A stretch of 13,122 nucleotides of DNA from a virus, in the UHGV virus genome UHGV-0105863; one strand, given 5' to 3'. The notes below the pieces were generated by a model. The model was not told the DNA's origin. It worked only from the letters and a program-made list of their open reading frames with translations, and searched no databases. The position numbers were made by a program, and so were the translations under genes. How positions within the stretch are numbered: position 1 is the stretch's first letter; each line of letters opens with the position of its first letter. Shown piece by piece: positions 1 through 13,122 of the stretch.

Positions 1-50
1 TCACGAAGTCACCTGTCACTCTGTCAGGCTGCCAGATAAGGATTGAGTAA
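1..50 (+). CDS. 3' end of an upstream late gene running off the window start (gp10-like position by synteny); frame not resolved
   Basis: All three plus frames are open from position 1 to stops at 37-50. Frame 3 ends with TAA at 48-50, overlapping the next ATG (TAATG), which matches the coupling seen elsewhere in this operon. Too short to identify. Confidence 0.25.
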
Positions 51-751
51 TGGTTGATTCATCACTGAATGATCCTGTCGTGGTTCAGGCTACGCGCCTT
101 GATGCTTCAATTTTGCCACGCAATATATTCAGCCAGTCTTACCTGCTGTATGTCATAAATCAGGGTGCTGATGTCGGTGCGATTGCTGGGAAGGCAAATC
201 AGGCTGGTCAGGGCGCTTATGATGCTCAAGTGAAAAACGATGAACAGGACGTCGAACTGGCAGATCACGATTCAAGAATCACCGCAAACACAAAAGCGAT
301 AAATCTCCTTGAGGTCAGGTTAACAACCGCCGAAGGGAAGATAGTCGTACTGCGTAGCGATGTTGATTACTTGCTGGATGAGGTTATCGATATTCAGGCG
401 CATCTGGTCACTGTTGACCAAAGACTGGATGACGTAGAAAACGATGTCTCTGGCATTAAGAGTGATTACGTATCGAAAACCGTAACCGAATTGCAGTCTC
501 TTGCGTCACCGCTGGATGTAAAAACATCATATTCAGTTGATGGAATTCAGGTTGTTGGAGCAAGAAATACCGGATGGACTGCAGCCACAGGTACGCCACT
601 TCTTGGCTCATTCAACGCTAACCAGTCATACACTGTCGGCACTACGTACACACAATCCGAAGTCGCAGCTCTCGCTACAGGTTTGCAGCAGGCGCGGCAG
701 CGTATTCTGGCGCTTGAAACGGCACTTAGATTACATGGGCTGATTGACTGA
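50..751 (+). CDS. Tail needle / plug protein, P22 gp26-like (233 aa)
   Basis: ORF of 233 aa. N-terminus [25 protein letters not shown]..., a central heptad-rich coiled coil, and a C-terminus ...LRLHGLID match my memory of P22 gp26 (also 233 aa). Position immediately upstream of the gp14/gp7/gp20/gp16 block agrees with P22 order. Confidence 0.88.
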
Positions 752-1206
752 TGATTACATTCAAACCAACGCGAAATATCGACCTGATCGAAGCAGTCGG
801 AAATCACCCTGACATTATTGCCGGGAGCAACAACGGCGATGGATACGACTACAAGCCTGAATTCCGTTACTTTGAGGTTAACGTGCACGGGCAGTTCGGC
901 GGAATTGTTTACTATCAGGAGATTCAGCCGCTAACCTTTGATTGCCACGCCATGTACCTGCCAGAGGTTCGTGGCTTCAGCAAGGAAATCGGGCTGGCGT
1001 TCTGGCGATACATTCTGACTAACACCACCGTTCAGTGCGTCACATCGTTCGCCGCACGCAAATTCCGCCACGGGCAGATTTACTGCGCAATGATTGGCCT
1101 TAAGCGTGTCGGAACCATCAAGAAATACTTTAAAGGCGTGGATGACGTGACGTTTTACAGCGCCACACGCGAAGAACTAATCGACTTCCTGAATCACGGG
1201 AGATAG
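751..1206 (+). CDS. gp14-like protein (151 aa), between needle and ejection proteins
   Basis: The ATG overlaps the gp26 stop (TGATG at 749-753), indicating translational coupling. Assignment is by synteny with P22 gene 14; I do not recognise a specific motif. Confidence 0.65.
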   Translation: MITFKPTRNIDLIEAVGNHPDIIAGSNNGDGYDYKPEFRYFEVNVHGQFGGIVYYQEIQPLTFDCHAMYLPEVRGFSKEIGLAFWRYILTNTTVQCVTSFAARKFRHGQIYCAMIGLKRVGTIKKYFKGVDDVTFYSATREELIDFLNHGR

Positions 1207-1208
1207 CC

Positions 1209-1898
1209 ATGTTATATGCATTTAAGCTGGGCAGAAAACTGCGCGGCGAGGAACCTTATTGCCATGAAAAAGGCGGGAAAGGTGGGTCCGATAAAAGCGC
1301 AAAGTATGCAGCAGAAGCTCAGAAGTATGCCGCAGACCTGCAAAATCAGCAGTTCAACACCATCATGAACAACCTGAAGCCGTTTACTCCTCTGGCTGAT
1401 AAGTATGTCGGCAGCCTCGAGAACTTATCGTCTCTGGAGGGGCAAGGTCAGGCACTTAACCAGTATTACAACTCTCAGCAGTATAAAGACCTTGCAGGTC
1501 AGGCTCGCTATCAGAGTCTGGCGGCAGCGGAAGCAACAGGTGGATTGGGTTCCACTGCAACCGGTAATCAGTTAGCAACAATCGCCCCAACGCTTGGCCA
1601 GCAATGGCTATCTGGACAAATGAACAACTACCAGAATCTGGCAAATATTGGTCTTGGCGCACTGCAAGGTCAGGCAAACGCCGGGCAAACATATGCCAAC
1701 AACATGAGTCAGATTTCACAGCAAAGCGCGGCGCTGGCTGCGGCAAACGCCAACCGACCGTCAGCATTGCAGCAGGGGGTTAGTGGTGCTGCATCCGGTG
1801 CGCTTTTGGGTGGTGGCATAGCCAGTGCTCTCGAGCTATCAACTCCGTGGGGTGCTGGTATCGGTGCTGGTCTTGGTCTTCTTGGCTCGTTGTTTTAA
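1209..1898 (+). CDS. Ejection (injection) protein, P22 gp7-like (229 aa)
   Basis: 229 aa, N-terminus MLYAFKLGRKLRGEE...KGGKGG, Q/N/G/A-rich body and a glycine-rich hydrophobic C-terminus, as in P22 gp7 (same length from memory). Start is 2 nt after the gp14 stop. Confidence 0.85.
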   Translation: MLYAFKLGRKLRGEEPYCHEKGGKGGSDKSAKYAAEAQKYAADLQNQQFNTIMNNLKPFTPLADKYVGSLENLSSLEGQGQALNQYYNSQQYKDLAGQARYQSLAAAEATGGLGSTATGNQLATIAPTLGQQWLSGQMNNYQNLANIGLGALQGQANAGQTYANNMSQISQQSAALAAANANRPSALQQGVSGAASGALLGGGIASALELSTPWGAGIGAGLGLLGSLF

Positions 1899-1908
1899 GG
1901 GGTAATCA

Positions 1909-3384
1909 ATGGCTACGTGGCAACAGGGTATTAATTCTGGTGGTTTTCTGGCTGGCATCGGTACGCAAAATGAGAATGCGCCAAAGGCAAGCGACATTAA
2001 CGCAACGCTTGGTCTGATCCGCGAAAACAATGAACTGGCTCGATCAGGTGCAAATAACGTTGGTCTGACCGCGTTACGTGGTCTGGCTGGAGTTGCTGAT
2101 ATTTACAATCAGGAACAGCAACAGAAAGCGATTAGTGCGTTCAATAAGGTTCACGCTGATGCATGGGCTTCTGGTGATCCATCGGGACTATTTAAGTTTG
2201 CCAAGGAAAATCCAGCGTTTGTTGCGCAGGCACAACAGGCGTTTTCCGGTCTTAATGAGCAGCAACGCAACGATATGGGCGATTTAGCCATGAGGGCTAA
2301 CGTCGCTCTTTCTCAGGGACCGGAAGCCTACAGTAAATTCATTACTGACAACAAGGACAGGTTAAATCGCGTTGGTGCTAATGCTGACTGGATGATTCAG
2401 ACAGGTATTCAGAATCCAGAGCAGCTATCACACATGCTGACTACTATGTCTCTCGGTGCACTTGGGCCAGAAAAGGCGTTTGCTGTTCAGGACAAGATGG
2501 CTGGTCGGGATATTGAGCGCGGCGAGTTGGCAGAGACAATCCGCAGCAATAAGGCTGGCGAGGCACTTCAGGCGAGAGGGCAGGATATTAGCCGAGCAAA
2601 TGCGTTAACGTCAGCATATGCACCAACAGCCGCAATGCAGAATTACAATCAGTATGCGCAAATGTTAAAGGCGGATCCAGAGGGGGCAGCGGCATTTGCG
2701 GCAGCGGCGGGAATTAATCCCAACGCTAAGAAATTACTTAAGGTTGAAACCAATCCTGATGGCTCGGTAACTAAGTATTACACCGATGGAAGCGAGGAAG
2801 CCGGAAAACTAAACCAACCTATATCTGGTGATGGTATTAAACCAATTAGCTTGCCACAAGCGCAAAGCATCATAGATAAGGCTAATGAGGGTTCCAAGAA
2901 GGCGGCAGGATTTGCTTTGCGATTAAAAGACTCAATGGACTCAATGAATCAGCTTAGTAAAAGCATTGACCCTAAGCGAGTTGCATTAATAAATCGCTCT
3001 CTTGGTGATGGGACTATTGCAAATTTAAGCCTATCACCAGCGGAGCAGCAATATATGGTAAATGCGAGAGACGCCTTGTATGCAATTTTGCGCCCAGAAA
3101 CAGGTGCAGCAATTACTCTGCCAGAGATGCAGGAGTATTCCAAAATGTACCTGCCTCAGCCTGGTGATTCCATGGCTGCTACTGAAACAAAAATGCGAAA
3201 AATGCAGGGTCAATATAACTCATTACGTGGTCAGTCTGGTCGCGTTTATGATGCTTTGGTGGTTTCAAGTGCTGCAAATAGTCAACAACAGAGCAATAGC
3301 CAACAACCGACAAATACCCAACAGCAGCAGAGTCAATCCGGATCATATACCTCAAAATCAGGCATTCAATTTACGGTGGAATGA
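1909..3384 (+). CDS. Ejection protein, P22 gp20-like (491 aa)
   Basis: Long ORF in the position of P22 gene 20, preceded by GGGG 6 nt upstream of the ATG. Ends in a Q/S/N-rich low-complexity tail. The stop overlaps the next gene's start. Confidence 0.8.
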
Positions 3385-5222
3385 TGAAAGTAACTGCAAA
3401 CGGTAAGACATTTACCTTCCCTGATGGTACGAGCACGGAAGATATTGGCACCGCCATTGATGAGTATTTTGCTGGTCAGGCTGTTCAGCAACAAACAGTT
3501 AATCAGGCCAATAATGAACCAGCACGTGAAGAACCATCATTGATGCAACAAGCTGGCGATTGGCTCACAGGTGGTCAAAGTGCAGGGCAAATTGCAGAGC
3601 AGGCTGGTCGTGGTCTGGTAAACATACCATTTGACGTATTGCAGGGCGGCGCAAGCCTGATTAATGCAATCAGTCAGGGGCTTGGTGGGCCAAAAGTATT
3701 GGATGATGTTTATCGTCCAGTAGACAGACCGACAGACCCCTACGCGCAAGCCGGTGAAACAATTGGTGGGTATTTAGTTCCAGGAGTTGGAACGGCAGGA
3801 AGCATGGCTATTGGATCACTGGCAGAGGCCGCAAATCAGAAAGGTGATTTCGCACAAAATGCAGCTAAAAATGCCGGAGTTAACCTTGCCGCTCAGGGTG
3901 TTCTTTCCGCAGCAGCAAAGGGAATAGGGCGTGGAATAACGGCTATAAAAGGTGATATTGCGCCAGAAGTGGCGAAGAAAATTGCCACATCAGAATCGAT
4001 GGGCGTGACACCAATGACATCTGATGTTATCCCGCCGAAAAACGCTTTCACTCGCGGACTTACTCAGGATGCTGAGGGGGCTTTGCTCGGGACAGGCTCA
4101 AAGCGAGCGGAGCAATATGCAACGCGTAGTAAGCTGGTAAGTAATTATTTTGACCGTTTTGGTGAGTACAACCCTGATGATGTGGTGAAATCTCTTACCA
4201 CCACGTTAAGGGGGCGGAAGGATGCCGCTGGCGCTGTTATCAATGACGTCACCAATAAAATGGGTAATGCCGCAGTTGATACCACAAATACCATGAATGC
4301 TCTGAATACAGCGATCGCAAGACAGGAACGGCTTGGGACGTCTGCCAATCAAAGCCTGCTTACATCCTTGCGTAACCTACGTGAAGAATTAGCAAACCCT
4401 GCAACTGATTTGGATGTTACGTTTGATCTCTTGCGTCAGCACAGAACAGCATTTAGATCTAATGTTCAGGGAGATGCTATGGTCTTCCCCAACCAGGCAA
4501 AAGCAGCTACCAATATGGTAGAGAATGCAATGTCAAAAGACCTTCGTAATGCAGTTGCTAAAAACCTCGGTGCATCAGACGCAGCAAAATACCTTAAAGC
4601 AAATTCCGATTATGCAAACGTTTATAATAAGGTGCTTAATAAAAACATTGCCAACAAGCTCAACAAGGCAAGCAGTGAAGCCAGTCCTGAACTTATAAAT
4701 ACCGTTGTATTAAGCAGAAAACCATCTGACGTGAAACGAATCTGGAGCGCACTGGATGATAAGGGGAAAGATGCTATGCGTGCAGCTTACGTCAGCAAAA
4801 TAGCGGAAAAGGCCGGGTACTCTCCAGCCAAGTTCATCACTGAAGTTAATAAGCTGAAATCTCAGTCAGGCGGTGAAATTTACAACACTATTTTTTCTGG
4901 AAAGCACATGAAAGAGCTTGATGCTCTTCATGAAGTTCTACAGCAAACAGCAAGGTCAGACACCGCAAATGTAGTAACTCAGACGGGGCAATCGCAAGCC
5001 AACAGGATAAGGACGATTGGCGCAACTGCGACCCTTGGCGTATCAATGGGGCTTGAGGCTGGTTTTGGTGCAATGATGCGCTTGTATGAGTCCAAAGCAG
5101 CAAGGAATGCTCTCTTACGTCTGGCAAACACTAAAACTGGAACGCCAGCCTATGAAAGAGCATTAAGTAACGCTGCAAATGCCATCAGACCGCTGCTTGC
5201 CACTGAGGCAACACAGCAGTGA
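3381..5222 (+). CDS. Ejection protein, P22 gp16-like (613 aa)
   Basis: ATGATG at 3381-3386 overlaps the gp20 stop TGA at 3382-3384. Size and position match P22 gp16 (about 609 aa from memory). Last gene of the ejection-protein block. Confidence 0.85.
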
Positions 5223-5239
5223 CTAAATGCCATGGATGG

Positions 5240-5428
5240 TTATTTCCTTAGCACATGAAACAATGTTTGCTTTAATTCCACCCATACAATTATGACCACT
5301 ATAGACAGACAAAAGAAACTGAATGCATTGGCATCACGATCGAAACCTTCTCCGGCACTAAATCCGTAAAAGGTCATAAAAAATATAAAAATTGCGCACT
5401 TTGCAACGTTTACAAATTTTTTCTTCAC
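5240..5428 (-). CDS. Small predicted membrane protein (62 aa, two hydrophobic segments), GTG start
   Basis: In-frame GTG at 5428-5426 (minus strand) is preceded by a perfect AGGAGG (plus 5434-5439), 5 nt upstream. Translation is VKKKFVNVAKCAIFIFFMTFYGFSAGEGFDRDANAFSFFCLSIVVIIVWVELKQTLFHVLRK. The 134-aa version in the ORF track would run antisense through the HExxH gene and has no RBS. Confidence 0.5.
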   Translation of the reverse strand: MKKKFVNVAKCAIFIFFMTFYGFSAGEGFDRDANAFSFFCLSIVVIIVWVELKQTLFHVLRK

Positions 5429-5458
5429 ACCAACCTCCTTAGTTTTGAGCAGGATACC

Positions 5459-5824
5459 ATGAAAAAAGTTAACATTGGAAACGTACCAAAGATGCTCGTT
5501 CCGCTCTTTGAGAGCGGTACAATTGTGTTTTGTAGAGACTTTCCAGAATGGCAACGCCTGCATCAAAAACTTGGTGTGGACGTGCAGGACTCGGATGCCA
5601 ACGGAGCGTCTCATACAATGAGCAGCGAGAATGGTGTTTTGCATGTGATAGGCGTGTTCAATGGCAAACTATCTACTATTGCCCATGAGTGCGCTCACAT
5701 GGCATTCGATATCTGCTCAAGGGTCGGTGTTGATGTTGAACCAGGAAGAGCCAACGAGACTTACTGCTACTTAATGAGCAGGCTTGTTGAGTTCTGCGAG
5801 CGACATATCAAAAAGCCGGAGTGA
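5459..5824 (+). CDS. HExxH zincin-like small protein (121 aa), putative metallopeptidase-fold
   Basis: ATG at 5459 with AGGA 4 nt upstream. Contains IAHECAHMAFDI (an HExxH motif) with glutamates about 20-25 residues downstream (VEPG, NETY) that could act as the third metal ligand. Stop lies inside a hairpin followed by a T-rich tract. Confidence 0.7.
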   Translation: MKKVNIGNVPKMLVPLFESGTIVFCRDFPEWQRLHQKLGVDVQDSDANGASHTMSSENGVLHVIGVFNGKLSTIAHECAHMAFDICSRVGVDVEPGRANETYCYLMSRLVEFCERHIKKPE

Positions 5825-5846
5825 CCCGGCTTGATTATTACTTTTT
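5808..5846. terminator. Hairpin between convergent genes, candidate bidirectional terminator
   Basis: AAGCCGG (5813-5819), 6-nt loop, CCGGCTT (5826-5832). Downstream on plus is GATTATTACTTTTTG. On minus only about 3-5 U follow the stem, so it is weaker in that direction. Confidence 0.45.
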
Positions 5847-6017
5847 GCTGTCTGGAGTTCGCTTATCTAATACCCAGCCATGACCTGGCTGTGTTGTTGG
5901 CGGAAGCCTTTCGTTGTCCTTGACGGTGGCAAAATTGTCTTTCTTACCGCCGCGCGGGCCAACCTCTTGGTATATTCCGCCGTTTTTTCCTGTGTTTTCA
6001 CCTGGTTTTTTCGCCAT
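5838..6017 (-). CDS. YjzC-like small protein (59 aa)
   Basis: ATG at 6017-6015 (minus) with GAGGT 7 nt upstream. MAKKPGENTGKNGGIYQEVGPRGGKKDNFATVKDNERLPPTTQPGHGWVL... matches my memory of the YjzC-like small protein family (G-x-Y-x-E-V-G ... P-x-T ... G-x-W). The MLRYI start at 6032 in the ORF track has no RBS. Confidence 0.6.
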   Translation of the reverse strand: MAKKPGENTGKNGGIYQEVGPRGGKKDNFATVKDNERLPPTTQPGHGWVLDKRTPDSKK

Positions 6018-6094
6018 GATATACCTCAACATACACCCGTTATTGGGCGATTAAATATTGATCTCATTTTATAAGTAGTCAATATGGCCCAGGC

Positions 6095-6126
6095 AAATGA
6101 AAAAATTAACCAGCCATCAGGCTGGT
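6095..6126 (-). terminator. Rho-independent terminator for the minus-strand secreted-protein gene
   Basis: ACCAGCC (6109-6115), loop ATCA, GGCTGGT (6120-6126). On the minus strand the hairpin is followed by UAAUUUUUUCAUUU. It sits directly after the stop codon at 6128-6130. Confidence 0.6.
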
Positions 6127-6127
6127 A

Positions 6128-6310
6128 TTAGTCACATTCTATTTCTTTTGTCGAGGTCCATACATAAGGATCTGAGCAAACAACCTCTCCATTTATCATG
6201 ACGTCATAGCCCATTAGATATGAGTTACCACCAACAACCTGGGCGGCGATGACGCTAATGCTGGCGGCGCAGGCTGCACCAAAAACGAAACCAATTAATA
6301 TATTTTTCAT
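6128..6310 (-). CDS. Small exported protein (60 aa) with N-terminal signal peptide and two Cys in the mature part
   Basis: [24 protein letters not shown] is a signal-peptide-like N-terminus without a canonical lipobox. The mature part of about 36 aa has Cys at positions 45 and 59. The gene has its own terminator. Confidence 0.55.
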
Positions 6311-6341
6311 TTTGATTCCAAATAGTTATAGGATGAAAGTT

Positions 6342-6527
6342 ATGACCATAGAAGAACGCCTGAACAACATTGAGTTGAACCAAACCTTGCTTGACCAGCG
6401 ACTTTCAGATCTTGAGCTTAAAGATCTAGATGCGCAAATATCAGAAGCAGAAGCCAAGCTCTCCAGCTTAAACCACCGTAAGAAGCAAATCCGCAACAGA
6501 ATTACTCAGGGACGCGGAAGCTGTTGA
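6342..6527 (+). CDS. Small coiled-coil protein (61 aa); alternative start at 6333
   Basis: AGGA at 6330-6333, 8 nt before the ATG at 6342. Translation MTIEERLNNIELNQTLLDQRLSDLELKDLDAQISEAEAKLSSLNHRKKQIRNRITQGRGSC has heptad-like L/I spacing. The 3' end overlaps orf69 convergently by 26 nt, so reality is uncertain. Confidence 0.4.
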   Translation: MTIEERLNNIELNQTLLDQRLSDLELKDLDAQISEAEAKLSSLNHRKKQIRNRITQGRGSC

Positions 6528-6711
6528 GGTGGGATGCTAGGTCTCTATCGTTAAAATCAAGGCTGCTAATCATTTCATTGTAAATGGCGTTTTTATCTTC
6601 CATTGGCAGTCTTGAGTAAACCAGACACAGAGCATATTTCAGGGAGTTTAGCTCTTTCTCTAGCTCTTCCTTGCTTGACGTTGTTGACTTAATAAACTGT
6701 TTTTTATTCAT
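6502..6711 (-). CDS. Hypothetical 69-aa protein, translationally coupled downstream of mnt
   Basis: Its ATG (plus 6711-6709) overlaps the mnt stop (ATGA), and AAGGA lies 6 nt upstream inside the mnt 3' end. Translation MNKKQFIKSTTSSKEELEKELNSLKYALCLVYSRLPMEDKNAIYNEMISSLDFNDRDLASHLNSFRVPE is acidic and helical. Confidence 0.6.
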   Translation of the reverse strand: MNKKQFIKSTTSSKEELEKELNSLKYALCLVYSRLPMEDKNAIYNEMISSLDFNDRDLASHLNSFRVPE

Positions 6712-6959
6712 TTTGCATCCTTACCATACATGGTCTTTAGCGTCTCAACATCGTGTTCAAGATCTATCAATCGTGATGCTATAGTTGCAAGGTCTAGTGC
6801 TTGAATGTGTTTATTTTTTTCGGTCCACGCTTCAAGTGCCGCGACCATCTCAGCATTTAATGAACGAGAATTAGCCTCAGCCAGTTCAATAAGACGTTCC
6901 TTTATCTCTACAGGAAGCCTCAGATTCACTTGAGGGTTTTTGTACTTACGATCAGACAT
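6708..6959 (-). CDS. mnt: Mnt-like ribbon-helix-helix repressor (83 aa), maintenance-of-lysogeny repressor of the immI region
   Basis: 83 aa, the same length as P22 Mnt. The N-terminal RHH signature NLRLPVEIKERLIELAEANSRSLNAEMVAALEAW is followed by a helical C-terminus. It is divergent from arc-ant, as in P22 immI, with AGGA 7 nt before the ATG. Confidence 0.85.
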   Translation of the reverse strand: MSDRKYKNPQVNLRLPVEIKERLIELAEANSRSLNAEMVAALEAWTEKNKHIQALDLATIASRLIDLEHDVETLKTMYGKDAK

Positions 6960-6987
6960 CGGCGCATCCTGAATAATTTTTTACCAC

Positions 6988-7016
6988 AGGATATGTAGGT
7001 ATCTATTGACTATCAA
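6988..7016 (-). promoter_or_regulatory. Candidate Pmnt (minus strand): TTGATA, 17-bp spacer, TATCCT
   Basis: The -35 is the reverse complement of plus 7011-7016 and the -10 is the reverse complement of plus 6988-6993. It lies about 20-30 nt upstream of the mnt ATG. The -10 is weak (4/6). Confidence 0.35.
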
Positions 7017-7025
7017 TGCGTACCT
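6997..7025. promoter_or_regulatory. Imperfect 29-bp palindrome AGGTA-n3-ATTGA-CTA-TCAAT-n3-TACCT, candidate repressor operator (Omnt-like)
   Basis: Read directly from the sequence. Centred at 7011, it covers the -35 of Pant and the -35 of the candidate Pmnt. The outer AGGT half-site recalls the P22 Omnt half-site (from memory). Confidence 0.4.
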
Positions 7026-7034
7026 AAATACTAT
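7006..7034 (+). promoter_or_regulatory. Pant-like sigma70 promoter: TTGACT, 17-bp spacer, TACTAT
   Basis: -35 at 7006-7011 and -10 at 7029-7034, about 30 nt upstream of the arc ATG. The -10 is flanked by two copies of ATGCGTACC (7016-7024 and 7037-7045). Confidence 0.55.
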
Positions 7035-7064
7035 GTATGCGTACCACATACAACGGAGGATGCA

Positions 7065-7205
7065 ATGAAGGTAAAAACACTGCGTATGCCAGAGAAGCTA
7101 GAAAAAATTCTTGAAGAAAAAGCAAAGGAAGAGTGTCGCTCATTCAGCGCAGAAGTAATTAAACGGGTGCTGGACAGCCTGAGGAGAGAGGGGATAACGG
7201 TGTGA
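7065..7205 (+). CDS. arc: Arc-like ribbon-helix-helix repressor (46 aa)
   Basis: GGAGG 6 nt upstream of the ATG at 7065. MKVKTLRMPEKLEKILEEKAKEECRSFSAEVIKRVLDSLRREGITV aligns by eye with P22 Arc (..RWPREVLDLVRKVAEENGRSVNSEIYQRVMESFKKEG..). It is below the 60-aa cutoff of the ORF track. The frame is intact. Confidence 0.8.
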   Translation: MKVKTLRMPEKLEKILEEKAKEECRSFSAEVIKRVLDSLRREGITV

Positions 7206-7227
7206 TTCGCTTGGATGCGGCAAAGAA

Positions 7228-7303
7228 ATCAAAACAGTGAAGCCCCAACTGCTGGAACAGTTAGGGCTTCGGTATCGTAAAACCACGCATAGGAATTAAC
7301 GAC
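7228..7303 (-). ncRNA. sar: sar-like small antisense RNA covering the ant ribosome-binding site and start codon
   Basis: A minus-strand promoter sits just inside ant, with a predicted start near plus 7303. The minus-strand terminator is a hairpin GAAGCCC/GGGCTTC (7239-7270, with inner stem AACTG/CAGTT) followed on the minus strand by ACUGUUUUGAUUUCUUU. Predicted length of about 70-75 nt matches P22 sar (about 69 nt from memory). Confidence 0.5.
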
Positions 7304-8227
7304 ATGAAAAGTATAGCAACAGCAGTATCTACTATCAATGTACCATTCCACGGCGCAGAGCTTTATGTTGTCAATCACAACGGCGAACCGTATACCCCAA
7401 TGAAACCTATCGTTGAGGGAATGGGGCTAGACTGGAAATCTCAACATAAGAAGATTTCTCAACGCTTCTCGAAGGGTATGGTGGAAATCACCATACCTTC
7501 TGCCGGTGGGGTGCAAGCCATGATTTGTATGGCTTTACGAAAATTGGCAGCTTGGTTGAACAGCATCAGTCCTAACAAAGTCCGCCCTGAAATCCGCGAC
7601 AAGGTAATCCAGTATCAGGAAGAGTGTGACGATGTGCTCTACGAGTACTGGACTAAAGGCCATGTAGTTAACCCACGCAAAGCTAAAAAGGCGTTGCCGG
7701 GTAAAATCACCACTGAACAGCAGGAAGCCATTAAACAACTCGTCATGAGTCGCGGTCAGTCTCTGCCAAAAGAAAAACAGGCGAAGGCGATGATCACCAT
7801 GTGGTCGTCACTGAAATCCCATTTTGGATGTTCGTACAAAGAAATCAGTGATGAGCAGTTTACCGAAGCACTGTCACTTGCTGCTCGCGTTCCGCTTGAA
7901 GGTGAGTTCATTGGCAAACAAGAGAAGAAAACCAACGAGCTTTCTGCAAAAGAAGCAAACAGCCTTGTATGGCTATGGGATTATGCCAACCGCTCACAGG
8001 CATTATTCCGCGAATTGTATCCGGCGCTAAAACAAATTCAATCGAACTATTCCGGCAGATGTCATGACTGCGGTTATGAGTTCTCCCGTATTATCGATAT
8101 GGCGAGAGACGTTTTAATCAATCACACACGAGATGTTGATATCAATGAGCCAGACGGACCAACGAATCTTTCCGCATGGATGAGACTTAAGAATAAAGAA
8201 TTACCTCCTTCAGTACATAACTACTGA
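7304..8227 (+). CDS. ant: Ant-like antirepressor (307 aa)
   Basis: Lies directly downstream of arc, as in P22 immI. Size is close to P22 Ant (about 300 aa). The N-terminal region resembles the phage antirepressor N-domain by memory. AGGA lies 9 nt before the ATG. Confidence 0.75.
   Translation: MKSIATAVSTINVPFHGAELYVVNHNGEPYTPMKPIVEGMGLDWKSQHKKISQRFSKGMVEITIPSAGGVQAMICMALRKLAAWLNSISPNKVRPEIRDKVIQYQEECDDVLYEYWTKGHVVNPRKAKKALPGKITTEQQEAIKQLVMSRGQSLPKEKQAKAMITMWSSLKSHFGCSYKEISDEQFTEALSLAARVPLEGEFIGKQEKKTNELSAKEANSLVWLWDYANRSQALFRELYPALKQIQSNYSGRCHDCGYEFSRIIDMARDVLINHTRDVDINEPDGPTNLSAWMRLKNKELPPSVHNY
7310..7338 (-). promoter_or_regulatory. Psar-like promoter on minus strand: TTGATA, 17-bp spacer, TATACT
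   Basis: The -35 is the reverse complement of plus 7333-7338 and the -10 is the reverse complement of plus 7310-7315. It is near-consensus and fires leftward across the ant start codon at 7304. Confidence 0.5.
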
Positions 8228-8245
8228 CAGATAACCAACGCAACG

Positions 8246-8270
8246 ACCCAGCTTCGGCTGGGTTTTTTTA
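8246..8270 (+). terminator. Rho-independent terminator after ant
   Basis: ACCCAGC (8246-8252), TTCG tetraloop, GCTGGGT (8257-8263), followed by seven T. A textbook intrinsic terminator. Confidence 0.8.
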
Positions 8271-8327
8271 TGCCAAAAATTCACCGTAGCCATGCTGCGG
8301 CCATTCCTTGTATCTGGAGCAAATCAA

Positions 8328-10673
8328 ATGACAGATTCAATAAATGCCAATGTTGTAGTGAGTATGCCTTCGCAACTCTTCACTATGGCTCGTTCTTTTA
8401 AAGCTGTAGCCAATGGCAAAATTTATATCGGTAAAATTGACACTGACCCGGTAAACCCTGAAAACCAGATTCAGGTTTATGTAGAGAACGAAGACGGTTC
8501 TCACGTTCCTGTTTCGCAACCAATCATCATTAACGCTGCTGGATATCCGGTATATAACGGACAGATTGCCAAGTTCGTTACTGTGCAAGGGCATTCTATG
8601 GCTGTTTATGATGCGTATGGTGCTCAGCAGTTCTATTTTCCTAATGTGCTAAAGTATGATCCAGATCAGTTTAGGCAGCAGCTTGCAGTAGTTGATAGCA
8701 ATGTATTGATTTCTGGTGTTCCAGCAAAAGATGTTGTAAATGCCAAAACTGGACGAGCACCAGTAGTTATGACTCGAAAAGTTACAGACCTTCTTCTTGA
8801 TGGTAAGGCTGGGTTGCGTAAAAACTTTGGTGCTGTAGGCGATGGTAGTCATGACGATACACAGGCATTTAATGATCTGTGGGATGCGCTTATGGATCCG
8901 ACATATAAACGCCGCGCAATAGAAACAGACGAGGTTGGTCTGCCATTTATGATACAAAAAGGCCCAGCACTTCTAATTGAAAATGGAACGTTTATTTACA
9001 ATGGGCCTGGTCTCAATATTGAAACATCAGATTCATTTGTATTTAACATATCAGGTGAGAGCAGTATTTCAACAAAGATACTTTTACCAGATGGAGTATA
9101 CCTATTCGATTTCGATAATAACCCTGTTCATGCATATCTAGGGAATATGTCAATTCATGGTGGTAAAGGTGCTGTTCGATACAAATCAAAAGAACGATCA
9201 ACTAACAGCATTCACCTTTTCGAAAATCTTCGCCTGTCGAGATACAAGGAGTGTGGCATAGGGAATAATTCAATCGATATGCCGTATTTCCGAGTGAAGG
9301 GATGCATGTTATACGGGGACCCAGCAAGCCAGACTATTGGTATTTGTGTCTCTGGTTACTCTGCTGGCGGCTTCATTGAGGACTGTGTTATCAGCGACAA
9401 TAGATATAATATAAAACTGGCAGTTGGTGATAATGGCGTGGAGCGTAATGGCCCTGCAACGCCTTTCTATGTCTGCAGGAACGACATGTACCGCACGGGG
9501 CGACGAGCGCCATCAGCATCGTATGACATATGGATTGAGCCTGGTGCTACTACCATCAACTCTGGGAGAGGTATTCAGATAATCCAAAATAAATTTGGGC
9601 AAGAAAACCTAATCGCACCAGATACTCATGTTTTGATCGCAGATGCTGCCGCTACAGGGAGCGGGTTAAATCTCAATGGAGATCGCGCTCATATAGAAAC
9701 ACAGTCAGTTGGTTTTGTGTCTGGCTTACGTTTCGAGGGGAATAACGTAAACTCAGCTAATAGTGGATATATTGCCCCTTTCATTCGCTCATTTACGCCA
9801 AACCTTGGAAATAACAAAATAAATGACCTTTATGACAATGACATGCCAGCAAGAATCATAGAGTTCGCGGGTGGCATAACCCAAAGTCAAATGACTAACC
9901 TTTCACGTACCAACGTCTTTAGTGCAGCCCAATGCATTGCGCTTCAGAAGGGTGTTGAACCTAAGTTGTTATCTAACCTTAATGATGTCTTCCGGCTTGA
10001 GGATCCTTTGGGGTTCTACGTCGGGCATCCTCAAGCTCAGGTTTTACCGTCAGGTTCTCAGCAGATTGGATTTGAATTGATCTACTCTGGGCCGACGTCG
10101 ACGATTGGGGTGAGTAACGCAACAAGATTATCGGTAAATAACTCATATGGAGGGATATCGGAAGCAACTGAAATCACAATGACCGCTTCTGATGGCGTGG
10201 CAGTTGCCACTGTTGTTGGCGGACTTGCTGGTAGGAAGCACTGGATTGATTTCGAGCTTAAGCGCGGGACAACAAACCCTGTTGGTTCTGTTGTTGTGGA
10301 GATAATGGATGCTTCCGGGTCAGTTCTCCAACTTCGTCGTATTATTTTAATAGACACTTTTCCACGCTGGCAGAAAGTCGCCATTCCTTATGTTCCAAAT
10401 GAAGACGGTAATATTGTAGTCAAATTCAGATCTAATCTTTATTCGGCTGGAACGGCAACTAACTTTATTGTCGGAAATCTCAATGTTTACAGGAATGAGG
10501 AGCGAGTCAATACAGGGCATAACTCAGGATTGAGGATGCAATGGAATCTACAACATACCGTAAGAGGTACAAGACACGAGTGGTATGACGCGTCAGGTAA
10601 TTTACGCTCCAAAAATGGGGTGCCGAGTGGGGATGCCGATGGGGTAATCATTAGCGCTAACCCAACATTGTAA
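8328..10673 (+). CDS. Tailspike protein (781 aa): P22-type head-binding N-terminal domain fused to a right-handed beta-helix receptor-binding domain
   Basis: Start taken at ATG 8328 ([12 protein letters not shown]...) with GGAG 8 nt upstream; the ORF-track start at 8292 adds 12 residues absent from P22 gp9. The first ~115 residues (..[34 protein letters not shown]...[14 protein letters not shown]......VLKYDPDQ) match P22 gp9 from memory. Downstream is unrelated and contains [19 protein letters not shown], a typical pectate-lyase-fold motif. Confidence 0.9.
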
Positions 10674-10736
10674 AAATTTGATCTTCGCATAGCTAGAAGT
10701 TACTGTATATAAAAACAGCATTGTGAGGTTATAGAC

Positions 10737-10976
10737 ATGATCAGACGCAACATAATTTCGGAGGCTTTCAGAGCCTCCATTTCTATAAATCCTAAAGGTT
10801 ATCAATACCTTTACACGCATTCTTTCATCTCCGAACTACAGAGGATGGGTATCAATTTCTCAGAAGAGGAGGCTAACAACTGGATATCGAGAGAGCAGAC
10901 TTACTTTGTTGACAAAACCACCGACCATAGCGAAAACCGCCTGTGGATGCTGGCCAATATGGGTAGGGTTCTCTGA
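10737..10976 (+). CDS. Hypothetical protein (79 aa) downstream of tailspike
   Basis: ATG with GAGG 9 nt upstream. No recognisable motif. Sits where P22 carries its conversion genes. Confidence 0.45.
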   Translation: MIRRNIISEAFRASISINPKGYQYLYTHSFISELQRMGINFSEEEANNWISREQTYFVDKTTDHSENRLWMLANMGRVL

Positions 10977-11905
10977 TGTGATTTCCATCACCGGCGTCCG
11001 ACTACGTCGAGCAGCTACTGTCCGTTAACTCGATATGCAATGTTGGTCCTAACACATTGTTGCTTGAAACCAGTGGTGGATATGCCGTGGTTGATGTCTC
11101 TCTGAAACTTAAGCAGAGATGTCAGGTGATGGTCTGCTATGAAGCACATAATCAGATAGCGAAGCTTATGGGGAAATCTTTGATAACGGAGGATGGAGAG
11201 GCGATCGAGGGAGAGGCCCTGGATGATGTCACCGTTGCCGTCGTGGTGACGCATATTATCGTGGATGTGAGAAGTGACAGCGTAGCAGTATAAGGCAGAC
11301 CCACAATCAGGGACTACCGATTTTGATTACTCCACCTTTTCATCAAGCCAATCTGCCCACCATTGCATCATTTCTCTGCATTTATCGTAGTTGATGCAAC
11401 ACTATCACACTGTAATAGCTTATTACTGGTTTGCAGACAGGTAGGCATGAACAGATACCTGCGCATGAAGACGGAACTAGTCCAGATGTGATATTTGTGG
11501 TGATCACATACATCATCAACGATGCTCGTTATGGTGAGTTTGATGACTACCCACTGAAGTGAAAATTGTGTTGTGTACCAAATTGCGTACCAAACTAAAA
11601 TCACAAATTATGAAACCCTTGTTCATGGCGGCTCTCAGGGGTGTTGCGCGTAATCGTGAAACAAAAAGGTAGATTGTTGCTTACCGTCATTCATCATTAG
11701 GTTAAATCCGTTATTTCTGCTGTCTGCCAGAGTATCAAATATCACCGTGCTAATCAGCTTTAGCGCGACAATTTGGCAGCGAGTGACAACAGATCATGTC
11801 AGATAAAAATGAGATAGTAGTCACATTTTCTTGCACTTTATTCCAGCCAGTTCATAAGTATTTCCGTAAAAAGAACAGCTATTTGAAACACCTGAGGGTT
11901 TGCTG

Positions 11906-13072
11906 TTGAAACGCCGTCTTATTATTGCTGCTTCTTTGTTCGTTTTTAATTTATCGTCTGGTTTTGCGGCGGAAAACATTCCTTTTTCACCTCAGCCTCC
12001 AGAGATTCATGCCGGGTCCTGGGTATTGATGGATTACACCACCGGTCAGATTCTCACTGCGGGTAATGAGCATCAACAGCGCAATCCCGCCAGCCTGACA
12101 AAGCTGATGACGGGCTATGTCGTGGATCGCGCTATCGATAGTCATCGCATTACGCCAGACGATATTGTCACCGTGGGGCGTGATGCGTGGGCGAAAGATA
12201 ATCCGGTGTTTGTCGGTTCTTCACTGATGTTTTTGAAAGAGGGCGATCGCGTATCGGTACGTGATTTAAGCCGAGGTTTAATTGTGGATTCCGGAAATGA
12301 CGCTTGTGTTGCTCTGGCTGACTATATTGCCGGTGGGCAACGGCAGTTTGTTGAAATGATGAACAACTATGCCGAGAAGCTGCATCTCAAGGATACGCAT
12401 TTTGAAACAGTGCATGGTCTGGATGCACCTGGCCAGCATAGCTCGGCTTATGATTTAGCCGTGCTTTCTCGCGCTATCATCCACGGCGAGCCCGAGTTTT
12501 ATCATATGTACAGTGAGAAAAGCCTCACCTGGAACGGTATCACCCAGCAAAACCGTAACGGGTTATTGTGGGATAAGACCATGAATGTTGACGGCCTGAA
12601 AACGGGCCATACTTCTGGTGCCGGGTTTAATCTTATTGCTTCGGCTGTAGACGGGCAGCGTCGCCTCATTGCAGTGGTAATGGGTGCTGACAGCGCAAAA
12701 GGTCGTGAGGAAGAGGCAAAAAAATTACTGCGTTGGGGGCAACAAAACTTTACTACGGTGCAAATTTTGCACCGTAGGAAAAAGGTCGGTACGGAACGCA
12801 TCTGGTATGGTGATAAAGAAAATATCGCCCTGGGAACGGAACAAGAGTTCTGGATGGTGCTACCGAAAGCCGAAATTCCACATATCAAAGCCAAATATAC
12901 CCTTGATGGTAAAGAGCTCACCGCGCCAATTAGCGCCCATCAGCGGGTAGGGGAAATTGAACTTTACGACCGTGATAAACAGGTGGCGCACTGGCCGCTG
13001 GTTACCCTGGAATCTGTCGGGGAAGGCAGCATGTTTTCTCGCCTGAGTGATTATTTCCACCATAAGGCCTGA
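11906..13072 (+). CDS. dacD: D-alanyl-D-alanine carboxypeptidase DacD (PBP6b), host chromosomal gene
   Basis: Start taken at TTG 11906 (MKRRLIIAASLFVFNLSSGFA signal peptide) with GAGGG 7 nt upstream, giving 388 aa; the ORF-track start at 11900 gives 390 aa. Contains the class A PBP motifs SLTK (SxxK), SGN and KTG. I recognise the sequence as enterobacterial DacD. Confidence 0.9.
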   Translation: MKRRLIIAASLFVFNLSSGFAAENIPFSPQPPEIHAGSWVLMDYTTGQILTAGNEHQQRNPASLTKLMTGYVVDRAIDSHRITPDDIVTVGRDAWAKDNPVFVGSSLMFLKEGDRVSVRDLSRGLIVDSGNDACVALADYIAGGQRQFVEMMNNYAEKLHLKDTHFETVHGLDAPGQHSSAYDLAVLSRAIIHGEPEFYHMYSEKSLTWNGITQQNRNGLLWDKTMNVDGLKTGHTSGAGFNLIASAVDGQRRLIAVVMGADSAKGREEEAKKLLRWGQQNFTTVQILHRRKKVGTERIWYGDKENIALGTEQEFWMVLPKAEIPHIKAKYTLDGKELTAPISAHQRVGEIELYDRDKQVAHWPLVTLESVGEGSMFSRLSDYFHHKA

Positions 13073-13122
13073 CCTTTCTTTTGCAGCAGACTGGCAGGAG
13101 TGCGAGTCTGCTCGCATAATCA

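Follow-up and report, generated by a model that had tools for sequence, protein, structure and literature searches.

What kind of locus lies between the last ejection gene and mnt of this P22-like sequence? In the window, meaning the whole 13,122-nucleotide stretch that was analyzed (UHGV virus genome UHGV-0105863), the interval covers positions 5223 to 6711 and holds six small ORFs, here designated A to F (Table 1). A first-pass annotation had described these as a single candidate exclusion/defense module in the place where P22 carries sieA. Comparison with related sequences points to another answer: with a probability of roughly 0.8 the interval would consist of at least four cassettes that exchange independently of each other, and not of one system.

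Table 1. Features of the interval and of the neighboring immunity I (immI) region, in coordinates of the window.
Feature	Position	Strand	Basis or remark
ORF A, 62 aa, GTG start, two hydrophobic segments, sieA slot, phrog_21338	5240..5428	-	ORF list, PHROG, hydropathy
5' leader, ribosome-binding site (AAGGAGG) and stretch matching P22 PsieA	5429..5489	-	P22 annotation, alignment
ORF B = hkcC, 121 aa, soluble, putative minimal zincin, phrog_1365	5459..5824	+	PHROG, motif, AlphaFold2
Bidirectional intrinsic terminator between B and C	5813..5832	both	tORF59A of HK620; 't mnt' in P22 records
ORF C = P22 orf59a, 59 aa, basic, Gly/Pro-rich small beta protein, YjzC type, phrog_3202	5838..6017	-	PHROG, Pfam
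Intrinsic terminator after D	6109..6126	-	position equals tMNT of P22/HK620, homologous
ORF D, 60 aa, predicted Sec signal peptide, two Cys in mature part, phrog_37095	6128..6310	-	hydropathy, DeepTMHMM note
ORF E, 61 aa, hydrophilic, probably coiled-coil, late-operon strand, phrog_7586	6342..6527	+	PHROG
ORF F, 69 aa, soluble, phrog_16466	6502..6711	-	ATG overlaps mnt stop (ATGA)
mnt, Arc/Mnt-type ribbon-helix-helix repressor, 83 aa	6708..6959	-	Pfam Arc, 3e-10
arc	7065-7205	+	Arc domain (Pfam); rest of immI region spans 7065..8227
sar antisense RNA	7236-7302	-	Rfam RF00262, 71 bits
ant	7304-8227	+	P22_AR_N and P22_AR_C domains

The upstream flank is a 613-aa gene with the domain PF26808 (Phage_P22_gp16) and the downstream flank a 793-aa gene with PF09008 (Head_binding). 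The DNA of the flanking ejection genes is 88-95% identical to that of P22, CUS-3, and HK620. The P22_gp16, Head_binding, and sar matches, together with a host dac-type gene at the right end of the window, define a prophage context, and the interpretation of the interval as accessory, moron-type DNA inside an integrated P22-like prophage is supported. Very likely it represents the left part of the 'ant moron', the hypervariable region of P22-like (Lederbergvirus) phages that extends from ejection gene 16 to the tailspike gene. For this region 'ten types in sixteen genomes' and a rapid flux have been reported (Villafane, Casjens et al. 2008, PMC2629481), so the locus cannot be called undescribed, as it had been at first. 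The likeness to the ant morons of that study and of HK620 (AF335538) concerns the place, between the homologs of gene 16 and gene 9, the core of mnt, arc, sar, ant, hkcC, orf59a, tORF59A, and a tMNT-equivalent terminator, and the habit of gene sets that differ among relatives. Here the immI elements, hkcC, and orf59a are all present between the gene 16 and gene 9 homologs, within the late operon. In difference to the described ant morons, mnt is separated from its terminator by the inserted D, E, and F, and A is found in place of sieA/hkcB. The interval is largely ordinary, another variant of a known fluctuating region with genes that are catalogued but uncharacterized. Its reported AT-richness holds in part: the GC content is lower than that of the window (42.6% versus 45.9%), but the difference is modest and uneven, with 35% in A, 40% in D and F, and 46% in B-C.

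All six small ORFs, on alternating strands, were recovered as first annotated. Each of them aligns along its whole length with a PHROG family (E 1e-30 to 1e-51), and in related loci most polymorphic sites fall on the third codon position (B 27/31, C 35/54, D 6/8, E 24/36, F 13/18). Because of these matches and this bias the six ORFs are coding and real genes. That some of them, especially D, E, and F or the GTG-initiated A, are chance frames in an AT-rich spacer is very improbable, even though the ORFs are very short, A and D are often missed by PGAP, and D, E, and F are rare, near-invariant orphans without diverged homologs in 50,697 phage records. Against it stand, besides the third-position bias, the absence of any internal stop across 7-34 alleles of D, E, and F, the end-to-end PHROG matches, the Shine-Dalgarno-like sequences upstream of all six ORFs, and the homologs of A in Salmonella and Serratia, which have the same length of 62 aa, ATG starts, and 77-81% identity.

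The comparison across P22-like prophages, based on some 118 loci of IMG/VR and on 5,426 complete E. coli genomes, bears on the claim that the six genes form a unit. At least 11 presence/absence combinations were found with tblastn, and the module breaks seen by megablast lie at gene boundaries, near 5426, 6126/6127, 6342, and about 6527-6539. The similarity of Emek to the window begins exactly at 6342, the start of E. Annotated variants exist in Kapi1, Emek, CUS-3, HK620, and two E. coli prophages, and P22's own pattern (-BC---) is dominant among the B-anchored loci (60 of 80). The full six-gene set was seen on two metagenome contigs only. None of the 5,426 complete E. coli genomes carries the whole interval in one piece, and the combination of A, hkcC, orf59a, D, E, and F is absent from the sequenced phages and complete E. 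coli genomes searched. The six genes do not move together as one block.

One co-inherited, prophage-expressed island for exclusion, defense, or anti-defense that replaces sieA would agree with six real genes in a moron-type region, with the location of A behind the PsieA region, and with the exact six-gene order on the two metagenome contigs. The co-occurrence data have already largely refuted it, as at least 11 other combinations exist with breakpoints at gene boundaries; moreover, P22 has B and C alongside sieA, B and E are located on the late-operon strand, and matches to defense models in PADLOC, Pfam, or NCBIfam are lacking. We consider a single island to be highly improbable and retain the reading as separately exchanging cassettes. 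In the searches of PADLOC-DB v2, NCBIfam, and Pfam none of the six proteins gave a match above threshold or to a known defense family; PADLOC returned only coiled-coil noise for E (PbeC 7e-4 and JetC 7.5e-3), on short stretches of models with 650-1365 positions. The designation as defense module is not borne out for any of the six proteins, and the exclusion/defense idea is left standing for A alone, by positional analogy.

The P22-annotated PsieA promoter matches positions 5459-5489 and overlaps the first codons of B on the opposite strand. A and P22 sieA have the GTG start, the ribosome-binding site, and 74 nt upstream in common, with one base different, and their divergence begins just past the GTG start codon. 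The junction CACACCAACCTCCTTAGTTTTG is common to four different cargo genes. In relatives, the cargo behind PsieA is SieA, a 122-aa Sf6 gp38-like protein, a 102-aa secreted protein, a Rap1a-domain protein, hkcB, or A. As judged from these alignments, the sieA slot is a cassette in which various genes swap behind one PsieA region, ribosome-binding site, and GTG start. The position would be a fixed expression socket: at least five small envelope or secreted proteins that are unrelated to each other use one promoter region, ribosome-binding site, and GTG, and its cargo provides a candidate list of alternative exclusion or conversion genes to set against SieA. The ORF list upholds the statement that a SieA-sized ORF is missing. 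The statement that all six ORFs stand instead of sieA had to be narrowed, as only A fills the slot and B and C already adjoin sieA in P22.

With P22 SieA (Leavitt et al. 2024, PMC10883804), A shares the slot, the PsieA region, the leader, the ribosome-binding site, and the GTG start, and it is likewise hydrophobic and presumably an inner-membrane protein; however, A has 62 aa and two hydrophobic segments, compared to 164 aa for SieA. The sieA gene is carried by only 22 of 66 P22-like phages (PMC10883804). A truncated SieA was ruled out, as BLASTP of A against P22 SieA gave no real similarity (E=0.25 over 27 residues) and same-length homologs of A are conserved. SieA has four transmembrane helices. 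Members of its family are expected to be homologous to SieA type A, B, or C, to measure about 160-200 aa, and to have four transmembrane helices by prediction, and A falls outside this family. The slot position makes exclusion by A plausible by analogy. T4 Imm is a small membrane exclusion protein of the kind that A would resemble. Tentatively, and at well below even odds, A may be an inner-membrane protein of the lysogen that interferes with the DNA entry of incoming phages.

B and C are 97-100% identical to the P22 hkcC and orf59a proteins, and the hkcC/orf59a segment as a whole is 98.4% identical to P22. Being P22's own genes, they stand beside sieA and are not substitutes for it. B carries the motif HECAH, with H76-E77-x-x-H80 followed by E100, a Glu 20 residues on (HExxH-x19-E). 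The family of B comprises 498 clusters of ~120-aa proteins at E<=1e-3, and in 36 members with 25-44% identity the residues G49, H76, E77, H80, and E100 are invariant. The AlphaFold2 model of B is of the alpha/beta type (pLDDT 86) and places H76, E77, H80, and E100 on the helices 71-89 and 100-116. HExxH-x19-E is a gluzincin-type metallopeptidase signature, and B carries it within a confidently predicted fold; its peptidase activity is putative. The spacing between HExxH and the Glu is that of thermolysin-type gluzincins. Like the minimal zincins (SprT-like PF10263, M78/ImmA-IrrE PF06114, PDB 3e11), B has the HExxH on a long helix, the invariant Glu on the following helix, 20 residues further on, and a beta-sheet N-terminal to the motif, and with ~120 aa it is close in size to the 'zincin-like' PDB 3e11 (~110 aa). 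Members of the B family match SprT-like, DA1-like, and M78 models of Pfam below threshold. Against recognized peptidase families B gave no significant sequence or fold match, no Pfam family covers it, and profile searches of PDB sequences with B and C returned no matches.

Against PF14168 (YjzC), C reaches 18.7 bits (E=0.002), less than the gathering threshold of 25 bits; the family itself has no assigned function. Distant homologs of C (P0267, P0275-P0279) carry PF14168, the UniRef name of relatives is 'YjzC family protein', and the motif G-x-Y-x-E-x-GPRGG is conserved. In the literature, hkcC and 59a are listed as P22 genes of unknown function (PMC2629481), and functional work on hkcC, orf59a, or YjzC was not found there. 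The hkcC gene is absent from the P22 reference annotations and its name is taken from HK620. P22 carries a conserved putative mini-zincin gene outside these annotations, paired with orf59a; the pair recurs in unrelated phages, and P22 genetics offers a direct route to it. We also considered B as an ImmA-like protease for the immI repressors and rejected this, since tail-gene clusters and HK620, in which mnt, arc, and ant are missing or degraded, have the pair, too.

The linkage of B and C raises the question of whether they work together. In a two-component system, C in the lysogen would hit a host or phage target, and the late mini-zincin B would cleave or counteract C or this target and thus spare the phage's own lytic growth; the pair would then unite exclusion with cognate self-immunity, or a protease with its inhibitor. 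In favor of such a system, the convergent pair, with stop codons 10-35 bp apart, is kept in several unrelated settings: in P22-like phages of Salmonella, E. coli, Morganella, Proteus, and Xenorhabdus, in siphovirus prophages of Klebsiella and Rosenbergiella and one metagenome contig, in a Pasteurellaceae prophage, and in contigs in which B is only 43% identical. C is present at 69 of the 80 B-anchored IMG/VR loci, and the pair persists in HK620 despite degraded mnt, arc, and ant. B is encoded on the strand of the neighboring late or early phage operon and C always on the opposite one, which suggests opposite expression programs. However, B occurs without C at 11 of the 80 loci, with a 74-aa membrane protein in C's place, and also at locus L214; B relatives at 36-40% identity all lack C, and C is found without B in four contigs with no phage genes nearby. 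Any physical interaction is hypothetical, and the linkage may reflect just the common terminator and joint transfer. A plasmid with sieA, orf59a, and mnt excludes P22, yet sieA alone suffices (PMC10883804). For the linkage a genome-collection scan (8 loci) was used in addition; the IMG/VR scan with alignment A1 gave near-identical loci only, and the IMG/VR scans with the diverged B homologs P0032 and P0022 gave nothing. Taken together, we regard a functional two-component system as unlikely. The same low weight is given to the wider proposal that the B-C pair is an uncharacterized mobile two-gene system of temperate phages, in which the lysogen-expressed YjzC-type protein and the late-expressed mini-peptidase target one another or something they share, for instance as exclusion with built-in self-immunity, and that, separately, A is a new minimal exclusion protein swapping with SieA behind one promoter.

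On the preferred reading as independent cassettes, expression has to be considered for each part of the interval. The moron architecture that had been claimed stands as far as two hairpin terminators are concerned (5813-5832 and 6126-6109, each about -12 to -13 kcal/mol); promoters are recognized only by homology to the P22-annotated PsieA, and a generic sigma-70 promoter scan gave no excess of sites over shuffled sequence. The expectation that the genes are expressed from the prophage fits the minus-strand genes, which are suitably arranged, with A behind PsieA and F, probably also D, in the mnt operon. It does not fit B and E, which are likelier expressed in the lytic phase because they are located on the late-operon strand. 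Transcription from PLate runs through the region into the tailspike gene (PMC2629481). B, as a zinc peptidase, would be made by PLate read-through during the lytic cycle, and C in the lysogen. As a point against the expression model, RNA-seq of the Kapi1 lysogen, in which D, E, and F are present, did not detect mnt, and genes 060-062 are not treated one by one in that study (PMC12922286). In LF82 the P22-like prophage Gally showed no ant-moron gene above background in LB (PMC9928086); as Gally lacks all six genes, its transcriptome has no bearing on them.

D, E, and F lie between mnt and the terminator that in P22 directly follows mnt. The overlap of the F start with the mnt stop (ATGA) confirms the coupling noted in the first-pass annotation and, as read from the sequence, F is translationally coupled to mnt. 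F extends the leftward operon headed by mnt, and D probably belongs to it as well. Pmnt would transcribe mnt-F-D in the lysogen, and D would be exported to the periplasm. D has an N-terminal hydrophobic segment, and a signal peptide is given in the GenBank DeepTMHMM note on the 97%-identical Kapi1_060. The 3' end of F overlaps E by 26 nt. E would be antisense within the mnt-F-D transcript and, if expressed at all, would be expressed with the late operon.

XhlA proteins typically have a C-terminal membrane anchor. An assignment of E as XhlA hemolysin was rejected, as it reaches 14.1 bits against PF10779 (E=0.056) compared to a cut-off of 34.7 and has no membrane segment; its maximum 15-residue hydropathy is 0.07 and a hydrophobic segment is absent. 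The RefSeq label 'XhlA family' for E comes from a 92-aa extended call.

The interval between the gp16-type ejection gene and mnt (5223-6711) is a new combination inside a known hypervariable accessory region, made of catalogued genes of unknown function. The six small ORFs (A to F) that the first-pass annotation placed here were confirmed by ORF listing and direct reading of the sequence, and each has a full-length PHROG family match (E-values 1e-30 to 1e-51); all six families are annotated as unknown function. In alleles gathered from related loci, polymorphic sites fall on the third codon position in 27/31 cases for B, 35/54 for C, 6/8 for D, 24/36 for E and 13/18 for F (A was left out, as it showed too little variation), and no internal stops were found in any collected allele of D, E or F. 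Homologues of A of 62 aa with ATG starts (77-81% identity) are present in Salmonella and Serratia. On these sequence patterns all six were accepted as coding. By hydropathy A has two hydrophobic segments, D has a single N-terminal one, and B, C, E and F have no such segment; the D copy of phage Kapi1 (97% identical) carries a signal peptide according to the DeepTMHMM call in its GenBank record.

As phage genes are followed by the tailspike and then a host carboxypeptidase gene, the window covers the right-hand end of a P22-like prophage in its integrated state; the right attachment site should lie between the latter two genes. They are separated by about 1.2 kb of small-ORF DNA, which together with the carboxypeptidase gene makes up the region 10700-13072. 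The full-length sar between arc and ant (Rfam RF00262, 71 bits) makes the immI (mnt/arc/sar/ant) control circuit look intact. Arc has just 46 aa. The operator region of Mnt/Arc differs from that of P22. The interval had been called AT-rich, which holds modestly (42.6% vs 45.9% GC for the window) and unevenly (A 35%, D and F 40%, B-C 46%).

Features of the interval, its surroundings and selected related loci (L-numbers)
Feature	Position	Strand	Remarks
gp16-type ejection gene	left of interval		PF26808
ORF A	5428..5240	-	62 aa; GTG start, AAGGAGG ahead of start
ORF B (hkcC)	5459..5824	+	121 aa; HECAH motif
ORF C (orf59a)	6017..5838	-	59 aa
ORF D	6310..6128	-	60 aa
ORF E	6342..6527	+	61 aa
ORF F	6711..6502	-	69 aa; ATG overlaps mnt stop codon (ATGA)
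mnt	6959..6708	-	right of ORF F
arc	7065..7205	+	right of mnt
sar antisense RNA	7236-7302	-	between arc and ant
ant	7304..8227	+	right of sar
Head_binding tailspike	8292-10673		right of ant
host D-Ala-D-Ala carboxypeptidase gene	11900-13072		Peptidase_S11 + PBP5_C
77-aa membrane protein (orf77 of Emek)	L002 4289-4522	-	between mnt and F
77-aa membrane protein (orf77 of Emek)	L005 3367-3600	-	between mnt and F
ClpP-like protease gene (PF00574)	L008 4893-5429	-	between E and mnt
ClpP-like protease gene (PF00574)	L214 2349-2885	-	between gene 16 homologue and B
Rap1a-domain gene (PF18602)	L212 209-562	-	sieA slot
PhageMetallopep gene (PF18894)	L215 1330-1968	+	adjoins B-C pair

The first-pass annotation, largely correct in its observations, read the six genes as a candidate undescribed exclusion/defence module, and the reading as one module did not hold. 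By megablast against phage records, positions 5426-6126 are 98.4% identical to P22 itself; this segment spans the sieA start codon, B, a bidirectional terminator and C, and its P22 counterpart is located between sieA and mnt. In the HK620 annotation B is hkcC, the orf59a-like ORF is 'HkcD' and the two terminators are tORF59A and tMNT. Of 5,426 complete E. coli genomes, 379 contain some part of the interval, only 12 have 80% of it or more and none has it intact; the match edges coincide with gene boundaries. Kapi1 carries D, E and F without A, B and C, and Emek carries E and F beside other neighbours. When the six proteins were compared by tblastn with IMG/VR loci, at least 11 gene combinations were found and ABCDEF was absent from both the B-anchored (80) and the F-anchored (38) loci. 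The B-anchored loci hold BC (60), BEF (5), BCE (4), BCDEF (3), ABEF, ABE, BE and BCDE (2 each), the F-anchored ones EF (22), DEF (6), BEF (5), BCDEF (3) and ABEF (2). The same six-gene arrangement with 100% protein identity turned up on just two metagenome contigs, probably of the same phage lineage. Nor is the region undescribed, as it is the ant moron, for which the same behaviour was reported, with 'ten types in sixteen genomes', and whose P22 genes, some of known and some of unknown function, are listed as sieA, hkcC and 59a (Villafane et al., 2008; PMC2629481). In some relatives the ant moron also includes a gene for a 178-aa ClpP-like protease.

That sieA had been replaced is true of A, which alone of the six is its positional replacement; B and C stand beside sieA in P22. 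Apart from one base, P22 shares the 74 nt that lead up to the start codon, which include its annotated PsieA and the AAGGAGG ribosome-binding site; the GTG start is likewise common, and divergence begins directly after it. The identical junction sequence is found in E. coli strain 165 ahead of a 122-aa Sf6 gp38-like gene and in Kapi1 ahead of a 102-aa signal-peptide gene. In the 80 B-anchored loci, the slot is occupied by SieA (11), the 122-aa Sf6 gp38-like type (11), A (4), the Kapi1 type (2) or others (52), and sieA was reported in just 22 of 66 P22-like phages (Leavitt et al., 2024; PMC10883804). The common set of expression signals in the sieA slot, a socket for different genes, is a modest lead. 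Because the expression signals are common to both, A would be expressed like sieA. A search for similarity of A to SieA gave none; phage exclusion by A is a reasonable guess by analogy. In another P22-like prophage the slot holds a 117-aa Rap1a-domain protein (4.8e-15), an unexpected cargo, as this domain is familiar from type VI secretion immunity proteins.

The hkcC ORF is present in P22 at 100% protein identity, overlapping the annotated PsieA promoter on the opposite strand, and is unannotated in NC_002371 / AF527608 (13862-14227); it is called in HK620 and in RefSeq prophage annotations. Among 1.84 billion representative proteins, a profile of B retrieved 498 clusters (formed at 50% identity; E<=1e-3), with lengths almost always of 100-140 aa. 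Only G49, H76, E77, H80 and E100 are invariant in 36 family members (25-44% identity), and HExxH with a Glu 20 residues on is the gluzincin pattern. In the confident AlphaFold2 model (pLDDT 86, pTM 0.81), a small sheet precedes two long helices, which bear the motif residues. B could not be formally assigned to a family: Pfam matches are sub-threshold only (SprT-like, DA1-like, M78), and B gave no match against PDB sequences or by Foldseek. The C family (59-61 aa, UniRef label YjzC) shows strong conservation, with 66-80% identity across genera and an invariant GPRGG core; the AlphaFold2 model of C has three strands (pLDDT 88), and a search for structural neighbours gave nothing informative.

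The recurrent linkage of B and C is a new observation. A B homologue followed by a convergent C homologue within 10-35 bp was found, HMM-checked, in P22-like prophages of Morganella, Proteus and Xenorhabdus, in a Pasteurellaceae prophage, on contigs whose B has just 43% identity, and in siphovirus prophages of Klebsiella oxytoca and Rosenbergiella plus one metagenome contig, the siphovirus-type pairs lying between tail-tube genes and the tape-measure gene. B always has the orientation of the surrounding phage operon and C the opposite one. The pair is separable: C is replaced by a 74-aa membrane protein in 11 of the 80 B-anchored loci, no C accompanies the B relatives of 36-40% identity, and one C relative, from compost metagenomes, is solitary. 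This mobile hkcC/orf59a cassette, with a putative mini-zincin gene missing from P22 reference annotations, is a second modest lead. Beside one distant pair (B 43% identical) lies a 212-aa PhageMetallopep gene, so that two genes of metallopeptidase type are close neighbours there.

Searches of PADLOC, NCBIfam and Pfam matched none of A to F to a defence family. An exclusion/defence island is not supported for the whole set; an exclusion/defence role of the B-C pair is a possibility. Expression from the prophage, also proposed earlier, agrees with the orientation of A, C, D and F, which could follow the PsieA and Pmnt transcripts active in P22 lysogens, but not with that of B and E, which in late-operon orientation would most simply be late lytic genes; PLate transcription is described as continuing through this region to the tailspike gene (PMC2629481). 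Published RNA-seq adds little: transcripts of mnt fell below the detection limit in lysogens of Kapi1, whose genes 060-062 were not discussed (PMC12922286), and the ant moron of the LF82 prophage Gally is of another type that lacks all of A to F.

After D, a hairpin (6126-6109) stands where P22 and HK620 have tMNT immediately behind mnt, so D, E and F are inserted between mnt and its terminator; the stem sequence of the hairpin is unlike that of P22/HK620 and matches Kapi1's. F is coupled to mnt. Downstream of F, D follows after 191 nt, and a promoter scan recognised no own promoter for D. E, on the opposite strand between them, converges with F, their 3' ends overlapping by 26 nt (6502-6527). 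F was never seen without E among the sampled loci, and E without F in 10; there are hints of an E-F dependency or antisense interplay. RefSeq labels E as 'hemolysin XhlA family', which was rejected: the label rests on a 92-aa extended ORF, and E itself reaches 14 bits where the cut-off is 34.7 and lacks a membrane segment. D, E and F are rare in isolated phages (1, 3 and 2 phages, respectively, all P22-like), and no diverged homologues of them were found in 50,697 phage records. In some prophages orf77 of Emek lies between mnt and F with overlapping start and stop codons, and thus the mnt operon itself takes up extra small genes.

Follow-up and report, generated by a model that had tools for sequence, protein, structure and literature searches.

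Phage morons can encode small membrane exclusion proteins, such as gp15 of HK97. In P22 and HK620, the DNA that separates gene 16 from gene 9, named the 'ant moron', carries hkcC back-to-back with a gene on the opposite strand, sieA in P22 and hkcB in HK620 (PMC2629481; BK000583, AF527608, NC_002730). In that description, hkcC and 59a are given as genes of unknown function, and the PLate polymerase transcribes across the ant moron as far as the tailspike gene 9 (PMC2629481). SieA is a predicted inner-membrane helical protein with 3-4 transmembrane (TM) helices, and its gene is convergent with that of an ejection protein which SieA is proposed to block; a single-copy fragment with 85 bp upstream of sieA was enough for exclusion, in an experiment in which sieA had the orientation of the gal operon (PMC10883804). 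Literature mentions of hkcC are at the level of annotation, and we found no transcript, protein or activity data for it, or for the 62-aa gene described below, in any phage. Both hkcC and orf59a were outside the targets of a P22 deletion study in the literature.

In the window analysed here (the whole stretch of 13,122 nucleotides from UHGV virus genome UHGV-0105863), genes of the gp7, gp20 and gp16 families lie upstream of the locus and a Head_binding tailspike gene downstream, placing it between the gene 16 and gene 9 homologues. Genes of the immI type are present as well, encoding an Arc/Mnt-like protein (6708-6959) and Ant (7304-8227). The locus is the left end of the ant moron (the immI accessory region) of a P22-like prophage, and its arrangement is already published for P22 and HK620. 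As described in the earlier note, the start codons of the two divergent genes are 30 bp apart and each gene has its own Shine-Dalgarno (SD) sequence. Read directly from the sequence, the minus-strand side of the gap is ...ctAAGGAGGttggtGTG, with the GTG at 5428-5426, and the plus-strand side is gcAGGAtaccATG, with the ATG at 5459. At the scan threshold, no sigma70-like site was detected on either strand between 5000 and 6050, and no plus-strand terminator-like site from the gene 16 stop to the hkcC stop; the sole leftward terminator-like site lies within gene 16 (5151-5134). The features are listed in Table 1.

Table 1. Features at the left end of the ant moron (positions in the window)
Feature	Position	Strand	Basis and remarks
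Gene 16 homologue (ejection / DNA transfer protein, 613 aa)	3381..5222	+	phrog_770, E 2e-279; synteny with P22 gene 16
Convergent spacer, 17 bp, gene 16 stop to 62-aa ORF stop	5223..5239	.	Distance constant across all loci with the ORF or its variants
Gene for 62-aa two-helix membrane protein, GTG start	5240..5428	-	phrog_21338, E 5e-45; stop codon 5242-5240
Spacer, 30 bp, with both ribosome-binding sites	5429..5458	.	AAGGAGG for the minus-strand gene; AGGA for hkcC
Equivalent of the putative sieA promoter of P22	5459..5489	-	First 31 bases of hkcC; P22 annotation 13861-13891, minus strand
hkcC, 121-aa soluble zincin-like protein	5459..5824	+	phrog_1365; identity to HK620 HkcC; AF2 model; selection
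HECAH motif (H76, E77, H80; codons 76-80)	5684..5698	+	In predicted helix 71-88
E100, candidate third zinc ligand	5756..5758	+	Opens predicted helix 100-116 (ANETYCY)
Bidirectional hairpin terminator, common to hkcC and convergent orf59a	5813..5832	.	Scan of both strands; t_mnt in P22, tORF59A in HK620
orf59a, 59-aa hydrophilic YjzC-like protein, convergent with hkcC	5838..6017	-	phrog_3202; weak PF14168 match
Promoter-like site for orf59a, TTGACT-17-AATATT	6054..6082	-	Consensus scan

From 5426 to 6099, the window is 99% identical to P22 13828-14501, and sieA is replaced leftward from its start codon. Shared with P22 and HK620 are the HkcC protein, the 30-bp spacer, which in HK620 separates hkcB from hkcC in the same divergent arrangement, the SD sequences, the GTG start, the downstream hairpin, orf59a and the mnt/ant core. 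HkcC is 100% identical over 121 aa to its HK620 namesake and to the product of P22 ORF 13861-14223. The differences concern the extra small genes found here between orf59a and mnt, and the product of the slot opposite hkcC, which is a 62-aa two-helix protein here, SieA (164 aa, 3 TM) in P22 and HkcB (109 aa) in HK620. The gene 16 homologue forms the left border of this variable slot.

In all 80 IMG/VR loci with hkcC, searched for with an alignment of close HkcC relatives, a minus-strand gene starts 30 bp upstream of hkcC, or 34 bp upstream where a lipoprotein is encoded, and the spacer is nearly the same throughout, which is far more than chance would give. HkcC is 99-100% identical across these loci and faces at least 11 mutually unrelated minus-strand genes, and each of the 11 slot gene families has a hydrophobic segment at its N-terminus, be it a signal peptide, a lipobox or a membrane helix. 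Across 81 sequences, the spacer is near-identical and the DNA to its left unrelated, with conservation climbing steeply inside the 30 bp, a few bases from the start codon; at the 5' end of hkcC, 30 bases of the region equivalent to the putative sieA promoter (PsieA) are 100% conserved. The first bases of hkcC and the spacer would double as expression signals for the gene on the opposite strand, namely, the putative PsieA, a strong SD and a GTG start. The slot, flanked by gene 16 and hkcC, is a hot spot at which cassettes are exchanged, occupied by sieA in P22 and by the AT-rich 62-aa two-TM gene here. By contrast to other morons, promoter, SD and start codon would come from an adjacent module that is conserved, and cargo exchange falls precisely at the start codon. 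As its first option, the earlier note had placed the promoter of each gene inside its partner, which fits the membrane gene, given the location of the putative PsieA within hkcC; for hkcC, no conserved promoter of its own was detected. PsieA stays putative, as a consensus scan of the minus strand from 5429 to 5600 found no sigma70-like site. Inspection of 5429-5560 on the same strand by eye yielded only poor candidates, such as TTTCCA-19-TATCCT and TTGGTA-19-TTTCAT. Distant homologues showed no extra synonymous conservation at hkcC codons 2-31, which would be a sign of an embedded promoter, because their synonymous sites are saturated throughout.

The slot gene of the window (34% GC) encodes a protein with two hydrophobic stretches (residues 4-26 and 32-57), modelled by AF2 as two helices with low confidence (pLDDT 68). 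Variants with 77-81% identity, found in Salmonella and Serratia, are fixed at 62 aa and share an invariant GEGFDRD loop, with conservative substitutions elsewhere. The dN/dS of 0.16-0.42 is indicative of purifying selection, in an estimate that comprises only about 20 substitutions and in which one control frame scored equally low. With hkcC also under purifying selection (see below), both open reading frames are genuine genes, as the earlier note had supposed. The DNA of the 62-aa gene is 99-100% identical in phages JEP4, phiv205-1 and UPF_BP1, in which the gene is unannotated; the protein was without annotation in the four phage records and the one RefSeq E. coli genome checked. A longer reading of 134 aa (5240-5644) was rejected, since its upstream part is an antisense run-on into hkcC that is absent where the 62-aa frame occurs elsewhere, and homologues lend it no support. 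No hkcC accompanies the gene in JEP4, phiv205-1, UPF_BP1 or the Serratia prophages. It is preceded by a repressor-like gene in JEP4, the mnt operon in UPF_BP1, mnt together with a Rap1a-like gene in the Serratia prophages and, in Salmonella, a lipoprotein gene. In every context, it is the final leftward gene, 17 bp from gene 16.

Searches of Pfam, NCBIfam and PADLOC returned nothing meaningful for the 62-aa protein or for HkcC. Like SieA, the 62-aa protein is a predicted inner-membrane helical protein encoded in the same slot, behind the same upstream signals and convergently with the gene for the ejection protein (PMC10883804). Unlike SieA, it has 2 predicted TM helices and about one-third of the size, lacks the FxRYPxEAxxFNK motif and shows no significant similarity (BLASTP E 0.27), which disposes of a reading as a miniature SieA. 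It also resembles the products of phage morons, being hydrophobic and two-helical and encoded by a small AT-rich gene on the opposite strand of the late-gene region, for which expression in the prophage is expected. The protein would probably be produced in the lysogen and placed in the inner membrane. The suggestion in the earlier note of an exclusion-type function accords with the replacement of sieA at the start codon and the retention of the sieA upstream signals; its position and type make a further superinfection-exclusion or envelope-modifying factor the most likely reading of the protein.

HkcC matches phrog_1365 (E 1.4e-39) and belongs to a broad phage family, with 526 relatives among cluster representatives. 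The HExxH motif proved to be conserved: H76, E77, H80 and also E100 are invariant in 92 diverse relatives with 22-44% identity, and the first three residues are invariant in 21 close relatives as well. The gene evolves under purifying selection, with pN of 0.14-0.29 compared to a saturated pS of 0.76-0.88. The AF2 model (pLDDT 88.6) places strands at residues 21-25, 49-56 and 59-66 and helices at 28-37, 71-88 and 100-116; the order is strand, strand, helix, strand, strand, HExxH helix and Glu helix, with E100 at the head of helix 100-116, next after the HExxH helix 71-88. This fold order agrees with that of the MPTase core (gluzincins) of phage polyvalent proteins, which are likewise phage-borne, combine a small sheet with an N-terminal helix and have the HExxH motif in the first of two C-terminal helices and the Glu in the second (PMC5512222). 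However, in contrast to the polyvalent MPTases and the SprT/SPRTN mini-zincins, HkcC is a stand-alone protein of only 121 aa. In longer relatives, we found no fused Pfam domains but only charged tails, some of which are basic and C-terminal.

A PDB profile search returned nine sub-threshold matches, all of them zincins aligned at HExxH, and the profile of the close HkcC family gave no match in PDB. The best zincin in Foldseek was SPRTN (6mdx; E 0.14, not significant), and neither solved structures nor Pfam zincin families yielded a significant match. The third zinc ligand of SPRTN is His rather than Glu, whereas in HkcC the candidate for this role is the invariant E100. Structural relatives in BFVD include proteins named SprT-like or metalloprotease, but the SprT-like profile (PF10263) did not match HkcC at E up to 1 and gave weak matches in only 3 of the 92 relatives (best E 1e-4). 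Peptidase M78 (ImmA/IrrE) had no Pfam match in HkcC or its relatives, two BFVD proteins named IrrE are near HkcC only at E 0.025 or worse, and hkcC has the slot gene and orf59a as neighbours, with no HTH repressor of the M78 type beside it. Of the families proposed for comparison in the earlier note, M78/ImmA finds no match and SprT is marginal at best. HkcC, soluble and about 14 kDa in size, would have a zincin-like (gluzincin-type) metallopeptidase core, in which HExxH lies on one helix and the Glu acting as third ligand on the next, with a small beta-sheet in front. Judging from sequence conservation and the model, a broad family of stand-alone phage mini-zincins can be recognized, with HkcC as its founding member and H76/E77/H80/E100 as the candidate active site.

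On the other side of hkcC lies orf59a, for which an alternative upstream ATG (6032) would give 64 aa. Its product matches PF14168 (YjzC) at E 0.0029 with 18.4 bits, below the 25-bit cut-off; several of its more distant relatives are named YjzC family in UniRef and some carry PF14168. orf59a is downstream of hkcC in 69 of the 80 IMG/VR loci and in each of eight other prophage loci checked (three siphovirus tail clusters, two from Proteus/Pasteurellaceae and three Morganella P22-like ant morons), and a Klebsiella oxytoca homologue has a comparable upstream promoter-like site, TTGAGA-16-TAATAT. The commonest companion of hkcC is this convergent YjzC-like gene, not the divergent membrane gene.

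The 62-aa gene and hkcC are neighbours that share control DNA, not a functional pair. The strict conservation of the 30-bp divergent layout, with its overlapping control regions, is what one would expect if the 62-aa protein were a substrate, anchor or inhibitor of HkcC, or if the two genes formed a toxin-antitoxin-like couple kept back-to-back for co-regulation. However, virtually the same hkcC stands opposite 11 unrelated partners, no membrane gene diverges from its relatives in siphovirus prophages, and the 62-aa gene is found without hkcC in the phages and prophages listed above. Given this independent assortment, the divergent pair of the earlier note is not a meaningful one; a functional coupling is largely refuted, and we give it hardly any credence. 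On another view, the 62-aa frame would be incidental and the leftward RNA itself the effector, acting as antisense where it runs into the 3' end of gene 16. The precedent would be STnc6030 of BTP1, a P22-like prophage; this leftward, lysogen-type RNA abuts the gene 16 homologue at its 3' end, excludes BTP1 and is escaped by mutations antisense to that 3' end (PMC7067206). The constant 17-bp abutment of the 62-aa unit on gene 16 and the location of the only leftward terminator-like site within gene 16 are compatible with such a role. Yet BTP1 has no ant moron and STnc6030 no ORF longer than 60 aa (PMC7067206), whereas here a conserved frame stays open at exactly 62 codons in the variants, is under selection, includes the invariant loop and is preceded by a strong SD 5 nt from its start. 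Furthermore, the same unit is joined to gene 16 C-terminal sequences just 58% identical at the protein level, which argues against sequence-specific antisense pairing. We consider the antisense reading highly improbable.

As to hkcC, the gene is on the late-gene strand in lambdoid and siphovirus prophages and, here, on the same strand as gene 16, directly after the ejection genes 7, 20 and 16. HkcC could be made with the ejection proteins and be delivered with the virion, or act immediately at infection, as a protease that attacks host defence proteins. The zincin-like MPTases, the commonest domain in injected polyvalent proteins (PMC5512222), and the basic C-terminal tails of some long relatives would suit this role. 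The link to the ejection genes, however, is not specific: HkcC relatives lie between lysis and terminase genes in ST64T, L and mEp021, and further ones between tail tube and tape measure genes. To our knowledge, the well-studied set of P22 virion proteins does not include HkcC. The polyvalent MPTase clades are also described as a distinct group (PMC5512222), and overall we find virion delivery unlikely. The true unit might instead be hkcC with orf59a, a late peptidase and a small lysogen protein having each other or a common target, as enzyme and inhibitor or as a switch from lysogeny to lysis. Their frequent co-occurrence, the hairpin in common and the promoter-like site of orf59a in two very different contexts speak for this. 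However, orf59a is missing from 11 of the 80 loci (a 74-aa membrane gene takes its place in L016-L019) and from the orf129-type subfamily, its relatives are found with no hkcC in Salmonella bongori prophages and Pseudomonadota contigs, and co-transfer may merely reflect the terminator in common, leaving this proposal doubtful, if less so than the preceding ones. A joint scheme that would make the nearly invariant hkcC module more than a passenger, in which the 5' end of hkcC and the spacer would be a fixed docking site (promoter, RBS and start codon) for unrelated envelope or exclusion genes and late zinc peptidase HkcC would clear lysogen-expressed Orf59a or the slot cargo at the lytic switch, appears as improbable as virion delivery.

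Late-operon read-through is the likely source of hkcC expression, because the gene is on the late-gene strand and no terminator stands between it and gene 16; HkcC relatives at three other late-operon positions are likewise co-oriented with the late genes. The late-operon RNA polymerase would continue from gene 16 to gene 9 and most likely transcribe hkcC on its way, so that HkcC would be active in the cytoplasm at a late lytic stage. Read-through from gene 16 had been raised in the earlier note, with the HExxH gene as the last of the late operon; the former is favoured by the co-orientation, with no conserved promoter for hkcC and no terminator between the two genes, but hkcC is not the last gene, since late transcription reaches gene 9 (PMC2629481). 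One Schitoviridae (N4-like) phage has a relative of HkcC at the head of a run of small hypothetical genes, which lie opposite in strand to the terminase gene next to them, and late expression is therefore not universal in the family. Taken together, we regard it as probable that the locus is the left end of an ant moron in which a late-read gene for a zincin-like protein and a swappable slot gene are neighbours without being a functional pair.

The layout is that of textbook P22 and adds nothing new in itself. What it offers is, on the one hand, a slot that amounts to a catalogue of small envelope proteins, in which the 62-aa protein is the smallest of the families found. SieA, which blocks DNA injection, is the only characterized occupant, and each of the other families is a candidate for a new mechanism of superinfection exclusion. 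On the other hand, hkcC is now seen to go most often with orf59a rather than with a divergent membrane gene, and its product, listed as 'unknown' since the annotations of HK620 and P22, has a testable active site predicted from conservation and the structural model, H76, E77, H80 and E100.

The window belongs to a P22-like (Lederbergvirus) prophage, which, given the presence of the host D-alanyl-D-alanine carboxypeptidase gene, ends after the tailspike stop and before about 11.9 kb. No gtr operon was found 3' of the tailspike (10674-13072) and no tRNA genes across the window. Positions 5426-6099 are 99% identical to P22 13828-14501, a stretch in which the curated P22 records also annotate orf59a, and the homology begins exactly at the GTG of the 62-aa gene. 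HK620 HkcC and the product of P22 ORF 13861-14223, an ORF that lacks annotation in several P22 records, both match the 121-aa protein at 100% identity. HK620 displays the same layout: gene 16 is followed by hkcB on the minus strand and, 30 bp on, by hkcC on the plus strand, then by a bidirectional terminator and hkcD/orf59a. In the epsilon34 genome paper, the whole interval between genes 16 and 9 was named the 'ant moron', with hkcC and 59a given as genes of unknown function (PMC2629481). The back-to-back arrangement has already been published; the locus represents it with a new cargo, the minus-strand gene being what sets it apart. The earlier note's observation of a divergent GTG/ATG pair, each start preceded by its own Shine-Dalgarno (SD) sequence across a gap of only 30 bp, is confirmed, but the interpretation attached to it is right only in part.

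Features of the window and of the corresponding region of P22
Feature	Coordinates	Strand	Details
gp14-, gp7-, gp20- and gp16-family genes	751-5222		
62-aa ORF	5240-5428	-	GTG at 5428; AAGGAGG 5 nt before GTG
Spacer between the two starts	5429-5458	.	30 bp
121-aa ORF (hkcC)	5459-5824	+	ATG at 5459; AGGA 4 nt before ATG; HECAH at residues 76-80
Hairpin common to hkcC and convergent orf59a	5813-5832		
orf59a, hydrophilic YjzC-like 59-aa protein	5838-6017	-	
60-aa protein, signal-peptide-like start	6128-6310	-	between orf59a and mnt
61-aa ORF	about 6342-6527	+	between orf59a and mnt; phrog_7586; E. coli RefSeq relatives called hemolysin XhlA family
69-aa ORF	6502-6711	-	between orf59a and mnt
Arc/Mnt-like repressor	6708-6959	-	
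Ant antirepressor	7304-8227		
Head_binding tailspike	8292-10673		
Host D-alanyl-D-alanine carboxypeptidase, 390-aa ORF	11900-13072		PF00768 + PF07943
P22 sieA	P22 13336-13830	-	curated P22 records
P22 sieA promoter	P22 13861-13891	-	curated P22 records
P22 mnt terminator	P22 14212-14234		curated P22 records

The minus-strand gene occupies a variable slot between gene 16 and hkcC. Across 80 IMG/VR loci with HkcC 99-100% identical, we read the minus-strand gene starting just upstream in each. The slot genes represent 11 families with no detectable mutual similarity, encoding a 161-aa lipoprotein (18 loci), SieA and a 129-aa secreted protein (11 each), a 109-aa TM plus coiled-coil protein and the HkcB type (9 each), a 75-aa two-TM protein (8), a 106-aa protein (5), the 62-aa protein of the window (4) and proteins of 68, 99 and 149 aa (2 each). 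A strongly hydrophobic N-terminal segment is present in all 11. The spacer, ACCAACCTCCTTAGTTTTGnGCAGGATACC, is almost invariant across all 80 loci; conservation per column rises from about 0.5 to above 0.97 inside it, and bases 1-30 of hkcC show 100% conservation among 81 sequences. The annotated P22 sieA promoter corresponds to window 5459-5489, and our consensus scan of both strands between 5000 and 6050 found no sigma70-like sites. In P22, a single chromosomal copy of a fragment that had only 85 bp upstream of sieA gave full exclusion; in that work, the promoter was termed putative by the authors, and the insert had the same orientation as the gal operon (PMC10883804). The divergent genes have control DNA in common, not function.

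The 62-aa gene is real and independently mobile. Phages JEP4, phiv205-1 and UPF_BP1 carry 99-100% identical DNA directly after gene 16, with the gene unannotated and hkcC absent from all three; a same-strand repressor-like gene precedes it in JEP4, and in UPF_BP1, it forms the end of the mnt operon. Variants 77-81% identical occur in other hosts, after the 161-aa lipoprotein gene in Salmonella and after mnt and a Rap1a-like gene in Serratia. No other leftward gene follows it in any of these contexts, and the gene 16 stop lies 17 bp away in each. Every variant is exactly 62 aa long. At 0.16-0.42, dN/dS ranks lowest or near-lowest among the six frames, on about 20 substitutions only. An E. coli genome carrying the gene has no RefSeq annotation for it. 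An ORF finder also listed a 134-aa minus-strand reading (ATG at 5644), which we rejected, as the extension is antisense to hkcC and is missing wherever the 62-aa unit sits in other contexts.

The encoded protein contains two hydrophobic stretches and is predicted to form two helices (pLDDT 68), and its loop GEGFDRD is invariant among the variants; the GC content of the gene is 34% versus 47% for its neighbours. From position, composition and type, we infer that the prophage most likely expresses the product as an inner-membrane protein that would have a role in exclusion or at the envelope. Kinship with SieA was rejected (E 0.27, FxRYPxEAxxFNK motif missing, two versus three to four TM helices); the only local similarity between the two, that chance-level alignment (P22 SieA residues 132-158), happens to place the GEGFDRD loop on the conserved SieA motif. 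In a Salmonella locus (L010, 3969-4003), the variant located 3' of the lipoprotein gene carries an SD-start of its own, GGAGGTTAGTGTG, almost the same as that of the slot, AAGGAGGTTGGTGTG (window 5426-5445). Such microhomology could, judging from these sequences, provide a route for joining the gene to the spacer at the start codon. The sole leftward terminator-like hairpin 3' of the gene (5134-5151, minus strand) falls within the gene 16 3' end, so that a leftward transcript would run antisense to the end of that gene, the same region at which the BTP1 antisense RNA STnc6030 acts.

Turning to HkcC, a word-indexed search yielded only 32 clusters, and searching 1.84 billion cluster representatives with a profile recovered 526 relatives at E 0.001 or better, nearly all of 100-140 aa. 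Among 92 of these (22-44% identical to the query), the sole invariant residues are H76, E77, H80 and E100, with G49, G90 and Y104 nearly invariant; the HExxH motif highlighted in the earlier note is conserved. In hkcC homologues of 60-77% identity, pS is saturated (0.76-0.88) and pN is low (0.14-0.29), indicating a protein under strong constraint. The AF2 model (pLDDT 88.6, pTM 0.83; E11-13, E21-25, H28-37, E49-56, E59-66, H71-88, H100-116) places HExxH on the first C-terminal helix, with the Glu opening the second, a predicted core of the zincin-like metallopeptidase type reported for phage polyvalent proteins (PMC5512222). Formal ties to known families are weak. Neither Pfam nor NCBIfam gave a match to HkcC; SprT-like matches were found in 3 of the 92 relatives (E 1e-4 or worse), and the best solved zincin in Foldseek was SPRTN (E 0.14). 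A PDB profile search gave only sub-threshold matches, all nine to zincins aligned at the strand plus HExxH, and in BFVD, many phage proteins share the predicted fold (TM 0.6-0.8), a few of them named SprT-like, metalloprotease or IrrE. HkcC is filed as zincin-like, outside SprT, M78 (two of the families against which the earlier note proposed a comparison) or any named family. Longer family members (P0170, P0152, P0084, P0076) have Lys/Glu-rich basic C-terminal tails without Pfam match.

Our scan found no hkcC promoter in the window and no plus-strand terminators from the gene 16 stop to the hkcC stop. The DNA upstream of the spacer, which would hold any hkcC promoter located there, differs between phages. 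hkcC and its relatives share the late-gene orientation at each of four different sites within late operons: after gene 16 (this locus), between lysis genes and dec or terminase (ST64T, L, mEp021; Mixta, Kluyvera and Pantoea prophages), between tail tube and tape measure genes (Rosenbergiella, Klebsiella oxytoca and Xenorhabdus siphovirus prophages) and in the P22-like ant moron of Morganella. Given that PLate-initiated polymerase reads across the ant moron and on into the tailspike gene (PMC2629481), the best-supported model is that hkcC would be expressed by read-through late in lytic growth. As the earlier note proposed, such read-through would also run antisense to the slot gene. In a Schitoviridae (N4-like) phage, one relative comes first in a run of small hypothetical genes whose strand is opposite to that of the adjoining terminase gene, so the family as a whole is not bound to late expression.

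The commoner partner of hkcC is orf59a, convergent 3' of it in 69 of the 80 P22-like loci and in each of another eight loci that were checked (three siphovirus tail clusters, one Proteus and one Pasteurellaceae prophage and three Morganella ant morons). The two-gene unit also lies within siphovirus tail clusters, between tail tube and tape measure (L096, L097, L102-L104). orf59a has its own promoter-like site (6082-6054), with another in Klebsiella oxytoca. The association is not obligatory: orf59a is missing from 11 of the 80 loci, and its relatives also occur without hkcC. In L016-L019, the loci that have both the 62-aa gene and hkcC, the orf59a position is filled by an unrelated 74-aa two-TM gene (L016 4380-4604, minus strand), and variable slots therefore flank hkcC on both sides. 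A functional link between hkcC and orf59a is possible but unproven. Farther along the ant moron, divergent promoter-like sites overlap (7006-7034, plus; 7016-6988, minus), and a minus-strand promoter inside the ant 5' end (7338-7310) is accompanied by a terminator with a 14-bp stem (7270-7239), a set mirroring the P22 Pant/Pmnt and sar antisense RNA layout. Genes for Rap1a/Tai-family immunity-like and ClpP-like protease proteins recur adjoining mnt in different P22-like ant morons (L012, L013-L016, L099, L110). What the analysis adds is to assign the HkcC family as zincin-like, to show how often hkcC is accompanied by orf59a and to recognise in the slot a source of candidate exclusion genes.

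Follow-up and report, generated by a model that had tools for sequence, protein, structure and literature searches.

orf69, an Exchangeable Accessory Gene at the End of mnt, Probably Expressed from a P22-like Prophage

Introduction

P22-like phages possess a variable “ant moron” region that comprises several genes without assigned function (PMC2629481). In P22, the immI/“ant moron” genes include mnt, arc, ant, and sar, along with sieA, hkcC, and ORF59a (Villafane et al. 2008, PMC2629481). A region of this kind is present in the DNA stretch analysed here (UHGV virus genome UHGV-0105863; 13,122 nucleotides, hereafter the window), which extends over the right-hand end of a P22-like (Lederbergvirus) prophage into the beginning of the host chromosome. 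Among sequenced phages, CUS-3, HK620, Kapi1, and Emek come closest, none of them matching more than a part of the window.

As in the P22-like “ant moron”, the region is situated between the DNA-transfer gene 16 and the tailspike gene. Gene 16 (3381–5222, plus strand) is the last of the virion/DNA-transfer genes and is followed by the variable region and then by the immI genes. The latter comprise mnt (6708–6959, minus strand), arc (7065–7205, plus strand; Pfam Arc match), the sar antisense RNA (7236–7302, minus strand; Rfam RF00262, 71 bits), and ant (7304–8227, plus strand; Pfam P22_AR_N and P22_AR_C matches), so that all four elements of the P22-like immI region are found. Their arrangement is also that of the P22-type immI, with a Mnt-type ribbon-helix-helix (RHH) repressor gene divergent from arc–ant and with sar between arc and ant. 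Farther to the right lie the tailspike gene (8292–10673, plus strand) and a host dacC-like carboxypeptidase gene (11900–13072, plus strand). Two more features are shared with the “ant moron” of P22-like phages, namely, the presence of variable genes without assigned function on the mnt strand and a mosaic content exchanged between related phages. The mnt product is an 83-aa RHH repressor of the Arc/Mnt family (Pfam Arc/RHH, E = 3.2e-10) with 32% identity to P22 Mnt and 40% to Kapi1 Mnt, while at the DNA level the gene is 95% identical to mnt of CUS-3.

The gene considered here, orf69 (6502–6711, minus strand; PHROG 16466), encodes 69 amino acids and directly follows mnt. Probably (with a probability of about 0.6), it belongs to the accessory genes of the known “ant moron” and is expressed from the prophage as part of the mnt transcript. 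This result does not overturn the known picture of immI. It defines a small, well-conserved, uncharacterised protein family, consisting of PHROG 16466 and two distant subfamilies, whose expression context in the case of orf69 is unusually clear because the gene is linked to the mRNA for the Mnt repressor in P22-like prophages, which are common in E. coli and Salmonella.

The mnt–orf69 Junction

The original prediction stated that the orf69 start codon overlaps the mnt stop and that its Shine–Dalgarno sequence lies inside mnt, and on reading the sequence this anatomy proved to be exact. The plus strand reads TCAT at 6708–6711; therefore, on the minus strand the orf69 ATG (6711–6709) overlaps the mnt TGA (6710–6708) to form an ATGA. 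The Shine–Dalgarno sequence TAAGGA (6718–6723, minus strand) precedes the ATG by 6 nt and is located where mnt encodes G-K-D.

Both elements are widely retained. A single-protein scan of viral contigs in IMG/VR revealed the ATGA overlap together with AAGGA in 38 of 38 loci, and the overlap is also found in the loci L004, L005, L007, L011, L012, and L019–L022, while AAGGA is kept in the distant orf69 subfamilies as well. In Kapi1, orf69 is 98.6% identical to that of the window although the preceding Mnt is only 40% identical. Moreover, the 4-nt overlap and the AAGGA in the Mnt tail recur with homologues of 33–50% identity in P22-like prophages of Proteus, Providencia, and Rahnella. Four Mnt allele types (78, 82, 83, and 90 aa) precede orf69 in the IMG/VR loci, and the diverged loci, from E. 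coli/metagenome, Providencia, Proteus, and Rahnella prophages, add others, including an 84-aa P22-like type with the Repressor_Mnt C-terminal domain and an 87-aa type; over all loci, orf69-family genes sit behind at least five Mnt allele types. The presence of the overlap beside so many Mnt alleles and in several genera means that the tie to the mnt end is old and maintained rather than peculiar to this prophage.

Whether the junction also couples translation, as had been proposed, is a different matter. The overlap permits coupling, but ribosomes could just as well initiate independently on the same mRNA in view of the strong Shine–Dalgarno sequence and of a junction RNA with no significant structure (z = −1.2); at the junction and downstream, neither an RNA structure enforcing coupling nor a terminator after orf69 was significant. 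In one Providencia prophage, a 92-aa gene is inserted between mnt and the orf69 homologue, and there is no overlap. Since this homologue lacks the overlap and those found in siphovirus prophages (see below) start independently, coupling is not obligatory.

The orf69 Gene and Its Family

orf69 is a genuine conserved small protein gene. In an alignment of the window, Kapi1, and three diverged loci (L004, L005, and L007), its substitutions follow the codon pattern, with dN/dS values of 0.05–0.14 in 10 pairwise comparisons at dS of 0.5–2. The reading frame is intact in all 38 IMG/VR viral contigs that carry it, and the product matches PHROG 16466, a profile labelled as of unknown function, over its full length (E = 5.5e-51, residues 1–69 against profile positions 1–69 of 69). 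A short frame with no known domain, annotated merely as a “hypothetical protein”, might be taken for a chance ORF or an annotation artefact in the mnt 3′ untranslated region. This explanation retains practically no credit and is already refuted by the conservation pattern, as dN/dS stays at the above low values up to a dS of about 2, the frame is open in every copy, a motif is conserved in homologues with 33–50% identity, and the structure is predicted confidently. Owing to the purifying selection, the 38 intact frames, and the recurrence of the overlap in other genera, neither orf69 nor its ATGA overlap can be ascribed to chance.

Among isolated phages, orf69 is present in Escherichia phage Kapi1 (as Kapi1_062) and in Salmonella phage vB_SemP_Emek, whose proteins are 97–99% identical to that of the window. 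The names orf69 and orf61 (the latter for the convergent neighbour described below) have already been used by the Emek annotators, and all the Emek and Kapi1 copies of both genes are annotated as hypothetical proteins. The two phages share with the window the convergent orf69/orf61 overlap and an orf61 that is 100% identical. Each of them also differs from the window: Kapi1 carries another Mnt allele, as mentioned above, while Emek contains an additional gene between mnt and orf69.

Searches of 5.8 billion and 1.8 billion proteins detected relatives of orf69 only in Enterobacterales, where they form three subfamilies: orf69 of E. coli/Salmonella, 63–64-aa proteins of Providencia/Proteus, and 68–88-aa proteins of Enterobacter/Rahnella. 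A profile search of 1.8 billion representatives yielded only three real distant relatives, and a second one, of 5.8 billion proteins, added a few more Enterobacterales homologues, all without a name; no named remote homologue emerged from either. Long profile matches (P0047, P0050, and P0051) were rejected as repetitive junk.

The orf69 Protein

The orf69 product is predicted to be a cytoplasmic soluble three-helix protein of about 8 kDa. An AlphaFold2 model built on a 16-sequence alignment (mean pLDDT 82.7) represents a three-helix bundle with helices at residues 14–33, 37–48, and 53–65 and a disordered Lys-rich N-terminus. The protein is hydrophilic (GRAVY −0.65), with a pI of 5.8 and a net charge of about −1.4, and none of the hydrophobic stretches in its sequence would suffice for a membrane helix or a signal peptide. 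Thus, of the earlier description of the protein as acidic and helical, the second part agrees with the model, while the first should be softened to mildly acidic. Residues L24, L35, S50, D55, D57, and N63 are invariant throughout the family.

No family match was found for orf69 in Pfam, NCBIfam, or PADLOC. A Foldseek comparison of the model with PDB and BFVD gave nothing, the structural matches overall being only generic helical ones, and a PDB sequence search returned only marginal eIF4A/DDX6 helix matches that are regarded as spurious. As orf69 bears no enzymatic or DNA-binding signature, it most likely acts by binding another protein, a guess drawn from context only.

Exchange of Genes behind mnt

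While the junction is conserved, the gene attached to it is not. A mosaic junction is located in the 3′ end of mnt (6724–6748), where homology to CUS-3 on the mnt side switches to homology to Kapi1 and Emek on the orf69 side: the CUS-3 match extends from 6724 rightwards, that of Kapi1 reaches up to 6748, and that of Emek up to 6724. The tail ETLKTMYGKD is common to different Mnt alleles. The same or nearly the same Mnt allele may be followed by different genes: in CUS-3, the orf69 slot is occupied by a second mnt-like gene, and in E. coli 90-9280, by a 92-aa gene served by the AAGGA that orf69 uses here. In E. coli EC21Z-014 and phage S.Kent 1-2-1, the slot contains a gene for a 105-aa signal-peptide protein, with an ATGA overlap of its own. 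Among complete E. coli genomes (5426), this mnt allele occurs in about 142, as compared with only about 75 for orf69.

Emek and eight other loci show a further variant, in which a gene for a 77-aa protein with two transmembrane segments is placed between mnt and orf69. There, the ATGA overlap with orf69 and the K-D-A-K tail codons belong to the 77-aa gene, so the leader sequence travels with orf69. Finally, siphovirus prophages of Enterobacter harbour a solitary orf69 homologue, read from the opposite strand and with a GAGG ribosome site of its own. It is flanked by the tape-measure gene and by a DUF6246 tail gene, which is tail chaperone-like.

It had been suggested to look for a homologous ORF behind mnt in P22 and its relatives; such an ORF is present in Kapi1 and Emek but not in P22. 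ORF59a of P22 is unrelated to orf69 (BLASTP E = 0.53) and was rejected as its counterpart; the window contains a homologue of ORF59a as a separate gene (5838–6032). ORF59a also differs in placement, since its start lies about 100 nt past the mnt stop, without overlap. The P22 pid ORFan locus was likewise dropped as an equivalent, as the pid paper never mentions mnt, sieA, or ORF59a. In comparison with the P22 “ant moron”, the cargo described here is distinguished by being joined to mnt through a start/stop overlap, by a Shine–Dalgarno sequence inside mnt, and by a junction kept across genera.

orf69 is thus present or absent at the same map position in close relatives, as is characteristic of a moron in the sense of Hendrix and Casjens; it is absent and replaced by other genes in P22, CUS-3, E. 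coli 90-9280, and EC21Z-014. The expectation that close relatives with an identical mnt would keep orf69 does not hold, for CUS-3, 90-9280, and EC21Z-014 carry other genes. Its absence beside the same mnt indicates that orf69, although a real gene, is interchangeable cargo rather than a partner of Mnt. In other words, orf69 is a dispensable, interchangeable element of a known variable region rather than an essential companion of Mnt. The initial view of orf69 as an accessory factor is accordingly retained in that the gene is real, tied to mnt, helical, and not a toxin (see below), and altered in that it is exchangeable.

A plausible scheme is that the 3′ end of mnt, conserved and equipped with a ribosome-binding site, serves as a docking point at which homologous recombination swaps the downstream cargo, orf69 being one of at least four alternative cargo genes. 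As a recurrent cargo-swap junction, the mnt 3′ end with its embedded Shine–Dalgarno sequence provides a simple handle for finding more accessory genes expressed from prophages.

Expression from the Prophage

The Pant and Pmnt promoters of P22 are divergent and overlapping, and the arrangement in the window matches this. By consensus scan only, a Pmnt-like promoter (TTGATA, 17-nt spacer, TATCCT) was found at 6988–7016 on the minus strand and a divergent Pant-like promoter, overlapping the former, at 7006–7034 on the plus strand. The scan detected no promoter- or terminator-like sites on the minus strand from the mnt start to 6311; the first terminator-like hairpin with a T-run after mnt–orf69 lies at 6109–6126 (minus strand). 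The likely transcript therefore includes mnt, orf69, the antisense of orf61, and orf60. The last gene (6128–6310, minus strand; PHROG 37095, E = 5.6e-46) encodes a 60-aa protein with a hydrophobic N-terminus, whose counterpart Kapi1_060 is annotated as a signal peptide, and it is likely the distal gene of the mnt–orf69 transcript.

According to the proposed model, the Pmnt mRNA would carry mnt and orf69, probably run antisense across orf61 and through orf60, and end at 6126–6109. Ribosomes would start orf69 from the TAAGGA in the last mnt codons, either by termination–reinitiation at the ATGA overlap or by direct initiation, and the protein would be made whenever the mnt mRNA is made. The position of orf69 on the Pmnt strand suggests that it is expressed from the prophage, independently of the lytic operons. 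We infer co-transcription, coupling, and the protein-binding role from the features described above, and expression in the established lysogen from the position of the gene only.

In the literature searched, neither transcript nor ribosome-profiling or proteomic evidence for orf69 was found, and the papers on Kapi1, SieA, and epsilon34 contain no functional statement on it. Some context for mnt comes from the related LF82 prophage Gally, in which RNA-seq detected mnt near background in overnight LB and up 40-fold in macrophages (PMC9928086). By its gene table, Gally has mnt but neither arc, ant, nor orf69, and its transcriptome was therefore rejected as direct evidence of orf69 expression. The Gally pattern does imply that Pmnt activity may depend on conditions, and the statement that orf69 is made in every lysogen may be too simple.

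A well-known precedent for cargo genes behind a maintenance repressor is found in lambda, where the prophage accessory genes rexA and rexB lie downstream of the repressor gene cI and are co-transcribed with it. Being placed downstream of a maintenance repressor, such cargo is expressed with the repressor from the prophage. The likeness has its limits, as orf69 follows the secondary-immunity repressor Mnt rather than the main repressor C2 and encodes a single 69-aa soluble protein without a known phenotype. A rex-type analogy has also been drawn for genes 44/45 of epsilon34 (PMC2629481). By analogy with sieA in P22 and with other genes on the prophage strand, our preferred guess is that orf69 might serve in superinfection interference or modulate a phage or host protein.

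Alternative Interpretations

Type II toxin–antitoxin operons with RHH antitoxins (RelBE, ParDE, CcdAB, and FitAB) resemble mnt–orf69 in gene order, in small size, and in the 4-nt overlap, and the architecture of such pairs to which attention had been drawn at the outset, with the RHH gene first and a small overlapping gene second, is indeed present. In a pair of this type, Mnt would be the antitoxin and orf69 a new small toxin; Mnt does weakly match RHH antitoxin families (FitA-like, E = 4e-4; RelB-like, E = 0.003), but these matches do not reach the curated cut-offs and result from the common RHH fold. It is highly improbable that orf69 belongs to such a pair, since three of the four testable hallmarks of type II systems are missing. 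The antitoxin-first two-gene operon with adjacent or overlapping frames is there (mnt, orf69, ATGA). However, the second gene does not belong to any recognised toxin family or fold, as orf69 has no toxin family match in Pfam, NCBIfam, or PADLOC and forms a three-helix bundle with generic matches. Nor is the cognate antitoxin always at hand: some homologues have no adjacent RHH gene, such as the solitary ones in siphovirus prophages, and elsewhere orf77 or orf92 intervenes between them and mnt, i.e., the pairing is not obligate. The toxin-binding region of the supposed antitoxin does not co-vary with orf69 either, 97–100% identical orf69 copies being found beside four Mnt types. The four or five Mnt alleles accompanying near-identical copies have no more than about 12 C-terminal residues in common, and the tails of the two Mnt proteins found with the Proteus/Providencia homologue are unrelated; a toxin-binding domain that co-varies is therefore lacking. 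Besides, unlike the RHH antitoxins of type II operons, Mnt represses the ant promoter and is not known as an antitoxin. The impression that orf69 does not resemble a toxin is thus borne out, and a tempting but wrong toxin–antitoxin annotation of mnt–orf69 is removed. Another possibility is that orf69 is an accessory regulator of immI, produced stoichiometrically with Mnt and acting as an inhibitor of Ant at the protein level or as a modulator of Arc or Mnt. In its favour are the tie to mnt conserved across genera, the presence of arc and ant (P22_AR_N domain) beside mnt in every examined P22-like locus with an orf69-family gene, and the joint absence of arc, ant, and orf69 from the mnt-containing Gally. 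This role nevertheless looks rather unlikely: P22, CUS-3, and many E. coli prophages run the mnt/ant circuit without orf69, which is indifferent to the adjoining Mnt, Arc, and Ant alleles and has solitary homologues inside siphovirus tail gene clusters, whereas its co-occurrence with ant is confounded by the adjacency to mnt. Equally doubtful is the broader idea that orf69 founds a family of small three-helix proteins encoded by temperate phages of Enterobacterales, with orf69 itself made together with Mnt and acting at the protein level. If this were true, orf69 might sequester an antirepressor or another early or late protein of a superinfecting or resident phage. Immunity through immI would then have an additional, post-translational level, or superinfection interference would take a new form, and the Mnt tail, in which the ribosome-binding site is embedded, would represent a dedicated socket into which such factors are plugged.

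The remaining alternative concerns the neighbour orf61 (6342–6527, plus strand, i.e., the late-operon strand), which encodes a 61-aa coiled-coil protein (PHROG 7586, E = 3.9e-44; Kapi1_061 in Kapi1) and is convergent with orf69, their 3′ ends overlapping by 26 nt. The two genes might form a functional unit, in which orf69 would neutralise the late-strand orf61 product or the 3′ overlap would give mutual antisense control; a Pmnt transcript would be fully antisense to orf61. Purifying selection acts on both genes (dN/dS of orf61 is 0.05–0.15), orf61 is intact beside orf69 in 38 of 38 IMG/VR loci, and a distant 60-aa version of orf61 (starting with MTIEERL) accompanies the orf69 homologues of Providencia/Proteus, where the pairing with overlapping 3′ ends recurs even though the proteins are only about 35–45% identical to those of the window. 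Since the genes overlap, however, physical linkage can explain their co-occurrence, and they do part company: orf61 is present in about 130 complete E. coli genomes as compared with only about 75 for orf69, S.Kent 1-2-1 and E. coli EC21Z-014 have orf61 beside the different, 105-aa cargo gene, and the orf69 homologues of Rahnella and of siphovirus prophages have no orf61 at all. A functional unit is, therefore, a tentative option with low odds, and orf61 is neighbouring context rather than a necessary partner of orf69, for which an accessory gene riding on the mnt transcript remains the preferred reading.

In some genomes, RefSeq annotates orf61 as the haemolysin XhlA. This assignment was rejected, as the PF10779 match scores 14.1 bits against a cut-off of 34.7 (E = 0.056) and the protein is hydrophilic throughout (GRAVY −0.86), without the C-terminal membrane segment of XhlA. 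The late transcripts of P22 are believed to traverse this region on their way to the tailspike gene (PMC2629481). Several prophages have orf61 directly after gene 16 and a 139-aa gene, on the same strand, and no more than about 16 nt separate the orf61 ATG from the upstream boundary of the shared module; with this boundary so close to the ATG, orf61 is probably transcribed by read-through.

Mosaic edges of the orf61–orf69 module

The two convergent genes orf61 and orf69 (the 69-aa gene whose start overlaps the mnt stop) form a module with mosaic boundaries at 6724..6748 on the right and 6326..6341 on the left. The right boundary falls within the conserved Mnt tail ETLKTMYGKD, and the Shine-Dalgarno sequence for any gene 3′ of mnt is provided by the Mnt-tail codons GGT AAG GAT, while the left boundary lies directly 5′ of the ribosome site for orf61. 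Cargo genes recombine into the 3′ end of mnt as into a socket.

orf61 (6342..6527, plus strand; PHROG 7586) encodes a conserved 61-aa coiled-coil protein that is under purifying selection, and its 3′ end shares 26 nt with that of orf69. In some genomes, RefSeq names its product “hemolysin XhlA family protein”. The Pfam XhlA score (14 bits), however, is far short of the threshold (34.7), and the protein is devoid of a membrane segment. No promoter-like site of its own was found for orf61 in the window; the gene lies on the strand of the late operon. In prophages of the NRG 857C type (an E. coli strain), orf61 is preceded by a 139-aa plus-strand gene, LF82_139, which is among the most strongly transcribed genes of Gally, the P22-like prophage of LF82 (supplementary tables, PMC9928086). 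This suggests that rightward transcription is active in the lysogen just upstream of the place occupied by orf61 in relatives.

On the minus strand, the first terminator-like site is a hairpin at 6109..6126, located 3′ of orf60 (6128..6310, minus strand; PHROG 37095), so that orf60 is probably the final gene of the mnt–orf69 transcript. The N-terminus of its 60-aa product is hydrophobic and carries a signal-peptide annotation in the related phage Kapi1. In many E. coli prophages, homology to the window ends before orf60, at about 6326..6341, and in the loci examined the orf60 position is filled by other genes.

Distant homologues of orf69 (71–88 aa) are also present in siphovirus prophages from Enterobacter and metagenomes (loci L013–L016 and L023). 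There, the gene stands alone on the opposite strand and is preceded by a promoter-like sequence; the 366-nt gap that houses it is flanked by the tape-measure gene and a DUF6246 tail gene. Such a gap is an unusual site for an inserted accessory gene.

Neighbouring genes and the immI region

The P22 ORF59a homologue (5838..6032, minus strand; PHROG 3202) is accompanied by a promoter-like site (6082..6054) and by a hairpin at 5813..5832 with T-runs on both strands. It therefore constitutes a small transcription unit of its own rather than the P22 counterpart of orf69. Further along lie two overlapping candidate genes on opposite strands, both retained in the related phage S.Kent 1-2-1: a 121-aa ORF (5459..5824, plus strand) with a full-length match to PHROG 1365 and an HExxH-like motif, HECAH, and a 134-aa ORF (5240..5644, minus strand), whose C-terminal 62 residues match PHROG 21338.

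The immI circuit looks complete, since a clear sar antisense RNA (7236..7302, minus strand; Rfam RF00262, 71 bits, E = 4e-14) is situated between arc and ant. Arc is 46 aa long in the window, whereas P22 arc is annotated as encoding 53 aa.

Right prophage end

The tailspike gene is the final large phage gene in the window, with the region 10673..13072 lying beyond it, and a host dacC-like D-Ala-D-Ala carboxypeptidase gene begins at 11900 (Pfam Peptidase_S11, E = 9e-105). Accordingly, attR, the right end of the prophage, is expected between 10673 and 11900. In contrast to this dacC-like neighbour, the related prophages of LF82 and NRG 857C adjoin torT.

Follow-up and report, generated by a model that had tools for sequence, protein, structure and literature searches.

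The window, meaning the whole stretch of 13,122 nucleotides analysed here, covers the end of the late operon in an E. coli prophage that resembles P22 (Lederbergvirus-type). The ORF map and translations place a small module between the ejection-protein genes and a tailspike gene with a Head_binding domain, and in this module an mnt-like gene is read leftward and an arc-like gene and the antirepressor gene ant are read rightward (Table 1), a gene order that recurs in the annotated records of P22, CUS-3 and SEN22. Both small proteins match the Pfam Arc family above its cut-off of 20.4 bits (40.1 bits for the mnt-like and 31.9 bits for the arc-like protein). The mnt-like protein shares 32% identity with P22 Mnt over 79 aa (residues 8-80, the C-terminal TLK..Y.K motif included), has 1mnt as its top solved-structure match, carries the reading strand PQVNLRLP and ends its C-terminal helix in ETLKTMYGK, like P22 Mnt; the arc-like protein, encoded by the first gene of the ant operon, shares 33% identity with P22 Arc over 39 aa. 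An arc-like ORF, 46-53 aa long where its start is clear, lies downstream of the switch in all intact related loci. The sar RNA spans the ant ribosome-binding site/ant start, and a promoter and hairpin scan placed a promoter-like site (7338..7310) and a terminator hairpin (7270..7239) around it. Because homologues of Mnt and Arc, the sar RNA and ant are all present, the module can be identified as an immunity-I (immI) module, which bears out the immI-type switch proposed in a preliminary description of this DNA. The stretch between the two divergent genes (6960-7064) is thus the predicted control region of the antirepressor module.

Table 1. Features of the antirepressor module and its predicted control region, in window coordinates. 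Conservation is the fraction of the majority base in 25 representatives with <93% pairwise identity.
Feature	Coordinates	Strand	Details
mnt-like gene	6708..6959	-	83 aa; ribbon-helix-helix N-terminus, C-terminal helix; from translation
mnt Shine-Dalgarno AGGA	6967..6970	-	7 nt upstream of ATG; read from sequence
Positions flanking the core	6985-6987 and 7053/7055		conservation 0.36-0.72
Leftward (Pmnt-like) -10 TATCCT	6988..6993	-	promoter scan; spacer 17 bp
Extended imperfect palindrome	6992..7030		arms 6992-7009/7013-7030, 14/18 complementary; repeat search
Site 1 TAGGTATCTA	6996..7005	+	degenerate copy; in leftward-promoter spacer; 21 bp upstream of site 2
Rightward (Pant-like) -35 TTGACT	7006..7011	+	promoter scan; kept 0.96-1.00 in the 25 representatives
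Block TTGACTA	7006-7012		conservation 0.96-1.00
Leftward (Pmnt-like) -35 TTGATA	7011..7016	-	promoter scan; bp 7011 common to rightward -35
Block CAAT	7014-7017		conservation 1.00
Site 2 TGCGTACCTA	7017..7026	+	contains most of first ATGCGTACC; in rightward-promoter spacer; exact 9-mer repeat
Block CGTACC	7019-7024		conservation 0.92-1.00
Rightward (Pant-like) -10 TACTAT	7029..7034	+	promoter scan; spacer 17 bp
Block TATGTATGC	7032-7040		conservation 0.92-1.00
19-bp palindrome TGTATGCG-TAC-CaCATACA	7034..7052		around site 3; flagged as hairpin by scan
Site 3 TGCGTACCAC	7038..7047	+	contains most of second ATGCGTACC; over expected rightward start near 7041; exact 9-mer repeat
Block TACC	7042-7045		conservation 0.92-1.00
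Block ATAC	7048-7051		conservation 0.88-1.00
arc-like Shine-Dalgarno GGAGG	7055..7059	+	read from sequence
arc-like gene	7065..7205	+	46 aa; reading strand KVKTLRMP; from translation
sar antisense RNA	7236..7302	-	Rfam RF00262, 71.2 bits vs gathering score 43; full length
ant antirepressor gene	7304..8227	+	regulated output; P22_AR_N 152.7 bits, P22_AR_C 98.5 bits

Searches with the Mnt-like and Arc-like proteins recovered about 170 related loci, ranging from E. coli to Photorhabdus and Arsenophonus and including insect and nematode symbionts that also carry the switch variant. In complete E. coli genomes, 151 bp of the switch region were found in 146 of 5426, with O104:H4 strains (100% identical) and K1 strains with CUS-3 among the carriers. 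A 60-bp core, GTAGGTATCTATTGACTATCAATGCGTACCTAAATACTATGTATGCGTACCACATACA, is almost unchanged even where the Mnt proteins are only 49-59% identical (Arsenophonus, Phlomobacter, Xenorhabdus and Photorhabdus). Since bases in the promoter spacer and at the start site are kept though sigma-70 does not read them, the conservation indicates bound proteins. A full-text literature search for studies of this CUS-3/SEN22-type switch variant found none.

Two putative sigma-70 promoters lie in the core, each with 9 of 12 consensus positions matched. The promoter scan returned 3 hits against 2.5 expected and is by itself non-significant, and the case for both promoters therefore rests on conservation across related loci and not on the consensus match. 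For the rightward promoter, T7029, A7030 and T7034 of the -10 are kept at 0.96-1.00 in the 25 representatives, and position 7031 is C or A; its coordinates and 17-bp spacer agree with the preliminary description, in which "near-consensus" was a generous term for a 9/12 match. For the leftward promoter, the -10 follows the pattern T-A-n-n-n-T on the minus strand (A6988 at 1.00, T6992 at 0.96 and A6993 at 1.00, with 6989-6991 at only 0.40-0.64 in the same 25), and relatives carry TATCCT, TATTCT, TAATCT, TACTAT, TAACAT, TACCAT or TAATAT at this place. Its -35 begins with TTG in all representatives, including the 5 of 25 in which T7013 is replaced by G (TTGCTA), a change that breaks the palindrome described below but not the -35. 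This retention of the -10 T/A/T and the -35 TTG while the middle bases vary supports the leftward promoter, which had earlier been put forward as a candidate on the opposite strand of the rightward -35. A leftward promoter placed as in P22 (-10 GATAGT at 7014..7009, -35 TACATA at 7037..7032) was considered and rejected: its -35 matches at only 3 of 6 positions, and the A2 of its -10 is lost in 5 of 25 representatives (the TTGACTAGC lineages). The minus-strand hexamer at the P22-equivalent place is TTGATA, a -35 rather than a -10. The predicted geometry is that of two promoters back to back, their -35 hexamers abutting at bp 7011, with transcription expected to start near 6981 (leftward) and near 7041 (rightward), about 60 bp apart.

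Superimposed on these promoters is a set of repeats. The 9-mer ATGCGTACC occurs at 7016-7024 and 7037-7045, 21 bp apart on either side of the rightward -10, and these are its sole exact copies in the 13-kb window; likewise, TGCGTACC is confined to the switch locus within the whole 40-kb CUS-3 genome. The pair had been reported at exactly these coordinates, but it belongs to a set of three, the degenerate upstream copy having been missed: the motif T-R-C-R-T-A-C-C(-T-A) occurs three times in the same orientation (sites 1, 2 and 3), with copies ending at 7003, 7024 and 7045 and thus at a constant spacing of 21 bp, or two helical turns. A repeat search also returned a tandem 21-nt repeat (6999-7019/7020-7040) with 71% identity. 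In 5000 dinucleotide-preserving shuffles of 6960-7064, adjacent 21-mers with at least 16 of 21 identical positions never appeared (0/5000), and 62 shuffles contained an exact 9-mer repeat with a spacing of 30 bp or less. Across the 25 representatives, T6996, T7000, A7001 and T7004 of site 1 are kept at 0.96-1.00, C7019 to C7024 of site 2 at 0.92-1.00, and T7038, G7039, C7040, T7042 and A7043 of site 3 at 1.00, with C7044 and C7045 at 0.92. Each site has the size of one ribbon-helix-helix dimer footprint, and the array shows what repeated-unit operators of such proteins have in common, namely at least two short units in helical phasing over promoter elements. The module L015 and the 611R6/phiv205-1 type likewise have sites repeated around their promoters, at several places.

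Site 1 was compared with site 2 in both orientations. The 21-bp shift and reflection at 7011 both carry the 10 bp of site 1 onto site 2, so only forward versus reversed orientation can discriminate between a direct and an inverted copy. Compared with site 2, site 1 matched better forward in 9 representatives and reversed in 4, with 16 equal; the clade of the window is among the ties (7/10 in both orientations). In diverged lineages the forward match is the better one: L169 (9 vs 5), L168 (8 vs 5), L177 (8 vs 5), L176 (7 vs 4) and L014 (8 vs 6). Several lineages have the sequence of sites 2 and 3 at site 1 too, and in L012 and L169 site 1 reads TGCGTACCTA. CUS-3 has an A-to-G substitution in the site 1 TA, which is invariant elsewhere, and site 1 may for that reason be dispensable. 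Site 3 is degraded, with the right arm of its palindrome replaced, in L074-L077.

The region also contains palindromes, and its many alternating purine-pyrimidine runs make pseudo-palindromes easy to come by. A 29-bp palindrome, AGGTA..ATTGActaTCAAT..TACCT, lies at 6997-7025 with its centre at 7011, where the preliminary description had placed it as an operator-like element; the extended version (Table 1) reflects the mirror layout of the promoters, and a palindrome of at least 14/18 arose in 12 of 5000 dinucleotide-preserving shuffles. The two -35 hexamers make up the inner arms of the 29-bp palindrome. Its outer arms pair at 5 of 5 positions only in the clade of the window and at 1-3 of 5 in L012, L014, L168, L169, L172, L176 and L177, in which site 1 is a direct copy, and CUS-3 has AGGTG instead of AGGTA in an outer arm. 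Given this loss in diverged lineages and the altered arm of CUS-3, the element, though present as described, is not a conserved operator unit, and it is for the most part a by-product of outward-facing -35 hexamers and self-symmetric GTAC cores. A further palindrome of 19 bp around site 3, absent from the preliminary description, is located where P22 has its Mnt operator.

The reading strands of the two proteins were compared across loci. At every locus of this switch type, the Mnt strand is (N/H)PQVNLR(L/M/I)P, with Q, N and R facing the DNA; these are the residues of P22 Arc and not those of P22 Mnt, and the Arc F10V mutant, for which a crystal structure exists, has almost the same strand. 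Between lineages, Mnt differs in its C-terminal half. The Arc-like strands fall into four classes (KVKTLRMP, KVKSIRFP, (K/S)PSSVRFP and EPVSVRMP) with (T/S)-x-R common to all, and the DNA sites are the same in all four. Set against P22, the strands are KVKTLRMP vs PQFNLRWP for the Arc-like and PQVNLRLP vs PHFNFRMP for the Mnt-like protein. Neither the 21-bp Oarc nor the 17-bp Omnt of P22 has a match in the whole window, even with 3 mismatches allowed, in agreement with the earlier remark that the operator sequences differ. The diverged binding specificities then suspected are supported by the absence of these operators, and also by the different DNA-reading beta-strands.

Several shortcuts from protein to site were tried and set aside. 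A code leading from reading strand to DNA was rejected, as proteins with Q-N-R strands go with three operator types that are unrelated to each other, namely TAGA boxes (P22 Arc), AAGACCACCGTGGTCTT (ST64T/L Mnt) and TAGTACGGTACTA (Emek Mnt), and an analogy with the TAGA boxes of P22 Oarc failed on the TAG boxes of the window, which are not conserved across the family. For the Arc-like protein, omega-type heptads or NikR-type GTATG/CATAC half-sites were considered, which the sites may resemble. Natural mosaics that would separate Mnt type from Arc type were not found with the Mnt-like query in viral and genome contigs, and Arc-like queries (class-A alignment, class-B and class-C) in viral contigs returned only loci beside a PQVNLR-type Mnt with the same switch. 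With no such mosaic, covariation cannot assign the sites.

Taken together, we read 6988-7052 as the likely transcriptional switch of a CUS-3/SEN22-type immunity-I module. Its architecture, that is the promoters and the phased sites, is very probable; the placement of the Mnt-like protein at sites 2 and 3 in particular is tentative and could well prove wrong; and for the preferred explanation as one whole we see about even chances. Under this explanation, the rightward promoter would drive the arc-like gene and the sar-controlled ant, and the leftward promoter the mnt-like gene. In a lysogen, an Mnt-like tetramer held together by the C-terminal helix would fill sites 2 and 3, which are identical and lie on either side of the rightward -10, and this would keep arc and ant off and leave the leftward promoter free; that a tetramer of the Mnt type can reach over 21 bp is an assumption of the model. 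The weaker site 1 might then give autorepression at high levels of the Mnt-like protein or, alternatively, might serve the Arc-like protein, which after infection would act on it and on site 2 jointly and so damp both promoters. The Mnt-like protein is assigned to sites 2 and 3 because its head is invariant, as are those sites, whereas the Arc-like classes vary. The assignment is also favoured by the location of site 3, where P22 has Omnt, and by the ATAG-core variants, which follow Mnt ...NLRMP regardless of Arc class (two lineages, which differ both in the site affected and in Arc class). A last reason is that a maintenance repressor must block ant and not its own promoter, as follows from the established roles in P22 (PMC11016777). 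Weighing against the explanation are the changed TA of site 1 in CUS-3, the degraded site 3 of L074-L077, the failure of reading-strand residues to predict sites, and two weak correlations with Arc class given below.

Other readings divide the sites differently. A division of labour closer to that of P22, which we consider unlikely, would have the Arc-like protein bind the rightward spacer from site 2 to the -10 and an Mnt-like tetramer bind only the 19-bp palindrome, through half-sites TATGCG/CACATA about 9 bp apart centre to centre, with site 1 auxiliary or vestigial. These positions agree with the annotated P22 Oarc (in the spacer) and Omnt (just after the -10), and the mnt-only phages ST64T, L and ST160 keep one palindrome. 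The 19-bp palindrome is perfect (8+8) in L034, L037 and L055, where it reads CGCATACA, and the ATAC of its right arm (7048-7051) is kept across genera in the 25 representatives (Table 1). In addition, G7020A in site 2 is restricted to loci whose Arc class is KVKSIRFP (n=2), and the base at 7031 varies with Arc class, weak correlations that hint at an Arc-like contact in the spacer, as in P22. Against this division, an identical 9-mer in sites 2 and 3 is hard to square with two different reading strands. The 19-bp palindrome also shows no compensating changes in the 25 representatives (G7041A comes without a change of C7045, and A7037G without one of T7049), close relatives differ from one another most in its right arm, and the replacement of that arm in L074-L077 moves the centre of symmetry by about 3.5 bp. 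A little less likely still, in our view, is a shared tripartite operator in the manner of lambda OR, in which both repressors would read the three GTAC-core sites and fill them in opposite order: the Mnt-like protein would prefer sites 3 and 2, with ant off and mnt on, and the Arc-like protein would take site 1 first, turning mnt off, and then 2 and 3 for autoregulation. Three related sites do lie between divergent promoters whose first genes encode the two repressors, site 1 is systematically unlike sites 2 and 3 in the clade of the window, and the arginine common to the (T/S)-x-R of the Arc-like and the N-x-R of the Mnt-like strand could read the GTAC core; the distant module L015 even has one palindrome three times at the same positions, with Q-x-K-x-R in both of its proteins. 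Yet the strands differ here (Q,N,R vs V,T,R), P22 Arc and Mnt have no common sites, and a dimer of the 46-aa Arc-like protein has no obvious route to cooperate over 21 bp. The affinity difference on which the order depends would moreover be removed in the lineages where site 1 equals sites 2 and 3.

A version built on the preliminary description, with the 29-bp palindrome over the shared -35 as one operator to which a tetramer binds symmetrically and the two ATGCGTACC copies as the operator of the other protein, appears very unlikely. A palindrome of this quality is improbable by chance (12/5000 shuffles) and its outer arms are complete in the window's own clade, but the inner arms are explained by the -35 hexamers, with TTG kept despite T7013G, the outer arms decay to 1-3/5 in seven diverged lineages and read AGGTG in CUS-3, and site 2 would need to serve both operators. 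Extremely improbable is the absence of any operator function, with the conservation due only to promoter elements or recent common descent. The conserved block does include the promoter hexamers, and close relatives account for many of the loci; however, spacer and start-site bases, which are not read by sigma-70, have a conservation of 0.92-1.00, this extends across genera where the flanking proteins are 49-59% identical and the adjacent leaders fall to 0.36-0.72, and promoters predict neither an exact 9-mer repeat nor a 21-bp phasing.

P22 Arc and Mnt are the textbook models of ribbon-helix-helix DNA recognition, and to our knowledge only the P22 operators have been studied. The switch described here is genuine and strongly conserved, a variant of the classic P22 arrangement in which the promoters are laid out differently and three candidate repressor sites follow each other at even spacing. 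It may be viewed as a natural rewiring experiment, in which proteins homologous to those of P22 work with another promoter geometry and with three phased direct repeats versus two palindromes, and its sites are short and sharply defined by conservation. If the two repressors share the three sites in opposite order, a bistable switch in the style of lambda OR would have been built from a different protein fold. If that shared-site reading is true, the design would not be the two-operator design of P22, and the same may hold for further immI types unlike that of P22, given the repeated sites around the promoters of L015 and the 611R6/phiv205-1 type. The locus also suggests a correction to the literature. 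The epsilon34 genome paper reported that CUS-3 and HS-1 apparently lack arc (PMC2629481), and ant morons of the CUS-3 type were hence said to control ant differently; a small, diverged arc is present, however, and in CUS-3 this arc-like ORF falls within the feature 'bsq2' and has no annotation of its own.

Among sequenced phages, CUS-3 and SEN22 come closest. The CUS-3 switch is 95.8% identical over the matched part and the SEN22 core is identical except for one base in site 2; CUS-3 differs in that an additional ORF separates arc from sar, in having a second mnt, of the P22 type, and in the A-to-G change in site 1. With P22 itself, the module shares gene order and orientation, homologous Mnt, Arc, Ant and sar, and the position in the genome, and, like P22, it has candidate repressor sites both within the spacer of Pant and over its start. 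The preliminary description had gone further and matched the layout to P22, with operators over Pant and Pmnt, and this claim does not hold. In the P22 record, Pant (14793..14821, + strand) and Pmnt (14826..14798, - strand) overlap almost wholly, so that each -10 lies over the -35 of the other promoter, whereas only the -35 hexamers abut in the window. P22 also has two unrelated palindromic operators, a 21-bp Oarc that fills the Pant spacer and a 17-bp Omnt after the -10, instead of three copies of one motif in the same orientation with 21-bp phasing. The Arc-like protein, at 46 aa, is without the N-terminal arm of P22 Arc, and the Mnt-like reading strand (PQVNLR) is Arc-like, unlike that of P22 Mnt. 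The module is therefore a member of the immI family by gene content that departs from P22 in operator sequence and promoter geometry.

Lambda OR offers a second comparison, with three related sites between divergent promoters (there PRM and PR, with operators shared by CI and Cro), a maintenance repressor read leftward, a small early repressor encoded by the gene that comes first on the right, a single site within or beside the maintenance promoter, and two sites over the promoter of the lytic side. The proteins there are of the helix-turn-helix and not the ribbon-helix-helix kind, and the lambda operators are 17-bp palindromes at mixed spacing as opposed to asymmetric direct repeats 21 bp apart; of the lambda OR hallmark that both repressors share the sites, the window shows only the layout. 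Ribbon-helix-helix dimers are known to bind arrays of repeated sites in MetJ (met-boxes), omega (heptads), CopG and NikR, the last of which uses a separate tetramerisation domain to bridge half-sites that lie two helical turns apart. The window resembles these arrays in its short units, with one dimer each and a direct orientation possible, and differs from them in unit sequence and spacing, in the absence of a metal or ligand domain, and in having only three units, interleaved with promoter hexamers. Overall, the module probably works like the P22 switch in outline, with a predicted layout that is closer to lambda OR and to the repeated-site operators of ribbon-helix-helix proteins.

The RNA layer of P22-type ant control is intact in the window, since full-length sar is present together with its own promoter-like site and a terminator hairpin (table below). 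Among the related loci, the rightward promoter itself varies in some prophages (loci L023, L025, and L067), which carry TGCTAT instead of TACTAT at the equivalent of window position 7030; this change removes the critical A of the -10 element and should silence arc and ant. Rearrangements were seen in loci L035 and L046, where mnt copies stand in tandem, the switch between them is deleted, and the junction is the short repeat TTTACCA.

Phage CUS-3 (L001/L178; record 6505-6986, 7286-7534) contains a 46-aa arc-like ORF that is unannotated and lies within the feature ‘bsq2’, at odds with a published comparison in which arc was absent from this phage (PMC2629481). CUS-3 also encodes an additional Cys-rich ORF of ~66 aa between arc and sar, and a second mnt, of P22 type, immediately downstream of its own mnt. 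This second copy has kept the 5' flank of P22, and none of the P22 operators was found there.

On the other side of the switch, a stem could form upstream of mnt: at window 6966-6992, read in the sense of the minus-strand RNA, ATCCTG, made up of the 3' portion of the leftward -10 and what follows it, is complementary to CAGGAT in the Shine-Dalgarno region of mnt. In the equivalent stretch of the relatives (loci L008-L090), the stem is kept with differing sequences (table below), and cognate arms have a mean duplex energy of -7.15 kcal/mol versus -5.41 kcal/mol for non-cognate arms (permutation p ~0.001, for lineages that are not independent). A mnt transcript begun at the inferred start would be without the 5' arm of this stem.

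Features of the sar region, the gene beside mnt, and the leader stem in relatives
Feature	Position	Strand	Details
sar antisense RNA, full-length	window 7236-7338, including promoter-like site		Rfam, 71.2 bits
sar promoter-like site	window 7338..7310		TTGATA-17-TATACT, TG upstream
sar terminator hairpin	window 7270..7239		14 bp
69-aa ORF	window 6502-6711	-	4-bp overlap with mnt-like stop
Leader stem arms	L080		CCATG/CATGG
Leader stem arms	L087 and L008		CTGTAA/TTACGG
Leader stem arms	L076		TTCTTA/TAAGAG

The 69-aa ORF is probably co-transcribed with the mnt-like gene; it gave no match in Pfam, and the stretch containing it shares ~97-98% identity with phages Emek (orf69) and Kapi1. At the other end, the prophage appears to stop a short distance beyond the tailspike gene (8292-10673). 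A host D-alanyl-D-alanine carboxypeptidase (PF00768, 350 bits) is encoded by the ORF at 11900-13072, and neither a tRNA nor an integrase lies within the window, so that, in the region considered (window 10674-13072), the attachment-site junction should fall between ~10.7 and 11.9 kb.

Repeated sites occur in other immI types. A distant module in an Armatimonadia metagenome-assembled genome (L015, upstream of position 1501) has the layout seen in the window, and its palindrome GGACCAC(G/C)GTGGTCC, which resembles P22 Omnt, is present three times: one copy lies upstream of the -35, another occupies the spacer, and the third is at the start. The two small proteins of this module share a Q-x-K-x-R reading strand. 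Another type, represented by phiv205-1 and 611R6 and by Proteus (L004, L005, L016, and L017), repeats GTGAT..ATCAC palindromes at several positions around the promoters. P22, with its single operator for each repressor, may be the exception among immI modules.

Follow-up and report, generated by a model that had tools for sequence, protein, structure and literature searches.

The spacer between arc and ant in the Escherichia coli prophage analysed here very probably encodes a homologue of the sar RNA of phage P22, an RNA that would act in cis as an antisense block of the Shine-Dalgarno sequence of the antirepressor gene ant. An earlier note on this DNA, made from the sequence alone, had predicted a sar-like antisense RNA directed against the ant translation start, and the match to the Rfam family, the alignment with P22 and epsilon34, the flanking genes, and the conservation of the element among relatives all agree with that prediction. 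We infer that the transcript is made in this prophage, with the exact ends given below, and that it represses the translation of ant.

Genomic context

The window, by which we mean the whole stretch of DNA that was analysed (13,122 nucleotides), comes from a P22-like (Lederbergvirus-type) prophage of E. coli and contains host DNA at its right end, where homology to the host begins near position 11320 and the host gene dacD occupies 11900-13072. Domain and gene calls reveal a complete immI region, in which mnt (6708..6959, minus strand) encodes an 83-aa repressor of the Arc/Mnt family (Arc family), arc (7065..7205, plus strand) encodes a 46-aa Arc-family repressor (Pfam Arc), and ant (7304..8227, plus strand) encodes an antirepressor of 307 aa (Pfam P22_AR_N and P22_AR_C), all three genes being intact. 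Overlapping divergent promoter-like sites corresponding to Pant and Pmnt lie at 6988..7034, with a Pant-like TTGACT-17-TACTAT on the plus strand (7006-7034) and a Pmnt-like TTGATA-17-TATCCT on the minus strand (7016-6988). Genes for ejection proteins (gp7, injectosome translocase) are found upstream of immI, and the tailspike gene (8292-10673) is directly downstream of ant, beyond a terminator-like site located 3' of the latter (8245-8264). The plus-strand target of the predicted RNA comprises the ant Shine-Dalgarno sequence AGGA (7291-7294) and, 9 nt further on, the start codon ATG (7304-7306). No RNA gene is annotated at the position of sar in the PGAP records of near-identical E. coli prophages or in the GenBank record of CUS-3, the nearest sequenced phage.

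Identity and extent of the RNA

The Rfam sar model (RF00262) matches the minus strand at 7302..7236 over its full length (model positions 1-68 of 68), with 71.2 bits against a gathering score of 43 and an E value of 1.7e-13, which puts the element as a whole far beyond chance. The matched segment is complementary to positions 7236-7302 of the plus strand, the AGGA of the ant leader included, and a covariance model built for the present analysis (R1) matches 7303..7230. Among the other Rfam families none reaches threshold in the window; the c4 RNA of phages P1 and P7 (Rfam C4), in particular, has no match there, and the element also lies on the strand opposite ant. Taken together, the Rfam match, the P22 register, and the terminator delimit a predicted sar RNA of about 71-73 nt on the minus strand (7231..7303). 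The corresponding 76-nt stretch (7304..7229) folds into two hairpins with a free energy of -31.6 kcal/mol (z -5.6), and none of 200 shuffles folded as well. The model score, the antisense position, the register of the promoter, the two stem-loops, and the immI context all place the element within RF00262.

In P22, sar is an RNA of 68/69 nt that prevents translation of the ant mRNA by pairing with it at the ribosome-binding site (PMC12197685, PMC7968456, PMC2629481, PMC11016777), and it has been seen by small-RNA sequencing of infected cells (PMC13397905). The P22 annotation (NC_002371) places sar at 15021-15090, its promoter Psar at 15097-15125, and its terminator at 15021-15058; epsilon34 is annotated alike. 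Comparison with P22 sar had been proposed as a check of the prediction, and the promoter, the start register, and the terminator of the window all align with these annotated features. P22 and the window both have Psar at the very beginning of the ant coding sequence, directed along the minus strand, with aligned copies of TGCTATACT and the start at -1 of the ATG; both RNAs form two hairpins, of which the first contains the anti-Shine-Dalgarno sequence and the second is nearly identical (30/32 nt); and in both the arc-ant spacer that holds the element belongs to an immI region placed between ejection-protein and tailspike genes. The differences are minor. Hairpin I is of another type in the window (type B, UCGUUA/UUACGA) than in P22 (GUUGGU/ACUGAC), the changes being compensated, with one U.U mismatch. 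The -35 hexamer is TTGATA in the window (5/6 to consensus) and GTGTTA in P22 (3/6), and the U-tract of the window, ACUGUUUUGAUUUCUUU, is far better than the AACUUUACG of P22. Finally, the arc-ant spacer measures 98 nt in the window and 68 nt in P22, and owes its greater length to the separation of the sar tail from arc: what the 3' end of sar overlaps in the window is the last part of a remnant ORF of 12 codons.

The resemblance to CUS-3 (a phage of E. coli K1, CP000711) is closer, with 95.6% identity over the immI control region (6960-7400), an identical promoter, and an identical hairpin I; the Rfam sar model scores 84.6 bits in CUS-3. Hairpin II differs between the two at two positions, at one of which a G.U pair of CUS-3 is replaced by A-U in the window. 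They also differ in the 3' tail and the upstream ORF, and CUS-3 has extra sequence inserted between arc and sar, part of which is a Cys-rich codon run.

Promoter and transcription start

The earlier note had described a near-consensus minus-strand promoter, TTGATA-17-TATACT, inside ant, and this promoter is indeed found at 7338..7310, with an extended -10 in addition. The -35 hexamer TTGATA (7338..7333) is separated by a 17-nt spacer from TATACT (7315..7310), and a TG at -15/-14 makes an extended -10 element, TGC+TATACT (7310..7318, minus strand), complementary to AGT ATA GCA, codons 3-5 of ant; the whole of Psar thus lies within ant codons 3-12, on the opposite strand. It is the sole 10-of-12 promoter match across 6400-8400. 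When up to 2 mismatches are allowed, the window contains a single copy of the pattern where 0.10 would be expected, and at least one match was present in 20/200 shuffles, so that the promoter taken by itself is only suggestive.

By homology with the P22 register, transcription is predicted to start at minus-strand G7303, seven bases past the -10: this G is the base immediately before the ant ATG, exactly where the annotated 5' end of P22 sar lies. This bears on the earlier description of the promoter as pointing leftward across the start codon and the ribosome-binding site of ant. A transcript starting at 7303 covers the Shine-Dalgarno AGGA, and since it begins at -1 the start codon is probably outside it.

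Terminator

As minus-strand RNA, stem-loop II (7270..7239) is an uninterrupted stem of 14 bp, including 2 G.U pairs, closed by the 4-nt loop UCCA, with a free energy of -24.4 kcal/mol and a z score of -5.6. It is followed by the tail ACUGUUUUGAUUUCUUUG (7221..7238, minus strand), and the RNA is expected to end within the U4 run (7231-7234). Read as plus-strand RNA, the hairpin has mismatches where the G.U pairs were, which gives an internal loop, the free energy is -20.7 kcal/mol, and the sequence that follows, GGUAUCGUAAAACC, has no U-run; a terminator scan reports the hairpin on the minus strand only. The hairpin and its strand had been recognised correctly in the earlier note, as had the U-tract specific to the minus strand, whereas the stem, described there as an interrupted one of 12 bp, has 14 bp in the RNA once G.U pairs are counted. 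Similarly, the hairpin, which had been placed about 65-75 nt beyond the promoter, spans nucleotides 33-64 from the predicted start, and the RNA ends at about 70-73 nt. We also considered that the hairpin might terminate plus-strand (arc) transcripts and rejected this, because that strand has no U-run and a weaker stem.

The position of the terminator is relevant to what the transcript could do further leftward. Downstream of Psar, on the same strand, lies mnt (6708-6959), and Psar and Pant are convergent, about 300 bp apart, so one could imagine that Psar mainly drives a longer read-through RNA, antisense to arc and reaching mnt, for which it would serve as a second promoter or through which it would interfere with Pant. 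We give this hardly any credence: a 14-bp stem of -24.4 kcal/mol followed by UGUUUUGAUUUCUUU is a strong terminator, mnt has a promoter-like site of its own, and P22, with a weaker tail, still yields an RNA of 68/69 nt (PMC12197685). A short antisense RNA ending at stem-loop II is thus the reading that we retain.

Covariation of the stem-loops

Stem-loop I (7303..7274, minus strand; GUCGU/ACGAU and inner pairs) carries the anti-Shine-Dalgarno UCCU (7294..7291) in its upper part, around a small inner helix of 2 bp. It is weak when folded alone (-6.4 kcal/mol, z about -1.4), and it is supported by covariation. Its sequences fall into three main types, with compensatory changes between them: type A, GUUGGU/ACYGAC, in P22; type B, UCGUUA/UUACGA with a U.U mismatch at one pair, in the window, CUS-3, and TL-2011b; and type C, UCAAUA/UGUUGA, in Kapi1 and O157 prophages.

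We studied covariation with a covariance model made from ten sequences, the structure of which was given by hand, and the search with this model gave 39 matches, of which the 35 distinct ones constitute the alignment. Standard pairs are present in 93.1% of the cells of this alignment, against 37-44% when the partner is slid by 1-3 columns; changes on both sides are seen in 11 of the 21 pairs, including all seven of hairpin I, counts that are biased toward the modelled structure since the alignment was fitted to it; and the observed covariation score was reached by 0/500 shuffles, the sequences being mosaic, partly close kin, and hence not independent. In hairpin II, the lower 7 bp are almost invariant and give therefore no information on structure, while the upper part covaries (4 pairs). 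RNAalifold on plain MAFFT alignments recovered hairpin II and not hairpin I, because the three sequence types and the variable spacers of the latter were misaligned. Weak matches to the covariance model were obtained for L035, L078, and L085, and also for L037, L118, and L122.

Conservation among relatives

By blastn, the sar region is matched in 884 of the 5426 complete E. coli genomes searched, at as many as three places in a single genome. In most of these matches the conserved block corresponds to query positions 39-120, i.e. 7238-7319 in the window, and extends from the base of the terminator to the extended -10. The RF00262 threshold is passed by 16 of the 18 loci that were fetched from phages and E. 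coli. More divergent copies were added by scanning viral contigs for the palindromic pattern GAAGCCC-N17-19-GGGCTTC and then applying nhmmer; among the viral-contig matches listed, nhmmer left about 20 sar-like loci out of 120, the others being mostly unrelated hairpins. The fetched loci and the viral-contig copies together gave 32 distinct sequences for the comparison of relatives.

In 31 of these 32, exactly 3 nt separate the end of the -10 hexamer from the ATG complement, the hexamer being TATACT, TACAAT, TACACT, TATAGT, TACATT, TACTAT, TAAACT, or TAAGCT; the exception, L080, has TATGAT at a distance of 4 nt, a shift of 1 nt. The motif shared with P22, TGCTATACT, is common to 25 of the 32, and in the others the hexamer varies and is still -10-like. 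The base after the ATG complement is G in all relatives except Emek. Across the same lineages codon 3 of the antirepressor encodes Ser, Ile, Thr, or Asn, and codon 4 encodes Ile, Val, or Leu. The protein itself begins with a P22_AR_N, Bro-N, or ORF6N domain. The key bases of the -10 are thus kept despite differing codons 3-4 and differing N-terminal domains, so that the constraint is on the promoter and not on the protein; a protein-coding cause of the conservation of the -10 was rejected on these grounds. The earlier note had named conservation of the promoter and the hairpin in relatives as a test of its prediction: both are kept across the 32 distinct sequences, and the stems covary.

Conservation by itself could reflect recent shared ancestry or hitch-hiking with ant, in which case the element would be a silent relic, a sar homologue that is not transcribed or does not regulate in this prophage. 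The argument for transcription and regulation here is indeed one of homology, and decay does occur in the family, as seen in Emek, which has a degraded -10 (TAAGCT) and an ant flagged '(Defective?)' by its annotator. We nevertheless consider a relic very unlikely, because the signals in the window are all intact, the -35 (5/6 against 3/6) and the U-tract are nearer to consensus than those of the functional P22 sar, mnt, arc, and ant are uninterrupted, and the -10 is kept across lineages that use different codons. A functional sar remains the better account of these observations.

Mosaic junctions around stem-loop II

Between arc and hairpin II lies an ORF of 12 codons, MIRLDAAKKSKQ* (7202-7240), whose GTG start overlaps the arc stop and whose TGA stop overlaps the base of hairpin II. 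In APEC16-1068 and phiv205-1 an ORF of 57 aa has the same start and the same end, so the window carries an in-frame deletion between short repeats. The left side of the hairpin is variable more generally: at least five different 3' tails adjoin hairpin II, and in the E. coli prophage XJW9B263 the match to the window (97.8%) begins exactly at 7238 and runs rightward, with none to the left. Junctions also occur within the element, since FORC_082 and EcE.CRE.COL have a type B promoter joined to a type C hairpin I.

One might conclude from such breakpoints, placed exactly at the base of the hairpin (7238 in XJW9B263, at least five tails overall), that hairpin II is chiefly a linker at a module boundary, or a structure of the arc-ant mRNA, and that the ant coding sequence gives rise to the promoter-like site incidentally, with no antisense function. 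The lower 7 bp, near-invariant and not covarying, would suit this explanation, and in the CUS-3 record the entire arc-ant interval (6505-6986 in that record) bears the label of a boundary sequence, 'bsq2', with neither arc nor sar annotated. Yet it leaves unexplained the -10 in fixed register, the purine start, the covarying hairpin I, and the strand asymmetry (G.U pairs and U-tract on the minus strand only), and hairpin II itself covaries in its upper part (4 pairs). We therefore judge it highly improbable as a substitute for the antisense function. The roles of boundary and terminator are in any case compatible, and the former does not displace the latter. The data fit a conserved hairpin II that is also a recombination joint, besides being a terminator; since only the antisense reading accounts for the register of the promoter, the asymmetry between the strands, and the covariation in hairpin I, the role of joint adds to this reading and does not replace it.

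Discussion

The features described above suggest a mechanism like that of P22. A sigma-70 promoter, Psar, in the first codons of ant and on the opposite strand, would start transcription at about G7303, and the transcript would run leftward through the arc-ant spacer to end at the hairpin 7270..7239 and its U-tract, giving an RNA of about 72 nt with two hairpins. Convergent transcription from Pant may activate Psar. Being encoded in cis, sar has perfect complementarity to the leader of the ant mRNA, including the AGGA at 7291-7294, and the pairing of the two would bury the ribosome-binding site and block the translation of ant. As ant is placed between late ejection-protein and tailspike genes, late read-through transcripts would carry it and a post-transcriptional brake would be needed. 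As in P22, sar would limit the production of Ant from transcripts that are outside the control of Arc and Mnt, mainly those arising by read-through of the late operon toward tailspike, and this effect may favour the establishment and the stability of lysogeny.

Other small RNAs resemble sar in how they act. The c4 RNA of P1 and P7 also blocks the translation of an antirepressor by pairing around the ribosome-binding site. It is encoded on the same strand as its target and upstream of it, is processed from a precursor transcript, and pairs via short loop sequences; we know of no homology, in sequence or in structure, between c4 and sar. The c4 RNA blocks its ant target by pairing around the ribosome-binding site and serves as an immunity determinant (PMC12197685). 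Classic antisense regulators encoded in cis are lambda OOP and IS10 RNA-OUT, which are, like sar, short constitutive cis-antisense RNAs with their own promoter and intrinsic terminator. OOP targets the 3' end of cII and works via RNase III-dependent decay rather than by occluding a ribosome-binding site, and RNA-OUT targets the transposase; neither is, to our knowledge, homologous to sar. Occlusion of the ribosome-binding site is nonetheless also the mode of action of RNA-OUT (cited in PMC7968456).

The element described here is an ordinary member of a curated and experimentally characterised family, and since standard Rfam scanning labels it as such, it counts as already known. The value of its recognition is chiefly for annotation, with no new biology past the P22 paradigm. 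It does explain several features of the locus: the nucleotide-level conservation of the arc-ant spacer and of the first ant codons, the retention of a rare ATA at codon 4 of ant, and the clustering of prophage mosaic junctions at 7238.

The sequences compared here also contain a near-invariant terminator hairpin at junctions, at least three discrete and compensated types of hairpin I, and three kinds of antirepressor N-terminal domain. A speculative reading of them, which we regard as unlikely, is that the sar cassette is a portable, modular immunity element, in which the types of hairpin I are specificity classes for a heteroimmunity-like control in trans among P22-like phages. If the type of hairpin I sets specificity, the sar of a resident prophage could block in trans, and in a type-specific manner, the ant mRNA of a superinfecting P22-like phage, which would resemble the c4-based heteroimmunity of P1 and P7. 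E. coli genomes with several copies of the element would then hold sar/ant pairs that either interact or are insulated from one another.

A mosaic junction at the base of hairpin II, the predicted sar terminator stem

By sequence comparison, window position 7238, at the base of hairpin II (the terminator stem of the predicted antisense RNA sar), is a mosaic junction. The match between the window and a prophage of E. coli XJW9B263, at 97.8%, begins exactly at 7238 and extends rightwards only, spanning ant and the tailspike gene up to the host flank, whereas left of 7238 no match to this prophage was found. Among the relatives, at least five unrelated 3' tails adjoin hairpin II.

On the plus strand, a remnant ORF of 12 codons occupies 7202-7240 (GTG to TGA, MIRLDAAKKSKQ*); its start codon shares bases with the arc stop (GTGTGA), and its stop codon overlaps the foot of the terminator stem of sar. 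APEC16-1068 and phiv205-1 carry in its place a 57-aa ORF that opens and closes with the same codons. In the alignment the window, and likewise AHM8C160RI, lacks about 135 nt of this ORF through an in-frame deletion, which lies between two short repeats, CTTGGATGC and CTTGATGCGG. For all the arrangements checked (P22 arc, CUS-3, the window, and APEC16-1068), the stop of the upstream ORF lies at most about 5 nt from the hairpin base.

In the GenBank record of CUS-3 (CP000711), positions 1519-2000 of the locus (L002) are labelled 'bsq2; boundary sequence'. Within this interval lie an arc gene that closely resembles the one in the window, an extra stretch that includes a Cys-rich codon run, and a sar scoring 84.6 bits with Rfam; none of the three is annotated within 'bsq2' in that record.

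Flanking putative control elements and the right end of the prophage

Upstream of arc, overlapping divergent promoter-like sites occur within 6988-7052, Pant-like (arc-ant) on the plus strand and Pmnt-like (mnt) on the minus strand. Next come an inverted repeat, TGTATGCGTACCACATACA (7034-7052), and a direct repeat of ATGCGTACC; these repeats are likely Arc/Mnt operator sites, with sequences that differ from the P22 operators.

A strong intrinsic-terminator-like site on the plus strand (8245-8264) separates ant, which stops at 8227, from the tailspike gene, which starts at 8292. It consists of GACCCAGC-TTCG-GCTGGGTT followed by a T-run starting TTTTT, and its position is comparable to that of the P22 terminator after ant. 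The tailspike gene (8292-10673, plus strand) encodes 793 aa, with a Pfam match confined to the N-terminal head-binding domain (residues 16-126); the Pfam search gave no family match for the receptor-binding part, which differs from the endosialidase found in CUS-3.

Among complete E. coli genomes, none matches window 5200-11900 over 80% or more of its length. From about 11320 onward the window is matched by nearly all E. coli genomes, and these matches mark about 11320-13122 as host chromosome. Together with the host gene dacD (DD-carboxypeptidase, 11900-13072), they place the right end of the prophage in the interval from 10673 to about 11320. A search of the window for tRNA genes gave none.

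A possibly decaying sar cassette, and sar-like cassettes before other antirepressors

In the Salmonella phage Emek (L013 653-766), the -10 of Psar, the sar promoter, is degraded (TAAGCT, 3/6), and an A instead of a G directly follows the ATG complement. The annotator's note on Emek ant carries the flag '(Defective?)', which suggests that this sar/ant pair may be decaying.

Sar-like cassettes also precede antirepressors whose N-terminal domain is not P22_AR_N, namely Bro-N proteins (loci L031, L051, L056, L083, L037, and L015) and an ORF6N protein (L065). The cassettes at these loci comprise a -10 in codons 3-4, a hairpin I with the anti-Shine-Dalgarno sequence, and a GAAGCCC..GGGCTTC terminator.

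Follow-up and report, generated by a model that had tools for sequence, protein, structure and literature searches.

A chimeric P22-type tailspike with a probable KL127 capsule-degrading module in an Escherichia coli prophage

Main finding

The analysed window, a 13,122-nt stretch of the virus genome UHGV-0105863, contained a tailspike gene. We consider it probable, at roughly 0.65, that this gene encodes the chimeric tailspike of a P22-like temperate podovirus, which binds and cleaves the KL127 capsule of O89m, ST10-complex E. coli. Judging from the sequence comparisons, the protein is a natural chimera, in which a conserved P22-type attachment domain is fused, at the hinge, to an unrelated receptor module. 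The target indicated by the evidence is a capsule (Klebsiella-type KL127, group 1) and not an O-antigen, and the receptor could be named with fair confidence from Klebsiella-side and E. coli-side data together. In the proposed mechanism, residues 1-115 would plug the spike into the gp4/gp10/gp26 tail hub, the receptor module (aa ~142 to the end) would bind and cleave the KL127 group 1 capsule on O89m, ST10-complex E. coli, and the virion would thereby bore its way through the capsule until it reaches the outer membrane.

Gene and genomic context

Through an open reading frame scan, the tailspike ORF was located at 8292..10673 on the plus strand. The start codon is the ATG at 8328 and not 8292, because a Shine-Dalgarno sequence GGAG (8316..8319, plus strand, found by sequence inspection) lies 8 nt upstream of this ATG; the product is thus 781 aa. 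The RefSeq annotation of the same gene in XJW9B263 starts at the equivalent of 8328, and the product from this position opens with MTD, as do P22 gp9 and Sf6 gp14. The antirepressor gene ant (7304-8227) lies upstream, and between ant and the tailspike gene the consensus scan detected a hairpin with a T-run (8245..8274, plus strand; 8-bp stem with 5 GC pairs, TTTTTAT tail), which may serve as a terminator judging from its sequence.

Two small ORFs follow the tailspike gene on the plus strand: one of 79 aa at 10737..10976 (phrog_3893, a family that assigns no function) and one of 78 aa from a TTG start at 11057..11293 (phrog_3469; 91 aa in the RefSeq version). We considered both as part of an imported cassette, because phage E212 lacks them, the ORF at 10737..10976 as well as the second. 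However, each accompanies the tailspike solely in P22-like prophages, and neither occurs next to the module in RP180, YC1 or 45E; therefore the small ORFs belong to the P22-like right arm. Similarity to P22-like phages picks up again at 11325 with E212 (Lederbergvirus), and the right end of the prophage occupies 11325..11678 (plus strand; 81% then 94.8% identity). The phage sequence stops at about 11678, up to which it matches the circular junction of the excised phage. Beyond it lies the host gene dacD (listed ORF 11900-13072 from TTG; the annotated 388-aa dacD corresponds to about 11906-13072), the P22-like prophage being inserted between sbcB and dacD of E. coli.

Upstream of the tailspike gene, both the window and the source contig contain P22 tail and ejection genes. 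According to the annotation around the tailspike in the source contig and in XJW9B263 and EM03-18-08, the tailspike gene follows immI and the gp7/gp20/gp16 ejection genes, and the genome also encodes the gp4/gp10/gp26 tail hub. Over the backbone as a whole, the window was matched best by CUS-3. A self-comparison revealed no repeat of window positions 8946-9964 in the ejection genes of XJW9B263.

Some genes of the chromosomal copy in EM03-18-08 are annotated as frameshifted, which might suggest that the tailspike gene is a decaying, non-functional remnant of a defective prophage. We regard this as very improbable: the reading frame is unbroken, its conservation across four genomes and five metagenomic or SRA contigs is 99.3-99.9%, no structural gene is missing from the set, the structure model is confident, and a free phage genome, a complete circular copy of 39 kb, was assembled alongside the EM03-18-08 chromosome. 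The exact protein is found in the SRA and metagenome samples ERR1190903, ERR1790061 and SRR10687707.

Head-binding domain and hinge

The head-binding (virion-attachment) domain of the P22 gp9 / Sf6 gp14 type occupies aa 1-115 (8328..8672, plus strand). Pfam Head_binding (PF09008) matched aa 4-114 with 218.5 bits against a cut-off of 24 (E 2e-65), and the PDB sequence search returned the head-binding domains of P22 gp9 and Sf6 gp14 (7sg7, 2vky, 1lkt; E 1e-45 to 1e-66). The domain is 93% identical to that of Sf6 gp14 (106/114) and 74% to that of P22 gp9 (83/112); at the DNA level it showed 91-96% identity to HK620, CUS-3, E212 and 1,132 E. coli genomes. By its head-binding domain, the defining feature of the gp9 family, the protein is a P22-type tailspike, and the initial annotation of its first ~115 residues as P22 gp9-like agrees with both the Pfam match and the identity to P22 gp9. 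By analogy with the P22 and Sf6 structures the tailspike is presumably a homotrimer; here the monomer was modelled.

The conserved hinge VLKYDPDQ (aa 107-114) is located at 8646..8669 on the plus strand. It had been placed at around nt 8680-8700; the hinge itself is present, and its position is about 20-30 nt further upstream, while the DNA breakpoint falls within the range first given. DNA similarity to the P22-like phages (E212, HK620, CUS-3) breaks off at nt 8675-8692; measured from the hinge, it stops 9-23 nt further on, at 8678-8692. The suggested mosaic origin through a modular swap was borne out by this crossover. Module swapping of tailspikes at this hinge is textbook knowledge. The hinge is followed by a linker (aa 116-141; 8673..8750, plus strand; pLDDT 43-62), which is common to only a subset of the homologues, e.g. 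P0017. Within the linker, DQFRQQL aligns with the GD(T/A)LRQxL motif that closes the Klebsiella anchor domains.

Fold of the receptor module

The receptor module begins with a cap containing helices at aa 142-214, which opens with GRAP (8751..8969, plus strand); this start was set by homologues with unrelated N-termini, which align from aa ~111-143 on. The cap includes a first-rung motif resembling pectate lyase 3 (aa 166-184; 8823-8879, plus strand). A right-handed parallel beta-helix, presumed to be the catalytic body, spans aa ~215-561 (8970..10010, plus strand), with approximate limits read off the DSSP strands of the predicted model. Towards the C-terminus there are a CBM4/22-like beta-sandwich (aa ~583-722) and a small terminal beta module (aa ~744-776), together at 10074..10655 on the plus strand. 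The sandwich was recognized from the AF2 strands, and Foldseek gave local matches to CBM4 (1gui, 3p6b) and CBM22 (4xup) with E 2e-4 to 4e-4. The structure model of the tailspike was confident.

The Pfam and PDB sequence searches of the C-terminal 660 aa revealed nothing significant, and structure prediction alone was informative for this part. PF12708 (Pect-lyase_RHGA_epim / Pectate_lyase_3) reached 17 bits against a cut-off of 27, a sub-threshold match covering aa 165-184 alone. The fold is established by the predicted structure, by which the receptor module is a right-handed parallel beta-helix. The pectate-lyase hallmarks noted in the initial annotation were recovered as the motif at aa 166-184 and as the helix of the model, and they are weak at the sequence level.

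Past aa ~117 no sequence match to the P22, Sf6 or HK620 structures was found, 2xc1, 8tvr and 5gai included, and the Sf6 alignment out to aa 198 is weak except at the motif of aa 166-184. The receptor domain thus appears not to be homologous to the P22 endorhamnosidase, and the tailspike would be placed outside the P22 gp9 subtype. This is in line with the earlier view that the remainder of the protein is unrelated to that enzyme; a lack of beta-helix fold or a full-length identity to P22 gp9 would have spoken against it, and the prediction gave a beta-helix and the identity was absent. Across 42 homologues (49-87% identity), 67 module positions are invariant, many of them Asp, Glu, Arg, His and Lys in the helix, which suggests a conserved active site in the beta-helix. 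The swap had further been proposed to retarget the phage to another O-antigen or capsule; this holds and can be refined to, most likely, a capsule, KL127 group 1 of the O89m E. coli lineage.

Evidence for KL127 from Klebsiella

Of 118 K-types, KL127 was the single one on which the recombinant Klebsiella prophage protein 319_37 formed halos, and the GWAS clusters PC0959, PC0692 and PC1803 were associated with KL127 (PMC13123978). In the same study 319_37 showed little activity, with a minimal halo-forming concentration of 320 ug/ml and low expression, and the GWAS predictors for KL127 were graded only "likely" (PMC13123978). The window protein is 67.6% identical to 319_37 (262 aa) and 66.2% to 321_74 (396 aa). 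Compared with 319_37 and PC0959/PC0692/PC1803 together, the identity is 66-69% across the 246-396 module residues compared; the 319_37 value comes from 262 aa and was extended via the near-identical full-length proxies P0013 and P0054. P0008, the representative of PC0959, is 70% identical to the window protein over 96% of the module. By these alignments, the receptor module appears homologous over its full length to the KL127-associated Klebsiella prophage depolymerase family. We infer a KL127-degrading activity for the window protein, the specificity being carried over at 66-70% identity.

At this identity to the validated enzyme the specificity could also have drifted. The module may then act on a related capsule, or bind without cleaving, and the lysogeny of KL127 strains would be lineage history. 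This is supported by the finding that 5/14 active Klebsiella prophage enzymes acted on a K-type other than that of their own host (PMC13123978), by the precedent of phiHS4, according to which a host cured of its prophage may resist infection by that phage once induced, and by the clonal relationship of the carriers. However, KL127 E. coli acquired the module three separate times, as described below, once as a copy at 68% nt identity, and 67 module positions are invariant across 42 homologues. Both observations argue against drift, and we consider it unlikely.

Evidence for KL127 from E. coli

The window itself is a metagenome contig, and the association with a host K-locus is based on complete carriers. 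The module was carried by 4/5,426 complete E. coli genomes, and all four carriers fell in a group of 17 genomes that share their K-locus segment with strain 6409 at 100% identity. The K-locus of strain 6409 was typed as KL127 by Kaptive (PMC6128206 supplement). In these four complete genomes, the module is thus carried by prophages of KL127 hosts. The K-loci in the 17 genomes are identical, and therefore the group is probably one lineage. The module was absent from all of the ~290 O89m genomes without KL127; Fisher's test within the O89m genomes gave p = 6.6e-6, which overstates independence, a fair count being about 3 events.

The four carriers represent at least three separate acquisitions: a P22-like prophage at the dacD site, an insertion at the argW site with a different integrase, and an unrelated prophage in which the module copy has diverged to 68% nt identity. 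The E. coli KL127 locus contains IS1 insertions and small fragmented ORFs, so that expression of the KL127 capsule in the carrier E. coli is not certain.

Considering that P22-like tailspikes are typically O-antigen endoglycosidases (PMC10408124), the module might target the O89m O-antigen (LPS) of the host lineage. The O89m locus is intact in XJW9B263, where it was read directly (for strain 6409 the O type was taken from the literature), and every verified carrier belongs to the O89m lineage. However, the O89m locus occurs in 306-327 complete genomes, while the module is confined to the 17-genome KL127 subset. The homologues are also overwhelmingly from Klebsiella and Raoultella and KL127-associated, one of them degrading the KL127 capsule, and the validated enzyme 319_37 comes from the Klebsiella host KSB1_7F, whose O type, OL13, is unrelated to O89m. 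O89m as the receptor was largely rejected on its distribution and appears improbable.

A polymannan of the O9 / Klebsiella-O3 type is common to E. coli and Klebsiella, and would therefore explain the cross-genus spread of the module. RefSeq labels O9-family wzm, wzt, wbdA and wbdC beside his in the lysogens, and O9 equals Klebsiella OL3 (10.64898/2026.05.19.726188). But the O9 cluster in these strains is an IS1-truncated remnant with rfbK cut and no manC, and Harris et al. also called it a remnant. O9-type genes were found in 202-285 genomes, and neither these nor the O89m genomes included a carrier outside the KL127 group; KSB1_7F is OL13 and not O3. We rejected the O9 mannan, which has hardly any probability left, because its locus is a truncated remnant and the O9 genomes without KL127 lack the module.

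Mobility of the receptor module

The module showed 55-63% aa identity over ~97% of its length to tail proteins of Kagunavirus RP180, Gamaleyaviruses, a Vectrevirus and Klebsiella phage YC1 (252-kb record). The homologue clusters (n=56) are mostly from Klebsiella and Raoultella and differ in their N-termini. From these alignments, the module seems to be a cassette that moves among Klebsiella, Raoultella and Escherichia phages, in at least five unrelated lineages with an N-terminal adaptor of their own in each. Our literature search on RP180, IME11/Gamaleyavirus and TH49/TH50 returned no receptor assignment usable for these homologues.

We might speculate, with about even odds, that the cassette passed from one genus to the other in the wake of the capsule: the KL127 locus entered multidrug-resistant O89m/ST10-complex E. 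coli, P22-like phages then captured the Klebsiella module at a shared hinge motif, and it is now found in two or more P22-like backbones and in one prophage unrelated to them. The short motif in question is DQFRQQL, aligned with GDTLRQxL. If this capture took place, it would be a natural, datable case of receptor-module capture following a host serotype switch, and the module would lend itself directly to use as a reagent against KL127 Klebsiella as well as O89m:KL127 E. coli.

Implications

The tailspike is a clear but ordinary case of receptor-module swapping, and it changes no concept. Its module predicts the host range, that of a P22-like phage infecting E. coli with the Klebsiella KL127 capsule; the combination of O89m with a group 1 capsule in the ST10 complex has been linked to multidrug resistance (Harris et al. 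2018). After K47 in E. coli HS, it would be a second, independent case of P22-like E. coli phages borrowing Klebsiella capsule depolymerases. It also indicates that two data sets unrelated to each other, GWAS plus enzymology in Klebsiella and genome co-occurrence in E. coli, allow the specificity for a capsule to be inferred. The module is a candidate KL127 depolymerase, or a graft for P22-type or tailocin scaffolds.

Comparison with known systems

P22 gp9, Sf6 gp14 and HK620 gp9 cut O-antigens as endorhamnosidases or endo-N-acetylglucosaminidases, whereas the window tailspike most likely acts on a group 1 capsule; its CBM-like sandwich at the C-terminus also sets it apart from P22 and Sf6, whose C-terminal domains are different. 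The CUS-3 tailspike has a head-binding domain of the same P22 type, with 94% nt identity between nt 37 and 353 of the gene, and likewise carries a capsule-degrading module. That module is an endosialidase of the beta-propeller type acting on the group 2 K1 capsule. The catalytic module of CUS-3 is not a beta-helix on a group 1 capsule, unlike that predicted for the window tailspike.

In the family of 319_37, PC0959, PC0692 and PC1803 (DepoCatalog class 1F), the receptor module is homologous to ours from GRAP on, and both have KL127 hosts. They also share the predicted architecture of a beta-helix plus two C-terminal modules, and two such modules were described for the KL127 enzyme 319_37 (10.1101/2025.09.09.675204). 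However, about 30% of the residues differ, and the Klebsiella proteins are encoded by Klebsiella prophages and bear Tail_spike_N or other Klebsiella-type anchors, whereas the window protein is a P22 head-binding fusion in an E. coli prophage. ORF29 of Raoultella phage RP180 and the tail proteins of Gamaleyaviruses (IME11, 24-32N) have receptor modules 59-63% identical to ours over ~98% of the length, but these belong to the backbones of a lytic siphovirus and N4-like podoviruses, with adaptors that differ from that of the window tailspike.

The tailspikes of phiHS3 and phiHS4 (Hueyvirus, E. coli HS) cluster with Klebsiella phage proteins (10.64898/2026.05.19.726188). Like the window phage, these are temperate P22-like E. 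coli phages with a Klebsiella-derived group 1 capsule as the receptor, KL127 being the probable one here. They differ in the capsule (K47), the host (O9:K47), the genus and the tailspike family, and E. coli HS was not among the genomes matching the window tailspike gene.

Tailspike gene and head-binding domain

The tailspike open reading frame occupies 8292–10673 on the plus strand, with the ATG at 8328 as its functional start and a product of 781 aa. A GGAG is located at 8316–8319, 8 nt 5′ of this ATG; the same start is annotated for the gene in three E. coli genomes in RefSeq, and the N-terminus (11 residues compared) resembles the starts of P22 gp9 and Sf6 gp14.

The protein is chimeric. 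The Pfam domain Head_binding (PF09008) covers aa 4–114 (218.5 bits; cut-off 24), the head-binding domains of P22 and Sf6 in PDB matched with E of 1e-45 to 1e-66, and the identity of this domain is 93% with Sf6 gp14 and 74% with P22 gp9. All the features described in the initial annotation were found, namely this domain, the hinge VLKYDPDQ (aa 107–114, nt 8646–8669) and a 19-residue motif (aa 166–184, nt 8823–8879); only the position of the hinge needed correction, the true site being about 20–30 nt further upstream.

Mosaic boundary

The match to the gene's initial ~350 nt, at 82–96% DNA identity, is shared by 1,132 of the 5,426 complete E. coli genomes and by 29 phage records and ends there; only three of these genomes have the whole gene. 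Lederbergvirus E212 matched 8056–8678 at 96.6%, then showed no similarity until 11325–11678, and CUS-3 and HK620 matched the entire left part (tail needle, gp14, ejection proteins and ant) up to 8675–8680. Since the similarity ends there in all three phages, the left crossover lies within about 25 nt 3′ of the hinge. C-terminal homologues with wholly different N-termini aligned from aa 111–143 on, and strong conservation of the receptor module begins with GRAP at about aa 142.

Through the sequence comparison, the P22-type PDQFRQQLA was aligned with GD(T/A)LRQxLxS, a motif with which many tail-fibre anchor domains of Klebsiella end. The domain joint coincides exactly with this short motif shared at the hinge (8673–8700), which could act as a recombination point.

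Two small ORFs downstream of the tailspike (10737–10976 and 11057–11293) accompany it only in P22-like prophages, and they were therefore ruled out as part of the imported module. The G+C content of the receptor-module region (8600–10700) is about 40–47%, similar to the rest of the prophage, and that of the Klebsiella chromosome is about 57%. Being well below the latter and like the prophage, the module looks like long-resident phage DNA rather than a recent import from a bacterial chromosome.

Receptor module and its relatives

In Pfam the C-terminal part gave a single sub-threshold match, at the first-rung motif, and a sequence search against PDB gave no match. The beta-helix expected by the initial annotation was confirmed in the predicted structure, in which the head-binding domain is followed by a flexible linker, a capped right-handed beta-helix (aa ~215–561), a CBM-like sandwich and a small terminal module. 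The closest folds include both hydrolases and lyases.

Database search revealed 56 homologue clusters of the module, mostly from Klebsiella and Raoultella prophages, with varying adaptors (PF18668, PF26986, PF12571 or none). Copies with 55–63% identity were detected by tblastn in five unrelated phage lineages: the Kagunavirus siphovirus RP180, N4-like Gamaleyaviruses, a Vectrevirus, Klebsiella podoviruses and the 252-kb Klebsiella phage YC1. A 61% identical copy in 'Acinetobacter phage LAPP1' (MN923124.1) is annotated as 'putative prophage endo-N-neuraminidase', probably wrongly, given that the module folds as a beta-helix rather than a sialidase. The stated Acinetobacter host is unexpected, the module being otherwise confined to phages of Enterobacteriaceae.

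Prophage setting

The window matches part of a 71.6-kb human gut metagenome contig (ENA ERZ920282) with 100% identity. This stretch, the right arm of a P22-like prophage, contains needle, gp14, gp7/gp20/gp16, an immI-like region with Arc and Ant, and the tailspike; the phage sequence stops at about nt 11678, adjoining dacD. Near-identical tailspike genes were found in E. coli XJW9B263 and EM03-18-08, in prophages that occupy the same sbcB/dacD site, and in VE-F5, where another P22-like prophage, with an IntS integrase, is located at tRNA-Arg (argW). Another argW prophage contains a second allele (87% identical).

The EM03-18-08 assembly also contains a complete circular phage copy of 39,096 bp, which suggests excision. 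Filed as 'plasmid pEM03-18-08_2' (locus L008, NZ_CP063485.1, 1–39096), it is a complete P22-like phage from integrase to tailspike, corresponds to the prophage in this strain's chromosome, and most likely represents a phage genome that was excised or is replicating rather than a plasmid.

A hypervariable slot (5240–7300) separates ant from the gp16 ejection gene. In the window it contains six small ORFs of unknown function (PHROGs only) and an Arc-like repressor (6708–6959), in the otherwise near-identical XJW9B263 prophage a Rap1a/Tai-family immunity protein, and in EM03-18-08 a SieA-like protein and a P63C-domain protein.

Receptor assignment

We consider the tailspike to be a KL127 capsule depolymerase, with a probability of about 0.65; two independent lines, co-occurrence in E. 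coli and GWAS with enzymology in Klebsiella, converge on this Klebsiella-type capsule.

By sensitive DNA search the receptor module was detected in only four of the 5,426 complete E. coli genomes, and all four carry KL127. Three have a 99.9% copy of the tailspike; in the fourth, strain 45E, which has the same KL127 locus, the module has diverged to 67.8% nucleotide identity and belongs to an unrelated prophage whose core protein is T7-gp14-like. The 45E copy (locus L007, 13200–15875) encodes an 891-aa protein lacking the head-binding domain, in a prophage near yfgI/ppk. With all genomes as background Fisher's test gave p = 6.6e-11, and with O89m genomes alone 6.6e-6; the 17 KL127 loci are identical, so the host genomes are probably one lineage, and p is about 1.7e-4 when only three independent acquisitions are counted.

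The group 1 capsule locus of the lysogens comprises wzi-wza-wzb-wzc-wbaP, a GT2 gene, wzy, a pyruvyltransferase and a GT gene, followed by gnd, rmlBADC and ugd. Its genes imply that the polymer would contain Gal, Rha, GlcA and pyruvate. The same K-specific 7-kb segment, at 100% identity, occurs in 17 of the 5,426 genomes, among them strain 6409, which was described as O89m:H9 and Kaptive KL127 with a six-CDS O9 remnant, its real O-antigen locus being placed between nfsB and ybdK (Harris et al. 2018, PMC6128206). The E. coli locus also contains an unannotated 1.2-kb gap after wzy (locus L004, 11019–12226) and three tiny ORFs ahead of an IS1 (L004, 14530–16700), which possibly represent disrupted genes (wzx or a glycosyltransferase?); capsule production in these strains is accordingly not certain.

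XJW9B263 has an intact O89m locus exactly at the nfsB/ybdK position. O89m itself as the target is improbable: among the 306–327 genomes with the O89m locus no carrier was found outside the KL127 group; nor was one among the 202–285 genomes with O9-type genes. In these strains (L004, 25845–35991; locus L010, 33281–45004) the O9-family O-antigen genes annotated by RefSeq beside his are an IS1-truncated remnant with rfbK cut and without manC, and the complete O89/O101/O162-family (O89m) locus, with IS26 on its flanks, lies between ybdK and nfsB, in accordance with Harris et al. 2018 (PMC6128206).

In temperate Klebsiella phages, three GWAS protein clusters were associated with KL127 (PC0959, PC0692 and PC1803, all 'likely'), and the recombinant prophage protein 319_37 produced halos, though weak, on KL127 only among 118 K-types (2026 PLoS Biology, PMC13123978). 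Compared over the first 400 residues of the published sequences, the window protein shows 67.6% identity with 319_37 (262 aa), 66.2% with the prophage protein 321_74 (396 aa), 63.8% with PC0959 and 69.1% with PC0692; by sequence, these plainly have the same module. Our homologue set contains PC0959 (P0008) and close counterparts of PC0692 (P0011) and 319_37 (P0054/P0013), with 66–70% identity to the window protein over 96–97% of the module. At this distance, drifted specificity or a protein that only binds is the main residual alternative to a KL127 depolymerase, and we regard it as unlikely. DepoCatalog describes the class of KL127_319_37 as a beta-helix with two C-terminal modules (10.1101/2025.09.09.675204), in agreement with our predicted structure.

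As in P22 and Sf6, the spike would trimerise and dock on the gp4/gp10 hub through its N-domain. The beta-helix groove would bind and cleave the KL127 capsule, by which the virion could reach the outer membrane, and the CBM-like domain may help binding or trimer stability.

Comparison with known systems

That the P22 head-binding domain is fused at this hinge to unrelated receptor modules is a classical finding, as in P22, Sf6, HK620 and CUS-3. Conceptually the present tailspike brings no surprise, but it has its use in predicting host range and as a candidate reagent. Receptor-module exchange across phage genera has been documented (PMC10408124), and the same phenomenon was reported in E. coli HS (2026 preprint, 10.64898/2026.05.19.726188), although with another capsule (K47) and another tailspike family. 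The receptor-module family itself was already published in 2025–2026. What appears to be new is a KL127-family depolymerase on a P22-type anchor, in O89m:KL127 E. coli prophages and on several backbones.

What the first reader, a model, noticed from the sequence alone, without database searches (positions are those of the whole stretch)
10674..11905. Prophage-chromosome junction directly upstream of dacD, with no O-antigen conversion genes and no tRNA
In P22 the tailspike is followed by the gtr conversion genes and then the attachment site (from memory). Here it is followed by a single 79-aa ORF and about 0.9 kb with no convincing gene, then dacD. In Escherichia coli K-12 the gene divergent from dacD is sbcB (from memory), and no sbcB-like minus-strand ORF is present. 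So the prophage end, and the att site, should lie between about 11000 and 11900. I searched for a tRNA T-loop motif and found none, so integration here is probably not tRNA-targeted.
Basis: partly seen in the sequence, partly recalled or inferred. Interest (0 to 1): 0.5.

Follow-up and report, generated by a model that had tools for sequence, protein, structure and literature searches.

The report
Prophage right end at sbcB site
This is the right-hand junction (attR) of a P22-like prophage inserted into the start of the E. coli sbcB gene next to dacD, a phage attachment site already described for phages 2851 and Sf101, so it is ordinary.

Summary
A tailspike gene ends at 10673, a 79-aa ORF follows (10737-10976), dacD starts at 11906, and the window has no tRNA or O-antigen conversion gene.

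The junction can be placed exactly. Prophage-free E. coli genomes match the window only from 11649 onward. The 13-bp core CGTAATCGTGAAA (11649-11661) is the published attP/attB core of Stx phage 2851 and Shigella phage Sf101, and it lies in codons 13-17 of sbcB. The first 16 sbcB codons remain at attR (11649-11697, minus strand). In lysogens with an identical right end, the phage supplies a substitute sbcB 5' end at attL.

About 10% of complete E. coli genomes (571 of 5426) carry this same attR.

The "0.9 kb with no convincing gene" is not empty. It contains:
- a LexA box (10703-10718) in front of ORF79;
- a short UmuD'-like gene coupled to ORF79, knocked out here by TGA at codon 2 (10976-11293);
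- a fossil 3' end of an argW-type integrase (11327-11387);
- a fossil HumD 3' end (11431-11562);
- two arm-type integrase sites (11573-11594).

The only lead worth following is the uncharacterised SOS-box ORF79/UmuD'-like operon.

The parts
8292..10673 (+). Tailspike gene with the P22-type head-binding N-terminal domain. It is the last virion gene of the prophage.
   Evidence: PF09008 Head_binding, E 2e-65. PGAP calls it 'phage head-binding domain-containing protein' in identical DNA, with a start equivalent to 8331.
10701..10720 (+). LexA (SOS) box TACTGTATATAAAAACAGCA. The CTG-N10-CAG core is at 10703-10718, 18 nt upstream of the ORF79 start codon.
   Evidence: It is the only CTGT-N8-ACAG in the window. 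The same 16-mer lies between dacD and sbmC just past the window end. 75 of 80 viral contigs with an ORF79 relative have CTG-N10-CAG within 90 nt upstream, with 20 different spacers.
10737..10976 (+). ORF79, a conserved phage protein of unknown function (phrog_3893) with a predicted winged-helix-like fold. It is the first gene of the SOS-box cassette.
10976..11293 (+). Short UmuD'-like gene (105-aa family). It has ATG at 10976-10978, a TGA nonsense codon at 10979-10981, then an open frame to TAA at 11291-11293. It is probably inactivated in this window.
   Evidence: phrog_3469 'UmuD-like', E 5e-40, and NCBIfam HumD, E 2e-6, below cut-off. Intact alleles start M-GFPSPA, which aligns with UmuD residues 25-66. 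Eight of 9 contigs with the identical ORF79 carry TGA and one carries GGA. None of 77 viral relatives has a stop there.
11327..11387 (-). Fossil of the last roughly 17 codons of an IntS/argW-type integrase (...REMMQWWADWLDEKVE*). It is the recombination joint where the integration module was swapped.
   Evidence: It matches the C-terminus of the intact 385-aa integrase in sister prophages L008/L010/L011/L013, which sit at tRNA-Arg(CCU). The same fossil occurs in mEp234 and Sf101. PGAP calls it 'integrase, partial' in LAM_HS.
11431..11562 (+). Fossil of the C-terminal 44 codons of a HumD-family gene, embedded in the P arm of attP.
   Evidence: NCBIfam NF051876 HumD, positions 85-128 of 129, E 3e-11. 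PGAP annotates it as a partial HumD/S24 pseudogene in three other genomes.
11573..11594 (+). Two tandem candidate arm-type integrase binding sites, GTGTACCAAA and GCGTACCAAA, in the P arm.
   Evidence: They are the only exact matches in the window. Three more copies in the same orientation lie in the P' arm between the core and int in the proxy lysogen. The sites are conserved in mEp234 and Sf101.
11430..11648 (.). Conserved P arm of the 2851-type attP. It is phage DNA shared by otherwise unrelated prophages at this site.
   Evidence: Most of the 614 genomes with a match to 10674-11661 match from 11430 onward. 571 of 5426 genomes have 11430-11900 contiguous. It is 91-92% identical to mEp234, 2851 and the Stx phages and 89% to Sf101, in records annotated 'attP type 2851'.
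11649..11661 (+). 13-bp att core CGTAATCGTGAAA (attR copy). This is the exact prophage-chromosome crossover region.
   Evidence: It occurs once in the window and twice, 37,268 bp apart, in the proxy lysogen. It is identical to the published attP of 2851 and Sf101 and to the annotated 13-bp site of mEp234. Prophage-free genomes align from 11649.
11649..11697 (-). Native sbcB 5' remnant: the start codon at 11695-11697 plus 16 codons, left behind at attR.
   Evidence: It translates to MMNDGKQQSTFLFHDY, identical to K-12 SbcB residues 1-16, then AQHP*. K-12 sbcB overlaps the match by 49 nt.
11698..11905 (.). Native sbcB-dacD intergenic region (208 bp), which is host DNA.
   Evidence: It is collinear with K-12 L002 2550-2757. 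It is 97.3-99.7% identical in the prophage-free genomes listed (H5-H29).
11906..13072 (+). dacD (PBP6b D-Ala-D-Ala carboxypeptidase), the first host gene.
   Evidence: Peptidase_S11, E 9e-105, and PBP5_C. PGAP annotation.

Best explanation
Window 10674-11905 is the right end and attR of a roughly 37-kb P22-like (Lederbergvirus, CUS-3/HK620-related) prophage. [quoted passage not shown]

Shown:
- The crossover lies within the 13-bp core CGTAATCGTGAAA (11649-11661), which is sbcB codons 13-17.
- To its right is native host DNA: the sbcB start, the sbcB-dacD intergenic region and dacD.
- To its left is the P arm of a '2851-type' attP.

Shown only in proxies (XJW9B263 and the circular form in EM03-18-08):
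- The other junction carries the same core, a P' arm with three more arm-type repeats, and a 392-aa integrase with an arm-binding domain that is 99% identical to mEp234 Int.
- It also carries a phage-encoded substitute sbcB 5' end (MTDTDKQPTFLF... in place of MMNDGKQQSTFLF...), so sbcB stays intact in the lysogen.

Inferred:
- Int binds the GYGTACCAAA arm repeats and the core, in a lambda-like intasome.
- The small HTH protein next to int is the excisionase.
- This phage lineage acquired the sbcB-targeting module by recombination at the 3' end of an argW-type integrase gene. About 60 nt of that gene remain at 11327-11387.

Between the tailspike and attP, where P22 has gtr and Sf101 has oacB, this phage carries a LexA-box-controlled two-gene operon: ORF79 plus a short UmuD'-like gene. 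The second gene is disabled here by a nonsense codon.
For: Junction:
- 5418 of 5426 E. coli genomes match the dacD side. All prophage-free genomes listed (H5-H29) match the window from 11649.
- K-12 shows sbcB overlapping the match by 49 nt.
- attB, attL and attR read directly share only CGTAATCGTGAAA.
- The core is unique in the window and occurs exactly twice, 37,268 bp apart, in XJW9B263.

Known site:
- The Sf101 paper gives the same 13 bp as the attP of 2851 and Sf101, with integration into the sbcB 5' end.
- mEp234 and HK544 records annotate 'attP type 2851' on the homologous bases.
- Int is 388/392 identical to mEp234 Int and has Arm-DNA-bind_3 and Phage_integrase domains.

Other support:
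- Arm repeats in both arms.
- sbcB reconstitution (PGAP calls sbcB intact).
- Excised circle: EM03-18-08 has both the integrated copy and a 39,096-bp circular record that joins this P arm to the core, P' arm and int.
- Module swap: sister prophages have an identical tailspike-ORF79-umuD' module followed by an intact IntS-like int and tRNA-Arg(CCU). Homology with the window ends at 11387.
Against: - The window's own genome is not among the complete E. coli genomes searched. attL, int and the substitute sbcB 5' end are therefore read from two proxies that are identical to the window only over the right end.
- The P arm here lacks 67 bp present in mEp234 and Sf101, about 220 bp from the core. Its effect on excision is unknown.
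- No exact IHF consensus site was found in the arm.
- The circular record lacks one C at its circularisation point. This is probably an assembly artefact.
- Binding of Int to the arm repeats and the identity of Xis are inferred, not tested.
Confidence: 0.93

Rival explanations
1. The DNA between the UmuD'-like gene and the core (11294-11648) is not part of this phage. It would be the leftover of an older, different prophage (a lambdoid or Stx phage of 2851 type) that once occupied sbcB, with the P22-like element sitting beside or inside that remnant.
For: The stretch contains two gene fossils, an integrase 3' end and a HumD 3' end. It is shared with unrelated siphoviral and Stx phages.
Against: - The same fossils in the same order lie next to attP in the phage genome records of mEp234 and Sf101, which are not chromosomal loci.
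- They are also in the 39-kb circular excised form in EM03-18-08. They therefore travel with the phage's attP module.
- In the proxy lysogen the matching core, P' arm and 2851-type int sit at the opposite end of one continuous P22-like genome.
Confidence: 0.04
2. The element is a fixed, non-excisable prophage remnant, and the junction is no longer a functional attR.
For: The P arm has a 67-bp deletion relative to mEp234 and Sf101. The accessory UmuD'-like gene has a nonsense codon. The left part of the window's own prophage was not seen.
Against: - The core and the proximal roughly 220 bp of the arm, including both arm-type repeats, are intact and near-identical to those of mEp234, Sf101 and phage 2851.
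- A strain with 100% identical attR DNA also yields a circular 39-kb form.
- All virion genes visible in the window are open.
Confidence: 0.1

Closest known systems
Shigella flexneri phage Sf101 (Lederbergvirus; Jakhetia et al. 2014, PMC4159516)
   Same: It is a P22/Sf6-like podovirus with the identical 13-bp attP core. The paper reports its integrase as 99% identical to mEp234's, which is itself 99% identical to the one here. [quoted passage not shown] The layout is the same: tailspike, accessory gene, int fossil, P arm, core, int.
   Different: Sf101 carries the O-acetyltransferase oacB in the slot after the tailspike. This phage carries a LexA-box ORF79/UmuD'-like cassette there and has no O-antigen conversion gene. 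The tailspike receptor-binding part differs, and this P arm lacks 67 bp.
Stx2c phage 2851 and other sbcB-integrated Stx phages (1717, Stx2a_WGPS, etc.); coliphages mEp234 and HK544 ('attP type 2851')
   Same: They have the same attP arm (about 91-93% identity over 11329 or 11481 to 11661), the same core and the same integrase family. The chromosomal site is the same, so the attR sequence next to dacD is the same.
   Different: They are lambdoid phages with long tails and different virion and cargo genes (stx, side tail fibres). Only the integration module is shared.
P22 / Sf6 / CUS-3 / HK620-type integration at tRNA genes (thrW, argW)
   Same: The virion module is the same, 94-95% identical to CUS-3 and HK620 over parts of 1-8680. 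Sister prophages with the identical tailspike-ORF79-umuD' module are integrated at tRNA-Arg(CCU) with an IntS-like integrase.
   Different: Here the tRNA-targeting module has been replaced. Only about 60 nt of that integrase's 3' end remain (11327-11387), and the target is a protein-coding gene whose 5' end the phage replaces.
Phage P1 HumD / E. coli UmuD' (for the accessory gene at 10976-11293)
   Same: Intact alleles begin M-GFPSPAxDYVEQR, exactly at the residue where RecA-mediated cleavage creates UmuD'. They sit behind a LexA box. P1 humD being LexA-controlled is from memory.
   Different: The protein is only 105 aa and scores far below the HumD family cut-off (46 versus 120 bits). It has Val where UmuD has the catalytic Ser60. 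It is always translationally coupled to an upstream 79-aa protein. In this window it is interrupted at codon 2.

Membership tests
2851/Sf101-type attP-attB system (integration into sbcB) | 13-bp core CGTAATCGTGAAA at the phage-host crossover | tested here: met
   An exact match lies at 11649-11661 and is unique in the window. It is identical to the published core and to the mEp234 annotation.
2851/Sf101-type attP-attB system (integration into sbcB) | The target is the 5' end of sbcB, with host sequence resuming at the core | tested here: met
   Prophage-free genomes align from 11649. sbcB codons 1-16 lie at 11649-11697.
2851/Sf101-type attP-attB system (integration into sbcB) | Direct repeat of the core at the other prophage end, next to sbcB | tested here: inconclusive
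   This is met in proxy XJW9B263, which is identical to the window from about 9001 on: cores at L001 9448-9460 and 46716-46728. The window's own left end is outside the window, and its genome is not in the collections.
2851/Sf101-type attP-attB system (integration into sbcB) | Cognate tyrosine integrase about 99% identical to Int of 2851, mEp234 and Sf101 | tested here: inconclusive
   388/392 identity to mEp234 Int in the proxy lysogen. The same int sits next to attP in the circular form L101. It cannot be seen in the window itself.
2851/Sf101-type attP-attB system (integration into sbcB) | Homologous P arm adjacent to the core | tested here: met
   11329-11661 is 89-92% identical to Sf101, mEp234 and 2851.
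tRNA-targeted integration (P22 thrW, Sf6/CUS-3 argW type) | tRNA gene or tRNA 3' fragment at the junction | tested here: not met
   ARAGORN finds no tRNA in the window, and there is no Rfam hit. Sister prophages do have tRNA-Arg(CCU), but this one retains only a roughly 60-nt fossil of that integrase.
O-antigen conversion module (gtrABC / oac) after the tailspike | GtrA/GtrB/Gtr-specific glucosyltransferase or acyltransferase ORF between the tailspike and att | tested here: not met
   The only ORFs there are ORF79 and the UmuD'-like gene. There is no such annotation in the proxy prophage.
HumD / UmuD' family (gene at 10976-11293) | Full-length match to the HumD or UmuD model above the curated cut-off | tested here: not met
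   The intact allele scores 46.3 bits against a cut-off of 120 for HumD, and 31.8 against 110 for UmuD. There is no Pfam Peptidase_S24 hit.
HumD / UmuD' family (gene at 10976-11293) | N-terminus equivalent to the post-cleavage UmuD' (GFPSPAADYVEQR) | tested here: met
   Intact alleles align with UmuD 25-66 and UmuD' 1-42. The motif is present in 77 of 80 relatives. In the window the frame reads FPSPASDYVEQ after the TGA.
LexA regulon operator | CTG-N10-CAG palindrome overlapping the promoter, conserved among relatives | tested here: met
   10703-10718. 75 of 80 relatives have it at the same distance, against a chance of about 0.02 per locus. LexA binding itself cannot be tested here.

The most novel reading that the evidence does not exclude
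The one part not already described is the cassette in the slot between the tailspike and attP. It is a LexA-box operon encoding a 79-aa winged-helix-like protein, translationally coupled to a 105-aa catalytically dead UmuD'-like protein.

The second protein starts exactly at the UmuD cleavage site. The pair also exists as a single fused polypeptide in at least one relative.

The most novel reading is that this is a 'genetically pre-cleaved' LexA/UmuD-like two-part protein. Temperate phages of Klebsiella and E. coli would express it only during SOS to tune host Pol V, RecA or LexA activity, or prophage induction, without needing RecA-mediated cleavage. In this window the second half is a nonsense allele, and that allele has nonetheless spread across several prophage backgrounds.
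Probability: 0.15. Interest if true: 0.5.

Novelty: already known. Interest (0 to 1): 0.12.

Why it matters
The junction itself adds little. sbcB is a catalogued phage integration site with a published 13-bp core, and it is occupied in about one in ten complete E. coli genomes.

It is useful in three ways:
- **Annotation.** It fixes the prophage boundary to the base. It also shows that sbcB is not lost in such lysogens, because the phage replaces its first 12 codons.
- **Module exchange.** It gives a clean example of integration-module swapping in P22-like phages. The same tailspike and accessory-gene module is found with either an argW-tRNA or an sbcB integration module. The recombination scar is a 60-nt integrase fossil.
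- **An untested operon.** The widespread SOS-box ORF79/UmuD'-like operon has no assigned function and is cheap to test.

Tried and rejected
- **tRNA and ncRNA.** ARAGORN on the window and Rfam on 10600-12000 found nothing.
- **Other ORFs in the gap.** The minus-strand ORFs 11015-11254 and 11368-11604 were rejected as genes. The first lies antisense to the conserved UmuD'-like frame. The second spans a 67-bp indel, not a multiple of 3, relative to mEp234 and Sf101. Neither has a Pfam hit.
- **XJW9B263 as the source genome.** I first assumed this and then rejected it. Identity holds only for the right part of the window, and no complete genome covers at least 80% of it.
- **IHF site.** No exact consensus (WATCAANNNNTTR) occurs in the P arm.
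- **Promoter and terminator scan.** Scans of 10500-12000 and of the attL region gave nothing above shuffle expectation.
- **Gifsy-1 genes.** I considered that the cassette might be the Gifsy-1 STM14_3218-3220 SOS determinant. It is unrelated: those are a ParA-like ATPase plus two genes of unknown function in the immunity region.
- **Literature.** Searches for the ORF79/UmuD'-like cassette found no description.

Full report
**1. Observation**

The window ends with typical P22-like virion genes.
- An injectosome gene, an Arc-like gene and a P22-type antirepressor are present.
- The tailspike ORF at 8292-10673 carries the P22 head-binding domain (PF09008, E 2e-65).
- A 79-aa ORF follows at 10737-10976.
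- dacD (Peptidase_S11 + PBP5_C) runs to 13072. Its annotated start in identical DNA is 11906.
- ARAGORN finds no tRNA in the window. Rfam finds nothing credible in 10600-12000.
- There is no gtr or oac-like ORF.

The description is therefore accurate. Two details need correcting; see sections 2 and 4.

**2. Where the junction is**

A megablast of 10600-13122 against 5426 complete E. coli genomes matched 5418 of them.
- All prophage-free genomes listed (H5-H29), including K-12 MG1655, match from query base 1050, which is window 11649.
- In K-12 the match begins 49 nt inside sbcB, which is divergent from dacD.

I read attB (K-12), attL (a lysogen) and attR (the window) side by side. The only sequence common to all three is CGTAATCGTGAAA, at window 11649-11661.
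- It occurs once in the window.
- It occurs exactly twice, 37,268 bp apart, in the lysogen XJW9B263. One copy is next to sbcB and a tyrosine integrase. The other is at the position equivalent to the window's.

On the sbcB strand the core is codons F13-H14-D15-Y16 plus the first base of E17.

The window keeps the native sbcB start. The minus strand of 11649-11697 encodes MMNDGKQQSTFLFHDY, then runs into phage DNA and stops after AQHP. So "no sbcB-like ORF" is nearly right, but a 16-codon remnant is there.

**3. This site is already known**

- The Sf101 paper (PMC4159516) states that a 13-bp sequence 5'-CGTAATCGTGAAA-3' upstream of int is identical to the attP of Stx2c phage 2851. [quoted passage not shown]
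- GenBank records of mEp234 and HK544 annotate "prophage attachment site (type 2851)" on the homologous bases.
- The phage-side arm 11329-11661 is 91-92% identical to mEp234, 2851 and several Stx1/Stx2 phages, and 89% to Sf101.
- The integrase of the proxy lysogen is 388/392 identical to mEp234 Int. It has an arm-binding domain plus a catalytic domain.
- In 571 of 5426 complete genomes (10.5%), the stretch 11430-11900 (P arm, core, sbcB remnant, intergenic region) is contiguous. This attR is therefore common.

**4. Caveat on proxies**

The window is not from XJW9B263. That genome is identical only from about 9001 onward and mosaic upstream. No complete genome covers at least 80% of the window.

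The left junction is therefore inferred from two proxies.

XJW9B263:
- The order is sbcB, core, 214-bp P' arm, int, xis-like HTH gene, and so on to the tailspike, ORF79, the UmuD'-like gene, attR and dacD.
- The lysogen's sbcB is annotated intact. It begins MTDTDKQPTFLFHDYETFG, against MMNDGKQQSTFLFHDYETFG in K-12.
- So the phage brings a diverged copy of the first 12 codons and presumably a promoter. No consensus promoter was found in the attL region.

EM03-18-08:
- Its assembly contains the integrated copy, with attR 100% identical to the window.
- It also contains a 39,096-bp circular record that is the excised phage.
- The circle joins bases identical to window ...11648 to the core, the same P' arm and int.
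- One C is missing at the circularisation point. This is probably an assembly artefact.

Phages with this right end can therefore apparently still excise.

**5. Anatomy of attP (partly inferred)**

- GTGTACCAAA and GCGTACCAAA lie in tandem at 11573-11594. They are the only exact matches in the window.
- Three further copies in the same orientation lie in the P' arm between the core and int.
- This 2 + 3 arrangement resembles the arm-type sites of lambda attP (from memory). The sites are conserved in mEp234 and Sf101. Int binding is inferred.
- No exact IHF consensus was found.
- The window's arm lacks 67 bp present in mEp234 and Sf101, about 220 bp from the core. This also shows that the minus-strand ORF 11368-11604 is not a gene.

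**6. What fills the "0.9 kb with no convincing gene"**

*(a) LexA box, 10701-10720.* The sequence is TACTGTATATAAAAACAGCA.
- The 16-mer CTGTATATAAAAACAG is the only CTGT-N8-ACAG in the window.
- It is identical to the 16-mer between dacD and sbmC just beyond the window. sbmC being SOS-regulated is from memory.

*(b) ORF79, 10737-10976.* It belongs to phrog_3893, of unknown function.
- It has 195 unnamed protein clusters in Klebsiella and E. coli.
- It has only 69 representatives in 1.8 billion cluster representatives.

*(c) UmuD'-like gene, 10976-11293.* It is a member of a 105-aa "UmuD-like" family (phrog_3469, E 5e-40).
- Intact alleles start M-GFPSPAxDYVEQR. This aligns with UmuD from Gly25, the first residue of UmuD'. 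A Val sits at the Ser60 position.
- They score well below the HumD and UmuD family cut-offs.
- In the window, codon 2 is TGA (ATG 10976-10978, TGA 10979-10981). The frame then stays open to 11293.
- Eight of 9 contigs carrying the identical ORF79 share this TGA, including a recombinant with a different 3' allele. One has GGA.

*(d) The cassette in other phages.* I examined 80 IMG/VR contigs with an ORF79 relative.
- 75 have CTG-N10-CAG within 90 nt upstream, with 20 spacer variants. Naive chance is about 0.02 per locus.
- 77 have the UmuD'-like ORF starting 1 nt before the end of the ORF79 stop codon.
- None has a stop at codon 2.

One relative (P0175, 178 aa) is a fusion of both domains. Its junction ...SLM|GFSSPAADF aligns with UmuD' 1-78 (E 1e-12).

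The cassette is thus a conserved, uncharacterised SOS-box operon. The window's copy of the second gene is most likely a pseudogene.

*(e) Integrase fossil, 11327-11387 (minus strand).* It encodes ...REMMQWWADWLDEKVE*.
- This is the exact C-terminus of an intact 385-aa IntS-like integrase found right after the same tailspike-ORF79-umuD' module in sister prophages.
- Those prophages are integrated at tRNA-Arg(CCU), next to a formate/nitrite-transporter family gene.
- Homology with the window stops at 11387 (H138).

*(f) HumD fossil, 11431-11562 (plus strand).* It is the last 44 codons of a HumD-family gene (NF051876, E 3e-11). PGAP annotates it as a partial pseudogene in other genomes.

Both fossils also sit beside attP in the mEp234 and Sf101 phage genome records and in the circular form. 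They therefore belong to the phage's attP module and not to an older resident prophage.

**7. Mechanism**

- Shown: the exact crossover, the target gene, the shared attP module and its frequency.
- Shown in proxies: the second core copy, the integrase, sbcB reconstitution and a circular excised form.
- Inferred: a lambda-like intasome built on the arm repeats; Xis identity; and the history in which an argW-targeting module was replaced by the sbcB-targeting one, through recombination near the 3' end of int.

**8. Verdict**

The junction lies at 11649-11661, inside the predicted interval. It is not tRNA-targeted, and there is no conversion gene.

The feature is an already described attachment site, so its interest is low.

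The only open item is the function of the SOS-box ORF79/UmuD'-like operon. I found no description of it in the literature searched.

Noticed in passing
window 10701-11293: A LexA-box operon, ORF79 (winged-helix-like, phrog_3893) translationally coupled to a 105-aa catalytically dead UmuD'-like protein, fills the slot where P22 or Sf101 carry O-antigen genes. It is conserved in 75-77 of 80 viral contigs, and one relative is a natural fusion of the two domains. No function has been described.
   Followed up: partly
window 10976-10981: The UmuD'-like gene has TGA as codon 2 (ATG-TGA) with the rest of the frame open. The same nonsense allele is in 8 of 9 contigs with the identical ORF79. These include prophages at other att sites and a recombinant with a different 3' allele, so the allele has spread rather than being a private mutation.
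   Followed up: partly
window 11327-11387 (minus strand): A 60-nt fossil of the 3' end of an IntS/argW-type integrase. Sister prophages with the same tailspike-ORF79-umuD' module have the intact integrase and sit at tRNA-Arg(CCU). This marks an integration-module swap, and the same scar is present in mEp234 and Sf101.
   Followed up: yes
window 11431-11562 (plus strand): A fossil of the last 44 codons of a HumD-family gene lies inside the conserved P arm of the 2851-type attP. It appeared only as a partial pseudogene in the three other genomes whose annotation was checked.
   Followed up: yes
window 11635-11697 (minus strand): The native sbcB promoter and start codon remain at attR and now head a 20-codon orphan ORF (MMNDGKQQSTFLFHDYAQHP*) that reads into the prophage end. 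Whether it drives antisense transcription across the P arm is unknown.
   Followed up: no
L101 (NZ_CP063485.1, 39,096 bp, deposited as 'plasmid pEM03-18-08_2'): This record is annotated as a plasmid but is the circularised, excised form of a P22-like phage with the same attP. It coexists in the assembly with the integrated copy at sbcB/dacD.
   Followed up: partly
window 8680-10673: The receptor-binding part of the tailspike, beyond the conserved head-binding domain, has no near match (megablast) in the phage collection. Similarity to CUS-3 and HK620 ends at about 8680. Its glycan target is unknown.
   Followed up: no
window 5240-6711: Several small ORFs lie between the last ejection-protein gene and the Arc-like gene (the immI/superinfection-exclusion area of P22-like phages). 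They have no Pfam match and differ from the proxy prophage, which carries a Rap1a/Tai-family immunity gene there.
   Followed up: no
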